From positions 558,001 to 622,000 of the forward strand of contig OW569344.1 of assembly GCA_937625935.1 (NCBI GenBank): a DNA stretch of 64,000 nt, in the 5' to 3' direction. This stretch comes from Tetramitus jugosus (Eukaryota > Protista > Heterolobosea). This document shows, piece by piece, positions 1-64,000 of this stretch. Within the stretch, counting starts at the first letter, position 1, and each line of letters begins with the position of its first letter. Both the position numbers and the translations under genes were made by a program. The notes beneath the pieces were generated by a model, which made no database searches, was not told the DNA's origin, and saw nothing but the letters and a program-made list of their open reading frames with translations.

Positions 1-1739
1 TGGCAAAGGAAATGAAGTCTGCCAACACCAGAATTAAGAAGGCAGAGCAAGAGAAGGAAATGATGGCAAAGGACCATGAGAAGATGAAGAAAAAGTTTAC
101 TCAGATGGAGGGAAAACTTCGTCAATCGACGGTGAGTTCTTCTGATCGATCTCGTGAGACAATGGAGCTCCAGAGAGAGAACAAGGAACTAAAGAAGAAG
201 CAAGCAAAGATTGACAAGGTGCAGGATGTGATGCGGGAGCGCAATGAGCAGATCAAGCTTCTAGAACAACAGGTTGATCAACTTGAGAAGGAAAGGGATG
301 AGTTTGTGCTAAAGTTTGATTGCATTCAGGGAGAAATGATGCAGGAAAAGATTCTATGTCAACATTTGGACACCAATTTACAGAGTGCAGGCCAACAACT
401 TACAAATCTACAAAAGCAGAATGAGCTGTTACAATCTCAACTAAACAACACTATTTCCCAGTTGTCACAAGCTCAAGAGAGGCTTTCCTCTACAGACACA
501 GAAAAGAACACAATCAATGAGAAGACAAAGCAATTGGAAGGTAGTGTGCAGGAGCAGCTTCAGTTGTATAAGGCGCTTGCCGAAAAATACAACACCCAGA
601 AGCAAGACAGTGCAACATTGATAGAAAAACTGAAGCAACTGGATAAGATGTTGCGAGAGAAGCACGCAGAGAATGCTTCCTTGACCGAGATATGCAGCAA
701 TCAAGAGCAGCTTATTGTCTCACTGAAGAAACAATCAGAGGAGAAGCATCAGGAGCTTGAAAGAATGCAAGACAATGTAAATCAGTTGAAGAATACATTA
801 CAAACAACCGAAAGCAATCTCACCCAAAAACTAACGAGTACGGAATCAACGCTACAACAGAGATTGCAAACAGCAGAACATAGCTTAGTTCAATCTGAGA
901 AGACAGTAGCTATGCTCAATATGCAGATTCAAGAATATGTGGATAATAACTTGAGTTTGAAGTCAGCCTTAGATCAAGTAACGAGACAAAGTTCAAGCAG
1001 TCAAAGTAGCATTCAACAATATCAACAACAAGTCTCTCATTTGGAGAGCATTCGTAAGCATCTAGATGCTGAAATTGTTAGATTGAGAGATGAGCTTCAA
1101 CGTGTGAATGGATCCAGCGTCATGACGAATAATCAAATTCAAAGATTGGAACAACAACTTCGTTTGTCTCAGTCTGATCTAAATGCTTCAAAATCTAAAT
1201 TAGAGAAACAGAATCTGAAACTGCAATCATCAACAGATGCCATTTACAATCTGACTCAAGAGAGGGATGACATGCAGAGCTTAATCGAGGAGATGAGATC
1301 CCAGTTAGGTATGATGGATCAAGTCAATCAATTTAATCACAAGCTAAGGCAAGAAAATGAAGAGTTGACTCGCATGTTGACTCTCAATAAACCAGTCAGC
1401 AACGAAGGTATGGTACCAGAGGCATCAGTGGCCGCCATCATCAAGGATTACGATGAAAAGTTGGACGAGAAGAACAGGACGATCAAATCAATAGAGTCAA
1501 GAGTTCACACTTTATTGAACGAGAAGAAGGAGTTGGAGTCGGATTTAACGGACATGGATGCAAGGTTGCTGGAACTGGAAGGTGAGCGGAATGACCTGAT
1601 CGTTGCCTCATCGAATACCTTCGAGCATCAACGACAGATTCAACAATTAAGATCTGAGCTTGCTCAGTACAAATCCCAGAACAAGGCTATCATTCCAAAC
1701 ACCCGGAGGCCATTCAGAAATGTATCAAACCTGAAGTAG
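1..1739 (+). CDS. Long coiled-coil protein (5'-partial; frame open to window edge)
   Basis: 575-aa ORF of continuous Q/E/K/L heptads; in-frame codons GCA AAG GAA precede the first ATG without a stop. Confidence 0.8.
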   Translation, partial: AKEMKSANTRIKKAEQEKEMMAKDHEKMKKKFTQMEGKLRQSTVSSSDRSRETMELQRENKELKKKQAKIDKVQDVMRERNEQIKLLEQQVDQLEKERDEFVLKFDCIQGEMMQEKILCQHLDTNLQSAGQQLTNLQKQNELLQSQLNNTISQLSQAQERLSSTDTEKNTINEKTKQLEGSVQEQLQLYKALAEKYNTQKQDSATLIEKLKQLDKMLREKHAENASLTEICSNQEQLIVSLKKQSEEKHQELERMQDNVNQLKNTLQTTESNLTQKLTSTESTLQQRLQTAEHSLVQSEKTVAMLNMQIQEYVDNNLSLKSALDQVTRQSSSSQSSIQQYQQQVSHLESIRKHLDAEIVRLRDELQRVNGSSVMTNNQIQRLEQQLRLSQSDLNASKSKLEKQNLKLQSSTDAIYNLTQERDDMQSLIEEMRSQLGMMDQVNQFNHKLRQENEELTRMLTLNKPVSNEGMVPEASVAAIIKDYDEKLDEKNRTIKSIESRVHTLLNEKKELESDLTDMDARLLELEGERNDLIVASSNTFEHQRQIQQLRSELAQYKSQNKAIIPNTRRPFRNVSNLK

Positions 1740-1794
1740 ATCATGATTGGTTAAGGAAACCAATCATCCTCTATATCCTAGAGATAAATTTTAT

Positions 1795-3900
1795 TCATTT
1801 CCAATTCTTTCCATAAATTAGAGGTATAAGTACATATGACATGGATGTTGTAAGCGCGATTGCAAAAAAGTTGAGCCATATTCCTGCTTTCATCATCCTA
1901 TTGATTGTAATTGCAGACGTTGCCTTGAATGCAATCATGTTAGGCGCAGTGCCAATTGGTAACATGAACGCATATGAACTGCTGATGGTGGCTGGAATAA
2001 GAATCAGCAAGGGATGATATGTCCCTGAACTCTGTGCTACGGCAGCCAATATTGGTAAAAAGACAATGATTGTCGCAATGTTGGTGATAACTTCTGTACA
2101 GAAAGTCACAACAGTACAGCTCACCAGGATCAAGAAAATAGGATGCCAATGCTTGATTAATTCCAAGTTTTTGGCAATCACAGTAGTAAGCCCAGTACTC
2201 GAGAATGCTGCACTAATGCTAAAACCAGCACCAAACAAGAGGATAATGTCCCATGGAAACTTTGTCATAACGGACCAATCCATGATCGAAACAAACTCTC
2301 CTGAATTCAGTGACTCATTTTGATTTCTAGCAGGAATAATAAAGAGCAAGAATCCCAATCCGACAGCAACCAATCCATCATTCATATAATCCTTTTTGAA
2401 TATTGGAATCTTTTGCCATGCAAATCGTGTTGACCACAGAACGACCAAGATGAGAAATAGGACGGCAACAACCCATTCCTCATATGACATTCTACCCAAT
2501 TTGCTGTACTGTTCTTGGAATGACTCGATACTCTCTGACTCTTCATCATCACTTTCCTCGTGATCTGCTGTTGATTCATCCTGTTCGGTCAGGAAGGGCA
2601 CAGATGGTCTAGGTGATTCTCCATTTCCAAAAACACTCACCGTAAAACTCGTATCAACATTCGATCGATCATCATGGGCCGATGGTGTCTCACTCATGGA
2701 ATCTGTTCGGATGCGCTGAGTCACCTTATTATTGTCTGTTTCTGTCGTAGCAGAGGATGAATCTTGGTTCTGTGGTGCCTCTTGACTCATTTCACTCGCT
2801 TTTAGCTCTCTAATTGTCCTTCGCACATAGAACCAATACAGATACGCGTACAGGAATAGGAAAAAGATGAAGCTAATGGGTCCGGCCAGTGCAATCCATT
2901 GCAAAAAGTTTGGTACTTGCTGACCAGGGAACAAAATCTCATATTGCTGAGCAAACAGTAGATTGGGCGGCGTTCCAATCGGTGTCGCAATACCACCAAT
3001 ATTGCACGCAAATGCAATACCCATGAACAACCCTAGTTCTAGGCCAACAAACACTGCATCTTGCTTCTCCTTGGATGCACCATACTGAGTCGCATACTGA
3101 TGCTTCAATCGATAAATAATCGCAGCACAATTCGGCATCAAAATCAAACAAGATGCCGTATTGGACAACCACATGCTCATGACATAGGCAATCGACATAC
3201 TACCAACCAAAACAACAGACAGGCGCGAACCGACTCGCGACAACACAAACAGTGCAATTCTCTCATGCAATCGCCACCTCTCAATCGACAATGCAAAAAT
3301 AAATCCACCAATGAAAATCATGCTCACTTGATTGACGTATTCTTTGCTCACGGCAGCACCGCTCATGACACCCAACAGCGGAAAGGCAAACACGGGAATG
3401 AGACTCGTAGCAGCCAACGGAATCGACTGAAACACCCACAATGAGATCATGAGCAATGTAATTGCAATGACCTGTGTCTGTTCATACGAAAGACCAGTCA
3501 TTCGCCTCAGAGGCAACACCAATGAACTCAAACTACACGATAGGAACAACACGAGTGAGATGAGAGTGGTAGACAGACGAAAAACAAGTGGACTCATGAA
3601 CCATTGAATCAAGTTTTTGAGTCGAAAGAGAAGACGTTTCATTTTTGAGGTGGATGATTGTGATGTTGATAGTGATGATGGAGATGAAGTAGGTGATCGA
3701 GGAGTATGTTCTAGAAAGTGAGTGGAGAAGGGTTGTGGATTCAGGTGAAGAATTCTTCTATTATGGTTATTATGGTTATTGTGATTATTATTGTTATTAT
3801 TTAGCTCTAGGTTACTGTTGCTACGACGTTGATGATGAAAGTTGTTGTCATCTTGGTGAATCATGCTCAACTTTTCAGAATCACTCTGGTGGAAGCTCAT
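1795..3900 (-). CDS. SLC13/DASS family Na+:dicarboxylate/sulfate symporter
   Basis: Many TM helices; motifs SMWLSNTAS, NIGGIATPIGTPPN, TEVITNIAT and AFMLPIGTAPN are typical of DASS hairpins. Confidence 0.93.
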   Translation of the reverse strand: MSFHQSDSEKLSMIHQDDNNFHHQRRSNSNLELNNNNNNHNNHNNHNRRILHLNPQPFSTHFLEHTPRSPTSSPSSLSTSQSSTSKMKRLLFRLKNLIQWFMSPLVFRLSTTLISLVLFLSCSLSSLVLPLRRMTGLSYEQTQVIAITLLMISLWVFQSIPLAATSLIPVFAFPLLGVMSGAAVSKEYVNQVSMIFIGGFIFALSIERWRLHERIALFVLSRVGSRLSVVLVGSMSIAYVMSMWLSNTASCLILMPNCAAIIYRLKHQYATQYGASKEKQDAVFVGLELGLFMGIAFACNIGGIATPIGTPPNLLFAQQYEILFPGQQVPNFLQWIALAGPISFIFFLFLYAYLYWFYVRRTIRELKASEMSQEAPQNQDSSSATTETDNNKVTQRIRTDSMSETPSAHDDRSNVDTSFTVSVFGNGESPRPSVPFLTEQDESTADHEESDDEESESIESFQEQYSKLGRMSYEEWVVAVLFLILVVLWSTRFAWQKIPIFKKDYMNDGLVAVGLGFLLFIIPARNQNESLNSGEFVSIMDWSVMTKFPWDIILLFGAGFSISAAFSSTGLTTVIAKNLELIKHWHPIFLILVSCTVVTFCTEVITNIATIIVFLPILAAVAQSSGTYHPLLILIPATISSSYAFMLPIGTAPNMIAFKATSAITINRMMKAGIWLNFFAIALTTSMSYVLIPLIYGKNWK

Positions 3901-4123
3901 GTTGTCGTCGCGTTCGATATACTGATATATGTTGTTGTTTATTTTTTGTGTTATGTGGGGGGATGTTTTAGATTAGAAAAAGTTCTGAACAAGGGAGATG
4001 GAGAAATTGTGCAATGACTTGATTGGGTATCGGATTAGTTTTCCCTTGAACGGGTTGAGTTTCGGAAAGCGATAAAACAGTTCATCTACTGTGGAGAGTT
4101 GGATGGATGGTTGTAGATGCAAT

Positions 4124-6421
4124 TTAGGAGGCTCGTCTCTTTGTTGAAGCCTTCTTCTTCTTCTTAGTTAGTCTCTTCTTTTTGGTGGTTGTCTTTGGCT
4201 TCTTCTTCTCCTTGGTGTCTTCGCTGCTGTTGTTGTCACCTTCACTATTTTGTGAATCTGACTGCGTGAGAGATGTTGATGTGGCAGTCTTGATGATCAA
4301 GGCCTTTTTCTTGAGCATCTCTTTCTCTAATCCATCGAGTAGTTTCAAGTAGAATGGCTTTTGCTTTGCTAGGTCTTCATTGTTCCGGTAATGCTTGGCA
4401 TTCATGTGAGCCTTCACTTGATACTTTGAGAATTTACGTTGACATATTGGACAAGCAATCGATTGATCGATATCCAATACCTCTGGCGTGAATTGGACGG
4501 TCTTAGAGCTGCCTAATGAAGCTTTAACTTTCTTCGTCTGCTTCTTTGGCTTAACTTCTGGTGTTCGCAAGATGCTCTTTGTTGAATTGTCTTCTTTGAC
4601 GATCACTCGTGGAGGTTCATCCGTATAATCTGGGATATTTTCCTCGGCTGACTCCTCGTCGCTGTCTTCATCACTCTCTTCTTTCTCTACTTGCTTCGTC
4701 TCTTGAATTTTTTGAATTCTTGAGGATCTTCTTGGTTGTGGGGCGGTTTTCTGAGATGGTTTCTTGTTTTCGGGCACAAACTCTTCATCGCTAGATGAAT
4801 CATGTTCATCATCAGCATCATTATTTGATGCAACAGTCTTCTTCTTTGCACGAAGTTTGCGCTCTGGTTTCTTCGGAGCAGCATCATCTTTTTCCTTCTT
4901 TGCAGCTGTTTCTGTTGCTGCCTTCTTGCTTGCTTTCGTTGTCTTCTTCTTACCACCATTGCTACTACTATCATCATCCTCCTCAACAGCCTTTTCGGTT
5001 TGTTCTTTCTCTGTCTTTGGTTCTAGCACTGTTGTTTTTCTCTTCTTCCTCGCAGGTTTCTCCTCGTCAACCTTGTCATTCGATTGATCATCCTCTTTTT
5101 CAGCCTCTTCACCCTTCTTTCGTTTCAATTTCTTTGCTTCAGTTTCGGTCTTCTTTGGCGAAGAAGATGAATCAATCTTCGTTGATTTCTGCGTTTCAGA
5201 TTGTGTCGTTGTTTCTGCTGATTCTGTCGTCGTCATTGACGATTCTGTTTTTATCGTTTCTGTTGTTGAGTCTTTGATTGAAGATTTCGTTGTTGTCGAT
5301 TGACGCTTTTTGATGGAGAGTGTTGGCTTAGTGGTTGATTTTTTGCTGTCCTTACTGGCGGTCGTTGCTGAAGTCTCTGTTGACTCTGTTGTCGTAACAG
5401 GAGTCGTACTATCGTCGCTCGCCTTCTTTTGCTTCTTTTGCTTGCTCGTTTCTACGTCATTCTTCTTCTTCTTAGCATCATTATCCTCATCCTCGTTATC
5501 ACTACTAGTAGTTTTATCGGTTCGCTTCCGTTTGTTATTGGCCTTTGGTGATGATGACGATTCGTTCTCTTTCTTCGTAGCTACGATGACTGTTGTTGAT
5601 TCTTTTGTTGGTGAAGGTGAAGATGACCCCTTCTTCTTTTTCGTCTTTGGTGATGCATCATTGGTTTTGGCAGGTGACCGTGGATCCACAATGGATTTGT
5701 TTGGTGAATGTTCCTTGGACGACGGAGATGACTGCACAGATTTCAATGGAGATGAAGGAGTAACTGTCGTAGAATTATGAGGTGGAGAGAGTGGTGGTGA
5801 CATCGCCATGTTGTTCTTCTGAATCTGTTCTTCCAAATCGTGCAAAACACTTGTCTGATGCGATAATTTGACTTCCACTGATTCGTACACTGAGTCCAAC
5901 TCTTCCTTGAATTGTTTTTCATTCATCAATAAACTAGCAAGAAGCTTTTTCGATTTGTTTGTCTTGTTATTGTTTTCAGTGCGATTCGTCTTGTTTTTAT
6001 CGTCATTATTGTCATCATCATTATTGACCGTCATCAAGTGTGCATTTTCATTCAACACTGTTCTGAGTTCATTCAAGAATTCGTGACTCGATTTGTACTG
6101 GAACATTGACAATGATTTTTGAATGGGTGAAAAATTGAGTTTGTGTGCAACAAAGAAGGGTCGAGCCATTTGACAAAAGGCAGATTCTAGAATGGATGTG
6201 AGCCTTGTGTGTGGACTCGATCTTCTACCTCTTCTCGTTATGGTAGTTGTGAGTGCATTTTCGTCATCTGACACGGAAGATGAGGATGAAGAAGGTGTGA
6301 CTTGTTTTTTTCTTCTGCGACGTGTTGTAGTTGCTGTGCTGTTGTCATTTGAAGAAGGAGGCGGAGATGTGGTATTTGCTATTTCAGTTGTGGTGGTGGA
6401 CCTTCTTCTTCGCGTTGTCAT
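4124..6421 (-). CDS. Low-complexity basic nuclear protein with C2H2 zinc finger and candidate PP1-docking motifs
   Basis: CPICQRKFSKYQVKAHMNAKH finger; Lys/Ser/Thr-rich with NLS-like clusters; start placed at MTTRRRR (6421) because upstream codons resemble leader sequence. Confidence 0.7.
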   Translation of the reverse strand: MTTRRRRSTTTTEIANTTSPPPSSNDNSTATTTRRRRKKQVTPSSSSSSVSDDENALTTTITRRGRRSSPHTRLTSILESAFCQMARPFFVAHKLNFSPIQKSLSMFQYKSSHEFLNELRTVLNENAHLMTVNNDDDNNDDKNKTNRTENNNKTNKSKKLLASLLMNEKQFKEELDSVYESVEVKLSHQTSVLHDLEEQIQKNNMAMSPPLSPPHNSTTVTPSSPLKSVQSSPSSKEHSPNKSIVDPRSPAKTNDASPKTKKKKGSSSPSPTKESTTVIVATKKENESSSSPKANNKRKRTDKTTSSDNEDEDNDAKKKKNDVETSKQKKQKKASDDSTTPVTTTESTETSATTASKDSKKSTTKPTLSIKKRQSTTTKSSIKDSTTETIKTESSMTTTESAETTTQSETQKSTKIDSSSSPKKTETEAKKLKRKKGEEAEKEDDQSNDKVDEEKPARKKRKTTVLEPKTEKEQTEKAVEEDDDSSSNGGKKKTTKASKKAATETAAKKEKDDAAPKKPERKLRAKKKTVASNNDADDEHDSSSDEEFVPENKKPSQKTAPQPRRSSRIQKIQETKQVEKEESDEDSDEESAEENIPDYTDEPPRVIVKEDNSTKSILRTPEVKPKKQTKKVKASLGSSKTVQFTPEVLDIDQSIACPICQRKFSKYQVKAHMNAKHYRNNEDLAKQKPFYLKLLDGLEKEMLKKKALIIKTATSTSLTQSDSQNSEGDNNSSEDTKEKKKPKTTTKKKRLTKKKKKASTKRRAS

Positions 6422-6556
6422 GTGGTAAATGTTTATTTTGTATTGTTTGTTGGTCCTTGCTTCAAATCTTTGGGTTTCCGCGCAAAAAACCGTTTTGTTC
6501 CAGATTTTTCTTGCATTTTTGTGACATGAGACAACATCTGCTGCCATGGCGCACTT

Positions 6557-7144
6557 TCACACGTTGAAGATACTGTAGTCGTTCACCTTCAACGAAGAGA
6601 ATACTCTCTTGAATGTTGCCAAGGAACGTTCAGTGTCCATCCCAACAGCAATACTGTTTGCACTACTAGACGACTGTTCATGAAGCACTACAGGATCATT
6701 GAACGTCACCAGTAAGTCTGTGTGAACATTGCGCAATCGAACAACACCCAAATAAAAGTTGACAATGTTTGCAACTTCATTTGAATCGCGATGTTTTGCT
6801 ACTCTCTGTTGACCTACGAGTCCTTGCTTGAATAGACCGGGAAAGTGTTCATTTAGAGCTTCATTGTCGTCCACATTGATGACAGAGAGGATCGATGCAT
6901 GTGATTTGGGCACTCCATTCACTTCACAAAGATCCTCAAACAAATGTTGAGCAATATTGGCGTCCTGTACTTCACTCTGAAACTCCAATAGCTCAATAAT
7001 AAACGATTGGTCCGTGTTGGCACTGTCGGCGAAAATTTCTTGATTGTCCGGCACTTCTCTAAAGTCTGAAATGTCAATGAATCGCTTGGGTAGTGAGATC
7101 TCTAATGCTCCTCCAAACAATGGTTTCGTTTCAAATTCTTCCAT
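6557..7144 (-). CDS. MOG1: Ran guanine nucleotide release factor Mog1
   Basis: PLFGGA...LPKRFIDISDFREVPDNQEIF, SFIIELLE, VRLRNVHTDLLVTFNDP and terminal DYSIF match the Mog1/RANGRF pattern. Confidence 0.92.
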   Translation of the reverse strand: MEEFETKPLFGGALEISLPKRFIDISDFREVPDNQEIFADSANTDQSFIIELLEFQSEVQDANIAQHLFEDLCEVNGVPKSHASILSVINVDDNEALNEHFPGLFKQGLVGQQRVAKHRDSNEVANIVNFYLGVVRLRNVHTDLLVTFNDPVVLHEQSSSSANSIAVGMDTERSLATFKRVFSSLKVNDYSIFNV

Positions 7145-7294
7145 TTTGTCTATGATACGTCGTGTGTTCAATGAATTGTTTGTTTTCGTTCAAATTCGTG
7201 TGTTTTCATCAAAGCTTTTCGAGAGACGCCGATCTTTCAAAAAACAGCAACAATCATTGAAGGTGAATCAATTCAAAAATCAAATTGATTGAAC

Positions 7295-9350
7295 ATGTTC
7301 TCCTCACTATTCACATCAGAGAGTGATCAAACAGTGTCCCAGGTGCAAAAAGCTCTTGAGCCTCTACAGCACAGAAAAATGTCCTATTTCAATTGGTCTG
7401 CTGTGTTGTTCTTGGACGGATTTATGGATGTGGAAAAGTGTGTTCCAAGAGAGCACTTTTTCTATATTTTGAAGCACAATGAGTTGGAAACGTTGGTTGG
7501 TCAACTGTTGTCTCTCATGTTTGTTGCTGCTGATCGTTGCATTGAAGTGGATTCTCCAAAGGCACAATTGTCTGTTCGGAATGGATTATCGTTGGTTGTA
7601 TGTTGTTGTTGTTGAGTGATCCTTAAGTTTGGTTGTTTTTAATCGTCGTGGTTATTGATTGTAATTTTTGGTGTTGTATGTGCAAATATGATATGGATAT
7701 TTAGGATCACATGTTTGTGTTGTACAATGAGTGGATTACAATACATCATCAAGTTCCCCAGGCGCCTCTTTCTCAGAGCTTTTTGAAGCAGTTGATACGA
7801 ATGCTATTGACAACTGCAGATGAAAAGGTGTTTAATGTGCATGTGTTGATGGCGTCGAATCAGTGCTTTGCACACATTTTGAACATTCCAATCTTTGCGC
7901 CACAAATTTTGTCCTATATTTTTGATGTGAATAGTACGTTGTATTTTTGAGTGTGCATGTGTGTTGTGTTCTCTATGTTATGTCAAAGATGCGAATCCTC
8001 ATCACATGTTCTTCTATTAGATGTAAATACTGTAAGGGCAGTGTTCCTGAATTGTTTGCCGAGATTACTCTTGTATGAGGGCTCTGAACTGTTCTGGCCA
8101 CTGTTGCCTGATGCCTATTCAATCATGTGGTCTCTTTGCTCCTTTAATAATCATGTAAATGAAGTTCAGAGAATGTTGGCACAAAGAGACGATGTGCCAA
8201 AGTTGAGAAATCTGGTATGATATATTATCATGCAATGTCAATCAATTGATCAGGAATTTGAACTAACTGTTACATGATGTGATGTATTTGTTCGCAGATG
8301 GACTTGTTGATAACGCATGCAGCACGAGTGTCTACACAATCAGAACATGATGTACAATATGCGAGCCTGCGTTTCCTTGTGAATATGTGCTTATATAATC
8401 CTCATTTTCGATCACTATTCGCTTCGAGTGACAAGTTTTCATATATTTGGGTATTTTTGCTCGGTTTAATATGTCAGAATTTGAATAGAAAGGTGGATGA
8501 GGGTGTAGAAGATGTTGAGAGTATCATATCGACCACGTCACTAGTTGTGAAGCTGTTGTATATAATGTGTAATAATGACGAATTTTTGACCAGAATTATT
8601 AATGTAACGATTGAGAAACAACAGTTGGATTTCTTTGAAAGAACGTTTTCGGTTACGGATAAAGAAGAAGCAGTGAATACTGGACGGTTGTATTCTCTGA
8701 GCTCTTGGTTGAATGTGGTATTGTTCAATTGTGTGCGACGGAGAGTGAAGAAGAATGACGAGGAAGAACAACAACGAACAACACTTGCTTTTGTCGATTG
8801 GGATGTCGCTTCAGGTTGCTTGAGGATTCTATATATTTTATCGACGAAACATCCTGAGAAACTATTGTCTGATTGCGCCAAGGTTCAACAGTTTTTTGAA
8901 AACTTGATCTACTCAGTATGTGATGTATTTCAGAACACTATTTTTCTGTTTTACCACACATTGAACGCTGTGACTTACACTTTTCCTTCATAGTTATTAT
9001 CTGTGATAGCCACGATGGTTGTGCTCGCTGAACAAAGTGACGGCATGTTAGCGAATCGGTTCTTTGAAAATAGTTCCATCATTATGCATTTGTTTTCGTT
9101 CTTCATGACCGTTCCAGATTTGACAGACAATCAAATGGAACGATTTCATAAGATGTTGATGCGACATAAGCGTGTACTGCGGCATGCCAAGAAACTAGGA
9201 CAACGATTGCAGGGCAACAACCCAAATGAACGAAGTCAGACAGTCATTGGCAATTTCGATCATATTATAAATTATTTGGATCAGTTCAGCAGTACCACAA
9301 TTGAATCTAGCCTGAAGGAGTCAACAAACAAGAAGGATAACAGCAAGTAA
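7295..9350 (+). CDS. Five-exon helical-repeat protein, tentatively HID1/dymeclin-like. Exons 7295-7597, 7705-7933, 8021-8214, 8298-8915, 8994-9350
   Basis: Five adjacent ORFs joined in frame by introns 7598-7704 (GTATGT..TAG, phase 0), 7934-8020 (GTACGT..TAG, phase 1), 8215-8297 (GTATGA..CAG, ACTAAC branch, phase 0) and 8916-8993 (GTATGT..TAG, phase 0); family call rests on weak N-terminal resemblance only. Confidence 0.75.
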
Positions 9351-9440
9351 TCGAAATGATATTCCATTGTATTGCAAAAGTCCGTGCATTTTCGCGCCCA
9401 ATAAAAACCAGATCAAACAATCCTACCAACAAAACAAAAA

Positions 9441-9749
9441 ATGTCTTCTTCCAGCAAGAACAAAAGCAACAAGAGCATTCCATATGGTTCCATAGGCACA
9501 CTGGTACTCGAATGTTTGGTCAAGGCAACAGTGACTGTGCTCACGGGTTTTGCCATTCGAAAGTTCGCATACATGTGGTTCTATGATCCTCAACAACAAC
9601 AACAATATCTCAAAACATCGGAAGAAGCTGCAGATCTTGAAGGACAACATGCACAGAGCCATCATACCACCAATATCAAATTTGTTGACTCGTTATCTGA
9701 GACATGCTACAACATTTCATCACGAGTCATTCGTTGGCTGAGGAAATAA
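9441..9749 (+). CDS. Small hypothetical protein with one hydrophobic segment
   Basis: 102-aa ORF filling the gap; AAAAATG context after an A/C-rich leader; upstream TTTTCGCGCCCAA motif. Confidence 0.6.
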
Positions 9750-9850
9750 GCCAAATAGAACTCTCTTGTGGCTCAAATCAAATAAAAAAAACGCGGGAAA
9801 AATATTCTCTTCCCAGAACAAACCAAAATCAAAACCAAATCAACAACAAA

Positions 9851-11185
9851 ATGGATCAAAACACCAACAACAGTCTAACAGATCATAGACCTGCACTGCA
9901 GCACAATTACACAAACTCTCAACCATTCCATATCACTATTGATGATGAAAGTCTGAGGAGCAATCAAACAACAACACTATCACAACAACGAGCAAAAGAA
10001 CGAAAGCAATTGAAGAACAAGGGCTTTGAAATGATCAAATCAAAGAAATGGGCTTCATGGATACTTGTTGTCATTACGATGGTACTCATACTGCACACCT
10101 ATCTCACATTTGTGTTCTGTGTGTGCCTACCACTGTATCAACAACAGTATTTCATCACAGTTTTCATTTATTTTGTGATTAGTTCGACTTTTGTCACATT
10201 GTTGCTCTATTGTTATTTGAAAACAGTGTTTACGCATCCGGGATTAGTGCCCAGTGAGTATCATTTGAATGCAAAACAGAAAAAGATGATTGCGAAACGA
10301 GGTTGGAATCGATTTAGTGAGTCCATGGAGCAGAGTTTGGAAGATTTGTTGCAAAGACAATCAGTGATGCCCACTACAACTACTAATACTGCCAAGACTT
10401 CTGTTATTGTCCCAAAGACGAAACCATTGAGGAAACAACAGAGTGATGAAGATGATGATAGTGATGCTGATGATAGTGAATATGATAGTGATGCGACACA
10501 TGAAGAAGATGTTGGAGATGAGGAAGGAGAAGAGGATTGGGACAATGTGGAAGAAAATAAGAGACTCATTGTTGAGAAATCAAAGGTTGGTCATTTGAGA
10601 GGCTGCTCCGTTTGTCATTCTAGGAAACCAGACCGTTCACATCACTGCCGATCGTGTCGAACATGTGTCTTAAAGATGGACCATCATTGTCCATGGGTCA
10701 ACAATTGTGTCGGATTTTACAACTACAAGTACTTTGTGTTGTTCACCTTTTATACGATGTTGGCCTGTTTCTCGATTGTGTTTCCAATGATGCGGTCATT
10801 TGTTGAGATATTTGATCAAGTATCAGGAGAGGACAATCCATTTAATTTTGGATTTGCAGAGTTGAACATTTTGTGGGCCTGCTTCATTGCATTTGCCTTT
10901 GGTGCTTCGATGGCACTGTTTCTCGCGTATCATTTTAGGTTGATATTGATGAATATGACTACTTTGGAATCGTTGGAGAAACAGGGCAAGTTCATGGCTC
11001 AATATCACAGAAATCCCTATGACCTGGGAGTTTGGAAGAATTTGCAGGCTGCATTGGGTGAGAAGTGGTATCTTTGGCTCGTTCCTACCTATCATTCTGT
11101 GCCTGGTCATGGTGCTTCTTTTCCAATCTATCGGTATGAAACCGCCAGTGAACTATCCAACACTGATGTTGTCATCCAAATGTAA
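9851..11185 (+). CDS. DHHC palmitoyltransferase
   Basis: [37 protein letters not shown], 4 TM, NMTTLE and NPYDLG motifs. Confidence 0.97.
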
Positions 11186-11388
11186 ACCAACCTCGTTGCC
11201 CACTGTGAATATCTGAATGTCAGCCTGTATTCTGAACCGTGTCGGAAAACAAGGGCATGCGAACTGGAACCAATAATTTTCGCGCCCAAAAAAACACGAA
11301 TCGAAAACTAACAACAAACAAGTCAAATTAAAATCAACAAACAAACAAAAAGCACCATCGTACTTTTCACCAACCACCAAAAGAAGGA

Positions 11389-13251
11389 ATGAATTTTGTT
11401 GAAGATGCAATCTCCTCAACCTTCATCGCCCTATCCTTTCAAAATTCTTCAATGACTCATCAACAGACTGAGGCACTGAGAATCACTGCTGGCACAACAG
11501 CCATTCTCAGCATGGTCGGCTCTCTGTTCATCATATTTTCAAGTCTCTTATTCGGTGATTTATTCAAATCGTTGGCCAATCGATTGATCATGTACTTGTC
11601 GTTTGCTGATCTCATTGCAGGCAGTTCCTACATTATTCGCCTGTCTGGATTAGATTTGATGGATAGTAGTGCAGGTGATATGGCATGCAAAGCAGAAGCA
11701 TTCTTGATGACAACGTTCGAGATGAGTAGTGTCTTTTGGAGTAGTTGTATCTGTATGCACTTGTTGTTGAGTATCATGTTGCCGGATTGGAGAGTGGAGA
11801 GAATGGAACCGGTTTATCATGTGGTCAGTTGGGGATATCCTATTCTGTGGAGCAGTATTGTTTTGGGAATGAATCGGTTTGGACGGGCATCCAATTGGTG
11901 TTGGCTCATACCTGATGAGCCTAGAGCTTATTTTTCATGGAGATTTTTCACATTTTTGCCCGTTTATGTCCTCATGTTTTTCAATATTGCAGTATATATT
12001 GGTGTTTGTGTGTCGTTGAGGCGAATGTTGCGACAGACAAAGTATGCAACCATATTTTCTAGTGTCGATCGAAGAAAGGAGTTGAAGGCATTGAGACAAT
12101 TGTCGATTATTATGATTGCCTTCTTTATTACGTGGATACCACCAATGGCCAATCGATTGACTGAGAGTTTGAATCCATTGTCAGTGTATTTCTGGTTGGA
12201 TATGGCTCAGGCTATAACCAATCCGTTGCAAGGCTTTTGGAATGTGGTGTTATATGGTTATCGGTTCGTTCCGCGTTACTATCGAGCATTCAAGAATTGG
12301 AAGAGCAAATGGGTCAATAAGCGAATTGAGTTGAATGAAAAGAGGAATGATATGGAGAAGAAGAAACGAAATGGAGTGCTCTCGGAGAATGATGCATTGA
12401 AATCAAACGATTTACGATCTCTGTCCAGTATTGGAAGTTTTGTGACTACGTCTGGATGGGATGATGAGACACTGAATCCGTCATCAGAGTCATCGTCCGT
12501 TAACAAAGGCACGAAACTCTTCTGGAGCAAACTGAAATTTTGGACACAATACTATTGCTTGTGCGTGTGCTGTCCTTGTGGAATACCAGACAAGAAGCAT
12601 TTATCAAGCATGTTCAGCAGCGCGGACAACTCTCTCATGTTTCATCCAAGGGAGAGCATGAGCTTTTTGCGGCCGCCATCTCTACGGTCAGAGCTCATCC
12701 ATCCAGACCATTTGAGTGAATCAGAAACGGACGATGAAGATGGACTTCCGTTCCTTTTGCATCACCAGAATCCATACAATCCAGTACCCACTCCCGATCG
12801 TAACAGACATCGTCCATACATTTCTGAATCCTCCGCCAGCAACAATATTGCCTTTGTGCCAAACAAGGACAGAGTACGAACGATGGTTATGCCTTCATCC
12901 ATCTCCCCTCAAACACCTCCAAAGTACTACCTTCCTGATTCAATACCGTCCAGTTTTTCAAGTCCTGACCGAAACAGGCATCAATACGATGGTGTTTCGA
13001 GTTTGGCAGAGAGTATGCCTCTATCTCATGAATCTAGGCACTCTCGGTTCATGTTCAACCCACCTAACATGATGGACCACAACAACAATACCAACAATAA
13101 CCAACTAGTGACACCTCGGCCTCTGACAACCGAATACCGGTCACCACTCCCTAACAGAGACCCAACCCCTCGAGACAATGCATATCCCAGAAGACAATAC
13201 CACCATCACAAGTATCCATCTGAAGATTCTATTGACCCTGATGAGTTTTGA
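11389..13251 (+). CDS. 7-TM GPCR, Dictyostelium cAR / plant GCR1-like family
   Basis: Seven hydrophobic helices; NRLIMYLSFADL, C..EAF, YHVVSWG, NWCW, FFITWIP and PLQGFWN motifs; long disordered C-tail. Confidence 0.88.
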   Translation: MNFVEDAISSTFIALSFQNSSMTHQQTEALRITAGTTAILSMVGSLFIIFSSLLFGDLFKSLANRLIMYLSFADLIAGSSYIIRLSGLDLMDSSAGDMACKAEAFLMTTFEMSSVFWSSCICMHLLLSIMLPDWRVERMEPVYHVVSWGYPILWSSIVLGMNRFGRASNWCWLIPDEPRAYFSWRFFTFLPVYVLMFFNIAVYIGVCVSLRRMLRQTKYATIFSSVDRRKELKALRQLSIIMIAFFITWIPPMANRLTESLNPLSVYFWLDMAQAITNPLQGFWNVVLYGYRFVPRYYRAFKNWKSKWVNKRIELNEKRNDMEKKKRNGVLSENDALKSNDLRSLSSIGSFVTTSGWDDETLNPSSESSSVNKGTKLFWSKLKFWTQYYCLCVCCPCGIPDKKHLSSMFSSADNSLMFHPRESMSFLRPPSLRSELIHPDHLSESETDDEDGLPFLLHHQNPYNPVPTPDRNRHRPYISESSASNNIAFVPNKDRVRTMVMPSSISPQTPPKYYLPDSIPSSFSSPDRNRHQYDGVSSLAESMPLSHESRHSRFMFNPPNMMDHNNNTNNNQLVTPRPLTTEYRSPLPNRDPTPRDNAYPRRQYHHHKYPSEDSIDPDEF

Positions 13252-13547
13252 AGGTGAACAACCAGAACACAAGCAACAACTCCATCATATCCCATAAAAA
13301 TACCTCAAAATGCGTCTTTCGCTGACAGGACGCGTCCCCCGTTCTTCCGCAAGTTCAACAAAATTATTGTTCATACCCCTTTCGGAAAAATCTTGAGCTC
13401 ACAGAGCTTTCGAATAGCGAATAAATCAAACAACACCTCCGCACAGTTGTTTCTCCAATAAAACCACCAACATATCAACGACTCACCACCCACCAAAACA
13501 CATCCTTCCCATCTCCCTGATATCTTCACCTCTTGTGCAAATAAAAG

Positions 13548-16500
13548 ATGTCATCTTCCTCTTTCCAACACCACAAAAACAATAACAACAATAACAAAAA
13601 CAACAGTAGTAATAATAATAGCAACGTCGGCATGAGAACAGATGAAGAAAGTGTAATGTTGGACTCTACCTATTGGAACTTGTTCTCATTGGATCATGGC
13701 TCGTCAACTCATCACATGATCTCAGACGATACCAGTGTAGGTGATTTTGATTTGCTTTTTGGTCAAATGAATGACAATGACAATGACAGTGTCCATGATA
13801 CAAACATGACAAATATCAACACCAATATCAATCATTCTAACATCAACACAATAACGAGCACGAATAACAATAATATTAATATTAATAATAATAATCATTT
13901 TCACCACAATACGCATAAAAATCATCACGTGAATAATGAAAATGAAATGACTCAACAACGGCTCAAACAACTAGAATTAATGATTACGGAAAAGGATAAA
14001 CTCATATGTAAACTCACTCAACAAATTGAATCTCAATCCAAGCAAATTCAACAACACTATGAACAATTGAAAAATAAAGGAAAAGATGATGAAATAACAA
14101 CAACAACAACAAATGACAAGAAAAAGAAAATGATGACAATAGACAACAATAAGAATCGCACTGAAGAAACATTGTGTGATGGTAGTACGACTGTTTGTCC
14201 TTGTTGTGGACAAAGGTTAACAACGAATCGCGCGAGACAAAATACTCAACATTCAATGTCGACGACAGTGGATGATGTAAGTGAAAATGGAATGATTCAA
14301 ATGCTCAACGATGATGATGATGAGCATGTTGATGATGTTGTCGTAGTAGTTGATGATGATGATGACAATGATGGAGGTGGTGGAGATGATGATGGTGGTA
14401 CGATAGTCGGCGATAACAACAACATATTGCCAATGCAATGCGTAGATGTTCCATTGCTCAATCAATATTTTGAATCGTTGAAGAGCTTGCGTACTAGTCA
14501 TCAAATATTACCTGTATTGAAGCAAATCACGAGTGCAATTGAAACTCTATGTTCGTTTTCTAATGCTGCGACGACGTCACAACGAAAAGAGAAGAGTATA
14601 CAGGAGTGTATTGCACAATTGGATCAAATATCGCACATTGTTTGTCAAAATATGTCATTGTTGATATCGACTCGAGACCAATCGATACGGAGTTTGCTCC
14701 TCTCAGAGAATTCGCAAAATAAATGGATTCAAAGTTTACTGGGAACGAGGTCTACAAGTCAGAAAGTGGGTCATGCAGTGCAACACAGTGGAGGATGGTA
14801 CGCTGTCATCTTTTATTTAACCAGAGATGCAAAAACCGAAGAGATACCTTCGAATATACTTGTTCAACATGATAAGAGTAAGCAAGAGTCGGAGCAAGTA
14901 TTGTTAGCCAAGTGTATCGATTCTTTTGCAAAGTTTATCCAAGTTGGAAGAAATTTGGATGTGTCAATGCACACTATTTTCGACTCGTTTTTGAAACTAA
15001 TAGTGAAACGAATGTATGACAGAAAAGCAGAACAAAGCATCATTGAATTGTGTCGATGTACACAAAGATTTGACATTTATGCAGACATGTTGATCCAAAG
15101 TGAAAAATATGCAGAATGTGTCCAACTCATTTGTGATCAGGAGCTGACGTTGGCCGATCAACTGTTCTTTTGTCTCAACCATATCCTTCAGGTGGAATAT
15201 ACGATACTGGAAACATACCAACGATTATTGCATCGAACGTGTCGGATGGTACAGAGTAATCCAACAGTGTTTGGCGATGATTTTGCACTGAAGCTCTTCG
15301 ATTTTATGCTCTCTAGACATGGAATGTCCTCAGATGTATCTATAACTGAACGAATTATTCAATTGCTTTTAAGATTTAAAGATGACTCGAGGTTGTTTCG
15401 CAAGTGTCTGACTTCAATGTTGGCTGATATGTTCACATCTGACAAACGATTGTTGTTTGACCGACTGCACCGGTTTGTCGGGTACAAGCGAATAGTGGAA
15501 TTCATGGTAGCTGGAGTTTGGATCAATTTGACAGTGAAGAAACATGAGCAAAATAATAAGTTGTACCAATATCGGGAGACGATTTCACAAGAGGAACAAA
15601 CATATGTTTTAACCATCAACAACCATTTGCGGGTGATTGCGTCATCTGTTTTCAATATGTTGTATCCGACGATTAGTAAGATGAGATCTTCTCTTTCAAC
15701 TGATTTCGCTCAGAATCAAGTCAAGCAGAGAGCATTGGTATTATCTTCGCAGTATCGCTTGTTTGGGAGGGAGAGTGAATTTGAAAAATTGAAGCAGGAA
15801 ATTGATAATCTGGGAATAGAAGATGCCCAGGTCCAACTAAATCAAATCGATGCAAAAAATTCAACATGGATCGATAATGTCCTCGTTCATCCTGTTTCTC
15901 TCCATTCCAATTTAATGGACAAATTATTGCTGAGTTTTGCGGACGTTAGCATACAATGCGTAGAACAACCAAGCAGTACACAATCCATTAGCACGATTGA
16001 CACTACCAAGGGCACTTCACAAAAGCTGAATATTGACCCTAGTCAATTATCTCAAACTGGACTTACAGGATACAACGTATTTTGTAGCTATAAGCGCGAT
16101 GAGTTAAAGACGACCAATCCAGATTTTACCTATCGTCAAATCAATTCTGAATTAGGACGTTTGTGGAAGGGAATGAGCGAAATCGATCGACAGCCATTCA
16201 ACGATCAAGCACGGTATAACAAGGTGCGAAAAGATCAAGAAAAAGCTCCAACTGTATCTCCCAGTCCACCACCTACTCCAAAGCGACCTCTTTCAACGTC
16301 CCCTGCTACTCAAACGATTCAGCCTACTGGGAAACGGTATCGACCAGAACATGCACCACCTACACAATCGCCCAGCGCCCAAATGAATGTCAGTGGTATG
16401 CCAATGCCAATGCCAATGATGAGTTCTCCCATGCATCAACAAGTATCTGTGAACTATTCTTTACCCCAAATCCAGCAGCAACTCCAACAACAGAATCTCC

Positions 16501-16826
16501 AGAACATGCAGGCTCTTCAACAAATGAAGCAACAACAAATGCTTCAACAAGCCATCCAGTCTGCTCAATCATATCCGTTCCAAAACCAACCAAACCACAC
16601 TCCCATTCCAACAATGTCACCACTCGGATTCAGTACTGCTCATTACACAACCAATCAACTCCCAACCTTTTCCAAAGAGCAAAGGTTGCGCTTAAGGGCT
16701 CAGATTTATTGTCTGAAGAACTATATCAGTTCTCAGAACGCTCCAGCGATACCCCCAGTATTACTTGCTGCCTCAGCAGGAAGTGAGACTGCCCTATTGC
16801 TATTTGAGCGATTACAGATACAATAA
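13548..16826 (+). CDS. HMG-box protein with C-terminal QLQ-like domain
   Basis: HMG box LTGYNVFCSYKRDELKTTNPDFTYRQINSELGRLWKGMSEIDRQPF; C-terminal FSKEQRLRLRAQIYCLKNY...IPPVLL resembles QLQ. Confidence 0.8.
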   Translation: MSSSSFQHHKNNNNNNKNNSSNNNSNVGMRTDEESVMLDSTYWNLFSLDHGSSTHHMISDDTSVGDFDLLFGQMNDNDNDSVHDTNMTNINTNINHSNINTITSTNNNNININNNNHFHHNTHKNHHVNNENEMTQQRLKQLELMITEKDKLICKLTQQIESQSKQIQQHYEQLKNKGKDDEITTTTTNDKKKKMMTIDNNKNRTEETLCDGSTTVCPCCGQRLTTNRARQNTQHSMSTTVDDVSENGMIQMLNDDDDEHVDDVVVVVDDDDDNDGGGGDDDGGTIVGDNNNILPMQCVDVPLLNQYFESLKSLRTSHQILPVLKQITSAIETLCSFSNAATTSQRKEKSIQECIAQLDQISHIVCQNMSLLISTRDQSIRSLLLSENSQNKWIQSLLGTRSTSQKVGHAVQHSGGWYAVIFYLTRDAKTEEIPSNILVQHDKSKQESEQVLLAKCIDSFAKFIQVGRNLDVSMHTIFDSFLKLIVKRMYDRKAEQSIIELCRCTQRFDIYADMLIQSEKYAECVQLICDQELTLADQLFFCLNHILQVEYTILETYQRLLHRTCRMVQSNPTVFGDDFALKLFDFMLSRHGMSSDVSITERIIQLLLRFKDDSRLFRKCLTSMLADMFTSDKRLLFDRLHRFVGYKRIVEFMVAGVWINLTVKKHEQNNKLYQYRETISQEEQTYVLTINNHLRVIASSVFNMLYPTISKMRSSLSTDFAQNQVKQRALVLSSQYRLFGRESEFEKLKQEIDNLGIEDAQVQLNQIDAKNSTWIDNVLVHPVSLHSNLMDKLLLSFADVSIQCVEQPSSTQSISTIDTTKGTSQKLNIDPSQLSQTGLTGYNVFCSYKRDELKTTNPDFTYRQINSELGRLWKGMSEIDRQPFNDQARYNKVRKDQEKAPTVSPSPPPTPKRPLSTSPATQTIQPTGKRYRPEHAPPTQSPSAQMNVSGMPMPMPMMSSPMHQQVSVNYSLPQIQQQLQQQNLQNMQALQQMKQQQMLQQAIQSAQSYPFQNQPNHTPIPTMSPLGFSTAHYTTNQLPTFSKEQRLRLRAQIYCLKNYISSQNAPAIPPVLLAASAGSETALLLFERLQIQ

Positions 16827-16883
16827 CATAAACTCCAAAACTCCTTCAAGTTCAACCAAAAAAACGAAGAAAACAACAACCCA

Positions 16884-17933
16884 ATGAACACAAACGAAAA
16901 CAGCAACAACAATGCTCCCATGATCGTATTGGAAGAAGACGAGTACCTCTCTCACTTGGAACACATTATCCGAAGAGACTTCTTTCCCAACAGAGAACAT
17001 ATCCAGAATCAACTCCGACTCTCGCAACAGAAACAACAAGAAAACAAGGATCATCCGATCGTATCCATTGTAAAGTATGAAAATGATGACAACATGGACG
17101 AGTATGGTGGTGAGAGTGATCAGAGTCCATATCAGCGATCCAAACATCTGTCTTTGGATCAGTTTTGTGAACGCTTCACAAGTGAAGACAATGCTTCGTT
17201 TTCAGAGCTCATGAAAGAGAAAACGAGGATGCAGCAGGAGAGATTGCGACGATTGAACATGTCCAAAAAACAGTTGCGCGACACGATGGACGATAAAGCA
17301 ACAGATGCTGCCGTTGCTGCTTCTATTTCTTCGTCTCAAGACGAGTATGAATATGATTTTGTTCAGGGAACGTTTCCAGTCAAGAGAAAGCGAAAAGCTT
17401 CTTCGAATTTGAGCTCTAACGCGATAACTGCTTCTATTGAAGCGCCAAATAGTTTAAAGCTTGAAAAAACGACTCTTCGGAGCTTACATAGCCAAGCACA
17501 GCTTAACAAGAAGGATTGTGATAGTAGGGATGATAAGGGGGATGTGATGGCAAAGAGAAAGAATCGGCTCACAACGACAAGCTTTTCAAAGATTAATCAT
17601 GAATCATCGCGGTTTCGCATACCAGAGACACCAAAGAGAGAACTGTTGTTGATGAAAGCAACGAACAAGATTAGCAAACAAAGCAAGATGAGAGCTGCAC
17701 ATGGATCAACACTGTCGCAACAACAAAACAGTGCTGGTAGTGTAACTCCTGGTTCAATGACTCAGAGGTTTGGCGCGTTGTCTCCCGCAGCACAAAACTT
17801 GTTGTTGAGATCATCGTCGTCTTCATCTGGCAGTAGTAGAAAAGAAGGTGGAATATTTGGACGGAGTTTGTATTCACCTTCACCCGTGATGTCTCCTTCA
17901 TACCACACCAGTAATAAAGATCGGAAAAGCTAG
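16884..17933 (+). CDS. ESS2: Splicing factor ESS-2/DGCR14 homolog
   Basis: VLEEDEYLSHLEHIIRRDFFP, LSLDQF...TSEDNASFSELM, FRIPETPKRE and LSPAAQNLL. Confidence 0.9.
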   Translation: MNTNENSNNNAPMIVLEEDEYLSHLEHIIRRDFFPNREHIQNQLRLSQQKQQENKDHPIVSIVKYENDDNMDEYGGESDQSPYQRSKHLSLDQFCERFTSEDNASFSELMKEKTRMQQERLRRLNMSKKQLRDTMDDKATDAAVAASISSSQDEYEYDFVQGTFPVKRKRKASSNLSSNAITASIEAPNSLKLEKTTLRSLHSQAQLNKKDCDSRDDKGDVMAKRKNRLTTTSFSKINHESSRFRIPETPKRELLLMKATNKISKQSKMRAAHGSTLSQQQNSAGSVTPGSMTQRFGALSPAAQNLLLRSSSSSSGSSRKEGGIFGRSLYSPSPVMSPSYHTSNKDRKS

Positions 17934-18133
17934 TTAATGACAAAGCAACAAGCTATCCGGATCGTGCTGCCCACTGCCCGAATAGTCCATTTCGATTTTA
18001 GTCGGTCAGCCGACATCTGGCATTTCACACACAAACACTGAAAAACTGAACATAGAGGTATAATCCAATCAAACACCTACCTTCCTCTGAGTGAAACCAA
18101 AAAAAAGCAACAAGTATATTAGTGTCCAGCAAC

Positions 18134-19942
18134 ATGTTGCGCCATCATTCCGCACTGACGACCAGACTCAACAAGGCTCAATCAGCGTCATCCCTGTTTC
18201 ATCGATTCTACAGCACCAACAACAAGAATAACAACAAATTTGATGTTGTGTTCGTTGGTGGAGGTCACAACGGTCTCGTCTGTGCCAACTATCTCCTCAG
18301 AGAGAACCCAAATCTCAAGGTTGGAATATTTGAGAAGAGATACAAGGTTGGTGGAGCAGCCATCAGTGAGAATCACTTGTTGCCAGAGTTTACCTACTCT
18401 AGAGCGTCATATTTGTGTGCATTGTTGCGTCCTCAGATCATTGAGGACTTTAAACTTATGGAGCGCATTGAATTTTTGCCTAGAAATCCCTCCAGTTTCA
18501 CTCCGTTGTCTGACCATTCTGATTTTCTCATGTTGGGCAGTGATAGCAACTTTAACAAGCAACAGATTGCAAAGTTCTCAGCTCGAGATGCAGAGAAGTT
18601 TGAGGAGTATGAAGCATACTTGAGCAAGTTTGCAGTCTTTTTGGAGCACTTGTTGGATCAAGCTCCAATCGATATGAAGAAGATTGGAGATCTTGCATCG
18701 AAAAGTGGTAGTCTCATGTCTCTCTTGGCCAATGCAGTCAAGTGGTCCAAGACTGAAGACGGTCACAATGCAAAGATCTTGGCAAGAGCATTGATCAAGG
18801 AGCTTGGTGTTCAAAATGCACCAGAGTTCTTCAAGTTGATGACAAGCCCTGCGTCCAAGATTTTGAATGAATGGTTCGAGAGTGATATTTTGAAGGCTAC
18901 TCTATCTACGGACTCTGTCATTGGAGAATTCTGTTCTCCACATACTCCAGGCAGTGCATACGTGTTGATGCATCATGTCATGGGTGATATTGGATATGGA
19001 AGAGGTGTTTGGGCCTATGTTCGCGGAGGAATGGGTAGTATCTCTCAAGCACTCAAGGACATTGCTCTGGAGAATGGTGCAAACATTGAGTGTGACAGCA
19101 CCGTGACAGAAATTTTAACAACAAGCGATGGAGGCAAGGTGACTGGTATTCGCTTGGCTGATGGTCGAATCATTGAGAGCGACATTGTTGTGTCTAACCT
19201 GAACGCATACACTACATTTGTTGATCTGTTGAAGAACAAGAATGAGAGTTCTGAACAATACTCAGCTGAAGCAAAGAAAATTGACTTTAACTCAGCTACT
19301 TTCAAGATCAATCTCGCAGTCGACAGATTGCCAAACTTTAAAGTGATGGGAAGAAATATTCCATCTGGAGAACCTGTGGAGCCAGGCCCAGAACACCGCG
19401 GTACTATCCATTTCGAAGACAACATGGACATTATCGATCAGTCATACTTGGAGGCTAAGATGCATGGTAGACCATCCTCCAGACCATTGATCGAAATGAC
19501 GATTCCAAGCGCTCTTGACAACACCATTTCCCCTCCTGGAAAGCATGTCGTGCAGCTATTTGTTCAGTATGCACCTTATCAATTGTCAAATGGAGAATCC
19601 TGGGCTGACGTTGCAAACAAGAAGAAGTTTGCTGATTCTGTTTATCGTGTTATTGAGCACTATGCTCCTGGATTTACTGAGTCAATCATTCCTGGCTCCG
19701 AAGATCTCTTGAGTCCATTGGATCTTGAGGAAATCTTCTCATTGAAGGGTGGCAACATCTTCCATGGCAGCATCCGATTGGATCAATTGTATTTTAATAG
19801 ACCTGTTGCTGGTTATACTCAATATGACTCACCAATCAGTGGCCTCTACCTGTGTGGAGCAAGTTGCCATCCAGGAGGTGGAGTCATGGGTGCCCCAGGC
19901 AGAAATGCTTCCAAAGTCATCAACAAGGACCTCAAGCAATAA
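18134..19942 (+). CDS. PYROXD2: Pyridine nucleotide-disulfide oxidoreductase domain protein 2 (phytoene dehydrogenase-like), probably mitochondrial
   Basis: GGGHNGLVCA FAD motif, SRASYL, AYVLMHHVMG, GGMGSIS, GGNIFHG, LYLCGASCHPGGGVMGAPGRNA; Arg/Ser-rich presequence-like N-terminus. Confidence 0.92.
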   Translation: MLRHHSALTTRLNKAQSASSLFHRFYSTNNKNNNKFDVVFVGGGHNGLVCANYLLRENPNLKVGIFEKRYKVGGAAISENHLLPEFTYSRASYLCALLRPQIIEDFKLMERIEFLPRNPSSFTPLSDHSDFLMLGSDSNFNKQQIAKFSARDAEKFEEYEAYLSKFAVFLEHLLDQAPIDMKKIGDLASKSGSLMSLLANAVKWSKTEDGHNAKILARALIKELGVQNAPEFFKLMTSPASKILNEWFESDILKATLSTDSVIGEFCSPHTPGSAYVLMHHVMGDIGYGRGVWAYVRGGMGSISQALKDIALENGANIECDSTVTEILTTSDGGKVTGIRLADGRIIESDIVVSNLNAYTTFVDLLKNKNESSEQYSAEAKKIDFNSATFKINLAVDRLPNFKVMGRNIPSGEPVEPGPEHRGTIHFEDNMDIIDQSYLEAKMHGRPSSRPLIEMTIPSALDNTISPPGKHVVQLFVQYAPYQLSNGESWADVANKKKFADSVYRVIEHYAPGFTESIIPGSEDLLSPLDLEEIFSLKGGNIFHGSIRLDQLYFNRPVAGYTQYDSPISGLYLCGASCHPGGGVMGAPGRNASKVINKDLKQ

Positions 19943-19945
19943 TAA

Positions 19946-21172
19946 ATGTCCAGTTGCGAAGAAAACGATCTCAACATTTCTTCACAAAAACAATTTGAAA
20001 TCATCATGTTGACACCAAACATGAGCAAAATGGCTCAACTCATTTCACAGAGAAAGCTTATACCAATTACTCTTGATCAAATGAGTCGATTATCTCCTCC
20101 AAGGTCCCAACTGCCCATTCCACAACTCCTGAAACAATCTTCCCTGTTTCTGCAAGATCAACTCCCAGTTCGTTTGCTCAAGCGTCATTTGGAGCTACAA
20201 AGCTTCATATCCAACGCACAACTGAAGCAATATCAATGGTTGACAGAGCCTGTCCAAAAACTGTCTTCTTGTTTTCTGACAAGCTGTGAACAATTGCATG
20301 TGTCTGATGATGCCACAATGAAGCCAGAGCAATTCCGTGATGTTTTGGAGAGTGCAAGAACAACGTTGGATGAAGAATTGGAGGCAATGATGCAGAGTGT
20401 TCATTACAAGATGAGCAGTGGCACTGTTTCTGTGCCGCAACAAGAATTGAATCATGTGTTAAACAGCGTTCATCGAACAATGATATCGATGAGAGTTCTA
20501 ATTGCTCAATACTCGTTGCTTGTGAATCATCAACTCACATCGAGTGAGGCAAACAACAGTGTGAACACAGATCAGTTGTCAAATGAGTGTTCTGTTGTGA
20601 ACTCCAACACTAATCTCATGCATTTGCTGAGATGTGTTGCAGAAGATACGCAGGCACTATGTGTGGAGAAGTTGGGTGAGGCACCCAACGTGGAAACGAA
20701 GTTATTGACACATGGTGATGAGAAGGGCGCAAATAAGGTGACAATGGTCAGTGTGGAGTCTCATATTTATTTTATATTGATGGAACTGTTGAAGAATGCA
20801 ATGAGAGCTGTGCTGGACCAGCAGAACCGAACAGGTATCGAAAACCAAGTGCCCATCCAGATACATCTCGCTCACACGAATCAAGAAGTGAGCATACGTG
20901 TATCTGACACTGGTGGTGGTCTGAAGAATCACGACCGGTCCCGTACAATCTTTGATTACTTTTATTCGACAGCACCGAGGTTTGAACCTACCTACACTTA
21001 CTCTGGAAACTTTGGAGCTCCCTTTACAGGCTTAGGTTGCGGATTACCGATTGCCAGGCAGTATGCTCGCTTCTATGGAGGTGACTTGCGTGTTGCCACG
21101 CTGCCTGGATATGGCACTGATGTTTACTTACATCTGAATCGGAATGGTATAACAAACGAAGAAGTCCATTAG
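19946..21172 (+). CDS. Mitochondrial pyruvate/branched-chain ketoacid dehydrogenase kinase (PDK/BCKDK family)
   Basis: FLQDQLPVRL, ELLKNAMRA (N box), SDTGGG (G1), FYSTAP, GLGCGLPIARQYARFYGGDL (G2), GYGTDVYL; start codon uncertain. Confidence 0.9.
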   Translation: MSSCEENDLNISSQKQFEIIMLTPNMSKMAQLISQRKLIPITLDQMSRLSPPRSQLPIPQLLKQSSLFLQDQLPVRLLKRHLELQSFISNAQLKQYQWLTEPVQKLSSCFLTSCEQLHVSDDATMKPEQFRDVLESARTTLDEELEAMMQSVHYKMSSGTVSVPQQELNHVLNSVHRTMISMRVLIAQYSLLVNHQLTSSEANNSVNTDQLSNECSVVNSNTNLMHLLRCVAEDTQALCVEKLGEAPNVETKLLTHGDEKGANKVTMVSVESHIYFILMELLKNAMRAVLDQQNRTGIENQVPIQIHLAHTNQEVSIRVSDTGGGLKNHDRSRTIFDYFYSTAPRFEPTYTYSGNFGAPFTGLGCGLPIARQYARFYGGDLRVATLPGYGTDVYLHLNRNGITNEEVH

Positions 21173-21617
21173 ACAAGGATTAAACCCTTTATTTATTCAT
21201 GAGATTATACTACAAAAACAAAGTAATTGGCTTTCAGAATTGTAAAATCCTCATTTGATAAGGATTGACAAACAGGTACCTACCATACAATGACAGAATG
21301 CTTGTATTTTGGTTTGCTTGTCAGGTCATCGACTCAAATGTTATGTACCACTCATTGGAGATATGAAGTAGTAATATCGGAAAACAAATCATACAATAAA
21401 TAAATCAAACATATAACAATATATAGATTTCGTAGTTATATAGACAGAGTGTGTGTGTTGCATAGAGATTCACAGAGATAGATTCAATACACACAGAGAG
21501 AGTTGTTGCATATAAAAATAGAGAGAGATTACCCAAGAAACAATGTGCTGTCTTGTTAATCACACAAAAGCATAGAGCGCACATATATATGCCACACAAA
21601 GAGATAGATTGAACAGA

Positions 21618-23858
21618 CTACTGATACTGCCCTCGATTGAATTTTTCAGTGCTATAATATTGAGCTTCGACTAACCGTCCACCGAACCATCTCTTATCCA
21701 ACGATGTTTTCGCTCTATGAGCAGACTCAAGATCTCTAAACAAGACAAAAATTTTGACAGCAGTCGGCAATGCATAAATGACAACTTTTTCAACGAGGCC
21801 AAACTTGCCACACTCTGTTGTCACTTCATTCTGTAACTGTGGATCCTTTTCTCCACCTGGACCCACCATATTGTTCAATAGGAGACAATTGGAGGGTGTT
21901 GCACTGTCATCGCGCAACAATTTTTGCATCACCATGTAACGCTGTGATGTTCCCTTGATGCGCAAGTCTTCTTCTGTTGATAGACTCTGTGATCGAGGTG
22001 GAGATGGATGTTGATGATGATGATGAGATGCTGTCGTCATGTTAGGATAATGTGGAACTGGTGGTTGAATGTGCATGGCAGATGGTTGATAGTACGGTGA
22101 CGCTGATACTGATGCTGATGAAGAAGGATAATATCCATAATGTTGTTGATGAGGAGCATAGTGCGCTGTTGTCATACCTTGTTGTTGCTGTTGTTGTTGC
22201 ATGCCTGCTGCTGCATAATAAGGATAGTGACCAAGGTTTGATGATGAATGCTGTTGTGGTTGTTGCTGTTGCTGCTGTTGTGGATAATAGTTCATTCTTC
22301 CCATTTGCTGAACTTGTTGTTGTCTGATTTGCATGGTGGCACTCGCAGCACCAGGCACTGCTCGATTCACCTTTAATCTCCTACCGCACAACTCAAAATT
22401 GTTCATGCCTCGAATGGCTTCTTCTGCTTGCTCTGGTGTAGCAAACTCAATGAACCCGTATCCTCTGTGCTTACCAGTCTCTGGATTCGGACTGAGATGA
22501 CACGATAGAATCGTTCCAAACGCAGTAAACACCGTAATGAGCTCCCTCTCTGTAATGTCCCAATGAATCGATCCGACATAAATCTTGTTGGCTGCACCAG
22601 CGACGACAGATGTGTTGGAATTGATTTGCGACGCGGCAGAGTGTGCTGTTTGGAGTGCACTCTGAACGTGTTGTGCATCGAGTGGCACGATAGGCTTGGA
22701 AACTCCGGGAATGTAGTGTGGCAGTATGGGCATACCTGGTACGGCATTCTTTCCTTCATTCTTGGGCCGTCCGAGTTTCAATGGACGTCCCGCGAGAATA
22801 AAACCGTTCATGTGATCAATAGCAGACTGTGCACTATCGGCATTGGAGTAATCAATGAAGCAGAAACCCTTGTGTCGTTGTGTAATGGGATCCTTGCTTG
22901 TCATCATGTTGACAATGGTACCAAAACCGGTAAACGTGCGTCGAATATCTTCCTGTGTCAATTCAAAGTGAATGTTGCCGACGTAGACTCTGCACAAGTG
23001 ATTCATTTGTGATGTGTCATCACTAAAGTTGGTACTTTGATTATTACTGTTATGACTGTTAGTGTTGTTGTTGTGGAGAGTAGTAGAATTATTACTAGGA
23101 GTGAAATGTTGTTGTTGTTGTTGTTGTTTTTGTTGTTGATGATTGATTTGTTGAGCAAATAAAAGGGCATTGTTTTGTGCAGTTGATGCCGGTGGTGCAA
23201 CAACACCTGGTGGAGATAGAAAACTTGATGGAGTTGAGTAAGGTAGTGGTGGGAGTGGTGGAGGAGGTAGTAAGGATGAATGAGCAGAAACTGGAGGTGC
23301 ACCAGTGGTAACAGTTGCTACTGGTGATGAACTAGTGGTTGCACTACTTGGAGTTACTGTTGTTGTTGTTGTAGTAGTAGTAGTAGTTGGAGCTTCACTG
23401 TTATCTTGTTGTTGTTCTTGTAGTTCTGCTGTTGTCATGCGAATTCTCTTTCGTTCATTGTCAATTTCTTGTTCCTCTGCTTCTTTTTGTGATTGTGGAT
23501 TTTGTTGTTGTTGTTGTTGTTGATAATCGCGGTCATCACTTGATGGAATAGGAGAGAGAGCTCCTGAGAATGATTGATGAGGATCTTCATTGTCATCATT
23601 GTCATCATCATCATCATTGGAAGTGAATTGTTGAAATTCTCTGGGTCGTTTCTTTGATGGAGTATTGGCCATTGTGGATTGTTGTTGTTGAAGCTTTGAT
23701 GATGTTTTCATTTCATCATCAGTTGGTGCATTATTGTTGGTTGGGTGGGAGGTTGGTGGATCTTCATCAACAGAGTGACTGGTGCCGCCTGCCACGTGAT
23801 GATTGCTGTTGTTGTTGTTATGAACAATGTGAGTGTCGTTGTCGTCCTTGTTGTTCAT
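21618..23858 (-). CDS. PUF60: Poly(U)-binding splicing factor PUF60/half pint
   Basis: RRM1 CRVYVGNIHFEL...HKGFCF...LAGRPLKLGRP, RRM2 KIYVGSIH...HRGYGF, C-terminal UHM LLNNMVGP...ECGKFG...RWFGGR. Confidence 0.93.
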   Translation of the reverse strand: MNNKDDNDTHIVHNNNNSNHHVAGGTSHSVDEDPPTSHPTNNNAPTDDEMKTSSKLQQQQSTMANTPSKKRPREFQQFTSNDDDDDNDDNEDPHQSFSGALSPIPSSDDRDYQQQQQQQNPQSQKEAEEQEIDNERKRIRMTTAELQEQQQDNSEAPTTTTTTTTTTVTPSSATTSSSPVATVTTGAPPVSAHSSLLPPPPLPPLPYSTPSSFLSPPGVVAPPASTAQNNALLFAQQINHQQQKQQQQQQHFTPSNNSTTLHNNNTNSHNSNNQSTNFSDDTSQMNHLCRVYVGNIHFELTQEDIRRTFTGFGTIVNMMTSKDPITQRHKGFCFIDYSNADSAQSAIDHMNGFILAGRPLKLGRPKNEGKNAVPGMPILPHYIPGVSKPIVPLDAQHVQSALQTAHSAASQINSNTSVVAGAANKIYVGSIHWDITERELITVFTAFGTILSCHLSPNPETGKHRGYGFIEFATPEQAEEAIRGMNNFELCGRRLKVNRAVPGAASATMQIRQQQVQQMGRMNYYPQQQQQQQPQQHSSSNLGHYPYYAAAGMQQQQQQQGMTTAHYAPHQQHYGYYPSSSASVSASPYYQPSAMHIQPPVPHYPNMTTASHHHHQHPSPPRSQSLSTEEDLRIKGTSQRYMVMQKLLRDDSATPSNCLLLNNMVGPGGEKDPQLQNEVTTECGKFGLVEKVVIYALPTAVKIFVLFRDLESAHRAKTSLDKRWFGGRLVEAQYYSTEKFNRGQYQ

Positions 23859-24349
23859 TTTGCCGTTTTTTTAATTAATTAATTTTGTGGTTTTTTGAGA
23901 GCTTTCTTCCACTTCGTTCGCTTCTGTTTGGGAACAATTGGGAACAACTGAGCTGGACAGGAACTCACTGGGATGAGATCCTCAATAGATATGAAAAGAT
24001 TGTGTCACAGACCACGAAAAGTTGTGATCCACTCCTGCACCATCCACTGCCTTTTGTTCCAAGGAGCTCACCTGTTCGGACAAACTGACTATTTTTACAA
24101 CAAACTCCGAGTTCGTGGAAGAAAAAAAACACAACAAGAATCGATTTGATTTTTTTTGTGAATAAAAAAAAATAATTACTCAAACATCAATCACATTGGT
24201 CTCTCTCTTGCAACTCCCACCAAAGAACCAAACAAACAACGCCCACCTTAACATTCTTTTTTTTTGTGAGTGAAACGCGTTTTTTTTTGCTTTGTGCACT
24301 AGAGTGATTCTTGTTTTTTGCGATTTGATCAAATTTTTATACAACAATA

Positions 24350-27169
24350 ATGAACACTGCATCCAGCCAACAACACAGTGGCAGTCATCACCACCATCAA
24401 TACCCAAAATCTGCTGCTACTAGCAGTGGTAGTGGTAATACTGGTGGCGGTGGTGCTACTGCTGCCAGTAGTGGTAGTGGTCCCAATTCAAACCGCAAAA
24501 AGAAGCATCAACAACAAGGATCCACCACCACTCCCATCACTGTTGTTTCTTCTTCTTCCGCTAGTAGTAGTAGTAGTACGCCACCAAAGGCAACTTACTC
24601 TCAGTACACTGCTTCTTCCTCATCTTCTAGCAACAACAACAACAACTCTGCTCAATCTCAGCAACAACAACAACAGCCAACAAAGAGACAAAAAACTAGC
24701 AATGCAAATGCAACAGCTACAACAGCATCAGCAACATCAGCAACTACCACTACCACCACCACTGCTACTACTACTACTCCTCAATTGGCACCTGTTCCTC
24801 AAGAGATTGAAAACAGACATCGTGATCGCGTTCTTTTTCTCTATTTGAATCTCGTGGGTCAATTGGTCGAAGTTCACACAGTGACTGGCCACGTTTATGA
24901 AGGCTTGTTTCACACGGCTCAAGCACCAGATGTCTCATTGATGAGAAAGGGTCATCAGTCCAATCGATCATACGACATTGTTCTCAAGTTGTGCAGAATC
25001 AAGAAGATTCATTCAGTTGCACCATCGAACAAGACTTTTAAGAAGAAGGCAACTGCAGCAGCAGCAGCAGCAGCTACAATGGCCAGTGTCCTTGCAAACA
25101 ATAACAACAACAACAGTAGCAACAACAACAATACGATCACTGGAGAGGAAGGTCCAGTCGAAACATTTGTCATCAACGGAAAAGACATTGTTCAATTGAG
25201 AGCAGTTGACATTACGTTTGCAACAGAGAAGCAACAGTACAGAGATGAGAGCTTTGTGACCGATACACAAATTTCAAACAGAGAATTCAAGGTCAGAGAC
25301 CTCGTTCCATGGAATTTTGACAATGGAGAGGCTCCGTTGGAGTCATTGGACGAATTGACCTCGTCTGGAAAGAGTCAAGCGAGCTCTTGGGATCAATACA
25401 AGATCAATTATCAAAAGTTTGGTGTGACTTCATCGTATGACGAAACGCTCTACACGACCAAACTGGACAGAGATTCACAATTCTATTTGCAAAAATCAGA
25501 GGAAGCAGAGCGAATTGCACGTGAGATTGAAGAATCGGATATCAAGGGAGTCGATAGCATTCACTTGTATGAGGAACGAGGCAAAGATTTGAGCAAGTAT
25601 TCTGAAGAAGATTTGTACAGCTCTGTGATCCGTCCTGATCCTGTTGAGAAGTATAAGAATGCTGCTGCTAACAACAACAACAACGGTCCAAAGAAATATG
25701 TTCCACCTCAGCAGAGACAAGGTGTTCCCACCAAGACTGCTGATGCTACTGGCTCTATTGATACTAGCAACAACCAGCATCCAGCGATGCCTCCTCTTCA
25801 ATTGAAGAAGTCTCCTCAATTGACAGCTGTTGCTGCCTCTGAAAATATTCTTATTGAACCATCTGATAAGAAGAAGTCACCTGGTTTGAGCATTGCTACA
25901 TCTTTGAGCAGAGATCGAACTGGATCAGTCGGTGATGTTCACATGGCTAAGCTATTGCCAGAAAACAGCGTTGCTGGAAGAGCAAACAGAAGCAGCTCGT
26001 TTTCCACAGGTGCTGCCATTGTCAATGGTAGTCCTACCACCGATCCAACCATGTTGCTCAAAGAGCGTATGAGAATTAGACAGGCATTGACAAGCTCTCC
26101 AGTCTCTTCACCAAGAAGATCTCCGATCGCTAGTCCTCATTCACCAAACTTGAAGAAGCTCACTAGTCCATTCGTTGGTGATGCAGAACAACTTGCTGCA
26201 TTGAGTTTGGATCCTGCTAAGCCAAAGGTATCTGAAGATGTCATTCATGATTTCTTGAATTTCTCATTGAGAGGTGGACCAAAGAACACTATTCGATCAA
26301 CTCAAAAGGAAGACTTTTTGAGCTTTAGTAAGAGAATGTCAACCGTTATCAAGGATAAGCCTATGTCTCCTGTCACTATTGCCAGCCCAGTCACTTCCTC
26401 CGGTGCTGAATCAGCTCCTACCACTCAACCAAAGAAGGGTACCATTTTGTCCAACATTCAAGAAAGAACAAAATTTGTCGAGCAACCTAAGCCAAATGAG
26501 GGCGAGAAGAAACCTATTACAATCACCAAGCCAGCTGACACAACCGCAAAGAAGGAGACTAAATTGAACCCTAATGCTCCTGTCTTCAAGTTCAATCCAA
26601 AGGCTGTGGCCTTCAACCCATCTGCCCCTGCTGCTACCACTACCCCACCAGCAGCTACAACTGCACCTGTATCTAGTACTGTATATGTGGCAAGCTCTCA
26701 GGCACCCGTACAACCAACCTGGGCTAAACCAATCTTCACACCTGCATTCCAAGCATCTGGTTGGAGCAACCCCAAGGTTAATATTGCCACATCAATCCAA
26801 TCCGTGTATTCATCAAACTACAGAAAGAGAATACTAGAGGGTAAGCATGAGCCATCCCGAACAGTAAGTCACACGTGGACTGGCGGTAAGAGACAATCGT
26901 ACAAACAACCAGAGGAGTTCGATATGCCAATGGTTCAGACAATCCCGCCAATGCCTCATTTCGGATATGGCCACGTAATGTATCAACCACCAATGCCCCC
27001 TTCATTTGCTCAACCATATGTCAACCGACCTGGCAACTATCCACCCTATCAATATCAACAACCATATGGTGGTCGAGGAGGAGCAATGCCATATCAGTAC
27101 TCGACACCTCCAACACCTCAAACTCATCATCAAACACCACCCAGTGGAAACAGAGGCACCCCACAATAA
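24350..27169 (+). CDS. ATXN2: Ataxin-2/Pbp1 homolog
   Basis: LSm (LVGQLVEV...YEGLFHT), FVTDTQIS, LsmAD (FGVTSSYDETLYTTKLD...AERIAREIE...EEDLYSSV) and PAM2-like KLNPNAPVFKFNPKAVAFNP. Confidence 0.92.
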   Translation: MNTASSQQHSGSHHHHQYPKSAATSSGSGNTGGGGATAASSGSGPNSNRKKKHQQQGSTTTPITVVSSSSASSSSSTPPKATYSQYTASSSSSSNNNNNSAQSQQQQQQPTKRQKTSNANATATTASATSATTTTTTTATTTTPQLAPVPQEIENRHRDRVLFLYLNLVGQLVEVHTVTGHVYEGLFHTAQAPDVSLMRKGHQSNRSYDIVLKLCRIKKIHSVAPSNKTFKKKATAAAAAAATMASVLANNNNNNSSNNNNTITGEEGPVETFVINGKDIVQLRAVDITFATEKQQYRDESFVTDTQISNREFKVRDLVPWNFDNGEAPLESLDELTSSGKSQASSWDQYKINYQKFGVTSSYDETLYTTKLDRDSQFYLQKSEEAERIAREIEESDIKGVDSIHLYEERGKDLSKYSEEDLYSSVIRPDPVEKYKNAAANNNNNGPKKYVPPQQRQGVPTKTADATGSIDTSNNQHPAMPPLQLKKSPQLTAVAASENILIEPSDKKKSPGLSIATSLSRDRTGSVGDVHMAKLLPENSVAGRANRSSSFSTGAAIVNGSPTTDPTMLLKERMRIRQALTSSPVSSPRRSPIASPHSPNLKKLTSPFVGDAEQLAALSLDPAKPKVSEDVIHDFLNFSLRGGPKNTIRSTQKEDFLSFSKRMSTVIKDKPMSPVTIASPVTSSGAESAPTTQPKKGTILSNIQERTKFVEQPKPNEGEKKPITITKPADTTAKKETKLNPNAPVFKFNPKAVAFNPSAPAATTTPPAATTAPVSSTVYVASSQAPVQPTWAKPIFTPAFQASGWSNPKVNIATSIQSVYSSNYRKRILEGKHEPSRTVSHTWTGGKRQSYKQPEEFDMPMVQTIPPMPHFGYGHVMYQPPMPPSFAQPYVNRPGNYPPYQYQQPYGGRGGAMPYQYSTPPTPQTHHQTPPSGNRGTPQ

Positions 27170-27311
27170 ACTTATTGCCACTTCTCGTTTACCTGTCAGT
27201 TGTTGCTTTCAATATCTTCCTTGCATGACTCTCTAGTCCCACTTTGAGTTGAAGGATGTTGTAAAATGTGAAATTAAATGTTTTTAAGATTATCTTTTAT
27301 TGTTGTTTACA

Positions 27312-30300
27312 CTAATCGTTCTTCACAACTCTCACCTTGTCTGTGGCTGAGCGACCAAATACCTCTGGACTGTACATCTCCTCTGCGTGAGCTGGTGGAA
27401 CAACAAAGTCTCCAATAGAAGTAGCTCTACAAACGTAGCTGTACTTGTGAACACCTTCCCACAAGAGTGAAGAAAATGCCTCGACACGTTCATCTCTCAA
27501 ATTCTGATGCTCATACCAGACTGATCTCCACCACCAGCAGAAGCCACGACCACGGCGTGCACCTCCCTCATTGTCTTCACTACTGGCAGCAGGTATGGTT
27601 CCAGTTGTCTTCAAATCAGGGTTCAACACTTCGAGTCCAGCAGGCAACTTGTCTACAAGAGCGACATGATATCTTCTGCTAGCGTTGCACAGTGTGATGC
27701 GTACTCTGACGAGTTCTCCTGCCTTGAACTCCCATGATCCATCTTCATTCTTCTTGACATGACTCTGATCCGTTACTGACTCATATGTCCTCTCGACAGT
27801 GAATCCACAGTCCAATGGATCAACGGAGAGATTTCTTGGTGCATAGGTGAGACCGATTCGATAGTACATGCGTCCGTCTCCCTTCTTGTGCATAATGAGA
27901 TCCTTGCGATTATTGTTCGACGATTGTGATTCTTGTGCAGGAGCAGTCATGAGATGCTTCATTGGAATGTTCAACAGGTTTTGTTCGGTGCTTCTGCCAA
28001 CATATTCTTGATGACCAGCATACTGCTTATCGATCCACATGTCGAGTGTAAAGTTTGGTGTCTTGGCTTCGTAGATGCCAAAGTACTTGTGCAGTGCAAT
28101 GAGGCAGAAAACGTTCTCTTGTGTAGATGACCAACGTCCCTTCTTCCTGTGAGCCAACAGTCCCTTGACAACTTTGACGACAAGTGAGTTGGTAGGATCC
28201 ACTGACATTAGAACATCTAGTATGACTGCATCTGTTCTTCTGCTCGAGTGAAGCATGACCAACTTTCTAGTTTGATTGTCACCGTAGCTCGTTACGAAAT
28301 TGGCAGTCTCGGCTGTTTCGTTCACTCTGTTCATCAAATGTTTGAATATGGTGTCCACAATGGCCTTATTCTCACCATTGTTGTTCTTGTTGTTGAATAG
28401 GACAAATGCGACCCATGCAAGACCTTCCATGGACAGTGAGCTCTTGGTCAACTCTCTCGTGATTCCACCACATTCTTTCCACAGTTTGAGAGCCAGTGGA
28501 ACTGCTTGGTCATCACCGAGCAACGACAACACATAATATGCATAACTTCTCACAGCTCTCTTGCTCTCCTCCGTGTAATAGGTTTCATTCATGAAGTTCT
28601 CAATCGTTCTCAGAGCTGTCTTGGAGCGCGAAAGGGAAGCATACGTCACAGGATGACCAGCCATTATACATCTGGCAAAACAGTGAGCGACATGAACAGT
28701 CACGTAGGCAGAAACTCTCGATTCACTCTTCCAGAATCCATAGGCACCACTCGAGTGTTGATTTTTGTACAGCTCGTCCAATCCACTCTTCACCATATCC
28801 TGCAGTTTATCCGCTGAAGGTAGAGTGGCAATCTTAAATGCAGAGAGTACCTCACCCAGTGTAACAATCGACATGATCTTGCTAGCAATTTGCTCATTGC
28901 AAGAAAATTGATAATCAACGAGATAGATGAACGCATCAGTCAATGATTGAAGCGCTGTGCTACTCGTGGTAATCTGTAGTCCACCAAACTGTGAATAGGC
29001 ATCACTTGGTGGTTCAATTGGTTGATAGACACTCTCATTCGTGCCATCAATCTCACCATAGGTAGCAAATGCTTCCGAGGTGGCAGGTGTGTAAACAGGT
29101 ACCTTCTTCTCTACGGCATCACAGAATGAGGCACCAGAAACAGTTGTGGCACCAATTTGGAAACAAGCCTCTCCTGTGCATTCAGCCTTCATTGGATAGG
29201 ACAACTCAGTTCGTCCCATAGCTGGCATCTTAATCTTAAGTCCTGCTTTTTCAGCGCACTCGAGGCTCAAATGGTTCGAATACTGGATGGCGACGTGCAT
29301 CTCAATTGGACTCGTGGTTTGATTCTGGATCACACAAGAGAATTGTGCTTCATCACCAAAGTTCAAGAATCGAGGCAAAGAAGGTCGAATCGACACTGGC
29401 AATTGTGCTACGATTGAACTGTCACCCAAACCAAACATGTCAGCGCCGTGAACAGCAACTGCAGTTACACGATATCGTGTGAGACTGTCCGGCAAGGTGA
29501 AAGATGCCTTTGCAACTCCATTTTCATCAGTGTTGACTACTGGCGCAAAGAATGCCAATGGGTTAAAGTTGGATCGAACAGCAATTTGTGGCTGTTCACC
29601 TGTACTAGATCCACCTGCAGAATCGCTTGCTGAGCTTACCATATCCATCATCATGGCAGATCTTGCTCTCGGTGCGGCGTTTGCCAACTTGCTAAAACGA
29701 GCCGCACCGAACGTACCGCCTCTGCCACCACCGCCAACACTACCACGCTTCAACATTCCACCAAATGCTTGGTTGGAAAGAACAAGCTCTTCTTCCTCTT
29801 GAACTTGAATGTTGTCCCAGTTCTTGACGAGAACGAGACGTCTCGATGGCGAATGAATCGTGTTACTGTTATGTCTCACATAGAACGTGGAAAGTGGTAC
29901 TTGAATCGAATAGCCAATAAGACTGAGAACAGCCTCATCGACAACCACAAGAGTCACCTCACTATTACTCAATGACTTACCATTGACATCAGTCACAAGT
30001 ACTTCCACCTCTGTTGTTTCACCAGGTGTTACACTGGAGCTCTTTGGTGTGACCTGGCACTTGATTTCATGTCTCGTAGGAGGAATATCGAGAGAAAGAC
30101 TACCTACGGCATAAGCAGGTCTCTTTGGTACAGTATTATCATTAGAACTGCTGGACTTGATCACTCGTCCTGACTGGTCTGCACGATCACTCTGACCAAC
30201 AACATAGACACCAATGTTTACATTGGGTGTGTATTCATCACGGATTGGAACAGTCAACTCGGTACAGTTGACACCAGAACCAATCGAGAAACGTTCCTTG

Positions 30301-33300
30301 AACATAATACCGGAACATTGGACAAAATAGAAGCCCTCGGCTGGTCCTTCGAACGGCGCCTGAACAAATAGTTTGGCTTCTTCACCTGGTTGATAGGATT
30401 CCTTATCAGGGATAATTGTGATAGTCTCTGATGTTACTCTTGAAGTGTTACTATCGAGACTCTCTCCACCATAGACAGAAACATCAACAGCGGTAGAGTT
30501 ATGTAGACCGTTTTGATCCTCAATTTGGAATGTGAGCTTATAGTTGCCTCCCTTGCTGAATTGAACAGTGTGCGACACGGGTTGCAATTGAGATGCAATG
30601 GTTGATCGGAATACTTCGACTTCATTCTCCGTGTACGAGTATCCATGTCTCACTCTCTCCGTAGTAGTAGCTGTCAATACAATGTTGACATTGGGTCTCG
30701 GCTTTCCATCAATATTGGTCACAATCAGATCCAGATCAAAATTCACATTGGGCTTCACAAATTGCTTCTTGGTTCTGACACCAACATAGAAGCTCGATGG
30801 ATGCACAATGAACGAAGCAGAGGAATTGATTGTCTGTCTGTTAATATCTTGAACAGATGCTTCACTTGTGATGGTGACTGGTTGTTTCACTTTTCTTGCA
30901 GTTTCCTTGAATTCGATGCATACTTGGTGCTGTCCATCAGCATCAGTCTTGCCAGCGAAGGATACTGGTGATGGTTGTTGTTGTTCATTTCCAGAGCTTC
31001 TCATGAACGGATAGTAGCTATACCAGAATGGAGGTGAGTACTGGAATTTGAATTTGCTCCAACCAGGTGGTGTATAGGTACTGGTGGCCTGAGTGACTGT
31101 GTAGTCGACTGAGGCGTCATTCAGTCCTCCACCACTGTAGTATGATGCATTCGTGGTCACTACAGCAGAATCGTTGACGATGTAGTGCGATGGAGGAACA
31201 CTGGATGTTACAGAATACTCTGGTGTTCTGAATTCAAGCACTTGGAACGAACAGGTTGAAACATAATTCGCACTATATCGTACCTCAATGTTACATGATC
31301 CAAGATTCATGTTGTCTGGCAAGGTGTATTGGAATGTGAATGCACCGCAACCAGTAATCTGAGCCTTTCCTGTTGCAATCTCTTGATATCGTCCGTCTCT
31401 AATCGTATAGGAGAGTGAATGACCGACAGTCGGGTTCTTGAGTGTGTAGGTTGATCCTTCATTGGTACGAATGATTTCTCTTGCAAATCCCTTGACGTGC
31501 ATTGTCTCCTTTGGCTTGTACAGTCCTCTATCAGTAAACATGTTCATGGCGACAGAATCAGTGTAATTATAAGCCTCATTAATATCGGTGACAAACACTA
31601 CATCATTGCCCTTGCGACACACGAGTGGAACTTCATAGGAAGAAACCTTGGCCTTCATCTGAACCACGCCATTCTCATCTGTCTCATCCGACTCAATGCC
31701 CTGATAATTGAACTTTGCACCTTGTACCGATGATCCATCAATCAACGAATTGGCCCAACAGATCTTGTTTGAATGACTTGTACTGAAGCAGTCGATGGCC
31801 ATGTTTGTCGCTTGAATCCATGTAATGTGACAAGGATCAGTTGAATAGTAGCTACTACTATTGCTCTTCCACGTTCCCTGTGTGGGTGTGACAGCAATCA
31901 ACAACTGACCCAATCTTTCACGAGGGAACTGCAAATAAGGCAATAGATTGATCACAGTCTCAGTCGGTTCATCTGGCTGAGGTGATTCCACAGTGATATC
32001 TCCACTGAAGACAACTGTACCGGGCAAAGTCGGTAATTGCTGTTCTTTGCGCTGATGCTGATAAAACAGATTGGATTTGTACATGCTTGGATCAACTTGA
32101 GACACTATCAAGTGGAAACTGGGCAAATTGACTGTGACGACAGAGTGCTGTGGAGGTTCATGAGCAGCAATCATTGGGTCCAAAATGACCAGATTGGTTT
32201 GGAAGACGGAGAGCAATTGTGCAGCAGGACCGACTCTAAATTTTAATTCGGTCCACTTTTCCTGCGTTGTTTCATCTGTTGTATTGGTCATTTGTGGAGT
32301 GTCCTGTAGCAATTGGCCATAAATGTCCTTCAATCGATGAGACACAGATACAGTGTACAGTGTTCTGCCCTTGGAACGACCAGAGATGCTCAATGTGTTT
32401 CCACTTGGGTTCAATTTGATTTGTGGCAATGGTGGATCTACACGGATCATGTCATCACTCAATGACTCAAGATCAATATCATTGGAGAAACGAATGCTCC
32501 ATGCTTGCAATGGCAACAGTTTCGATTGGTTCGGATCTGGCTTGATTTGGAATGGTGGATAGTTTTGAATTGGGATCTCAAACTTTTTCGTAGTACTGGT
32601 CAATGGACCTTCCTTGGATGGCAAATTAGGTCCAACTTGAATGGTGAATCGATCACCTGATGCAAACGGAACACGGTCGTTGGTATTCGTAGCCACCAAT
32701 TGTATCTTGAACCACAAGTGTCTGGATTCCTTATCGGCCGATGACAACAGCTTGGTCTCATACGACGATTGATACTTTTGAGCCAACACCTTTCCATTGG
32801 AAGAAGCAGAGAAAATGTCATCCAACTGTTGTTTGACTTGATCACGAGTCAACAATTGGAATTGAACACGATATTGATCTCTTACGATCTTGCAAGACAC
32901 ATGATCGAGCACTCGACTGGCATCCACCTCTTGATCGAACTCCAAAAAACCAATAGGAAGTTCATTAAGTGGATGAACAGAGTTTGGGAATGGCAATCGA
33001 TCAATCAATTGAACAGTAGGTGTCTCAATCGTAAATGATACTGCAGCAGACAATGGCCTCACTACATGATTACTAATGACTACGCTCTGTTTGCCCTGAG
33101 GGATCGTAATGATGAAACGAGTGGATTTTGGTAGTTGATACTCTGGTTCAAATGTGACAGTCTTTGTGCCCAACCAACGGAATCTACCCTTCAAATTTAC
33201 AACAGGAGCAGTAGAGTCCTTTTGTGGTTGATCAACCTCAATCTGGAATGGATACTCAATATCGCTATTCTTGTTATTGTAATCATAAGGGATAATCATA

Positions 33301-33833
33301 TTCTTGGCATCGGACAGTGCAATCATGTCATGTGAAAAAGTAACGGTGATACATGGAGTGTTAACAGTGTCTTGAATGAGACCTTGTGGTGAATATCGAA
33401 CCACTCTCAATTCATTCTTAATGTTATCACCAACTTCATCTTCATCATCCACCATTCGATCCTCATCACTCTCTGGTGCAGCAGTGGTAGTAGGTGGAAA
33501 TGGTTGTTGAATGACACTGCCTGATCTCTCTGGCAAAATGGTTTTTTCTCTCTGGTGGAACTGCTGTTGTTCTTGATCGTCACTTGCAGCAGCAGAAGAA
33601 ATGGGTGGCAATCGAGAGTACAATTGATTCAATTCCTCACTGGACAATGGGGCAGTAGTAGTGATGGTCGTTGGTTCTTCATTTTCACCATGAATAGACA
33701 ATTGAGTCAATGATTGAACAAGGTCATTTGCAGTTGGTTCTCTGACACTGATTTGCAAAATGGGTTGCACAGCAGCAGCGGCAGTAGCCTGTTGGTTATT
33801 ATTAATGTTGTGAAAGGTTGGTCGTGTGCGCAT
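27312..33833 (-). CDS. Bacterial-type alpha-2-macroglobulin (thioester protein) with N-terminal Ig-like domains
   Basis: FTDRGLYKPKE, FQVLEFRTPEY, VVDEAVL, VRSNFNPLAFF, LPDSLTRYRV, LPRFLNFGD, YQFSCNEQ, WSSTQEN, DKLPAGLE, RDERVEAF, PPAHAEEMYSPEVFGRS. Confidence 0.93.
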   Translation of the reverse strand: MRTRPTFHNINNNQQATAAAAVQPILQISVREPTANDLVQSLTQLSIHGENEEPTTITTTAPLSSEELNQLYSRLPPISSAAASDDQEQQQFHQREKTILPERSGSVIQQPFPPTTTAAPESDEDRMVDDEDEVGDNIKNELRVVRYSPQGLIQDTVNTPCITVTFSHDMIALSDAKNMIIPYDYNNKNSDIEYPFQIEVDQPQKDSTAPVVNLKGRFRWLGTKTVTFEPEYQLPKSTRFIITIPQGKQSVVISNHVVRPLSAAVSFTIETPTVQLIDRLPFPNSVHPLNELPIGFLEFDQEVDASRVLDHVSCKIVRDQYRVQFQLLTRDQVKQQLDDIFSASSNGKVLAQKYQSSYETKLLSSADKESRHLWFKIQLVATNTNDRVPFASGDRFTIQVGPNLPSKEGPLTSTTKKFEIPIQNYPPFQIKPDPNQSKLLPLQAWSIRFSNDIDLESLSDDMIRVDPPLPQIKLNPSGNTLSISGRSKGRTLYTVSVSHRLKDIYGQLLQDTPQMTNTTDETTQEKWTELKFRVGPAAQLLSVFQTNLVILDPMIAAHEPPQHSVVTVNLPSFHLIVSQVDPSMYKSNLFYQHQRKEQQLPTLPGTVVFSGDITVESPQPDEPTETVINLLPYLQFPRERLGQLLIAVTPTQGTWKSNSSSYYSTDPCHITWIQATNMAIDCFSTSHSNKICWANSLIDGSSVQGAKFNYQGIESDETDENGVVQMKAKVSSYEVPLVCRKGNDVVFVTDINEAYNYTDSVAMNMFTDRGLYKPKETMHVKGFAREIIRTNEGSTYTLKNPTVGHSLSYTIRDGRYQEIATGKAQITGCGAFTFQYTLPDNMNLGSCNIEVRYSANYVSTCSFQVLEFRTPEYSVTSSVPPSHYIVNDSAVVTTNASYYSGGGLNDASVDYTVTQATSTYTPPGWSKFKFQYSPPFWYSYYPFMRSSGNEQQQPSPVSFAGKTDADGQHQVCIEFKETARKVKQPVTITSEASVQDINRQTINSSASFIVHPSSFYVGVRTKKQFVKPNVNFDLDLIVTNIDGKPRPNVNIVLTATTTERVRHGYSYTENEVEVFRSTIASQLQPVSHTVQFSKGGNYKLTFQIEDQNGLHNSTAVDVSVYGGESLDSNTSRVTSETITIIPDKESYQPGEEAKLFVQAPFEGPAEGFYFVQCSGIMFKERFSIGSGVNCTELTVPIRDEYTPNVNIGVYVVGQSDRADQSGRVIKSSSSNDNTVPKRPAYAVGSLSLDIPPTRHEIKCQVTPKSSSVTPGETTEVEVLVTDVNGKSLSNSEVTLVVVDEAVLSLIGYSIQVPLSTFYVRHNSNTIHSPSRRLVLVKNWDNIQVQEEEELVLSNQAFGGMLKRGSVGGGGRGGTFGAARFSKLANAAPRARSAMMMDMVSSASDSAGGSSTGEQPQIAVRSNFNPLAFFAPVVNTDENGVAKASFTLPDSLTRYRVTAVAVHGADMFGLGDSSIVAQLPVSIRPSLPRFLNFGDEAQFSCVIQNQTTSPIEMHVAIQYSNHLSLECAEKAGLKIKMPAMGRTELSYPMKAECTGEACFQIGATTVSGASFCDAVEKKVPVYTPATSEAFATYGEIDGTNESVYQPIEPPSDAYSQFGGLQITTSSTALQSLTDAFIYLVDYQFSCNEQIASKIMSIVTLGEVLSAFKIATLPSADKLQDMVKSGLDELYKNQHSSGAYGFWKSESRVSAYVTVHVAHCFARCIMAGHPVTYASLSRSKTALRTIENFMNETYYTEESKRAVRSYAYYVLSLLGDDQAVPLALKLWKECGGITRELTKSSLSMEGLAWVAFVLFNNKNNNGENKAIVDTIFKHLMNRVNETAETANFVTSYGDNQTRKLVMLHSSRRTDAVILDVLMSVDPTNSLVVKVVKGLLAHRKKGRWSSTQENVFCLIALHKYFGIYEAKTPNFTLDMWIDKQYAGHQEYVGRSTEQNLLNIPMKHLMTAPAQESQSSNNNRKDLIMHKKGDGRMYYRIGLTYAPRNLSVDPLDCGFTVERTYESVTDQSHVKKNEDGSWEFKAGELVRVRITLCNASRRYHVALVDKLPAGLEVLNPDLKTTGTIPAASSEDNEGGARRGRGFCWWWRSVWYEHQNLRDERVEAFSSLLWEGVHKYSYVCRATSIGDFVVPPAHAEEMYSPEVFGRSATDKVRVVKND

Positions 33834-34285
33834 CTTGTGTTACTGTTGTTTATAGAGTGGGTATATAATTATGGGTATATGTGTATATGGTCTGTTTTTG
33901 TTGTAGTGTTTTTTGTTGTTTTTTAGATCAGTTTGCACAGTGACGTGTGTTACTCAGAGATCTTGGAAAGCTTTGCACTAAACTCCTGGGAACATGGATA
34001 TCGGCGATCAGTTCAAGGGAATTAATTGTCGAGCGTTTTTATTTTCTGCACAGGAACTACAATTTTCTGTTCGAGTCGGTCAAACTGACAATGGCCGACC
34101 ACCCACTGGTGAACTAGAACAACGATTCTCTACTTCAGAACTTGACTGGACTGCAAGATAACCTTCATGGGGTTTTCCTTACTTTTTCTTGCTCCTTCTC
34201 TTGTATGGGTTCAATTGATCCCGTGAACCTTGCATTCCCACAAAAAGCAAAACAACAAACCAACAAACGACAATCAATATCAAAA

Positions 34286-34732
34286 ATGCCAAAGGTACGA
34301 ACCAAAAAAACAAAGTTCCCCAAAGACTGGTCCATCGTCGAATCGACCATGCTAGAATTCGAACAAAAGATGAGAGAAGCAGAAACGGAGAATCATCAAG
34401 GAAAGCGAAAACATGAGGGAACGTGGGAGATTCTAAAGATTCACCATGATCGATCACGATACCTCTACGAAATGTACTATAAGAAGAAGGAAATATCACG
34501 CGAGTTGTATGATTTTTGTCTGAGAGAGGGATATGGTGATGCTGCGTTGATTGCCAAATGGAAGAAGCAAGGATATGAAAAGTTGTGTTGTTTGCAGTGC
34601 ATTCAATCGAGGGATCATCAGTTTGGAACCGTGTGTATCTGTCGTGTGCCAAAACCACAGTTGGCAGATGAGGGCAAAGCTGAAATTCAGTGCAATCATT
34701 GTGGGTGCAAAGGATGTTCGAGCTCTGATTGA
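34286..34732 (+). CDS. BUD31: Splicing factor BUD31/G10
   Basis: MPKVRT...HHDRSRYLY...[18 protein letters not shown]...CICRVPK...[11 protein letters not shown]. Confidence 0.97.
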
Positions 34733-34947
34733 ACAACTGTATCATAGTAGCAGATCCGATATCTATCCATTCATGAATCAATCATCATCATCATCAGTAC
34801 ATTATCGAGAGAGAAAATGTTCAAGTTTTTATTCAGTCAAGGGATGAATTGTGTCATGGTCAGGGATATGTGAGTGAAATAGCAAGTGCAGGAGTGAAAT
34901 CTGTAGTGTGTGTGTAAAGCGACTTTGTGTGTTCTGAATTTTGTTTT

Positions 34948-35771
34948 TTACATGACCAATCGATAAGTGACATAACGACCAGCAGTCTCACTAGGACGAA
35001 TAATTTTGACAACGTCTTGTCTCTGCAGTCCAAAGTAACGTGCAACTGGATCGGTTATTCTGATTCTTGGCAGTTGATTCTCCTTCAGTTTGTATCGTGC
35101 GAGCAAATCATTCTTTTGTGTAGATGTTAATGGAACATGTGTAGGCACCAATGAGTGCTCAGTAATGTTCACCAACAGTTCACTCTCCTTAAATGTCTCA
35201 ATCACTCTACCAGTACCTTCCACTGCATCAATTGCTTGCTTACCCTTTGGTGATAGTTCCTTTTGGTTGTAGCTGTCAGGTGGTCTCAAGACAAGGATGG
35301 CTCTCCTCACATTATTATCCACCATACGTGTGTGATAACTATTCATGTTCATTCCAACAACAACAACAATAACAACAACAGTAACAATAACGACAAAAGA
35401 AAATTTTTGTTAGCTCACAAAAGTCAACCATCAAACACACACACATATCAATCGACTACAAATGAACAAAACACATACTCTTCAATTTCCTTGACACCAA
35501 TTCTCTTTGCTTCAGGGAAAAATATAAAAATAGTGTCACTTGGATCATCAATCTTTGATGTCAGAGACATGAGTCTCTCACGAGAAACGGTTTTATAGTT
35601 TTTGGAGTGTGCTCCTCCTGTTCCACTCACATCATGTGTATCAGCAGAAAACTTGTCTTCAAACTCTTGGAGAGTCATTTTAATTTCACTCTCATCGACA
35701 ATGTACTTCCGATCAGATAGCATTTGAAGAACAGTTCTGCGCACTCGCCATAGTTTATATGTCTCGTCCAT
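34948..35771 (-). CDS. RPB5: RNA polymerase I/II/III shared subunit RPB5; two exons, intron 35339-35478
   Basis: [17 protein letters not shown] and [13 protein letters not shown]...[14 protein letters not shown]...[11 protein letters not shown]; phase-2 GTATGT...TAG intron joins the two ORFs in frame. Confidence 0.96.
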
Positions 35772-36084
35772 TGTTTTTTCGTTTTGATAATAACGTTCCC
35801 TTTTTGTTTGCTTTTTTTCTCTGGTGATGGAGTTTTCTCACACAGAATTTTGTCATTTTCATCCGCGAAAAGCGGTGAATTTGCGTAAAGAATCAATAAA
35901 CCCGTTGAACTCTCAAAATCTCTGAACCTTACAAAATCGTCGGTCCACTGTTTCCGCGACGATGTATCGGAATTGTCTTTCGCAACACTCCGTCAGATCG
36001 ATTCATCGCCAGAATTTACACACACAAAAAGCTCCAACAAAGCAAAAAAACATCAACAACAAAACATCAACCAAACAAAATACA

Positions 36085-37245
36085 ATGTCCAAGAAGAAGG
36101 GTGTCCAAGAAGTTTCACTAAAGGCTCAAGTCCTAGGCAGAGTCGGTACCAACCTTGAAATTGGTGTCGTTGGTCTTCCAAACGTTGGAAAGAGTTCATT
36201 CTTCAACGTTCTCACAAACTCTCAAGTTCTTGCAGAGAATTATCCATTTGCTACCATTGATCCCAACACTGCTAGAGTTGCTGTTCCTGATGAGAGATTT
36301 GAGTGGTTGGTTGAACATTGGAAACCTGCAAATGACGTTGCAGCTGTGTTGAATGTGACTGATATTGCTGGATTGGTCAAGGGTGCCAACGAAGGAGAGG
36401 GTCTCGGTAACGCCTTCTTGTCTCACATTAAGGCAGTGGATGCCATTTTCCACATGGTCAGAGCATTCGACGACAGTGATATTACTCATGTCGAAGGCAA
36501 CATTGATCCAATCAGAGACATTAAGATTATTAACAGAGAGTTGCGATTGAAGGACATTGCCTTTTTGGAGAAGCACCGTGAAGTGACTGCAAAACTCGCA
36601 AAGCAAAAGAAGGAAAAGATGGAAGAAGTGTTGGTTTGTGAAAAGGCACTCAAGATGCTCCAGGAAGATGAATTGGAAGTGAGATTTGGTGAATGGAAGG
36701 CAAAGGAGATTGAAATTTTGAACTCGTTGCAATTGTTGACCGCAAAGACTGTTGTCTATCTCATTAACATGTCTCCAAACGACTATGCCAAGAAGAAGAA
36801 CAAGTTTTTGCCTGAACTTCAAAAGTTTGTGGTTGAGGAGAGAGGTGAACAAATGATTCCATTCTCTGTTGCATTCGAAGAAAAGTTTGCAAAGTTGGAC
36901 GAAGAAAAGAAGAATATCATGAGAAACGAGAAGAAGTTGGACAGTGTTTTGCCACATATTATCAAGACTGGTTACAGTGCACTCGGTCTCATTTACTTCT
37001 TCACTGCCGGTAAGGACGAAGTGAAGGCATGGACGATCAAGGCTGGTATGAAGGCACCACAAGCCGGTGGCAGAATTCACACTGACTTTGAAAAGTTGTT
37101 CATTTGTTGTGAAGTGATGGCTTTTGCTGACTATAAGGAGTTAGGCTCAGAAACAGCATGCAAGAATGCTGGAAAGTACCTGCAACAAGGTAAGGCTTAC
37201 ACTGTGAGCGACGGTGATATCATCTTCTTCAAGTCTGGCAGATAA
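36085..37245 (+). CDS. OLA1: Obg-like ATPase 1 / YchF
   Basis: GVVGLPNVGKS, NYPFATIDPN, DIAGLVKGA, GLGNAFLSHI, FFTAGKDEVKAWTI, APQAGGRIHTDF and DGDIIFFK. Confidence 0.97.
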   Translation: MSKKKGVQEVSLKAQVLGRVGTNLEIGVVGLPNVGKSSFFNVLTNSQVLAENYPFATIDPNTARVAVPDERFEWLVEHWKPANDVAAVLNVTDIAGLVKGANEGEGLGNAFLSHIKAVDAIFHMVRAFDDSDITHVEGNIDPIRDIKIINRELRLKDIAFLEKHREVTAKLAKQKKEKMEEVLVCEKALKMLQEDELEVRFGEWKAKEIEILNSLQLLTAKTVVYLINMSPNDYAKKKNKFLPELQKFVVEERGEQMIPFSVAFEEKFAKLDEEKKNIMRNEKKLDSVLPHIIKTGYSALGLIYFFTAGKDEVKAWTIKAGMKAPQAGGRIHTDFEKLFICCEVMAFADYKELGSETACKNAGKYLQQGKAYTVSDGDIIFFKSGR

Positions 37246-37279
37246 ATTATTTTTTTATATTTCATCTTTATTCTCTTGT

Positions 37280-40200
37280 TTACTTGTTCAAAATGTCCAG
37301 GAGTGTGGAGAATTTGGATTGGACGGCAATGTCCTTTTCTTTGGACTGGCCCTCTTGCAACAGCTCGATTGTCTGTGGTTTCACTTGTTCGAACAGCTCG
37401 GATCTTTCGGTCTTCATGAGTTTGAGAAATTCTCCAAATATCTCGAAAGCCTTTGTTCTTGTCAGGATTTGTCTCTGTGATGGATCGGTTTGCATAAAGA
37501 GCAACTGGATGAACTGGTTGACCTTGGCTGGAGAGAAGAGTTGTTGCTGTGCTTCGACGTCGCAGCTCTTCAATAGACGAGTAGCGAATGTCATAAGGGA
37601 GTTGAGAAGGGAGTGGGAAACAGGAACACTGAGTCTAGCGCTCGAAAGTGACTCCACAAGCGATTGAATCTCCTTCTCGAACAGAGCAACATGATTTGAT
37701 GGCACAATGAGCGGTGTGAGCTCAATGGTCTGACACATGATTTCTTCTTTTTGTTTCTCTTCTCTCTTCTTCTCGAGAGTCATTGCAGCTGGTTCCTTTT
37801 GTTCCTCCTTTTCCTTTTCTGCATCCTCGGGCGATTGAGTGACCTGTTGGCACTCATTGAGTGTGTTTCTGGCACTATTGTACAATTGTTCGTCAACCAT
37901 GCGTTCGAACAGTGGAACCTTCAGGATTCTTCTCATACAGGACAAGGCTTGTAACTTGAATGCGACATTGTTTCTGCTACATTCACGCAACGCAACTTCG
38001 AGCACCTTTTGTAACAACTGCTTCTGATTCTCATCAGTGTAGTCAGAGTCCTTCTTGAAAGCCTCACAAGTCGATGCGAGAGCCTCCAATAGAATCTCCT
38101 TTCCTTCCCATACTCGACCAGGTATGTTGGACAATAAGTTTGTAATGATCTTGGTTCGTTGTGCTTGAGTGATATCAATATTGAGAAGAGTTCCAATTTC
38201 GTTTAGACCCTGACCGCCTTGCTTCTTCATCTTCCAGGATTGATGATTCAATAATTGGATACACATGTCAGCGATTGGTTCAATGTACAAACGAATGGTG
38301 TCTTTTGGAGATGTGGTCATGCACTCTTCCCATACGCTCTCCCAAACAGAGTTTACTCTCTTGCTTTCATCATGTCTGGCAATGAAAATAACAGGGAGAA
38401 CCAGTTCGTTGAATCGCTTGATAATCGCTGGAACATTTCTGGCAATGTTCTCCATGAGAATTCCACTGACATGATGAATCTCCTCGCTCTTGGCATCTTC
38501 ATTGCTCTGAACATAGAGGTTCAAAATTTGTTGAAGGACGAGCTTGCCTTGAGTGACCTTTGCATTCTTCAGTATATAAGGCAAAGATATAGCCAATACC
38601 TTCTTCTCTACAGCACTCGAAGTTGTTTGAATGGTTCTCATAACGGCAGTCAGAAGAGTAGGGACAAACTTCTTGATTGCATTGCCATGGAACTTGCCGA
38701 GATCACCAATAAACTTTGCCGTGGCAGTTCTTGTGGGCAATCCAACACCACTTCGCAATATGTCAACGATTCTTGGTATCAAAGTTTCACACACCTCTTC
38801 ATCGATATGTCTTGCACAGGCAGAAATTGTGTCATTGATAGGACCAGATTGAGCCATTGACATACGCATCGATTCTAGTTGCTCCTGTGACACATTGTAC
38901 TTGTCTGCATTCAATTGTATATAGTTGAAAGCAGCAGGTTCAAGAACAGACATTTGTTCCAAGAGCACTCCAATAATATCTGTGATATGAGGTCTGATGA
39001 GATGCAACGAAACTTGACATATTTGTTGCAGGTGCTCCAGAGAGAAGGAGACAACTTCCTTTGCAGGGAATAGGAGACCAGTCTTGAGATACACTGGAAT
39101 TAAAATCTTTAGAGCTCTACCAACTTCATTTCTGTCCGTGGTGTACTTTGGATTGCAGCATTTTACAGAGAATGCACCTAGCCTTCTCAATGTTGAAGCA
39201 GCTGCTTTTCTGCCTGATTCCTTAATGTCATCTGTGACTCTAAACACACGAATCATACATTCTTCAAGGAATGGCTCCATGTCGACAAATCTCCTACCCG
39301 AGATAAGATCGGATACAGCATGACAACTGGCCTCTCTGACTCTCCATAGTTCTGATTCAAGACCTGCAATAACCTCCTTCATGATAGCAGGGAAGAATTT
39401 ATCGATTGTCTCCTTAGGATTCTTAACCAGTGAGTTCCACATGTCAGTCATGGAACGATTAATGATCGGATTAGGATCAAACTGGTATCGGAACAGTTTT
39501 GGTACGATGACTGGCAATATCTTATCAAGTTCTCCATGTTCCTGACTGAATGAAGCGATAGACACTGCGCTGAAAGCTGCTGCTTTCTTAGCGTTCCACA
39601 TCGCATGATGACTGGAGACAGACAACATTTGATAAATCATTTCAGGTTTTCCTATGTCATTTGCTACAGATACCAATTCCTTATACGTACCCATTCCCTT
39701 GTCCATATTCTTGATTTCCTCTGGGAAGAGAAGCAACTCTGAATCTTGGGTTAGCTTGATATCCTTGGCATTCTTTTTGCCCGACAACGAGTTCATCAAT
39801 GAGTTGACAAGGTCTTTTTGAGTTTGTTTGTCACCCAACTGGTACACATATGCCAAACCTCTACCAGCAACTTCAGTTGTTACCTCATTGTTATCTGTCA
39901 ATAAAATAGAAAATGCTTTCTGGATATCTTTCAAATAATTCCTCAAGTATGGACTCTCTGAGCAGTAGCGTGATATGGCCAGGAGCCAGATTGAAGATGA
40001 TTGCCGAATAATCTTCTTGGGACTCAACACACCACTTTGAATAACCTTAGATAAAATCGACGTAGTAAATGTTTTTCTGAGCGTCTGTTCTCTTTCGAGT
40101 TCTTCAGATGTCATTGGTCTGCTGAATATTACCTCATACTCGTCGTACTGATAGAGCGTACAATATAGATTTCCACCAGCAATGCAAGAGAATGCCTCGC

Positions 40201-42838
40201 CAATTGTAAATTGCATCTCCTCTGCCTTATCTGTGCTCAGATTAAAGAGACAGTCAACAATCTTCTGCAAGATGAGTTGATCCGGTTCATGAAGACACAA
40301 CATGCTTAGAGAACCAATAATCTTTTCCTTCAAATTATTAGTTGTACTCGATTTGTTCAATTGGTCCAGCAATAAATCAATTGCTTCTTGCTTCGAGTTG
40401 ATCACTGTTGTCAACTTCTTCTGCAGTTCAGCACTTAGAGGTTTACGGTATTGTCCCAAGTAGCATAGAGCACCTTGACGAGCAATTTCTCCAAATGCGT
40501 AGTAACATGCTCTTGGAATCAATGCTCTATGACTACCAATAACAATCAGATCAACAATATCTTCCACTATTCCCTTGAGCTCCTCTGGTACTGTAGGGTT
40601 CCGAGTTCTCTTGAACGTTAGAGCAACAATATTTCCCAGTGTTAAGATGGCTCCATGAGTGGAACTCTCTGTTGAATTGGACATGTTTTCCTTTAGCATA
40701 TTTAAAAGTTGCAGCTTATTGGAATCATTCATGAACATGTACAATACTGCCATGAGTCTCGCTGTTTGTTCTCTTGACTGTTCATCACCATTAAACATAT
40801 ATTTTTTAACAATGCTGAATTGTTCAGCAAACAATGGTCCAAATTCTTCAACATCCAATGAACACAAGTGCAAAACAGCCGAAGATGCCTCTAACAACAA
40901 ATCTGCAGATGAAAATTCATGGAAGGCTTTCTGTAGACACAAAGTATATGCACTTATGATTGGTTCGCCAGATGTTGTCGTACGACCGCGCAAAGAGACA
41001 ACATACTCCTTTAAGCTCATGTTTTGTTTCTTTGCCGAGTCTTCCAATACTTTCCTGAAGAACTCAATGAGTGCAAAGTGTGCCCCTGGAGCAATAGTAG
41101 GACTATCAGGATTTATCAGATAGTTGTATACATACTGTGTAAACTCCACAAAGTCTGGATAGTGAAATTGTTCTTTTGTATCCAGTTGTCGATACTTGGT
41201 AAATCGCTCGAAGTCAGATCCTCGATATGCTTCCTCTCGTAAGTTTAGTGATTGATCGTTGGCACATAATAAATTGATGAACCGCGATGGAATATGTTCA
41301 AATGGAAACAGTCTGTTCGCACATCTCAAAACAGCCGCAGATGCATTCGGATTTCGATTCTTATCTACAATAAATCTTAAGAACAATTTTTCAAAATTGT
41401 CTTGCAATTGAGAGTCAGGGTTCTTATATGCATCGATCAGACTCGATAAACCCTGTTGAATTGAGATTTTAATCCTAGGTTCCTCCTTGATCAAACCAGA
41501 AAAGTACAACTGGACAATGTAAAACTTGTCTCGCACAATCTCTGGAAACTTCTTGGCCAAACTACCTAAAGCAGTATAAAAATTCTCCTTCATGACATTA
41601 ATTTGCGATACTTCACCTACATTGGAGCCAGCTCTATTTGATAACTTGGTAATACCATCAACAAGTTGACTCAAAAGAGCTTTGGCAAACGACTCCGTGT
41701 TCTCTCTCTTGCCTTCATTCAGTATCCAAATAAACAATTGCATACCACTCGCCTTGAGCTTTGGTGGCGCAAATTCACTGAATAATGAGTCAAATAAGAT
41801 ATCCTTGACCACATTTCCACTGTTTGCAGCCAACACAGACTTTGTTAAATAATAAATAATCTTGACTTTGACATTGGTCGATTGTTGCGTTCGGTTATAG
41901 GTCTTTCCCAAGTACAAATCAAAGAGTGTCGATACTAAATTAGGATCCTCGAAATCTAAATCTGTTACCTTCTTCAATCGATTCTCACATCTTGATGTTA
42001 GAGGCTCTTGTCCATCCACTGAGCCTATCAGCAACAACGGCAAAGCATCATTGTCGTTCAACAAATCGCTCGTTATCAAATTGCAGACCGCTTCTTTCCT
42101 GTCGAATATTTGCTTGGCATCCAAGTTACGCTCACCAATGATTCGCTTGACAGAAGCAACCGATAATCCCTCGGGTATCGACAAAACATCACCAGTCAGC
42201 TTGTAACTGGGTTTCATCAACAACACATCCTTCAAAAAATACAAAAACAACTTGACATCATCTCTCATTTCACTCTGTTTGAACATTTCGCTCAAAGATG
42301 CCAATTGATCATAATTGACTTGTTCACCACTGACCACCTCTGTTGTCGTCACTGCACTCTCTTCTGTTGGAACAATTGTCGCAGGGATCTTCATGTACAA
42401 AACACTGTCCATCATAAATCTCAATAGCATACTCTGTTGTGGCTCCGTTTTGGAAACAATCTTTGGCAATAACATCGTGAGCACATCTGCCTTCTCTTGA
42501 TTCGAACTGGATCGATAGGCCAAATCGAGGAAAATTTGAGCAAAGTTGCGCACAAAGGGAGAATCAGATGGAGGGTTCAAATACAATTGAAGAATGGCTT
42601 TAAAGGGCAACTTGAGCAAATGTGGCTCCTCTTGCTTGATACGCTTGTTTACATTGGTTAGGACTTCGATGACCTTGTTTCGCACGTTGACATCAGGGAA
42701 AGACAATAGGGATAACAACTGGGGCAACTGAGTAGAAATGTTCTGTTGCAGAACAGATCGATCATTGGTCAACAGAAGTTTGTTTCCCATTTTGTCAACA
42801 ATGTTGAATATTTGTTCACTGGAGGGCTTTTTGGACAT
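37280..42838 (-). CDS. ECM29: Proteasome adaptor ECM29
   Basis: 1852-aa HEAT protein; VRNKVIEVLTNVNKRIK, GTYKEL...HHAMWNAKKAAAF, PKLFRYQFDPN, WRVREASC, DDIKESGRKAA, SGVGLPT and GRVWEGKE. Confidence 0.92.
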   Translation of the reverse strand: MSKKPSSEQIFNIVDKMGNKLLLTNDRSVLQQNISTQLPQLLSLLSFPDVNVRNKVIEVLTNVNKRIKQEEPHLLKLPFKAILQLYLNPPSDSPFVRNFAQIFLDLAYRSSSNQEKADVLTMLLPKIVSKTEPQQSMLLRFMMDSVLYMKIPATIVPTEESAVTTTEVVSGEQVNYDQLASLSEMFKQSEMRDDVKLFLYFLKDVLLMKPSYKLTGDVLSIPEGLSVASVKRIIGERNLDAKQIFDRKEAVCNLITSDLLNDNDALPLLLIGSVDGQEPLTSRCENRLKKVTDLDFEDPNLVSTLFDLYLGKTYNRTQQSTNVKVKIIYYLTKSVLAANSGNVVKDILFDSLFSEFAPPKLKASGMQLFIWILNEGKRENTESFAKALLSQLVDGITKLSNRAGSNVGEVSQINVMKENFYTALGSLAKKFPEIVRDKFYIVQLYFSGLIKEEPRIKISIQQGLSSLIDAYKNPDSQLQDNFEKLFLRFIVDKNRNPNASAAVLRCANRLFPFEHIPSRFINLLCANDQSLNLREEAYRGSDFERFTKYRQLDTKEQFHYPDFVEFTQYVYNYLINPDSPTIAPGAHFALIEFFRKVLEDSAKKQNMSLKEYVVSLRGRTTTSGEPIISAYTLCLQKAFHEFSSADLLLEASSAVLHLCSLDVEEFGPLFAEQFSIVKKYMFNGDEQSREQTARLMAVLYMFMNDSNKLQLLNMLKENMSNSTESSTHGAILTLGNIVALTFKRTRNPTVPEELKGIVEDIVDLIVIGSHRALIPRACYYAFGEIARQGALCYLGQYRKPLSAELQKKLTTVINSKQEAIDLLLDQLNKSSTTNNLKEKIIGSLSMLCLHEPDQLILQKIVDCLFNLSTDKAEEMQFTIGEAFSCIAGGNLYCTLYQYDEYEVIFSRPMTSEELEREQTLRKTFTTSILSKVIQSGVLSPKKIIRQSSSIWLLAISRYCSESPYLRNYLKDIQKAFSILLTDNNEVTTEVAGRGLAYVYQLGDKQTQKDLVNSLMNSLSGKKNAKDIKLTQDSELLLFPEEIKNMDKGMGTYKELVSVANDIGKPEMIYQMLSVSSHHAMWNAKKAAAFSAVSIASFSQEHGELDKILPVIVPKLFRYQFDPNPIINRSMTDMWNSLVKNPKETIDKFFPAIMKEVIAGLESELWRVREASCHAVSDLISGRRFVDMEPFLEECMIRVFRVTDDIKESGRKAAASTLRRLGAFSVKCCNPKYTTDRNEVGRALKILIPVYLKTGLLFPAKEVVSFSLEHLQQICQVSLHLIRPHITDIIGVLLEQMSVLEPAAFNYIQLNADKYNVSQEQLESMRMSMAQSGPINDTISACARHIDEEVCETLIPRIVDILRSGVGLPTRTATAKFIGDLGKFHGNAIKKFVPTLLTAVMRTIQTTSSAVEKKVLAISLPYILKNAKVTQGKLVLQQILNLYVQSNEDAKSEEIHHVSGILMENIARNVPAIIKRFNELVLPVIFIARHDESKRVNSVWESVWEECMTTSPKDTIRLYIEPIADMCIQLLNHQSWKMKKQGGQGLNEIGTLLNIDITQAQRTKIITNLLSNIPGRVWEGKEILLEALASTCEAFKKDSDYTDENQKQLLQKVLEVALRECSRNNVAFKLQALSCMRRILKVPLFERMVDEQLYNSARNTLNECQQVTQSPEDAEKEKEEQKEPAAMTLEKKREEKQKEEIMCQTIELTPLIVPSNHVALFEKEIQSLVESLSSARLSVPVSHSLLNSLMTFATRLLKSCDVEAQQQLFSPAKVNQFIQLLFMQTDPSQRQILTRTKAFEIFGEFLKLMKTERSELFEQVKPQTIELLQEGQSKEKDIAVQSKFSTLLDILNK

Positions 42839-43125
42839 GATGATATTTTGTATATATGTAACTTATTAGAGAATAGATGGATTTGTTGTGGTTGATGTTT
42901 TGGTTTCTGGATGATTGTTGCGCAATATTTGTTTGATCAAATTCTCCTCATGACAATAAAAATAGAAATATAGTTCCTTGTGCTTCTTGCCGTTGTAATC
43001 GATATCATTGAACAGAAAGCGAAAACTTATCAAAATACAAAATACAAAAAGCTTTTGAGAAAGTACATCATCATTTTACTGTGATCGAGTTTATGATTGT
43101 CTTCTTTTTGTGTGTATGTGTGCGT

Positions 43126-44244
43126 CTAAGCAGTCAAACAGGCCTTGCTCTCTTGTCTTATACGTCTCTGAGCCATAGCAAACCGCTCATCCAAGTCTGT
43201 TGTCGTTGTCTTTGTCGACAGAGCGACAGAGGATGTTATCGTTGATGTAGCTCCTGTTGTTGTTGTTGTAGTTGTGGTCCCAACTGCAGAGTAAGAAGGA
43301 GGGATGCAAGTGTAATGACGATGGTCATTCAATGGATGATATCCTCCTTCTTCTCTCTTCTCACCTCTCAACACCAAATGTTTCACCTTGTTGTCACTCG
43401 TTTTCATAGCTATCGAAAACGTCTTGCTCCTGTGAGTATATTCACTGCTGTTGTTGTTGTTGCTTGTTGTTAGAGCTGAATGATCAGTCATAGTATCAAT
43501 ATGACTGTGATTACTGTTTTTGTTGTTGTGGCTTGCATTCAAGTTTTGAATGTCATTTTTCATGTGATGGAAGGATGGTGATAATGATAGAGATGCAGGA
43601 GTGGGTAGAACCATTGTTGTTGCTGTGGTGGTTGGTGGTGATCGATGATGATTGAGAGGGATTCGATGATGCTGATGCTGATGATGATGAGACATCAGTG
43701 ATGATGGTGATGGTGAAAATGGAGAAGTTGAGTGATTGTTGTTGCTTCTTTGATATTGTTGTTGAGAGTGGTTCATAGTGTAGGGATGATACATGGCAGT
43801 GTTCGTGCCTTGTCTCCTACTATTATTACTCTCTGATGTGTTGTATGCTTGTTGTTGTTGACTGTGATGAGATGGAGAAGAAGAATAGTTGTGTGGAGAT
43901 CCTGCATGATGATGAGGTGACGATGATGATGTTGATGATGGTGAAAGACAAGATGATGGAGAGGATGGACTGAGAGCAGTAGGGCTACTGCCATTCACCT
44001 TCTTGGCCATGGATCTCCTGTTTCCACTGACTCCGGATTTCCTCGTGTTAAACATCCATGCATGAATTGCACTGTTACCTCCATTGTTGTTATTATTGTT
44101 GTTGTTGTTGTTACTATTGGTAGGTGAAACAGACATGGGCAGTTTTGGGTGGGATGGATTGTTGAGATCTCCGTCTCCAATAGTGGTTGCCATAGTTGGA
44201 GGCGATTGTGGCTTGACGTTAGGGGAAGTCCAAGTTCGAGGCAT
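43126..44244 (-). CDS. Hypothetical low-complexity (Ser/His/Asn/Thr) protein
   Basis: 372-aa ORF with host-typical homopolymer tracts; no recognisable domain. Confidence 0.6.
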   Translation of the reverse strand: MPRTWTSPNVKPQSPPTMATTIGDGDLNNPSHPKLPMSVSPTNSNNNNNNNNNNGGNSAIHAWMFNTRKSGVSGNRRSMAKKVNGSSPTALSPSSPSSCLSPSSTSSSSPHHHAGSPHNYSSSPSHHSQQQQAYNTSESNNSRRQGTNTAMYHPYTMNHSQQQYQRSNNNHSTSPFSPSPSSLMSHHHQHQHHRIPLNHHRSPPTTTATTMVLPTPASLSLSPSFHHMKNDIQNLNASHNNKNSNHSHIDTMTDHSALTTSNNNNSSEYTHRSKTFSIAMKTSDNKVKHLVLRGEKREEGGYHPLNDHRHYTCIPPSYSAVGTTTTTTTTGATSTITSSVALSTKTTTTDLDERFAMAQRRIRQESKACLTA

Positions 44245-44637
44245 GATGATAAAACAATGGAATGTGTTGTGGTTCGGGGTGAAAGGAGTTGTGTTAGGTA
44301 GTTGTTGCTGAGTTATAAAAGTGTCACTCTGTGAGTTATGTTGTTGTGTTGTGTGTGGTGGAGTGTGTTAACATTCTGTATGGCGCTACGAATGGGGTGG
44401 GTTACGGCTCTTGTCACTTCTCCTGCATCATCAAGAACGGACGCTTGACAACACTGGTTAGAGACAGGTGTCGCTCAAAATGGTTGACAACTGTCATATT
44501 CCGTGATGGTTGTCATTATTCATTTTCGTTTGGAGTGAAAGTGGATGAATAATTTGGGGTGTTATTACCTCAAAAAGAGCTTGGGGTGCAAAAAAAACAA
44601 ACGACGAAAATGAGAATCGGGAGAATAGAAGGGCACC

Positions 44638-45876
44638 TCAAAGCAGTGCACAGGTCGAACTTTCCCTCTCTATTCGTTCGATCAGCTGTGGTTTTATCAT
44701 TGACTTGTCAACATCACACATGACGTGAGTGTAAAGGCTGTTCCGAATATATACAAGCATGTAGGCCGACTTGGTAGCGATACCCGTTCCAAAGTTTGGT
44801 TCGAACACAGCAGCCTCTGGAATCTCTTTTGCATGTTCATCGTCAAACAGGATCCACCGTTTCTTGTCAGGATTCTGAGATACGTTCGATATGCACGTGT
44901 AGTGACCTCCATTGACACTTCCACTGTGAATCAATACACTCTGCAGTGTATAATTCCAATCTTCTGATTGTTCACTCTCAATCACAAACTCCTTGAGATC
45001 CATGTCGTTTGTGAACTCACACCTGGCATTAATCTTTCTCTGTGCTCCACTCATTGAAACTTCAAATCGCTTCAAATGAATAAAGAGAACTGGCGGGAAC
45101 GAAACAAAACGAATTCCCCGCTTGGCGTCCTGTAGTCCGAGTTGATCGTTTGCAAAGTAACGATTGTCGCCCATGAGCAAATCAGGTTTGACAAAGTGTC
45201 GCAAAGATTCATACACTGAAGGTGTAACAGTCAACTGGACATCATAAAAATCTTCTCTTCTCTTGCTTGTAAAGTTCACATGCAAGCACGACGTATAAAT
45301 TTCAAATTGACCCTTGAAGAGCTTTGAAATCAGATTGAATTCATCCTTGCTCTTTACATTTTTCTTCGTCAGTGCCTCTTCAATTTTTTCAATGAGCATT
45401 CTGGCCAATTCCTGTATATCGTGCTGAACATAGGCATCACTGGAGCTCCATCCAAAACTGTCCAACAACTTTTGTGTGTTGACACTAGAGTCACCGAATT
45501 GCAAGTGATAAAATGTGGATTGAAGTGCTTTGATGATGCGATTGTTCGAATTGTGAGCATCCCAGATTGCTTTTCTGAGCACTCGTATGTGAAACAGCGA
45601 TTGGAGCAGAGAGTTGAGATAACATGTGGCGCCCATGTTGTTGATACCATTCCATTTTTCAATAATGACTATTTGAGCATCTGATTGTTGTACAACAGAT
45701 GGTGACTGTTGATTCTTGTTGTTGATGTTAGATGATGATGATGATGATTTGCGTCGTCTGATAAAAATGAGTGAATAGAGTGCGACTGATATTGTGCTTG
45801 CGAGACCAATATAATAAAGTTTGAGTTTGCTGATTGGTGATGATGATGATGAATGAGAGCTCAATGGGACCATCAT
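44638..45876 (-). CDS. Ubiquitin-specific protease (USP7-like catalytic domain) with N-terminal TM segment
   Basis: Cys box GINNMGATCYLNSLLQSLF, VQHDIQEL, FPPVLFIHLKRF, His box IHSGSVNGGHY, WILFDD, SAYMLVYIR. Confidence 0.93.
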   Translation of the reverse strand: MMVPLSSHSSSSSPISKLKLYYIGLASTISVALYSLIFIRRRKSSSSSSNINNKNQQSPSVVQQSDAQIVIIEKWNGINNMGATCYLNSLLQSLFHIRVLRKAIWDAHNSNNRIIKALQSTFYHLQFGDSSVNTQKLLDSFGWSSSDAYVQHDIQELARMLIEKIEEALTKKNVKSKDEFNLISKLFKGQFEIYTSCLHVNFTSKRREDFYDVQLTVTPSVYESLRHFVKPDLLMGDNRYFANDQLGLQDAKRGIRFVSFPPVLFIHLKRFEVSMSGAQRKINARCEFTNDMDLKEFVIESEQSEDWNYTLQSVLIHSGSVNGGHYTCISNVSQNPDKKRWILFDDEHAKEIPEAAVFEPNFGTGIATKSAYMLVYIRNSLYTHVMCDVDKSMIKPQLIERIERESSTCALL

Positions 45877-46119
45877 TTTTTGCTTTTGTCGTTTGTGTGT
45901 TTGATTCTTTGAATGCACAGATGTGATTGAACTCTTTTTTTTGCGATCGCGGAAAAACTTTTTATTTCAGAGAAAATGTTGTTGGAGAAACGAAGGTGGT
46001 TAGTTGACTGGGATTTTCAATGTTCGTAGATGTTTAACTTTATTAAGTTTGGGAAGTGAGTCAGCGGTTTCGACAAGATAACCTCTGAGAGCTCATTTCC
46101 GTCTGCATCCAAGAGTAAT

Positions 46120-47685
46120 TCAGTCAGAGTCTTCATCAGCTCTTACATTCTTCTTCTTCTTACTGGGCGTTGATGACTTCAAGTGAAAGAGACAGTCGCT
46201 TGTTTTTCTGGCATTGAGCTTGAACGGAACAGATTTGGTCAATGCAGTTCCGTTTTGATCTCTGCACACCAGATGGAATGACTTTCTCTCATGCTCAAAT
46301 GAATTGACAAGGAATGATAGACTATATCTAGCGATCATTCCATTGCCCACAAGTTGAGATTGATGGATCTTGAGTGATTTGTTGATTCCAACATCTTCAT
46401 CCTCTTTCACCAACTCTAGCTTTGGCACTCTTGTTTGCTTTGTCTTGAATAGGACATGCAAAAAGTACTTGAATTTCTTTTCAGATCCACTGCCAATCTT
46501 CAAGGTTGTGTCATTATCACCTTTCCTTGACATAATGTCCTTTCGTGGTATGTCATATGTTCTGTGTCTATTTCTCTCGGGAGATAAGATCATGAACGAT
46601 ATGTGGTGTTTGGTTCCAACCAAGAGAGATAGTTCATCAGTAATAATAACATTTCTCTCTGATGGTGTCAGTTCTTTCTTGACAGGTGCTGGCATTGATT
46701 CAGTACTCATGAATGAGAGCTTAATTTGTTCAATGTCTCTGTTCTGACTTGATTGAGAAGGTGTGAATGTGTACACGTTTTCTTCTTCTTCTTCATCGTC
46801 ATCATTCACAGCTTCATAATCGCTATCATCAGCAGGTTCATTCTTGACTTGATAACGATGTGATGGTTCAGAAATGACTGAAGGAGCACAGGAGACGGAG
46901 CTTCGGCTAATACCAGATTGTCCATTGTTGTCTGTAGATGATGATATCAATGACTCATCACTTTCTTCATACTCTGACGATAGTGGTACCGTCACCAAAT
47001 TTCCAAACGAAGGTTCCTTCTTTGTCGTGCATGTCATTTTTTCGAAGGAGTTTGCAGATCCTGGTTGACTGCCGGAAATTATTGAATTGTAATTTTTGGA
47101 AAACACAATTTCCGGTTCAACTGCAGGAAAAACATTGTCCTCTTCTTCTTCTTCGGACTCTTGTTGCAATAGCTTGTCATGGTCCTTGAATGGATCTATG
47201 TACGAGTCTTCATCAAAAATGGAGGGGAGCTCTGAGAGACCCTCGTCAAAGTTCACTGGTGAGAATTCAAGTGGAGCTTCGATCATGCACTGATCTTCAT
47301 TGAACCAATCACTATCAAGTGATAGTTGTGCAGCAAACTTTGACGTTTCATATTCATGCATTGGATGTATACAACAGTCGTCGTATAGTGAAGATTTTTG
47401 GATCTTTGATATTGGAGAGAAATCACAACTGTCAGTAAAGGATCTCCTTCTCTTGTTGTTGTTACTTCTAGTCGTATTGTTCTTTGTTATGGCCATGTTA
47501 TTAAGGATGTGATGGTTATTGTTGTTAAGGAAATGGGAGTATGCTTCAGTTGTCGACGCAAAGTTGTTCATGTGAGCCATTACGTGTGAGGTGTAATAGT
47601 TGGTTGCAGGGGGATTTTGTTCTTCTCTTGTTTCTCTTGTCTTTTGTTGTTGTGTCTTATGATGAGATTCGGATGTTTTGATCAT
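46120..47685 (-). CDS. Hypothetical protein: acidic/Ser-rich N-part and basic beta-rich C-terminal domain (possible transcription factor)
   Basis: 521-aa ORF; start uncertain (several Mets); C-terminal domain followed by KKKK. Confidence 0.65.
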   Translation of the reverse strand: MIKTSESHHKTQQQKTRETREEQNPPATNYYTSHVMAHMNNFASTTEAYSHFLNNNNHHILNNMAITKNNTTRSNNNKRRRSFTDSCDFSPISKIQKSSLYDDCCIHPMHEYETSKFAAQLSLDSDWFNEDQCMIEAPLEFSPVNFDEGLSELPSIFDEDSYIDPFKDHDKLLQQESEEEEEDNVFPAVEPEIVFSKNYNSIISGSQPGSANSFEKMTCTTKKEPSFGNLVTVPLSSEYEESDESLISSSTDNNGQSGISRSSVSCAPSVISEPSHRYQVKNEPADDSDYEAVNDDDEEEEENVYTFTPSQSSQNRDIEQIKLSFMSTESMPAPVKKELTPSERNVIITDELSLLVGTKHHISFMILSPERNRHRTYDIPRKDIMSRKGDNDTTLKIGSGSEKKFKYFLHVLFKTKQTRVPKLELVKEDEDVGINKSLKIHQSQLVGNGMIARYSLSFLVNSFEHERKSFHLVCRDQNGTALTKSVPFKLNARKTSDCLFHLKSSTPSKKKKNVRADEDSD

Positions 47686-48601
47686 ATAAGATTGGTTTGG
47701 TTTACAATGGGAGTTTTGTTTTTCTGCTCGGTTGCGGTTGGTTTTAAAATGAGGATATGAAAGCTAATGGTATGTGAAAGCTTTCTGGTGGTGTGTTTTG
47801 GTTTCCGGGAAATGTAAGTATGTACAGTAAGTTTTTTTGTGAGGGAGTTAACTTTGGATGTTGTGTGTTGTTATTCGGTTGTTGTTAGACACGTGTGCTT
47901 TTTGTTCGTGTTCACAAACTCTGGTGGTTGTGAATCGATGAGAGATATAGAGAGATGTTTGCTGACGCCCAGGCGGTTGGGTGTGAAGTTCGGTCTTGTT
48001 CCTTTTGGGTTGGGTCTAGTACCAGAATTTAGTTCCGTTGTGCTTTCGTTTTTAAGCTTCATAAATGCTGAAATTTCAGGAACGAACACAAAAAGACTGG
48101 AGTGCCGTTCGCAATTGCGGATAAATCTCCCGGAAAGCGATCGGTCAATTCCGTCGGGCTTTTTATAGGTCAAAAAATGGAACGATTCGCGGATATATTT
48201 CGGATATTCCGGCTATTGAGGACTTTGATCGGTTGTGCGTTGCTCTTTTACTCAGAACGTATCTATTCTATAGTTTAGCCTGAGTGTTTGCGTCATTGAG
48301 CATACAGAAGGTGCAGTTCGGATTGCCCGTAGAAAGATTCTTGCAGGAAATCAGGTGCACGTGTCCTTCCAGCACACGAGTTGAAACTCCTTTCTAAATG
48401 AAGCGCCAAAATCGCGGTTACCAACCGACACAAATACCCTTAGGGTAAAATAGGAAATAGAACCGGGAAGAGGATACTCCTATTAAAATTAGCAGTTGCC
48501 AAAAACTCCTGTAGGCCAAACAATTCGTTATTCTCTCACTTGTTTTTGATTCTTTGTTTGTTCACTCGTTCTGAGCAGAAACAGTTATCGAGTCATCTAC
48601 G

Positions 48602-50128
48602 ATGAGGACACATCCAACAGCTATCATTGATCAACAAAAAAAATTAATATCCTTCTATGATCAAGCATTCGTGGATGGATTGAGGAAGGAGCTCGCACCT
48701 GCGATGCGTAATGGAGACTTTGAAAAGGTATACCATCATGCGAACATCATTCAACTCTGCGAGCAATCTTTTCAGTTTCAATGGATCGATGGCGAGAATC
48801 ATTCGAGCTCATCACAAACGAATCTGTCTATTGAGAAAATGATTCGTCAAGCATTACTTTTTGTCAGCAGGTACAGACATCAACAAACATTTAACAACAA
48901 TGATTCGAAAGATATTTCAATGCAACACCATGACGAGATCCGCACAAACGTTCCGAATGATGATATGGATGCCCTATTTGACGCTTTCCAAAATCTGAAC
49001 TCATCTTCATCAAAAGCTATTGATTCGCACTCAATGGATCCTTTCCGAACATGTTGTAGCATTCTAGAGGAAATCATGGATCAGATGTCGTCTTCGATTC
49101 GTCCAATGAACAATGATATGCTTCTGTTTCTGAGACGATTGTTTGATATTTCTTTGACGAACAGTGATGTGCTCTGTGGCTGTCGTTCCAGTGGGCTCAT
49201 GCATCTCATAATATGTAACATGTTGCCCAGCACTCTGGTATCATGGGAGTTGAAGAGTGAAATTACTCAATGGGCTTACAGTGCCATCATGCAAACAACT
49301 ACGACCTCAGGGGTATCGTACGCCACTTGGTTCTTGTATCCAACAAGGTATTTATCATGCGTTATACACGTGGCACATGAGGCATTAATTGCACTCTCGA
49401 GTAGTTACAGATGTGACCATTCACTGGCGACTCTTTTTCATTCTCTGAAACTATTGTCCATTTTGACTTCTCGAACGGGAATGTTTGCGTTGCAGACCGT
49501 AATGTCGTACGACACTAAAATTAGCATAGAGCTGTTCGATCTTTGTGTAGACTGCTTGAATATGTCAAATGATAATCAAATACGATTGCTCGTGCTCAAA
49601 ATGGTATTGACTTTGCTGGTGGATACTCATTTGATAGCGTTCGATTGGCTCAATGGAGATAGAGCTCACTTGATTCAAGTCCCAATCGCTAGCAGAATGC
49701 TACTCAGCACAGATCCAGATGTCGTCAACGTAGCGGGGCGAATATTGCTCGTGTTGCTGTCTCTCAAATCTCAGCATCAAAACTTGGCCATAGATATTGA
49801 TGGCAAGGCAATTGTGAGGGCAGTGATGATTAGACTAGTTGTGGATTCAGACTTGGAAGCCTTCTCTGAGTCAGCTCAGTTCTTCTCTCAACTTATGTTG
49901 ACCGATTTTCATACCTACTCACAGTATCTAACAGATACATTGTTCTTCAATGATCAACATGTCGTATCGATCATTTACAGCTTAGCCAATATCTGCAATA
50001 GAGAGAATTATTCGATTAATTCCAAACAAGCCAAGAAAGAGTTGGAAATTAAGCTGCTGCAGGTGAGAGAATATGTCAAAATGAATCGAACAAAAATGCA
50101 CAGAACAATTGCTCAATTGTATCAATAA
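48602..50128 (+). CDS. Hypothetical helical (ARM/HEAT-like) protein
   Basis: 508-aa Leu-rich ORF with amphipathic helix pattern. Confidence 0.65.
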   Translation: MRTHPTAIIDQQKKLISFYDQAFVDGLRKELAPAMRNGDFEKVYHHANIIQLCEQSFQFQWIDGENHSSSSQTNLSIEKMIRQALLFVSRYRHQQTFNNNDSKDISMQHHDEIRTNVPNDDMDALFDAFQNLNSSSSKAIDSHSMDPFRTCCSILEEIMDQMSSSIRPMNNDMLLFLRRLFDISLTNSDVLCGCRSSGLMHLIICNMLPSTLVSWELKSEITQWAYSAIMQTTTTSGVSYATWFLYPTRYLSCVIHVAHEALIALSSSYRCDHSLATLFHSLKLLSILTSRTGMFALQTVMSYDTKISIELFDLCVDCLNMSNDNQIRLLVLKMVLTLLVDTHLIAFDWLNGDRAHLIQVPIASRMLLSTDPDVVNVAGRILLVLLSLKSQHQNLAIDIDGKAIVRAVMIRLVVDSDLEAFSESAQFFSQLMLTDFHTYSQYLTDTLFFNDQHVVSIIYSLANICNRENYSINSKQAKKELEIKLLQVREYVKMNRTKMHRTIAQLYQ

Positions 50129-50138
50129 TAACTAGGTT

Positions 50139-53100
50139 TCAAAGATATGAAATTATATTGGCGTCGAATGCAAATTTTGTCCTATGATTATAGCTGTTTT
50201 GCTCTCGAGTCTTTCTTTCCATCAGATTCACTTTAATACCTTTCACAATATGCACCATTTTCCTGGTGCTCGGCAAGATCTCAGTGCCATAGATGGACAA
50301 AAATTTGATCAATTCTTGGATTAATGTTATTCTCAACTTGTCACACTTCGATAATTCTGTAGACGACTCACTCTGATTTTCGAGCTCATATAACTGTCGG
50401 CTCAGCAATACAACAGCATTTGCAATCATGATATCTCTCTGTCTCGACGATATTTGATTTGATGAACTATTACTCGATGTCTTTTGTTTTCTACCAAGCA
50501 GAATATCGTAGCCATCTTCGCAATTGCACACAATGAAAATAAAGAGCTGTACAATTTGATGCTGAACTTGCAACAGTTGATGTTCCTCGATATCTTCTCT
50601 CACAATACCTAAATTATCACTTAAGAAGCTAAAAACATTTTCCTCATTGTCAAGGAGAGTTGCCACGATACACTTGTGCTTCAGCAGAGGAGGGAAAATA
50701 TGAAGCAACGATTTCCACAAGTTCATATCATCCAATGGAAACGCGAAAAGATAGTCTTGCGTCACAAACTTTTTGAAGCTGTTGATGATGTTTGGAGAAT
50801 CGACTGATGCCAGAGCTCTCAAAGCACTAAACGTTAGCTCAAGTGCTCGAGTTGCTCTTCCTAAGAGGTGTCGGGGGAGTTGAAGTGTATCGTCCTGTAT
50901 CAACACTTTAATAAAATCCAGCAGCAGATCGACAGTATTCAGTTTGATGTCCACATCTTCTTTTGGGCTGCCTGTAACCAAGTGTGAAAAATCAATAATA
51001 GGTTGTACCACCTTTGAATCAACTACCGTATTGCTTTTAAATAGCAAGCAATCATTAGAAATAGAGGGCATAGATGGCTCCCATGCTGAACCAAGTTTAA
51101 TCCTCGGATTCTTGAATATAGCTTGTGGTGGTACCTCATTCGTCTCTTCTGTTTTAATAGGTTCATCGAGTCCATCTATTAGCTGAGCACCGATCATACT
51201 CTCGATACAATCGAAAGCATCTCGGTTCTTTGAGAAAAATAAAAGCAGGACGTCCACTGCAGCTTCGATCAATACAATATTCAGTTCAATTTGGGACTCA
51301 TCATGGATATTATCAATGCTACTCTTCATAATTTCAATCACGAGAGGAGCAATCGACCGTATAGAGGACTTCAAAAATAATTTCTTGAATAGTTTTTGAC
51401 TGTATTGGGTCAGAGGAAACATCAATTGGTAAAGAGTCTCGTCATACTTATCCCTCCGAGGCACCAGTGGAATCAAGTTGCTTGATCTGCCTGTCTGCAA
51501 TATGACACTGTCTGAAAGTGAGTGATTGCTTAGTGATATCGTACTTTCGTCAATTTCCATTGGCTCTGCCTGTGCTCTCTGTTGATTCTTAAACGGTGAT
51601 TCCAGCCTATGATTCATCACGGGTGGTTCTTCCTTCTGCGCAGCGATTTGAGCATTCAATCGTTGCTGTGCAGCATCCAGATCAAAGTCATCAAACAGAT
51701 CCATATCTTCCACATACTGTTCATTTTCTGAGCTCTTTTGCTGCTGCTGTTGCTGTTCCAACTCTTGAATCCTTTTCTGTTCGAGTATCAATTGTTCGTG
51801 GAACTGTCTTCTCGTTTCTTCCTCTTGTTTCTTCAATCGTTCGTTCTCATTGTTCGAATACTCCAATTTTGATTCGTATGTTTGTCTCTCCTGTTTATAC
51901 TTGGTCTCAATCATTTCATTCTGCTTTTGCATATCAAGCAATTGACTTCTCAATAGATGACGCTCCTCCTCCAATTTTTCCATCATTCGCTTCATTTCCA
52001 TTGCAGCAGCAGCATTGGAGTCTGACGACTCATTTTTCGAACCACTTGTCATGAACCCTAGATCAGCAAAACTAGAAATGGGTTCCATTGTGTCATTTGC
52101 ACCACCTACATTCACCATGATTGAATCTTCCATGAACTCACTCGTATTATTGCTCGGTGAGATGAGAATAGAGCTCGTATTGTGTGAATGATTTGCAATT
52201 GTAGGTGATTGTTGATTCTGTGCTTGAATATGACTACTCGTTGGAGAGATGACTGGTTTAAATGTTCGCACAGGTGTTGTAAATGATGATCTCTGTTGTT
52301 GTTGTTGTTGTTGAGGTGAAACATTCTTTGAATAAGGTGGTGATGCATTATTATTGTTATTGTTCTTTCGTGCAAATGTAGGTTTCGGATAATTCGTCTG
52401 TGGAGGTGGTGCCATCGTGAATTGACCTCTCGTTGTCGTCGTAGAAGTAGCACCAGCACCAGCACCACCACCACTACTCGTTTTCATCGTGTTTGGAGGT
52501 GATGTCTGCTGATGTACAAACGCTCTACGGTTCACATTGTTCCACCCTGAAGTCACTGCAGCATTATTATTGTGATTCGTATGGATAGTACTAGGTGATG
52601 TAGCTGTAGTAGGACTCGTTGGCAACAATGGTTTGTTAGGACTTGCACTATTAGATGTAGTTGCAGTTGTGGTTGATGGTGGAACAGTTGCTGAAAAGTA
52701 TGCTTTTCTACCTGAACCATAACCCCTTGGCATGTTGGTAGTTGCATTGGAGTTTGTCGTCGTAGCATGACTAACAGCAGTTGTTGTTGTTGTTGTTGTT
52801 GTACTTGGTATAGGCACAGATGTAAACCTGCGAGTATTTTCATTATTCGTGTTACTATGATTACTATTGTTGTTGGTGTTAGTGTTCGTTGTTGTATTGC
52901 TATTGTTATTGTTATTGTTGGGAAAATTGGTTGTTGTTCTTGTTGTTGTTACTGGTGTTTGATTGGGCACAGGAACGCGTCGAAATGTTTTTTTCTCCGT
53001 ATTGTTATTATTAACACTGTTGTTGTTGTTGTTGTTGTTGTTAGTATTTGTGGTATTATAGGTATTATGATAAATAGAAGAAGATGATTGTGGATTGACA

Positions 53101-53399
53101 CTCCGGAATGATGTGGCCCTCTGTTGATTGTTCGTATAATTGTTGTTTGATAGTGGAAATGTGGGTCTTGGTTGTTGAAACGTTGGGTGACCATTGTTAT
53201 TATTATGATACTGTTGTTGTTGTTGTTGAGGAATCACTGTGGTAGTTGATGTGTTGTTCATGTTTGTTGTAGTAGGTGACAATGTTGTGGTTGTAGTTGT
53301 GGTAGGATAAACGAGATCCAATTGTCGTTTGATTCCACTGGTGATTCGATTGGCATTGTGTCCTCCACTTTGCGTGATGCGTCTTCTATCGTTCATCAT
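50139..53399 (-). CDS. Hypothetical protein: Asn/Thr/Gln low-complexity N-terminus, central coiled coil, helical C-terminal domain
   Basis: 1086-aa ORF. Confidence 0.7.
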   Translation of the reverse strand: MMNDRRRITQSGGHNANRITSGIKRQLDLVYPTTTTTTTLSPTTTNMNNTSTTTVIPQQQQQQYHNNNNGHPTFQQPRPTFPLSNNNYTNNQQRATSFRSVNPQSSSSIYHNTYNTTNTNNNNNNNNSVNNNNTEKKTFRRVPVPNQTPVTTTRTTTNFPNNNNNNSNTTTNTNTNNNSNHSNTNNENTRRFTSVPIPSTTTTTTTTAVSHATTTNSNATTNMPRGYGSGRKAYFSATVPPSTTTATTSNSASPNKPLLPTSPTTATSPSTIHTNHNNNAAVTSGWNNVNRRAFVHQQTSPPNTMKTSSGGGAGAGATSTTTTRGQFTMAPPPQTNYPKPTFARKNNNNNNASPPYSKNVSPQQQQQQQRSSFTTPVRTFKPVISPTSSHIQAQNQQSPTIANHSHNTSSILISPSNNTSEFMEDSIMVNVGGANDTMEPISSFADLGFMTSGSKNESSDSNAAAAMEMKRMMEKLEEERHLLRSQLLDMQKQNEMIETKYKQERQTYESKLEYSNNENERLKKQEEETRRQFHEQLILEQKRIQELEQQQQQQKSSENEQYVEDMDLFDDFDLDAAQQRLNAQIAAQKEEPPVMNHRLESPFKNQQRAQAEPMEIDESTISLSNHSLSDSVILQTGRSSNLIPLVPRRDKYDETLYQLMFPLTQYSQKLFKKLFLKSSIRSIAPLVIEIMKSSIDNIHDESQIELNIVLIEAAVDVLLLFFSKNRDAFDCIESMIGAQLIDGLDEPIKTEETNEVPPQAIFKNPRIKLGSAWEPSMPSISNDCLLFKSNTVVDSKVVQPIIDFSHLVTGSPKEDVDIKLNTVDLLLDFIKVLIQDDTLQLPRHLLGRATRALELTFSALRALASVDSPNIINSFKKFVTQDYLFAFPLDDMNLWKSLLHIFPPLLKHKCIVATLLDNEENVFSFLSDNLGIVREDIEEHQLLQVQHQIVQLFIFIVCNCEDGYDILLGRKQKTSSNSSSNQISSRQRDIMIANAVVLLSRQLYELENQSESSTELSKCDKLRITLIQELIKFLSIYGTEILPSTRKMVHIVKGIKVNLMERKTREQNSYNHRTKFAFDANIISYL

Positions 53400-53726
53400 C
53401 TTGTATACATTAAGTTGTGAGTAAGGGTCTTTGAATTTGTTGTTGTTGCTATTGGTATGGAGAGAGAAACTGTGAGTGATGTGATGAAAAAATTTATTGT
53501 TATTTCGTCAACTGTTTGTTTGTTCTCAGTGAATTTCTCACCTCACGGAATTCTACTCAAAATGATGGGACAACAAATTTTGTTTCTTTCGTGAAGTTTT
53601 TTTGTTATTGTATCGCTCAATGTTGTTTTTTTTGTGCCGTTCTGTTTAAGTTTCGCGATTCCAGAAATTTGAGGAACAAAAAAGCAGACCGCCAAAGTTG
53701 AAGGCAAAGATCAAAGTCGTTTATCA

Positions 53727-53942
53727 TCATGAACCCAAGGATCTTCCCTTACCTGGAAACTTTTTTTGTTCCGAGGAAGAGGAGGAGGGTGTTGTTGAGT
53801 TCTTGTTGGTATTGTCATTGGTTTTCGTGCTTGTTTTATTGGCTTGTTTTTGTTTCGTTTTTGTTTCGGTCGTTGTCGACGTTGGCCTGTTACTGCTCGT
53901 CGTTCTCGTTGTTGTTGTTCTCGCTGTGACTGTTCGGCTCAT
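53727..53942 (-). CDS. 71-aa microprotein ending in an SHP box (Cdc48/p97-binding motif)
   Basis: C-terminal FPGKGRSLG fits FxGxGxxLG; ATG preceded by host-typical ACCACACAA leader. Confidence 0.6.
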   Translation of the reverse strand: MSRTVTARTTTTRTTSSNRPTSTTTETKTKQKQANKTSTKTNDNTNKNSTTPSSSSSEQKKFPGKGRSLGS

Positions 53943-54163
53943 TTGTGTGGTTCGTTGTTTGATGAATAAATTATTATTGTTTGTTGAGCTTTTATTGTGT
54001 TTTTTTCTGGTTTGTGTTTACGACGAGAACAAGGTAAAATTCCAAATTGTGCCTTGCTGAGCAGCTTACGCTTGTGCCATGCGGCTGTTGTCTTCCTGTT
54101 CAAAGAGCACAAACTCATTGATAGAGCCTCGAGATCAATCAAAGATAGCGATGCGCAACCAAA

Positions 54164-55528
54164 TTATTGAGGTAGATTGACACCTGCTGCATCAAACAAT
54201 TGTCTATTGTACGTCATGACAGTATTCTCCAATTGGGCATACTGAGCTTGAATATTCAATAGATATTGCATGTGCTTTCTCTTCTCTTGTTCAATTCGAG
54301 CTCTCATCTCTGCAGCAATTCTTTCATTAGCTTGAATTTGCTTCATGACACTGTCATTGTTCTCATCTATTGCTGATTTGGCTCTCTTGGCATCATTGAG
54401 CATCTGAAGACAGTGTCGCTTCTTCGCTTCGTGCTCCTTGTTCATTCTCTCAAACTTTTCGTTCATGGTAATGATTTGTCTGTTCAAATGCTTTTCCTTG
54501 CTTTGCAAGTCAGCGCACTCATCCTGCTTCTCTCCAATGTCAACTCTCTTTTGCTTTGACATCAGTTTTAATTCTTGAAATCTTTGCTTCTCCTTCTCAT
54601 ACTCTTGCAGTGTTTTAATTGCCTTGTCTGTTCCTTCAGCTACTCTCTTGATCGAGTCTAATTGAGTCTTACAATCTTGAGATTTCACTTGAGCCATTGA
54701 CACATCAGTTTTGGCAGAGATTACCTCTGATCTCAACTCCTCAATTCTCTGTCTCAATTGTTCTGGATTATGAACGATTTGATCCCTCAATTGTGAACAC
54801 TCGGCTTGCAATTGATTCAATTGCTGAGTATCAGATTCAATCTTTCTTACATTGTCCATGTGACCTTGTTTCAACTGTTTTCTCTGATTGACAAGTTCAG
54901 TCTGTGTCAAGTGCATACTTTGAATTCTCTTGGCTAATTCTCTCGTCTCATTGTCGAGAGCTTGGATGGCAGGCTCTTCCTTTTGTTGCAATTCAACATA
55001 TTGCTTCAATTGTTCGACATTAGAGTTGAACTCTTCTTCAATATGGTTCTTTTGTTGAGCCAATTGATCGACTTGAGCTACCATGTCTTGATACTTCTTC
55101 AACTCAGTTTCTCTGAATCGAGCAAAGTTGACAACACCACATAGGATGATGTGAAATCTTCTTCCAGTAGGATTCAACAAATCGTTCAGACTAAAATCTG
55201 AGATGCCAGCTGCTTCCATCATCAATCTGGTGTGTCTGAAAATGTCCATCTCAATCACTCCTTGTTCATAACAGTCAATGGGATGAGAAAAGAGATCTGA
55301 TGGGCAATCTTGCAGAAAGTTACTTCGTTCAATCGTATCCAAAGACTTATCGAGCATAATATCAATGATTGCAAGCATGGCTTTTCTCACGTCCATGCTT
55401 GTTGGGTTCTTCAATTGAGCAGAAGAGAGGGGAATGTGTAACTCCTTGATGCATTCGATCAGTTCTTGGTCGTCAAGAATCTTGAAGCCATATTTGTTAG
55501 CTGCAGTAGTATTCAGTCTGTTGCTCAT
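54164..55528 (-). CDS. NUF2: Kinetochore Ndc80-complex subunit Nuf2
   Basis: FKILDDQELIECI...QLKNPT, GISDFSLNDLLNPTGRRFHIILCGVVNFARFRE, then coiled coil with QIVHNPEQL. Confidence 0.92.
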   Translation of the reverse strand: MSNRLNTTAANKYGFKILDDQELIECIKELHIPLSSAQLKNPTSMDVRKAMLAIIDIMLDKSLDTIERSNFLQDCPSDLFSHPIDCYEQGVIEMDIFRHTRLMMEAAGISDFSLNDLLNPTGRRFHIILCGVVNFARFRETELKKYQDMVAQVDQLAQQKNHIEEEFNSNVEQLKQYVELQQKEEPAIQALDNETRELAKRIQSMHLTQTELVNQRKQLKQGHMDNVRKIESDTQQLNQLQAECSQLRDQIVHNPEQLRQRIEELRSEVISAKTDVSMAQVKSQDCKTQLDSIKRVAEGTDKAIKTLQEYEKEKQRFQELKLMSKQKRVDIGEKQDECADLQSKEKHLNRQIITMNEKFERMNKEHEAKKRHCLQMLNDAKRAKSAIDENNDSVMKQIQANERIAAEMRARIEQEKRKHMQYLLNIQAQYAQLENTVMTYNRQLFDAAGVNLPQ

Positions 55529-55591
55529 TATGATTATGTTTGTTTGTCTGCTCTCCCAGATATTCACAAAGCACAAAAACAATAACGGTAA

Positions 55592-55607
55592 ATTTTGGCG
55601 CCAAAAT
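55592..55607. promoter_or_regulatory. Perfect 16-bp palindrome ATTTTGGCGCCAAAAT (E2F-like site) upstream of NUF2
   Basis: Lies 64-79 bp upstream of the NUF2 ATG; matches TTTSSCGC on both strands. Confidence 0.55.
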
Positions 55608-55614
55608 GGAAAAA

Positions 55615-55628
55615 ACGTTTTCAGCTGA
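55615..55628 (+). repeat. Target-site duplication, left copy (ACGTTTTCAGCTGA)
   Basis: Identical to 56956-56969. Confidence 0.9.
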
Positions 55629-56955
55629 TTTTTTTTTTTTATTTTTTTTTTTCCATACAACCATGTGTGCTTGCGCAGCAAGCACACGATTGCTCATTTA
55701 TTGACTTGTTTTGTGAGTGACGACCCGTAGGGCGTCATTCACTCTTCTTCTCTTGTTGTCCCCGACGGTGCACCTACAGGTTGGAAGAATCACTCTGGTG
55801 AGTGTTTTGGTTGATGCCCTTCATCAAAGACCGTAACCTTGTAGTAGGACCGTCGATGGACACAGAGCCATCTGTTGTTGTTTTCTTGTTTTGGGCCTTG
55901 TTGCTCATCAGATCACCCAGTGTGATCCTAGCACTCCTCTTCTTGTTGTCATTGAGTTGTGGACTCTGAATCTCCTTTTCGGAGTCATCGTCCACATCCA
56001 CAATGACTGGTTCGTCCTCAGTCAAACCATACCTTTTGCGAGCAGCAGCCAGCGCCAATGCAGCAATTTCCTTTTTCACTCTGGCGAACACTGGAGAAGT
56101 GGCATTCACTTGCTCCAGAATTTGCCGGTTCTCAGCACTGAGCTGTACAACAGGCACTGATGGCAGTGGTGTTGCTACAGTCCTCTGTTCTTCTGCCTCC
56201 ACTAGCTCAGGAGTCTCCATCCTAGCAATGGCTTGGGCAACTTCTTGTTCCGGCATTGGAACCGGTTTGTTGCCCCCTTGACCCTTTGTCTTTGCCAATT
56301 CCTTGGTGAGTTCTGTGACCTGTCGACGCAGTCCGTCAACCACCGTCAGCAGCTCCTCGTACATCTTCGTCAACCTCTTGTTGACAGCCTTGAGAGGATC
56401 ATGTGGTCTCTCGACGTATCGAGTGACCGTGGCCTTGACCTTGCTCTCTCCGCTGAGCACTGCCCGTGCATAGGTTTCATCACCCATGACCACGAAAGCA
56501 GTGTCACGCTTCTTGAGCACACTGGCAACCTTCTCAGGTCCCAGTAGCTTCTTGATGTCGTCCACTGACATGTTCTTCATGCCATGGACGACCACCTTTC
56601 TTGTGCAATCAACACTGCGCTTGGGTGCAGCAGTGCTGTTGCCAATCCTCCTCTGTTTGTTGAATAGCTCAACAAAGTCATAGATGCGGTCACCCTTGAC
56701 CGTCACCCATGCAACAAAGCGTTGCTGGCCTTTCCTCTTGATGACCTGGACTCGGTTGAGCCAGTCACCAAACTCCTCTCCGATCTTTCTTGCCAAAGAT
56801 GACTGAGAGACACCATTACCGTTGCCAGTAATGACGACCTCTCTGTCACTTGGCGCAGAGCCTTTCCGTGCAGTGGTCCACACTGCATAACGGCTGTTGC
56901 CGTATTCCTTCACCAAATTTGTTGAATCACCAGACATGTGATTCCGTTTTTTTCT
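55629..56955 (-). mobile_element. Poly(A)-tailed non-LTR-type retro-insertion carrying only an ORF1-like gene, upstream of tRNA-Asn
   Basis: Direct repeat ACGTTTTCAGCTGA at 55615-55628 and 56956-56969; T12-A-T11 tract at 55629-55652 (minus-strand poly(A)) abutting the left copy; interior more GC-rich than neighbours. Confidence 0.85.
55774..56937 (-). CDS. Element-encoded ORF1-like protein (two RRM-like folds plus coiled coil)
   Basis: 387 aa, intact; REVVITG/RFVAWVTV and RKVVVHGM/TAFVVMGD resemble RNP2/RNP1 strands; heptads LTKMYEELLTVVDGLRRQVTELTKEL. Confidence 0.7.
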   Translation of the reverse strand: MSGDSTNLVKEYGNSRYAVWTTARKGSAPSDREVVITGNGNGVSQSSLARKIGEEFGDWLNRVQVIKRKGQQRFVAWVTVKGDRIYDFVELFNKQRRIGNSTAAPKRSVDCTRKVVVHGMKNMSVDDIKKLLGPEKVASVLKKRDTAFVVMGDETYARAVLSGESKVKATVTRYVERPHDPLKAVNKRLTKMYEELLTVVDGLRRQVTELTKELAKTKGQGGNKPVPMPEQEVAQAIARMETPELVEAEEQRTVATPLPSVPVVQLSAENRQILEQVNATSPVFARVKKEIAALALAAARKRYGLTEDEPVIVDVDDDSEKEIQSPQLNDNKKRSARITLGDLMSNKAQNKKTTTDGSVSIDGPTTRLRSLMKGINQNTHQSDSSNL

Positions 56956-56969
56956 ACGTTTTCAGCTGA
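56956..56969 (+). repeat. Target-site duplication, right copy (ACGTTTTCAGCTGA)
   Basis: Identical to 55615-55628. Confidence 0.9.
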
Positions 56970-56997
56970 AAAAGGTATGTCGGAGATTCTATATATA

Positions 56998-57070
56998 TCC
57001 TCCATGGCTCAGTTGGTAGAGCGTCAGGCTGTTAACCTGCAGGTCGTTGGTTCGAGCCCAACTGGAGGAG
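56998..57070 (+). tRNA. tRNA-Asn (GTT)
   Basis: Acceptor TCCTCCA/TGGAGGA, D-arm GCTC/GAGC, anticodon loop CTGTTAA, T-arm GTTGG-TTCGAGC-CCAAC, discriminator G; upstream TATATA and downstream T5. Confidence 0.96.
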
Positions 57071-57076
57071 AACACC

Positions 57077-57081
57077 TTTTT
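57077..57081 (+). terminator. Pol III oligo(T) terminator of tRNA-Asn
   Basis: TTTTT 6 nt after the tRNA 3' end. Confidence 0.7.
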
Positions 57082-57114
57082 CATTCTTCAAGCCAGCCGA
57101 AACACAAAAATTGA

Positions 57115-57732
57115 ATGCAGCCGAACGATCATACCAAGGACGTGATCTCCAACGATGAACTTTTGTTTGAGACAAGCAGGAGACGTCTTGCCATTCTTCA
57201 ACAACAGATTTCACTGAGTAACACGCTGCAACAACAAGACGATCACAACAGCAATGCCTCTGCTGTCGTATTGGACTCTTCACAGCTGGTGCTTCGCACA
57301 TTGGAACCTGATGACTATCACAAGGGTTATTTACAACTATTGTCGCAATTGACCAACGTTGGAGAGGTTGATCAAAACATGTTTGAACAGCGGTTCAATC
57401 AAATTCGACAATTGTACGGCAAAGACACTTGTTTCTTGTTTGTGATTGAGGATCGAACAAGGAGACGCATCGTAGCTTGTGCCACATTGCTCATAGAGCT
57501 AAAATTTTTGCATCAATGCAGCTCGGTTGCCCATGTGGAGGATGTGGTTGTTGATCGCGCGTATCGCGGCTACAGATTGGGTCAGAGATTAATGGATGCT
57601 TGTAAGCAAAAGGCGCAAGAACATAATTGCTACAAGATTATTCTGGATTGTTCGGAGGATGTGGCGCCGTTTTATGAGTCATGTGGCTTTGAACAGAAGG
57701 GATATCAAATGAGAATGGACTTGCCTCATTGA
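57115..57732 (+). CDS. GNA1: Glucosamine-6-phosphate N-acetyltransferase
   Basis: LRTLEPDDYHKGYLQLLSQLTNVG, ATLLIELKFLH, HVEDVVV...RGYRLG, CYKIILDC, FYESCGF. Confidence 0.95.
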   Translation: MQPNDHTKDVISNDELLFETSRRRLAILQQQISLSNTLQQQDDHNSNASAVVLDSSQLVLRTLEPDDYHKGYLQLLSQLTNVGEVDQNMFEQRFNQIRQLYGKDTCFLFVIEDRTRRRIVACATLLIELKFLHQCSSVAHVEDVVVDRAYRGYRLGQRLMDACKQKAQEHNCYKIILDCSEDVAPFYESCGFEQKGYQMRMDLPH

Positions 57733-58072
57733 TGAAAAGCTGTTCAACCACTTACAATTTGTAAATAATGTAAATATTCTGGGACAACCACTAAAATCTC
57801 GCATGACATTACAACCGCACAAATCATCGAGATGATGTGTTAGCGCTAATTGATGGATGCCTCATTTCCATTCTCGTGCACATGAATACCATTTTCTCGG
57901 AATCTAGATCGGCTTTGAAAGCAAAAAATAACTTCTGGCCTTATTTTTTGCTGCTCGCAGTGATTGATGTGAAAACATTGGTCTCGTTCTACCAATTCAG
58001 TGATCCAGCCACCAAGTATTCTCTGTGCCTGGTTCAAAAAAACATCTCAACTTTGCACAACTAACAATATCA

Positions 58073-60217
58073 ATGTTGGATGTCAACTCTACCATGACAT
58101 CAACAACACTAACATCCATAACAACAGCGACAACAACTACGGCAACGAACCTTCATTATTGGCTCGTTCGTTCGTGGCCAGACGATCTTACAGATCGATC
58201 TGCGTGGAAATACTATGTGATTCATCTTTCACTGCTCGCCTCTCTCCCACTTGTCGTCTATATGGCTCTCTACAGTTGTGCCATGTGTTTCTATTGTCGT
58301 AGGTTCTGTTGTTTTCGTAATCGCAAATTATTTAGATGGGGCAAGCGAAGATCCATTTACTATTCCATTCTCAACAACAATAATACGGCTGTACTGGATG
58401 AAATGAAAGGGTTCCCGCCCAGTAAGAAATCTCTTGTATTGAATTGTATATTTTTGGTGTGTGTTGTGGCTTTGGCCACGATGCTTATTTTCAGTGCAGT
58501 TTCGTATCATGCTCGGTGGAGAGTCGTTGTGGAGTCTTCGGATCGTACGTTGCACATGGTTGATGAACGAGTGAACAAATTGAATGGGTTACTTGGATCA
58601 GAGCTCGAACAATCCGTGACAGATGCCTTCAAACAGATTGAAGATGCAAAGAATGACATGTATGTGTTCATTGATGGTGTGAGTGACATTTCCCAACGCG
58701 TTCATGATGTTCTAGGTCATTTGGAACAGACCTATGGTTTTATTAAGAATTCGAACCAACAAATCGATTTCAAAGTGAAGAAGCAAGTCATGGAAATGAG
58801 AAGAGATGCACGGTTCAAACACCCTCCAAATTACAACATTTCGAATCTGTCTGTTGATATTGATGAGATGAATGATGCTTATATGATCATGAGAAACATC
58901 CATAACAAGATTCAGAACGATCAACATTCATTGCTCATGCTCAAAGTGTCACTCAACGGATACATTTATGATTATCATCGAAAAATTGAAGACAAGGCGT
59001 CATCTGTCAGAGATAATGCGCATCCGATAATGGCGAAAGTCAATACCTATCTGAATACTACCCATTCAATCGCTGGAAGTGCCTTCAAATATATCAACAT
59101 TGCAAATCGGTCCTATTTATCGATTGTAGTCATACTGAGTGCCATTTCGCTGCTCGTGGCTCTGGTCGCATTCATTGGCATGAATGTTCAATCGTTCCAA
59201 AGCACTCAAAAGTTATCAAGAACAAAAATTCTGATACTGTTGGTCACTCTATTGTCATCTCTGTTTTTGGTAGGTGTGGCTACATTTCAACTCGTATCCT
59301 ATGTAGTGTTTGATGATTTATGTCGAGTTGAACTGAAGAGACTAGAGAGAGGGCGAGTTTCCTCCTCTCTCAATCAGGTACACTCGACTTCCCAAACAAC
59401 AGCAGAAAATGAACCAGTTGATCTACTCTATCTATTCAATCGAGTAACGACATGCTCCGGAAATCAAACTATTCTGGACGCTCTACCTGGTATATCACTC
59501 GATCAATTTAATGTTTCTCATATTACAGGGCACATGCAAGACGCTCTGGAGTTCTTCTTTGAGAAGTTTGATATCCATAGAGCGATTGCAAGTTATGAAG
59601 TCAAGTTCACTCAATTCAATCAGTACATCTCACGAGTCAACTTGGGTAATGGAAACAGAAGATTTGCTAATGTTATGAACCACATGCAAATGCTGGAACT
59701 ACAAATGAAGTCAATGGTGAACACGGAAGTAATGGAACGGCGCGTGCAAGATATCAAGGACACTGTTCAATCGATCGTGAAGAACATGACACTGGCAAAC
59801 AATGATCTAGCAAGAATAGTCAACTCACACGCACAACAAGCAAGTCAATCAATATCCGGCATACCAAAGCAGCTCTACGGCGTGAAGGATGCATGTGAAG
59901 ACGCGCTGCACTTTTGCAATGGCCGAATGGAGTACCTGATGGCTACTGTGCTGTCTTGTACTGAGTGTGCGTACATGGGAGCTTACTACTCGACAATCGA
60001 GGGAAGTGTATGTCAACAGAGCAAATTCTCCTTGCTTGGCATGCTACCCAGCTATTTCATGTCGTTCTTGTTGATTGTATTCTTGCTGTCCATTCCACTC
60101 AAGGTTTATCACCTCAAATCGGACCACAACAGACATCGTCTATTGAGTGAGCCAACAACAAGTACGAATGGACCTAAGCGGAGAAGCTCGATAATCTACT
60201 ATTCAAGTTGTGCATAA
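58073..60217 (+). CDS. Five-TM protein with large extracellular helical loops (prominin/tweety-like)
   Basis: TM1 followed by Cys-rich CAMCFYCRRFCC, TM2, long loop, TM3-4, DDLC, second long loop with C..Y......C before TM5. Confidence 0.6.
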   Translation: MLDVNSTMTSTTLTSITTATTTTATNLHYWLVRSWPDDLTDRSAWKYYVIHLSLLASLPLVVYMALYSCAMCFYCRRFCCFRNRKLFRWGKRRSIYYSILNNNNTAVLDEMKGFPPSKKSLVLNCIFLVCVVALATMLIFSAVSYHARWRVVVESSDRTLHMVDERVNKLNGLLGSELEQSVTDAFKQIEDAKNDMYVFIDGVSDISQRVHDVLGHLEQTYGFIKNSNQQIDFKVKKQVMEMRRDARFKHPPNYNISNLSVDIDEMNDAYMIMRNIHNKIQNDQHSLLMLKVSLNGYIYDYHRKIEDKASSVRDNAHPIMAKVNTYLNTTHSIAGSAFKYINIANRSYLSIVVILSAISLLVALVAFIGMNVQSFQSTQKLSRTKILILLVTLLSSLFLVGVATFQLVSYVVFDDLCRVELKRLERGRVSSSLNQVHSTSQTTAENEPVDLLYLFNRVTTCSGNQTILDALPGISLDQFNVSHITGHMQDALEFFFEKFDIHRAIASYEVKFTQFNQYISRVNLGNGNRRFANVMNHMQMLELQMKSMVNTEVMERRVQDIKDTVQSIVKNMTLANNDLARIVNSHAQQASQSISGIPKQLYGVKDACEDALHFCNGRMEYLMATVLSCTECAYMGAYYSTIEGSVCQQSKFSLLGMLPSYFMSFLLIVFLLSIPLKVYHLKSDHNRHRLLSEPTTSTNGPKRRSSIIYYSSCA

Positions 60218-60315
60218 AAGAACGACAGTAATAAACACAATGAATAAATTTAATGTATACGATCGTCGTTTGAACTTGATGTGACACACATCCTGATATA
60301 AAATTACAAGCTAAC

Positions 60316-62496
60316 CTAGAAGGTAGTTTTGTAAGAGACAGCCAGTTGAACATTCAAATCTCTCAAGTTCTTCTCCAAACCAGCCTTCTCAACTCTATTC
60401 TTCTCAATGTGTTCTTCAAGCATGGCATACTTGCGTCTCAAGTTGTTCTCTGATTCTCTCAATTGGTTCACCTCTCTGTCCAACTTTTCAGTACTTCTCT
60501 CCTCTGATTCCATCTTTTTCAACAATCTCTCAAACTCTCTCTGCAATCGCTTCTCATTTCTCTTCTTGGTAGAAACAGAGTCGTACAACTCGTCATTCTC
60601 CCTGTTCAACTTTGCCAACTCAAGCTCCAAATCGTGCTTCTCCTTTGCCAATTGACTTGCAGTCTTTGTTTCCTGATCGACAGTCTCATTCAACTCGTTG
60701 AGTTGTTGCTTTAGTCTTTGAACCTTTGTGTCCAATAAATCTCTGACTTCATTGTCAGCTTCGACACGCTTGTTCAAATTGTCAATCTCAGTCTTGAGAA
60801 TACGATTCTTGCTGTCCATTCTTCTGTTGTCTTCAGTCAAGTCATCCAATTGACTGTTCATGTTGTCCTTTTCCAATCTGAGATCGTTCAAAGCAGTTTC
60901 AAGAGTTGCCTTTCTCTTCTTTTCACTCTCATGGAATCCCTTGACGTGATCAAGCTCAAGTTGAACCTGTTGTACTTCAAACTCTGCAGTTTGAACTGTT
61001 TGCTTCAAATTGTCCAAGTCCAACTTGAGTTGATTGAGCTCTTCTCTCGAAGCGTCGGTGCTGTTCTTGGCGGCAATTGTTTCGGAAATTGAACCTTCCA
61101 AATCATTCTTGACTTGTTCAATTTGCTTTTCGAGTTTTTGGTTGACTCGTTCGAGCACTTCCTTTTCTTCTTGTTCTTCTCTCAATGAGTCCTTCAATCG
61201 TCTCAACTCGTACTCGATTTGATGAGCCTTGTGTTGACCAGAGCTCTCATTCTCTTCTTGCAATTGCTGTTCGTGCCTCCTTCTCTTCTCCAACTCTTCC
61301 AATTCGATGCGCAATTGATGCGCAGATCGTTCATGTTCCTTGCACTCGGACAGTGCAGATTGATACTTTGATTTCTCGGATTGAGAGGTGTGAAGAGTTC
61401 GTTCAAAGTCGTCTTCAACCGTTTGTAGTCTAGCGTAAGCTTCCTTGAGCAATTGCTTCAATTGACTAGTGTTTTGTCCACGGGTAACAGGTCTCTTATA
61501 TACATCTCCACTTTCATCATCATCACTCTCACTTTCACTACTGCTGCTATAGTGTGCTGGTGCTTGTTTCTTGTTGTTGCTTCTTGTGTTGTTGTCTTTT
61601 TCTTCTTGTTCTTCTTCATCGTTGCTCTTGTTTGAACGCTTGCCAAACAGTGAATCAACAACGGTATCCACAACAGTTTCAACAATGTTTTTGGTTGTTT
61701 CCTCTTGTTCTTCTTGTTCTTGTTGTTGTTCGACTGGTGATGAATCATCTGATGATGACGATTCTTCAACAACAACAACTACTACTTCTTCTTCTTCTGC
61801 TTCATTGGTTTGTACCTCTTGTTCTTCTTCACTTGCAGCTTCCAAATTGACTGATTCTTCTACTTGTTGAACTTCTTCTTCAACAGCAATGATATCGTCT
61901 TGTTCGACAGGAGTGATTGGAGTAGTGATACTCTGATCAGCTTCTGTTTCTTGTGTAGTTGTTGATGATTCTGATGATTCGCTGACTGTTGGCTGTTGTT
62001 CTTCTTCTTCTTGTGGTTGTTGTGGTTGTTGTGGTTGCTCAACAACAACAGTATTGGATTCGGTTAAAGGAGCAGTTTCAGTCGTAGTAGTAGTAGCAGG
62101 TGCAACGGGAGTAGTAGCTTTCGATGCATCTCCCTTTATTGCAGTAAAGTGCTTCATGACACTGTTCAAGAACATGATCAACACTTTTTCATCAAAATCG
62201 TCACCTGCACTAAAATCCTCCACGTCCAACAATCTTTCAATTCCCGATTGTTCAGCAGTGTCCAACGCCCACTTGATTCTCTCTTCTCTGTTCATTGTGT
62301 TGACAATATCAGATGATGACCAATCATTTGTTGATGTTGCTGATAATGTAGTTTGACTGTGAATCAGTGCAGCAATGGCCAATCCGTCACTCGTGAAACT
62401 TGCGTTGAAATTTTCGACTGAAATGTTGTATGGTTCAGCGGATGTGATTGATTTGATCCATTTGGCAATGGCTTGTTTTTGTCTCTTTGTTGCCAT
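60316..62496 (-). CDS. Calponin-homology domain plus long coiled-coil (cytoskeletal) protein
   Basis: CH motif VENFNASFTSDGLAIAALIH...ALDTAEQSGIERLLDVEDF...DEKVLIMFL; acidic linker; myosin-tail-like coiled coil. Confidence 0.85.
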   Translation of the reverse strand: MATKRQKQAIAKWIKSITSAEPYNISVENFNASFTSDGLAIAALIHSQTTLSATSTNDWSSSDIVNTMNREERIKWALDTAEQSGIERLLDVEDFSAGDDFDEKVLIMFLNSVMKHFTAIKGDASKATTPVAPATTTTTETAPLTESNTVVVEQPQQPQQPQEEEEQQPTVSESSESSTTTQETEADQSITTPITPVEQDDIIAVEEEVQQVEESVNLEAASEEEQEVQTNEAEEEEVVVVVVEESSSSDDSSPVEQQQEQEEQEETTKNIVETVVDTVVDSLFGKRSNKSNDEEEQEEKDNNTRSNNKKQAPAHYSSSSESESDDDESGDVYKRPVTRGQNTSQLKQLLKEAYARLQTVEDDFERTLHTSQSEKSKYQSALSECKEHERSAHQLRIELEELEKRRRHEQQLQEENESSGQHKAHQIEYELRRLKDSLREEQEEKEVLERVNQKLEKQIEQVKNDLEGSISETIAAKNSTDASREELNQLKLDLDNLKQTVQTAEFEVQQVQLELDHVKGFHESEKKRKATLETALNDLRLEKDNMNSQLDDLTEDNRRMDSKNRILKTEIDNLNKRVEADNEVRDLLDTKVQRLKQQLNELNETVDQETKTASQLAKEKHDLELELAKLNRENDELYDSVSTKKRNEKRLQREFERLLKKMESEERSTEKLDREVNQLRESENNLRRKYAMLEEHIEKNRVEKAGLEKNLRDLNVQLAVSYKTTF

Positions 62497-63022
62497 GTTG
62501 TTGATATTTTGTTATTGTTGTTTGTTATTGTTTGTTAATATAGATGGATATATTAGAGTCCGGTTGGTTGGTTGATGGAGGAAAGAAATGAATAGGTGGA
62601 TATGTGACAGTACAGAGCAGCAATCGTTGTTGTGAATTAAAAAAAACAAAGAGTGTTGTTTTGTGTGGTGTGCTGCTTTGTGTTTTACGGAATTGTTTTT
62701 TGTTGCCCTCTCAAACCTGTGACACCATGTTATTTTCTCTATGAGCGGATGTCAAGTGTCAATGCTGAAACTGGTTTTGATGTTTGATGTGAATGACAAC
62801 CAGTCGACTACAATGATTCGAACAAGAGTCGGACTACTTTTTTGGCGCCAAAGTGTTCACCCAAGAACTCTTGTTGTATTGTAGCAATGAAATTCTTATC
62901 TCAAGTTCTTCAAATGTGATGTGAGTACACTCACATGAAGTCTCAACATTTGATCGGAAAATAGTCCTGGCGCTGAGGGATTCAACTTTGATTTGAACTC
63001 CATTGTTGTTAAGGGAAACAAG

Positions 63023-64000
63023 CTATTGGCCATTGATAAAGTCCATGATGGTTTTAGCTGCTTTTTCACCTCCATTGAATGTTTGGTTGTGATTACTAGG
63101 GGATTCATTGTGATAATTGACTATTTCCTGAGCACTTTGGAACAAGTACTCGCTTGCTTGCAATACATCGCTCGTCATTTGCACGTATTTACAACGATTA
63201 GGACCTAAAGAATCCAGCAAAGCGCTTTCCAGAAGAAAATGCTCACAGAAGCCAGGTCTATCGGTGTACAGAACTCCCTTTAGCATTGATGCAGATGAGT
63301 TTCTCTGGGCAGTCAATGCCAAAATCTCTGATACAATGCCATATCCAGTCTTGCAACAAATTACATCTACAACGGACATGACATCGATCATACTGATGTT
63401 GTTGCTTGTTAGTGCATCATGAGACAGAAATAAAAGTGTGGGATGCTTTCCTTCATACTGTAAATTGATGATCACCTTCCAATTCTTTGGTAAGGATTGA
63501 TGTGACCACCATTGCTCAATATACTTATCGTCGACTAATGTTTGCTGCAGCTCTTTTCCTCCTCCAAAACTAAAGAGCATCAAGTTGCAATCGCGGTCAA
63601 TAATCTCATCAGGAAACATTGCTTGCAATATCTTTTGCTTCTTCCGCTCGAGTAACAGAGCTGATCCATCATTATCATCCACGTGCTTGTTGGCTGACGA
63701 CGCTTGAGAAACATGCACACCTGATAGCCACGAATCCAAATCAACTTGCAACACACCAGGATCACTCAATCCAGGTATTCCTCGGGCACAATACGGCAAA
63801 CGAATAAACATGTTCGTGCTGGCATATGCATCTGTTTGCAATTGTATCACTTGTTGCAAACTGTTCATTTTTTCCGATGAGAGACTCTGTCCTTCGAAAT
63901 ACTCACAATTGGAGTCTCCCGAAATGCAATGCGTCAACCAGTCAGAATACAACCAATTCCATGCAAAATTACTAACGGCAACACTGGGCACACCCATCTC
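63023..64000 (-). CDS. GT-B glycosyltransferase-like protein resembling the N-terminal domain of L-arabinokinase (5'-partial)
   Basis: GVPSVAVSNFAWNWLY, LFSFGG, DVICCKTGYGIVSEIL, YTDRPGFCE and NGGEKAA. Confidence 0.75.
   Translation of the reverse strand, partial: EMGVPSVAVSNFAWNWLYSDWLTHCISGDSNCEYFEGQSLSSEKMNSLQQVIQLQTDAYASTNMFIRLPYCARGIPGLSDPGVLQVDLDSWLSGVHVSQASSANKHVDDNDGSALLLERKKQKILQAMFPDEIIDRDCNLMLFSFGGGKELQQTLVDDKYIEQWWSHQSLPKNWKVIINLQYEGKHPTLLFLSHDALTSNNISMIDVMSVVDVICCKTGYGIVSEILALTAQRNSSASMLKGVLYTDRPGFCEHFLLESALLDSLGPNRCKYVQMTSDVLQASEYLFQSAQEIVNYHNESPSNHNQTFNGGEKAAKTIMDFINGQ

What the first reader, a model, noticed from the sequence alone, without database searches (positions are those of the whole stretch)
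55615..57070. Candidate tRNA-gene-targeted, RT-less non-LTR retroelement inserted 43 bp upstream of tRNA-Asn
Seen: a perfect 14-bp direct repeat (55615-55628, 56956-56969) brackets a 1327-bp minus-strand unit. The unit has an 18-nt 5' leader, one intact 387-aa ORF, a ~120-nt 3' UTR and a poly(A) tail. Its 5' end faces the tRNA 5' end, 43 nt from tRNA +1. Known: TSD plus poly(A) is the signature of target-primed reverse transcription. Dictyostelium TRE5 non-LTR elements insert roughly 50 bp upstream of tRNA genes in this same orientation, with ORF1p contacting TFIIIB, a safe-harbour strategy in compact genomes. Inference: this is an analogous, probably independently evolved, non-autonomous element that keeps only its ORF1 and borrows RT/endonuclease in trans. 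The perfect TSD and open ORF suggest recent activity.
Basis: partly seen in the sequence, partly recalled or inferred. Interest (0 to 1): 0.95.

Follow-up and report, generated by a model that had tools for sequence, protein, structure and literature searches.

The report
ORF1-only retroelement aimed at tRNA genes
This is a real, recently active jumping gene that carries only an RNA-binding protein gene, borrows its copying enzyme from larger relatives, and always lands about 45 bp upstream of tRNA and 5S RNA genes; the host appears to be a heterolobosean soil amoeba, far from the slime mould where this strategy is known.

Summary
The window holds a 1327-bp minus-strand unit. It has a perfect 14-bp target-site duplication, an 18-nt leader, an intact 387-aa ORF, a 121-nt 3' UTR and a 24-nt A-tail. 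Its 5' end lies 42 nt from tRNA-Asn +1, head to head.

It is one of at least 62 5'-intact copies (93-100% identical) in the 26-Mb genome. Of 40 copies examined, 25 lie 42-61 bp (one 13 bp) upstream of tRNA genes with 17 different anticodons. Four lie upstream of 5S genes, two beside tRNA-like genes, and 9 have no RNA polymerase III (Pol III) gene directly adjacent; most of these sit behind the A-tail of another element. The duplications are 12-19 bp and all different. On the tRNA side they start at -25 to -30, usually -28.

Longer elements encoding ORF1 and ORF2 (endonuclease, reverse transcriptase, zinc finger) use the same site. They share the unit's 5' end (ACGCAGAAAAAAA) and its 3' end (AATAAA, a GCAAY/GGUUGU stem, poly(A)). 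The unit's ORF1 models as two RRM-like domains plus a coiled coil and is under purifying selection (dN/dS about 0.27). Identical copies at different loci show very recent activity.

The design matches Dictyostelium TRE5-A.2 and mammalian HAL1. A single-gene tree places the host in Heterolobosea, and ORF1 has no named relatives, so convergence is plausible but unproven. Other first-stage notes had already flagged this system elsewhere in the genome.

The parts
55615..55628 (.). Target-site duplication, copy next to the A-tail, on the side away from the tRNA (ACGTTTTCAGCTGA)
   Evidence: Perfect 14-bp direct repeat with 56956-56969. Other copies have different 12-19-bp duplications at the same junctions.
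55629..55652 (-). Poly(A) tail: 24 nt, 23 A and one T
   Evidence: Read directly. Every copy ends in an A-run of variable length.
55653..55773 (-). 3' UTR (121 nt) with AATAAA and two hairpins
   Evidence: RNA fold -40.7 kcal/mol, z = -3.66 against shuffles. Homologous to the 3' UTR of reverse-transcriptase-bearing elements.
55657..55693 (-). Terminal stem-loop: GCAAUC, inner hairpin GUGUGCUUGC-UGC-GCAAGCACAC, then GGUUGU. It is followed by AUGG and the A-tail.
   Evidence: The outer stem (GCAAY paired with GGUUGU, or GUUGU in family 2) followed by AU(U/G)(A/G)An closes the unit, ORF1-only family 2 and the partner-type RT tails. Two RT tails (upstream of L028 and L049) share only the terminal TGTTGTATGG(A)n.
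55713..55742 (-). First 3' UTR hairpin (GUGAAUGACGCCC-UAC-GGGUCGUCACUCAC)
   Evidence: The matching hairpin AUGACGCUC-UGC-GAGCGUCAU in reverse-transcriptase elements differs by a paired T-A to C-G change.
55774..56937 (-). ORF1, 387 aa plus stop: the only gene of the unit
   Evidence: Intact in 33 of 40 copies. Median dN/dS 0.27. 29% identical to the ORF1 of the autonomous element in L055.
56620..56850 (-). ORF1p residues about 30-106: first RRM-like domain (strand-helix-strand-strand-helix-strand)
   Evidence: AlphaFold2 model, pLDDT 80-90. Top Foldseek matches are tandem-RRM proteins.
56413..56604 (-). ORF1p residues about 112-175: second RRM-like domain
56284..56397 (-). ORF1p residues 181-218: long helix, probable coiled coil
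   Evidence: Relatives give only weak, sub-threshold Pfam matches to coiled-coil-type families here.
56938..56955 (-). 5' leader (AGAAAAAAACGGAATCAC). It lacks the ACGC and variable A-run that begin most family copies.
   Evidence: The same ACGC(T)AGAAAAAAA start is seen on autonomous elements in L055 and L060.
56956..56969 (.). Target-site duplication, copy on the tRNA side
56970..56997 (.). 28-bp spacer between the duplication and tRNA +1
   Evidence: the spacer is 25-30 bp (median 28) in 23 tRNA-adjacent copies.
56998..57070 (+). tRNA-Asn(GTT), the RNA polymerase III gene that marks the target
   Evidence: ARAGORN; Rfam RF00005, 67.4 bits.

Best explanation
The unit is a non-autonomous, ORF1-only non-LTR retroelement. 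It belongs to a community of LINE-like elements that integrate next to genes transcribed by RNA polymerase III (Pol III). The likely cycle is as follows. The element is transcribed from its first bases (ACGCAG...) and polyadenylated about 45 nt after its AAUAAA. ORF1p, modelled as two RRM-like domains plus a coiled coil, is translated and probably coats its own RNA in cis. ORF2p (AP-type endonuclease, reverse transcriptase, zinc finger) comes in trans from autonomous ORF1+ORF2 elements in the same genome. Those elements have the same 5' start and the same 3' terminal stem. The complex is positioned by something common to tRNA and 5S genes, most likely DNA-bound TFIIIB. The two strands are nicked near -44 and -28 relative to tRNA +1, and about 7 bp closer at 5S genes. 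The A-tail primes reverse transcription at the nick on the far side from the gene. The result is an insertion whose 5' end faces the gene, flanked by a duplication of about 16 bp. Shown here: the anatomy, copy number, target geometry, shared ends, selection on ORF1 and recent activity. Inferred: supply of ORF2p in trans, cis action of ORF1p, TFIIIB as the landmark, and which protein reads that landmark.
For: There are at least 40 full-length copies at 93-100% identity and 62 intact 5' ends against 0 for the reversed control pattern. Twenty-five of 40 copies are head to head with tRNA genes at 42-61 bp, one at 13 bp, covering 17 anticodons. Four are next to Rfam-confirmed 5S genes and two next to tRNA-like hits. 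The other 9 have no Pol III gene directly adjacent; most sit behind the A-tail of another element. Duplications are 12-19 bp (median 16) and all different; the spacer to tRNA +1 is 25-30 bp and to 5S is 19-22 bp. The unit has no reverse-transcriptase, endonuclease or other significant Pfam match. The genome has 74 RVT_1 hits in ORFs of up to about 1330 aa with endonuclease, reverse-transcriptase and zinc-finger or RNase H domains. Full-length partners read: tRNA, about 46 nt, ACGC(T)AGAAAAAAAAC(A)C, ATG, ORF1 (435 aa in L055), then ORF2 whose ATG overlaps the ORF1 stop (ATGTTGA or ATGTTAA). The partner's ORF1 is homologous to the unit's, at 29% identity. Their 3' ends match: AATAAAGYGAGCAACCGAAATGGTTGTAT(A)n against AATAAATGAGCAATCG[hairpin]ATGGTTGTATGG(A)n. 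The 3' UTR folds well. ORF1 is intact in 33 of 40 copies. dN/dS is 0.27 overall, 0.28 for shared variants and 0.58 for singletons. Two pairs of copies are 100% identical at different loci with different duplications: L012/L014 and L029/L046. Published TRE5-A.2 and engineered TRE5-A elements show that this design works: ORF2p in trans, cis preference of ORF1p, an essential 3' structure, and ORF1p binding TFIIIB in vitro (PMC3159450).
Against: No experiment or read evidence here shows mobilisation. Laying public contigs found no empty allele, and only metatranscriptome contigs that could be DNA carry-over. The ORF2 family that serves this unit is not settled: several diverged reverse-transcriptase families end in similar tails. 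The conserved 3' motif could serve polyadenylation rather than recognition by ORF2p. The leader is only 18-27 nt and no promoter was identified. TFIIIB contact is by analogy only. The endonuclease assignment of the closest partner family is below Pfam's threshold, although the N-terminal and SRID motifs are visible.
Confidence: 0.88

Rival explanations
1. The anatomy is as above, but ORF2p, not ORF1p, reads the Pol III landmark. ORF1p would be only an RNA chaperone or coat, retained because of cis preference. This is a rival only for the targeting step.
For: The nick positions are set by the endonuclease, which the unit does not encode. At least three ORF1 lineages with 29-50% identity give the same geometry, which is easy to explain if a shared ORF2p docks.
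Against: Several diverged ORF2 families, 45-70% identical in pieces, and one endonuclease/reverse-transcriptase/RNase H family coexist, so ORF2 is no less diverse. Tight tRNA adjacency was checked only for the zinc-finger families, not for the RNase H family. In Dictyostelium it is ORF1p that binds TFIIIB subunits in vitro (PMC3159450). Nothing here tests either protein.
Confidence: 0.35
2. The copies are not a self-propagating lineage. Each would be an independent internal deletion of a full-length ORF1+ORF2 element, made during or after insertion.
For: LINE copies are often rearranged, and 5'-truncated reverse-transcriptase copies are common in the stacks.
Against: At least 40 copies share the same junction between the ORF1 stop and the 3' UTR. 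They form their own subfamilies. Their ORF1 is only 29% identical to the ORF1 of the sequenced autonomous elements. No ORF2 was found downstream of any unit-type ORF1.
Confidence: 0.03
3. The ORF1 gene copies are a host-domesticated gene family kept beside Pol III genes, for example as insulators or regulators. The purifying selection would then be host-level selection.
For: dN/dS is about 0.27 and 33 of 40 frames are intact. The position next to Pol III genes is fixed.
Against: Every copy has an A-tail and its own duplication. Identical copies occur at different loci. Copies stack and interrupt one another. Seven of 40 frames are broken. The termini are shared with reverse-transcriptase elements.
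Confidence: 0.03
4. It is an ordinary processed retrocopy of a host gene that happened to land near a tRNA gene.
For: The single window copy on its own shows only a duplication, an A-tail and one ORF.
Against: There are 62 5'-intact copies, all examined ones at the same kind of site. ORF1 is homologous to the first ORF of reverse-transcriptase-bearing elements. Own-genome ORF1 searches returned only element-type copies, and no intron-containing parent is indicated.
Confidence: 0.01

Closest known systems
Dictyostelium discoideum TRE5-A.2, the non-autonomous derivative of TRE5-A (PMC3159450, PMC5911963)
   Same: It is a non-LTR element that keeps ORF1 and lacks a working ORF2. It is mobilised by ORF2p in trans, with ORF1p preferring its own RNA. 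It needs a structured 3' end. It integrates head to head 40-54 bp upstream of tRNA genes, and 37-41 bp upstream of 5S genes. Here the first base of the element core lies 42-61 bp from tRNA genes and 40-53 bp from 5S genes. The far edge of the duplication lies at 40-46 bp (tRNA) and 35-38 bp (5S).
   Different: The host appears to be a heterolobosean, not a dictyostelid. ORF1p shows no detectable similarity to any named protein. The 5' leader is only about 27 nt, with no A or B modules. No ORF2 remnant is left. The unit's ORF1 is only 29% identical to its partner's ORF1, so it is an old independent lineage, not a recent deletion. In the partner, the ORF2 ATG overlaps the ORF1 stop.
Mammalian HAL1 ('half-L1'), the ORF1-only derivatives of LINE-1
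   Same: It encodes only an ORF1-type protein, depends on a LINE for ORF2p, and forms long-lived lineages of its own. This rests on my own knowledge of the HAL1 literature; the term appears in PMC5753468.
   Different: HAL1 has no Pol III-gene targeting. L1 ORF1p is ordered coiled coil, RRM, C-terminal domain, whereas here the order is RRM, RRM, coiled coil. The hosts are unrelated.
Polysphondylium pallidum NLTR-B and Dictyostelium purpureum NLTR-A (PMC5006619)
   Same: These are non-LTR elements, only distantly related to the TRE elements, that independently acquired integration upstream of tRNA genes. NLTR-B inserts at 39-64 bp. They carry an RNase H domain, as does one family in this genome (L031).
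   Different: They are autonomous elements in dictyostelids. No ORF1-only lineage has been described for them.
Yeast Ty3
   Same: It uses TFIIIB-bound Pol III genes as a safe harbour in a compact genome (PMC5911963).
   Different: It is an LTR element that uses an integrase, inserts 1-4 bp from the transcription start, and integrates by a different chemistry.

Membership tests
Non-LTR (LINE-type) retroelement inserted by target-primed reverse transcription | Variable-sequence target-site duplication flanking the insert | tested here: met
   14 bp in the window. 12-19 bp and all different in 27 of the 29 copies directly beside a tRNA or 5S gene.
Non-LTR (LINE-type) retroelement inserted by target-primed reverse transcription | 3' poly(A) tail; no terminal repeats | tested here: met
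   No LTR or terminal inverted repeat was found.
Non-LTR (LINE-type) retroelement inserted by target-primed reverse transcription | Encodes its own reverse transcriptase (autonomy) | tested here: not met
   No reverse-transcriptase or endonuclease domain. It has one 387-aa ORF only, so it is non-autonomous.
ORF1-only non-autonomous LINE derivative (HAL1 or TRE5-A.2 type) | Its single ORF is homologous to the ORF1 of autonomous elements in the same genome | tested here: met
   29% identity with conserved blocks to the ORF1 of L055, which is followed by ORF2.
ORF1-only non-autonomous LINE derivative (HAL1 or TRE5-A.2 type) | Shares its 5' and 3' termini with a reverse-transcriptase-encoding partner | tested here: met
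   5' end ACGC(T)AGAAAAAAA. 3' end AATAAA, GAGCAAYCG ... ATGGTTGTAT, poly(A).
ORF1-only non-autonomous LINE derivative (HAL1 or TRE5-A.2 type) | ORF1 is kept open and under purifying selection in the propagating lineage | tested here: met
   33 of 40 frames intact. dN/dS 0.27; 0.28 for shared variants.
ORF1-only non-autonomous LINE derivative (HAL1 or TRE5-A.2 type) | Mobilised by ORF2p supplied in trans | not testable with these tools
   Needs a retrotransposition assay. It is inferred from the lack of a reverse transcriptase together with recent copies.
TRE5 family of Dictyostelium | Integration about 40-54 bp upstream of tRNA genes in the opposite orientation, and closer at 5S genes | tested here: met
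   compared with Table 1 of PMC5911963.
TRE5 family of Dictyostelium | ORF1 and ORF2 sequences related to the TRE5 proteins | tested here: inconclusive
   A profile search of 1.84 billion proteins gave 37 unnamed environmental hits only. The word-indexed ORF2 search gave no dictyostelid hit. No reverse-transcriptase phylogeny with TRE references could be run.
TRE5 family of Dictyostelium | Modular 5' and 3' UTRs (A, B and C modules) and a dictyostelid host | tested here: not met
   The 5' leader is about 27 nt. The host groups with Naegleria, Willaertia and Acrasis in a single-gene OLA1 tree, support 100/98.
SINE | Head derived from a Pol III gene, with an internal Pol III promoter and no coding capacity | tested here: not met
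   No tRNA, 5S or 7SL match inside the unit. It encodes a conserved 387-aa protein.
Processed retrocopy of a host gene | One or few copies placed at random, with a host parent gene | tested here: not met
   62 copies, all examined ones at Pol III genes or in stacks.

The most novel reading that the evidence does not exclude
A whole community of Pol III-gene-targeted LINE-like elements arose in Heterolobosea independently of the dictyostelid TRE elements. It reproduces the TRE5 geometry down to the shorter offset at 5S genes. Within it, ORF1-only elements are old, selection-maintained lineages (hyperparasites) with their own tandem-RRM ORF1p. Their only links to the autonomous partners are a 13-nt 5' start and a GCAAY/GGUUGU terminal stem. 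This would make the system a natural experiment on whether ORF1p or ORF2p reads TFIIIB.
Probability: 0.5. Interest if true: 0.75.

Novelty: new variant of a known kind. Interest (0 to 1): 0.62.

Why it matters
Targeting of tRNA genes is the textbook 'safe harbour' for mobile DNA in compact genomes. For non-LTR elements it has been worked out only in Dictyostelium. Here the same solution appears in what looks like a different eukaryotic supergroup: the same distance, the same orientation and the same 5S offset, with an ORF1 that has no named relatives.

Three ORF1 lineages (two of them ORF1-only) and several ORF2 lineages hit the identical site. That offers a comparative handle on two open questions: which protein reads TFIIIB, and what minimal RNA ends an ORF2p needs.

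The window copy sits in what was a 126-bp gap between a Nuf2-like gene and tRNA-Asn. This shows how tight the harbour is.

Tried and rejected
1. 'Split LINE' idea (ORF2-only elements plus ORF1-only elements). No ORF1 hit lay upstream of any long reverse-transcriptase ORF. I rejected the idea after fetching C18 and C34 pieces, which show ORF1 directly upstream of and overlapping ORF2. The own-genome search had simply not scored these diverged ORF1s.

2. Empty-allele and expression test. Contigs from three runs labelled 'organism A' (a code set by the tool) and one soil metatranscriptome were laid on 55300-57300. The flanks are present and the unit is at much higher summed depth. Contigs break at the repeat edge (55620), and no contig bridges an empty site. 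RNA-library contigs match the unit but cannot prove transcription. There is no verdict either way.

3. Pfam on ORF1 gave nothing. The ESM Atlas feature search scored 0.79 or less, which is uninformative.

4. The ORF2 search for named relatives gave only a 24%-identical fish LINE. PDB hits are to R2 and L1 reverse transcriptases only. The reverse-transcriptase clade is unresolved.

5. A genome-wide tRNA list via Rfam scored only 63 of 1602 candidates, so the share of occupied tRNA genes could not be computed.

Only three small pieces were fetched afterwards, so the full-length partner was seen in parts, not end to end in one locus.

7. Literature searches for this system in Heterolobosea or other non-dictyostelid amoebae found nothing. 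A search for the assembly by its contig count also found nothing.
Full report
OBSERVATION. ACGTTTTCAGCTGA occurs at 55615-55628 and at 56956-56969. Between the two copies lies a 1327-bp unit read on the minus strand. It has an 18-nt leader, an ATG, a 387-aa ORF (56937-55774 including the stop), a 121-nt 3' UTR and a 24-nt A-tail with one T. tRNA-Asn(GTT) lies at 56998-57070 on the plus strand. The unit's 5' end therefore faces the tRNA 5' end across 42 nt.

IT IS A FAMILY, AND IT IS AIMED. A DNA search of the window's own genome (26.35 Mb, 56 contigs) found at least 40 full-length copies at 93-100% identity. A 29-nt pattern across the leader and start codon found 62 sites, against 0 for the reversed control.

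I oriented 40 copies with 1.5-kb flanks. They fall into four groups.
- Twenty-five have a tRNA gene head to head at 42-61 bp (one at 13 bp), covering 17 different anticodons.
- Four have a 5S rRNA gene confirmed by Rfam.
- Two have a weak tRNA-like hit at the same distance.
- The other 9 have no Pol III gene directly adjacent; most begin right after the A-tail of another element, that is, in stacks.

Of the 29 copies directly beside a tRNA or 5S gene, 27 have their own 12-19-bp duplication (median 16), all different in sequence. On the gene side the duplication starts 25-30 bp (median 28) from tRNA +1 and ends at -40 to -46. At 5S genes it spans about -20 to -37. The window copy fits this pattern: spacer 28, duplication 14.

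These figures match those published for Dictyostelium TRE5, which inserts 40-54 bp upstream of tRNA genes and 37-41 bp upstream of 5S genes in the opposite orientation (PMC5911963, Table 1). An environmental contig also shows a unit copy about 50 bp upstream of a tRNA-Asn; its flank matches locus L017.

TRUE ENDS. Most copies begin (A)0-14 CGCAGAAAAAAACGGAATCAC-ATG. The window copy starts at AGAAAAAAACGG. Its duplication ends in AAAACGT, which resembles the missing AAAACGC. It is therefore slightly 5'-truncated, with microhomology at the junction.

At the 3' end all copies read AATAAATGAGCAATCG, then a perfect 10-bp hairpin, then ATGGTTGTATGG(A)n. The 3' UTR RNA folds into two hairpins (-40.7 kcal/mol, z = -3.66).

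THE PARTNERS. The unit has no reverse-transcriptase or endonuclease domain. The genome has 74 RVT_1 matches, many in open frames of 1270-1330 aa. These frames carry an AP-type endonuclease, a reverse transcriptase and a zinc finger. One family carries endonuclease, reverse transcriptase and RNase H instead.

For a while I considered that the reverse-transcriptase elements might lack ORF1, because no ORF1 hit lay upstream of them. Small pieces fetched from C18, C23 and C34 settled this. Full-length elements read as follows:
- a tRNA gene;
- about 46 nt of spacer;
- ACGC(T)AGAAAAAAAAC(A)C;
- ATG and ORF1 (435 aa in L055; frameshifted in L056 and L060);
- ORF2, whose ATG overlaps the ORF1 stop (ATGTTGA or ATGTTAA) and which begins MLKVMWYNINGIKGK...LLIQEA, a typical endonuclease N-terminus.

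This ORF1 is homologous to the unit's, at 29% identity with many invariant positions. The C34 element also lies directly upstream of unit copy L010. Its 3' end is AATAAAATCGGAGCAACCGAAATGGTTGTATT(A)n.

So the unit and the autonomous elements share the 5' start ACGCAGAAAAAAA and a 3' terminal module. That module consists of AATAAA, an outer stem GCAAY/GGUUGU, then AU(U/G)(A/G) and poly(A). The unit merely has an extra hairpin in the loop. The first 3' UTR hairpin is also shared and shows one compensatory change.

A second ORF1-only family, about 1.5 kb with a 414-aa ORF1 46% identical to the unit's, has at least 25 copies and the same architecture.

THE PROTEIN. An AlphaFold2 model built on a 7-sequence alignment is confident for residues 10-175 (pLDDT 80-90). 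It shows two consecutive strand-helix-strand-strand-helix-strand domains, then a helix at 181-218, then disorder. Foldseek's best matches are tandem-RRM proteins: DND1 RRM12, HuD, HuR, U2AF65 and NONO/SFPQ, with probability 1.0 and E values of 1e-5 to 1e-4. TM-scores are modest because half of the model is disordered.

A profile search against 1.84 billion representative proteins found only 37 hits, all unnamed and mostly short environmental fragments. One of them, L058, is again an ORF1 overlapped by a downstream ORF.

SELECTION AND AGE. ORF1 is intact in 33 of 40 copies. Median pairwise dN/dS is 0.27. Variants shared by two or more copies give 0.28 and singletons give 0.58. The lineage that makes new copies therefore needs a working ORF1p, as expected if the protein prefers its own RNA.

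The copies fall into subfamilies with 382-, 387- or 388-aa ORFs. Two pairs, L012/L014 and L029/L046, are 100% identical over 1.3 kb although they lie at different Pol III genes with different duplications. The family has therefore moved very recently. The window copy is 98.5% identical to its nearest relative.

HOST. A conserved window gene, Obg-like ATPase 1 at 35962-37245, has as its best named relatives Naegleria fowleri (67%), Willaertia magna (64%) and Acrasis kona (63%). A maximum-likelihood tree places it inside that heterolobosean clade with support 100/98, apart from Balamuthia, Capsaspora and animals. This is one gene, and no dictyostelid sequence was among the rows, so the placement is a good lead rather than proof.

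Sequencing runs that hold the stretch are labelled with a coded organism, or as soil, groundwater, rhizosphere and freshwater metagenomes.

I found no paper describing tRNA-targeted LINEs in Heterolobosea. Spaller et al. found no TRE-like elements outside the dictyostelids they examined (PMC5006619).

MECHANISM. Shown: the anatomy, the targeting geometry, the shared ends, the selection and the recent copies. Inferred by analogy with TRE5-A (PMC3159450):
- ORF2p from the autonomous elements acts in trans on the unit's RNA, recognising the terminal stem and A-tail.
- ORF1p acts in cis.
- The landmark is TFIIIB, the factor common to tRNA and 5S genes.
- The nicks fall at about -44 (first strand, priming on the A-tail) and -28 (second strand).

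Two points stay open. It is not known whether ORF1p or ORF2p reads the landmark. The conserved 3' module may also, or instead, serve polyadenylation, since AAUAAA lies 23-25 nt before the tail in the partner.

WHAT FAILED. Laying public contigs gave no empty allele and no proof of transcription. The reverse-transcriptase clade could not be assigned. Occupancy of all tRNA genes could not be computed.

VERDICT. It is not a member of the TRE5 family on the features tested, but it works like TRE5-A.2 and HAL1. I rate it a new variant of a known kind and moderately to highly interesting. Other first-stage notes had already flagged the same system on other pieces of this genome, and I checked several of their claims here.

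Noticed in passing
L005:230-1471 (-), L008:2857-4098 (+); at least 25 copies in the genome: A second ORF1-only family of about 1.5 kb. Its ORF1 is 414 aa and 46% identical to the unit's. Its 5' end is ACGCCGATGAAAAAACGAACACACACCCC and its 3' end is CGCAACGTGGTGCGTGAGCACCATTTGTTGTATT(A)n. It is often stacked directly behind unit copies.
   Followed up: partly
L042:3330-3360 (-): A 5'-truncated reverse-transcriptase copy starts inside the end of its endonuclease domain, yet carries AAAAAACGC, the family's normal 5' start, at its junction 37 nt from tRNA-Gln. Possible causes are a template switch, an internal deletion or chance. It is unexplained.
   Followed up: no
window 55668-55682 and the same place in other copies: The loop of the terminal 3' hairpin occurs in two forms, TGC and GCA, between identical stems. 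This looks like a loop-inversion polymorphism among copies.
   Followed up: no
L031 (G000:C1:201002-204787): A separate LINE family whose ORF has endonuclease, reverse-transcriptase and RNase H domains (1332-aa frame). This recalls the RNase H-bearing NLTR elements of dictyostelids. Its target preference was not examined.
   Followed up: no
window 55531-55628 and 56970-56997: Before the insertion, the gap between the start codon of a Nuf2-like gene (about 55530, minus strand) and tRNA-Asn was only about 126 bp. The unit now lies in that gene's upstream region, in the same orientation, so read-through into the gene is conceivable.
   Followed up: no
flanks of L001-L050, positions about -2 to -12 of the tRNA genes: Many tRNA genes have an ATAT-rich word (for example GATATATATAG, AGATATT, TCATATTT) just upstream of +1. 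It may be a TATA-like Pol III start element of this organism.
   Followed up: no
G000:C54 and G000:C56: Two contigs have tRNA genes at identical coordinates (941, 12773, 14364, 14438, 44585). They are probably the same organellar (mitochondrial) genome assembled twice.
   Followed up: no
L009:2821-2836: One unit copy lies only 13 bp from tRNA-Thr, and no duplication of at least 9 bp was detected. The normal spacer seems to have been deleted after insertion.
   Followed up: no
window 11389-13251 (+): A 620-aa ORF matches the Pfam 'slime mold cyclic AMP receptor' family (Dicty_CAR, E = 2.8e-14) in a genome that otherwise looks heterolobosean. The whole window is packed with long ORFs uninterrupted by stop codons.
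   Followed up: no
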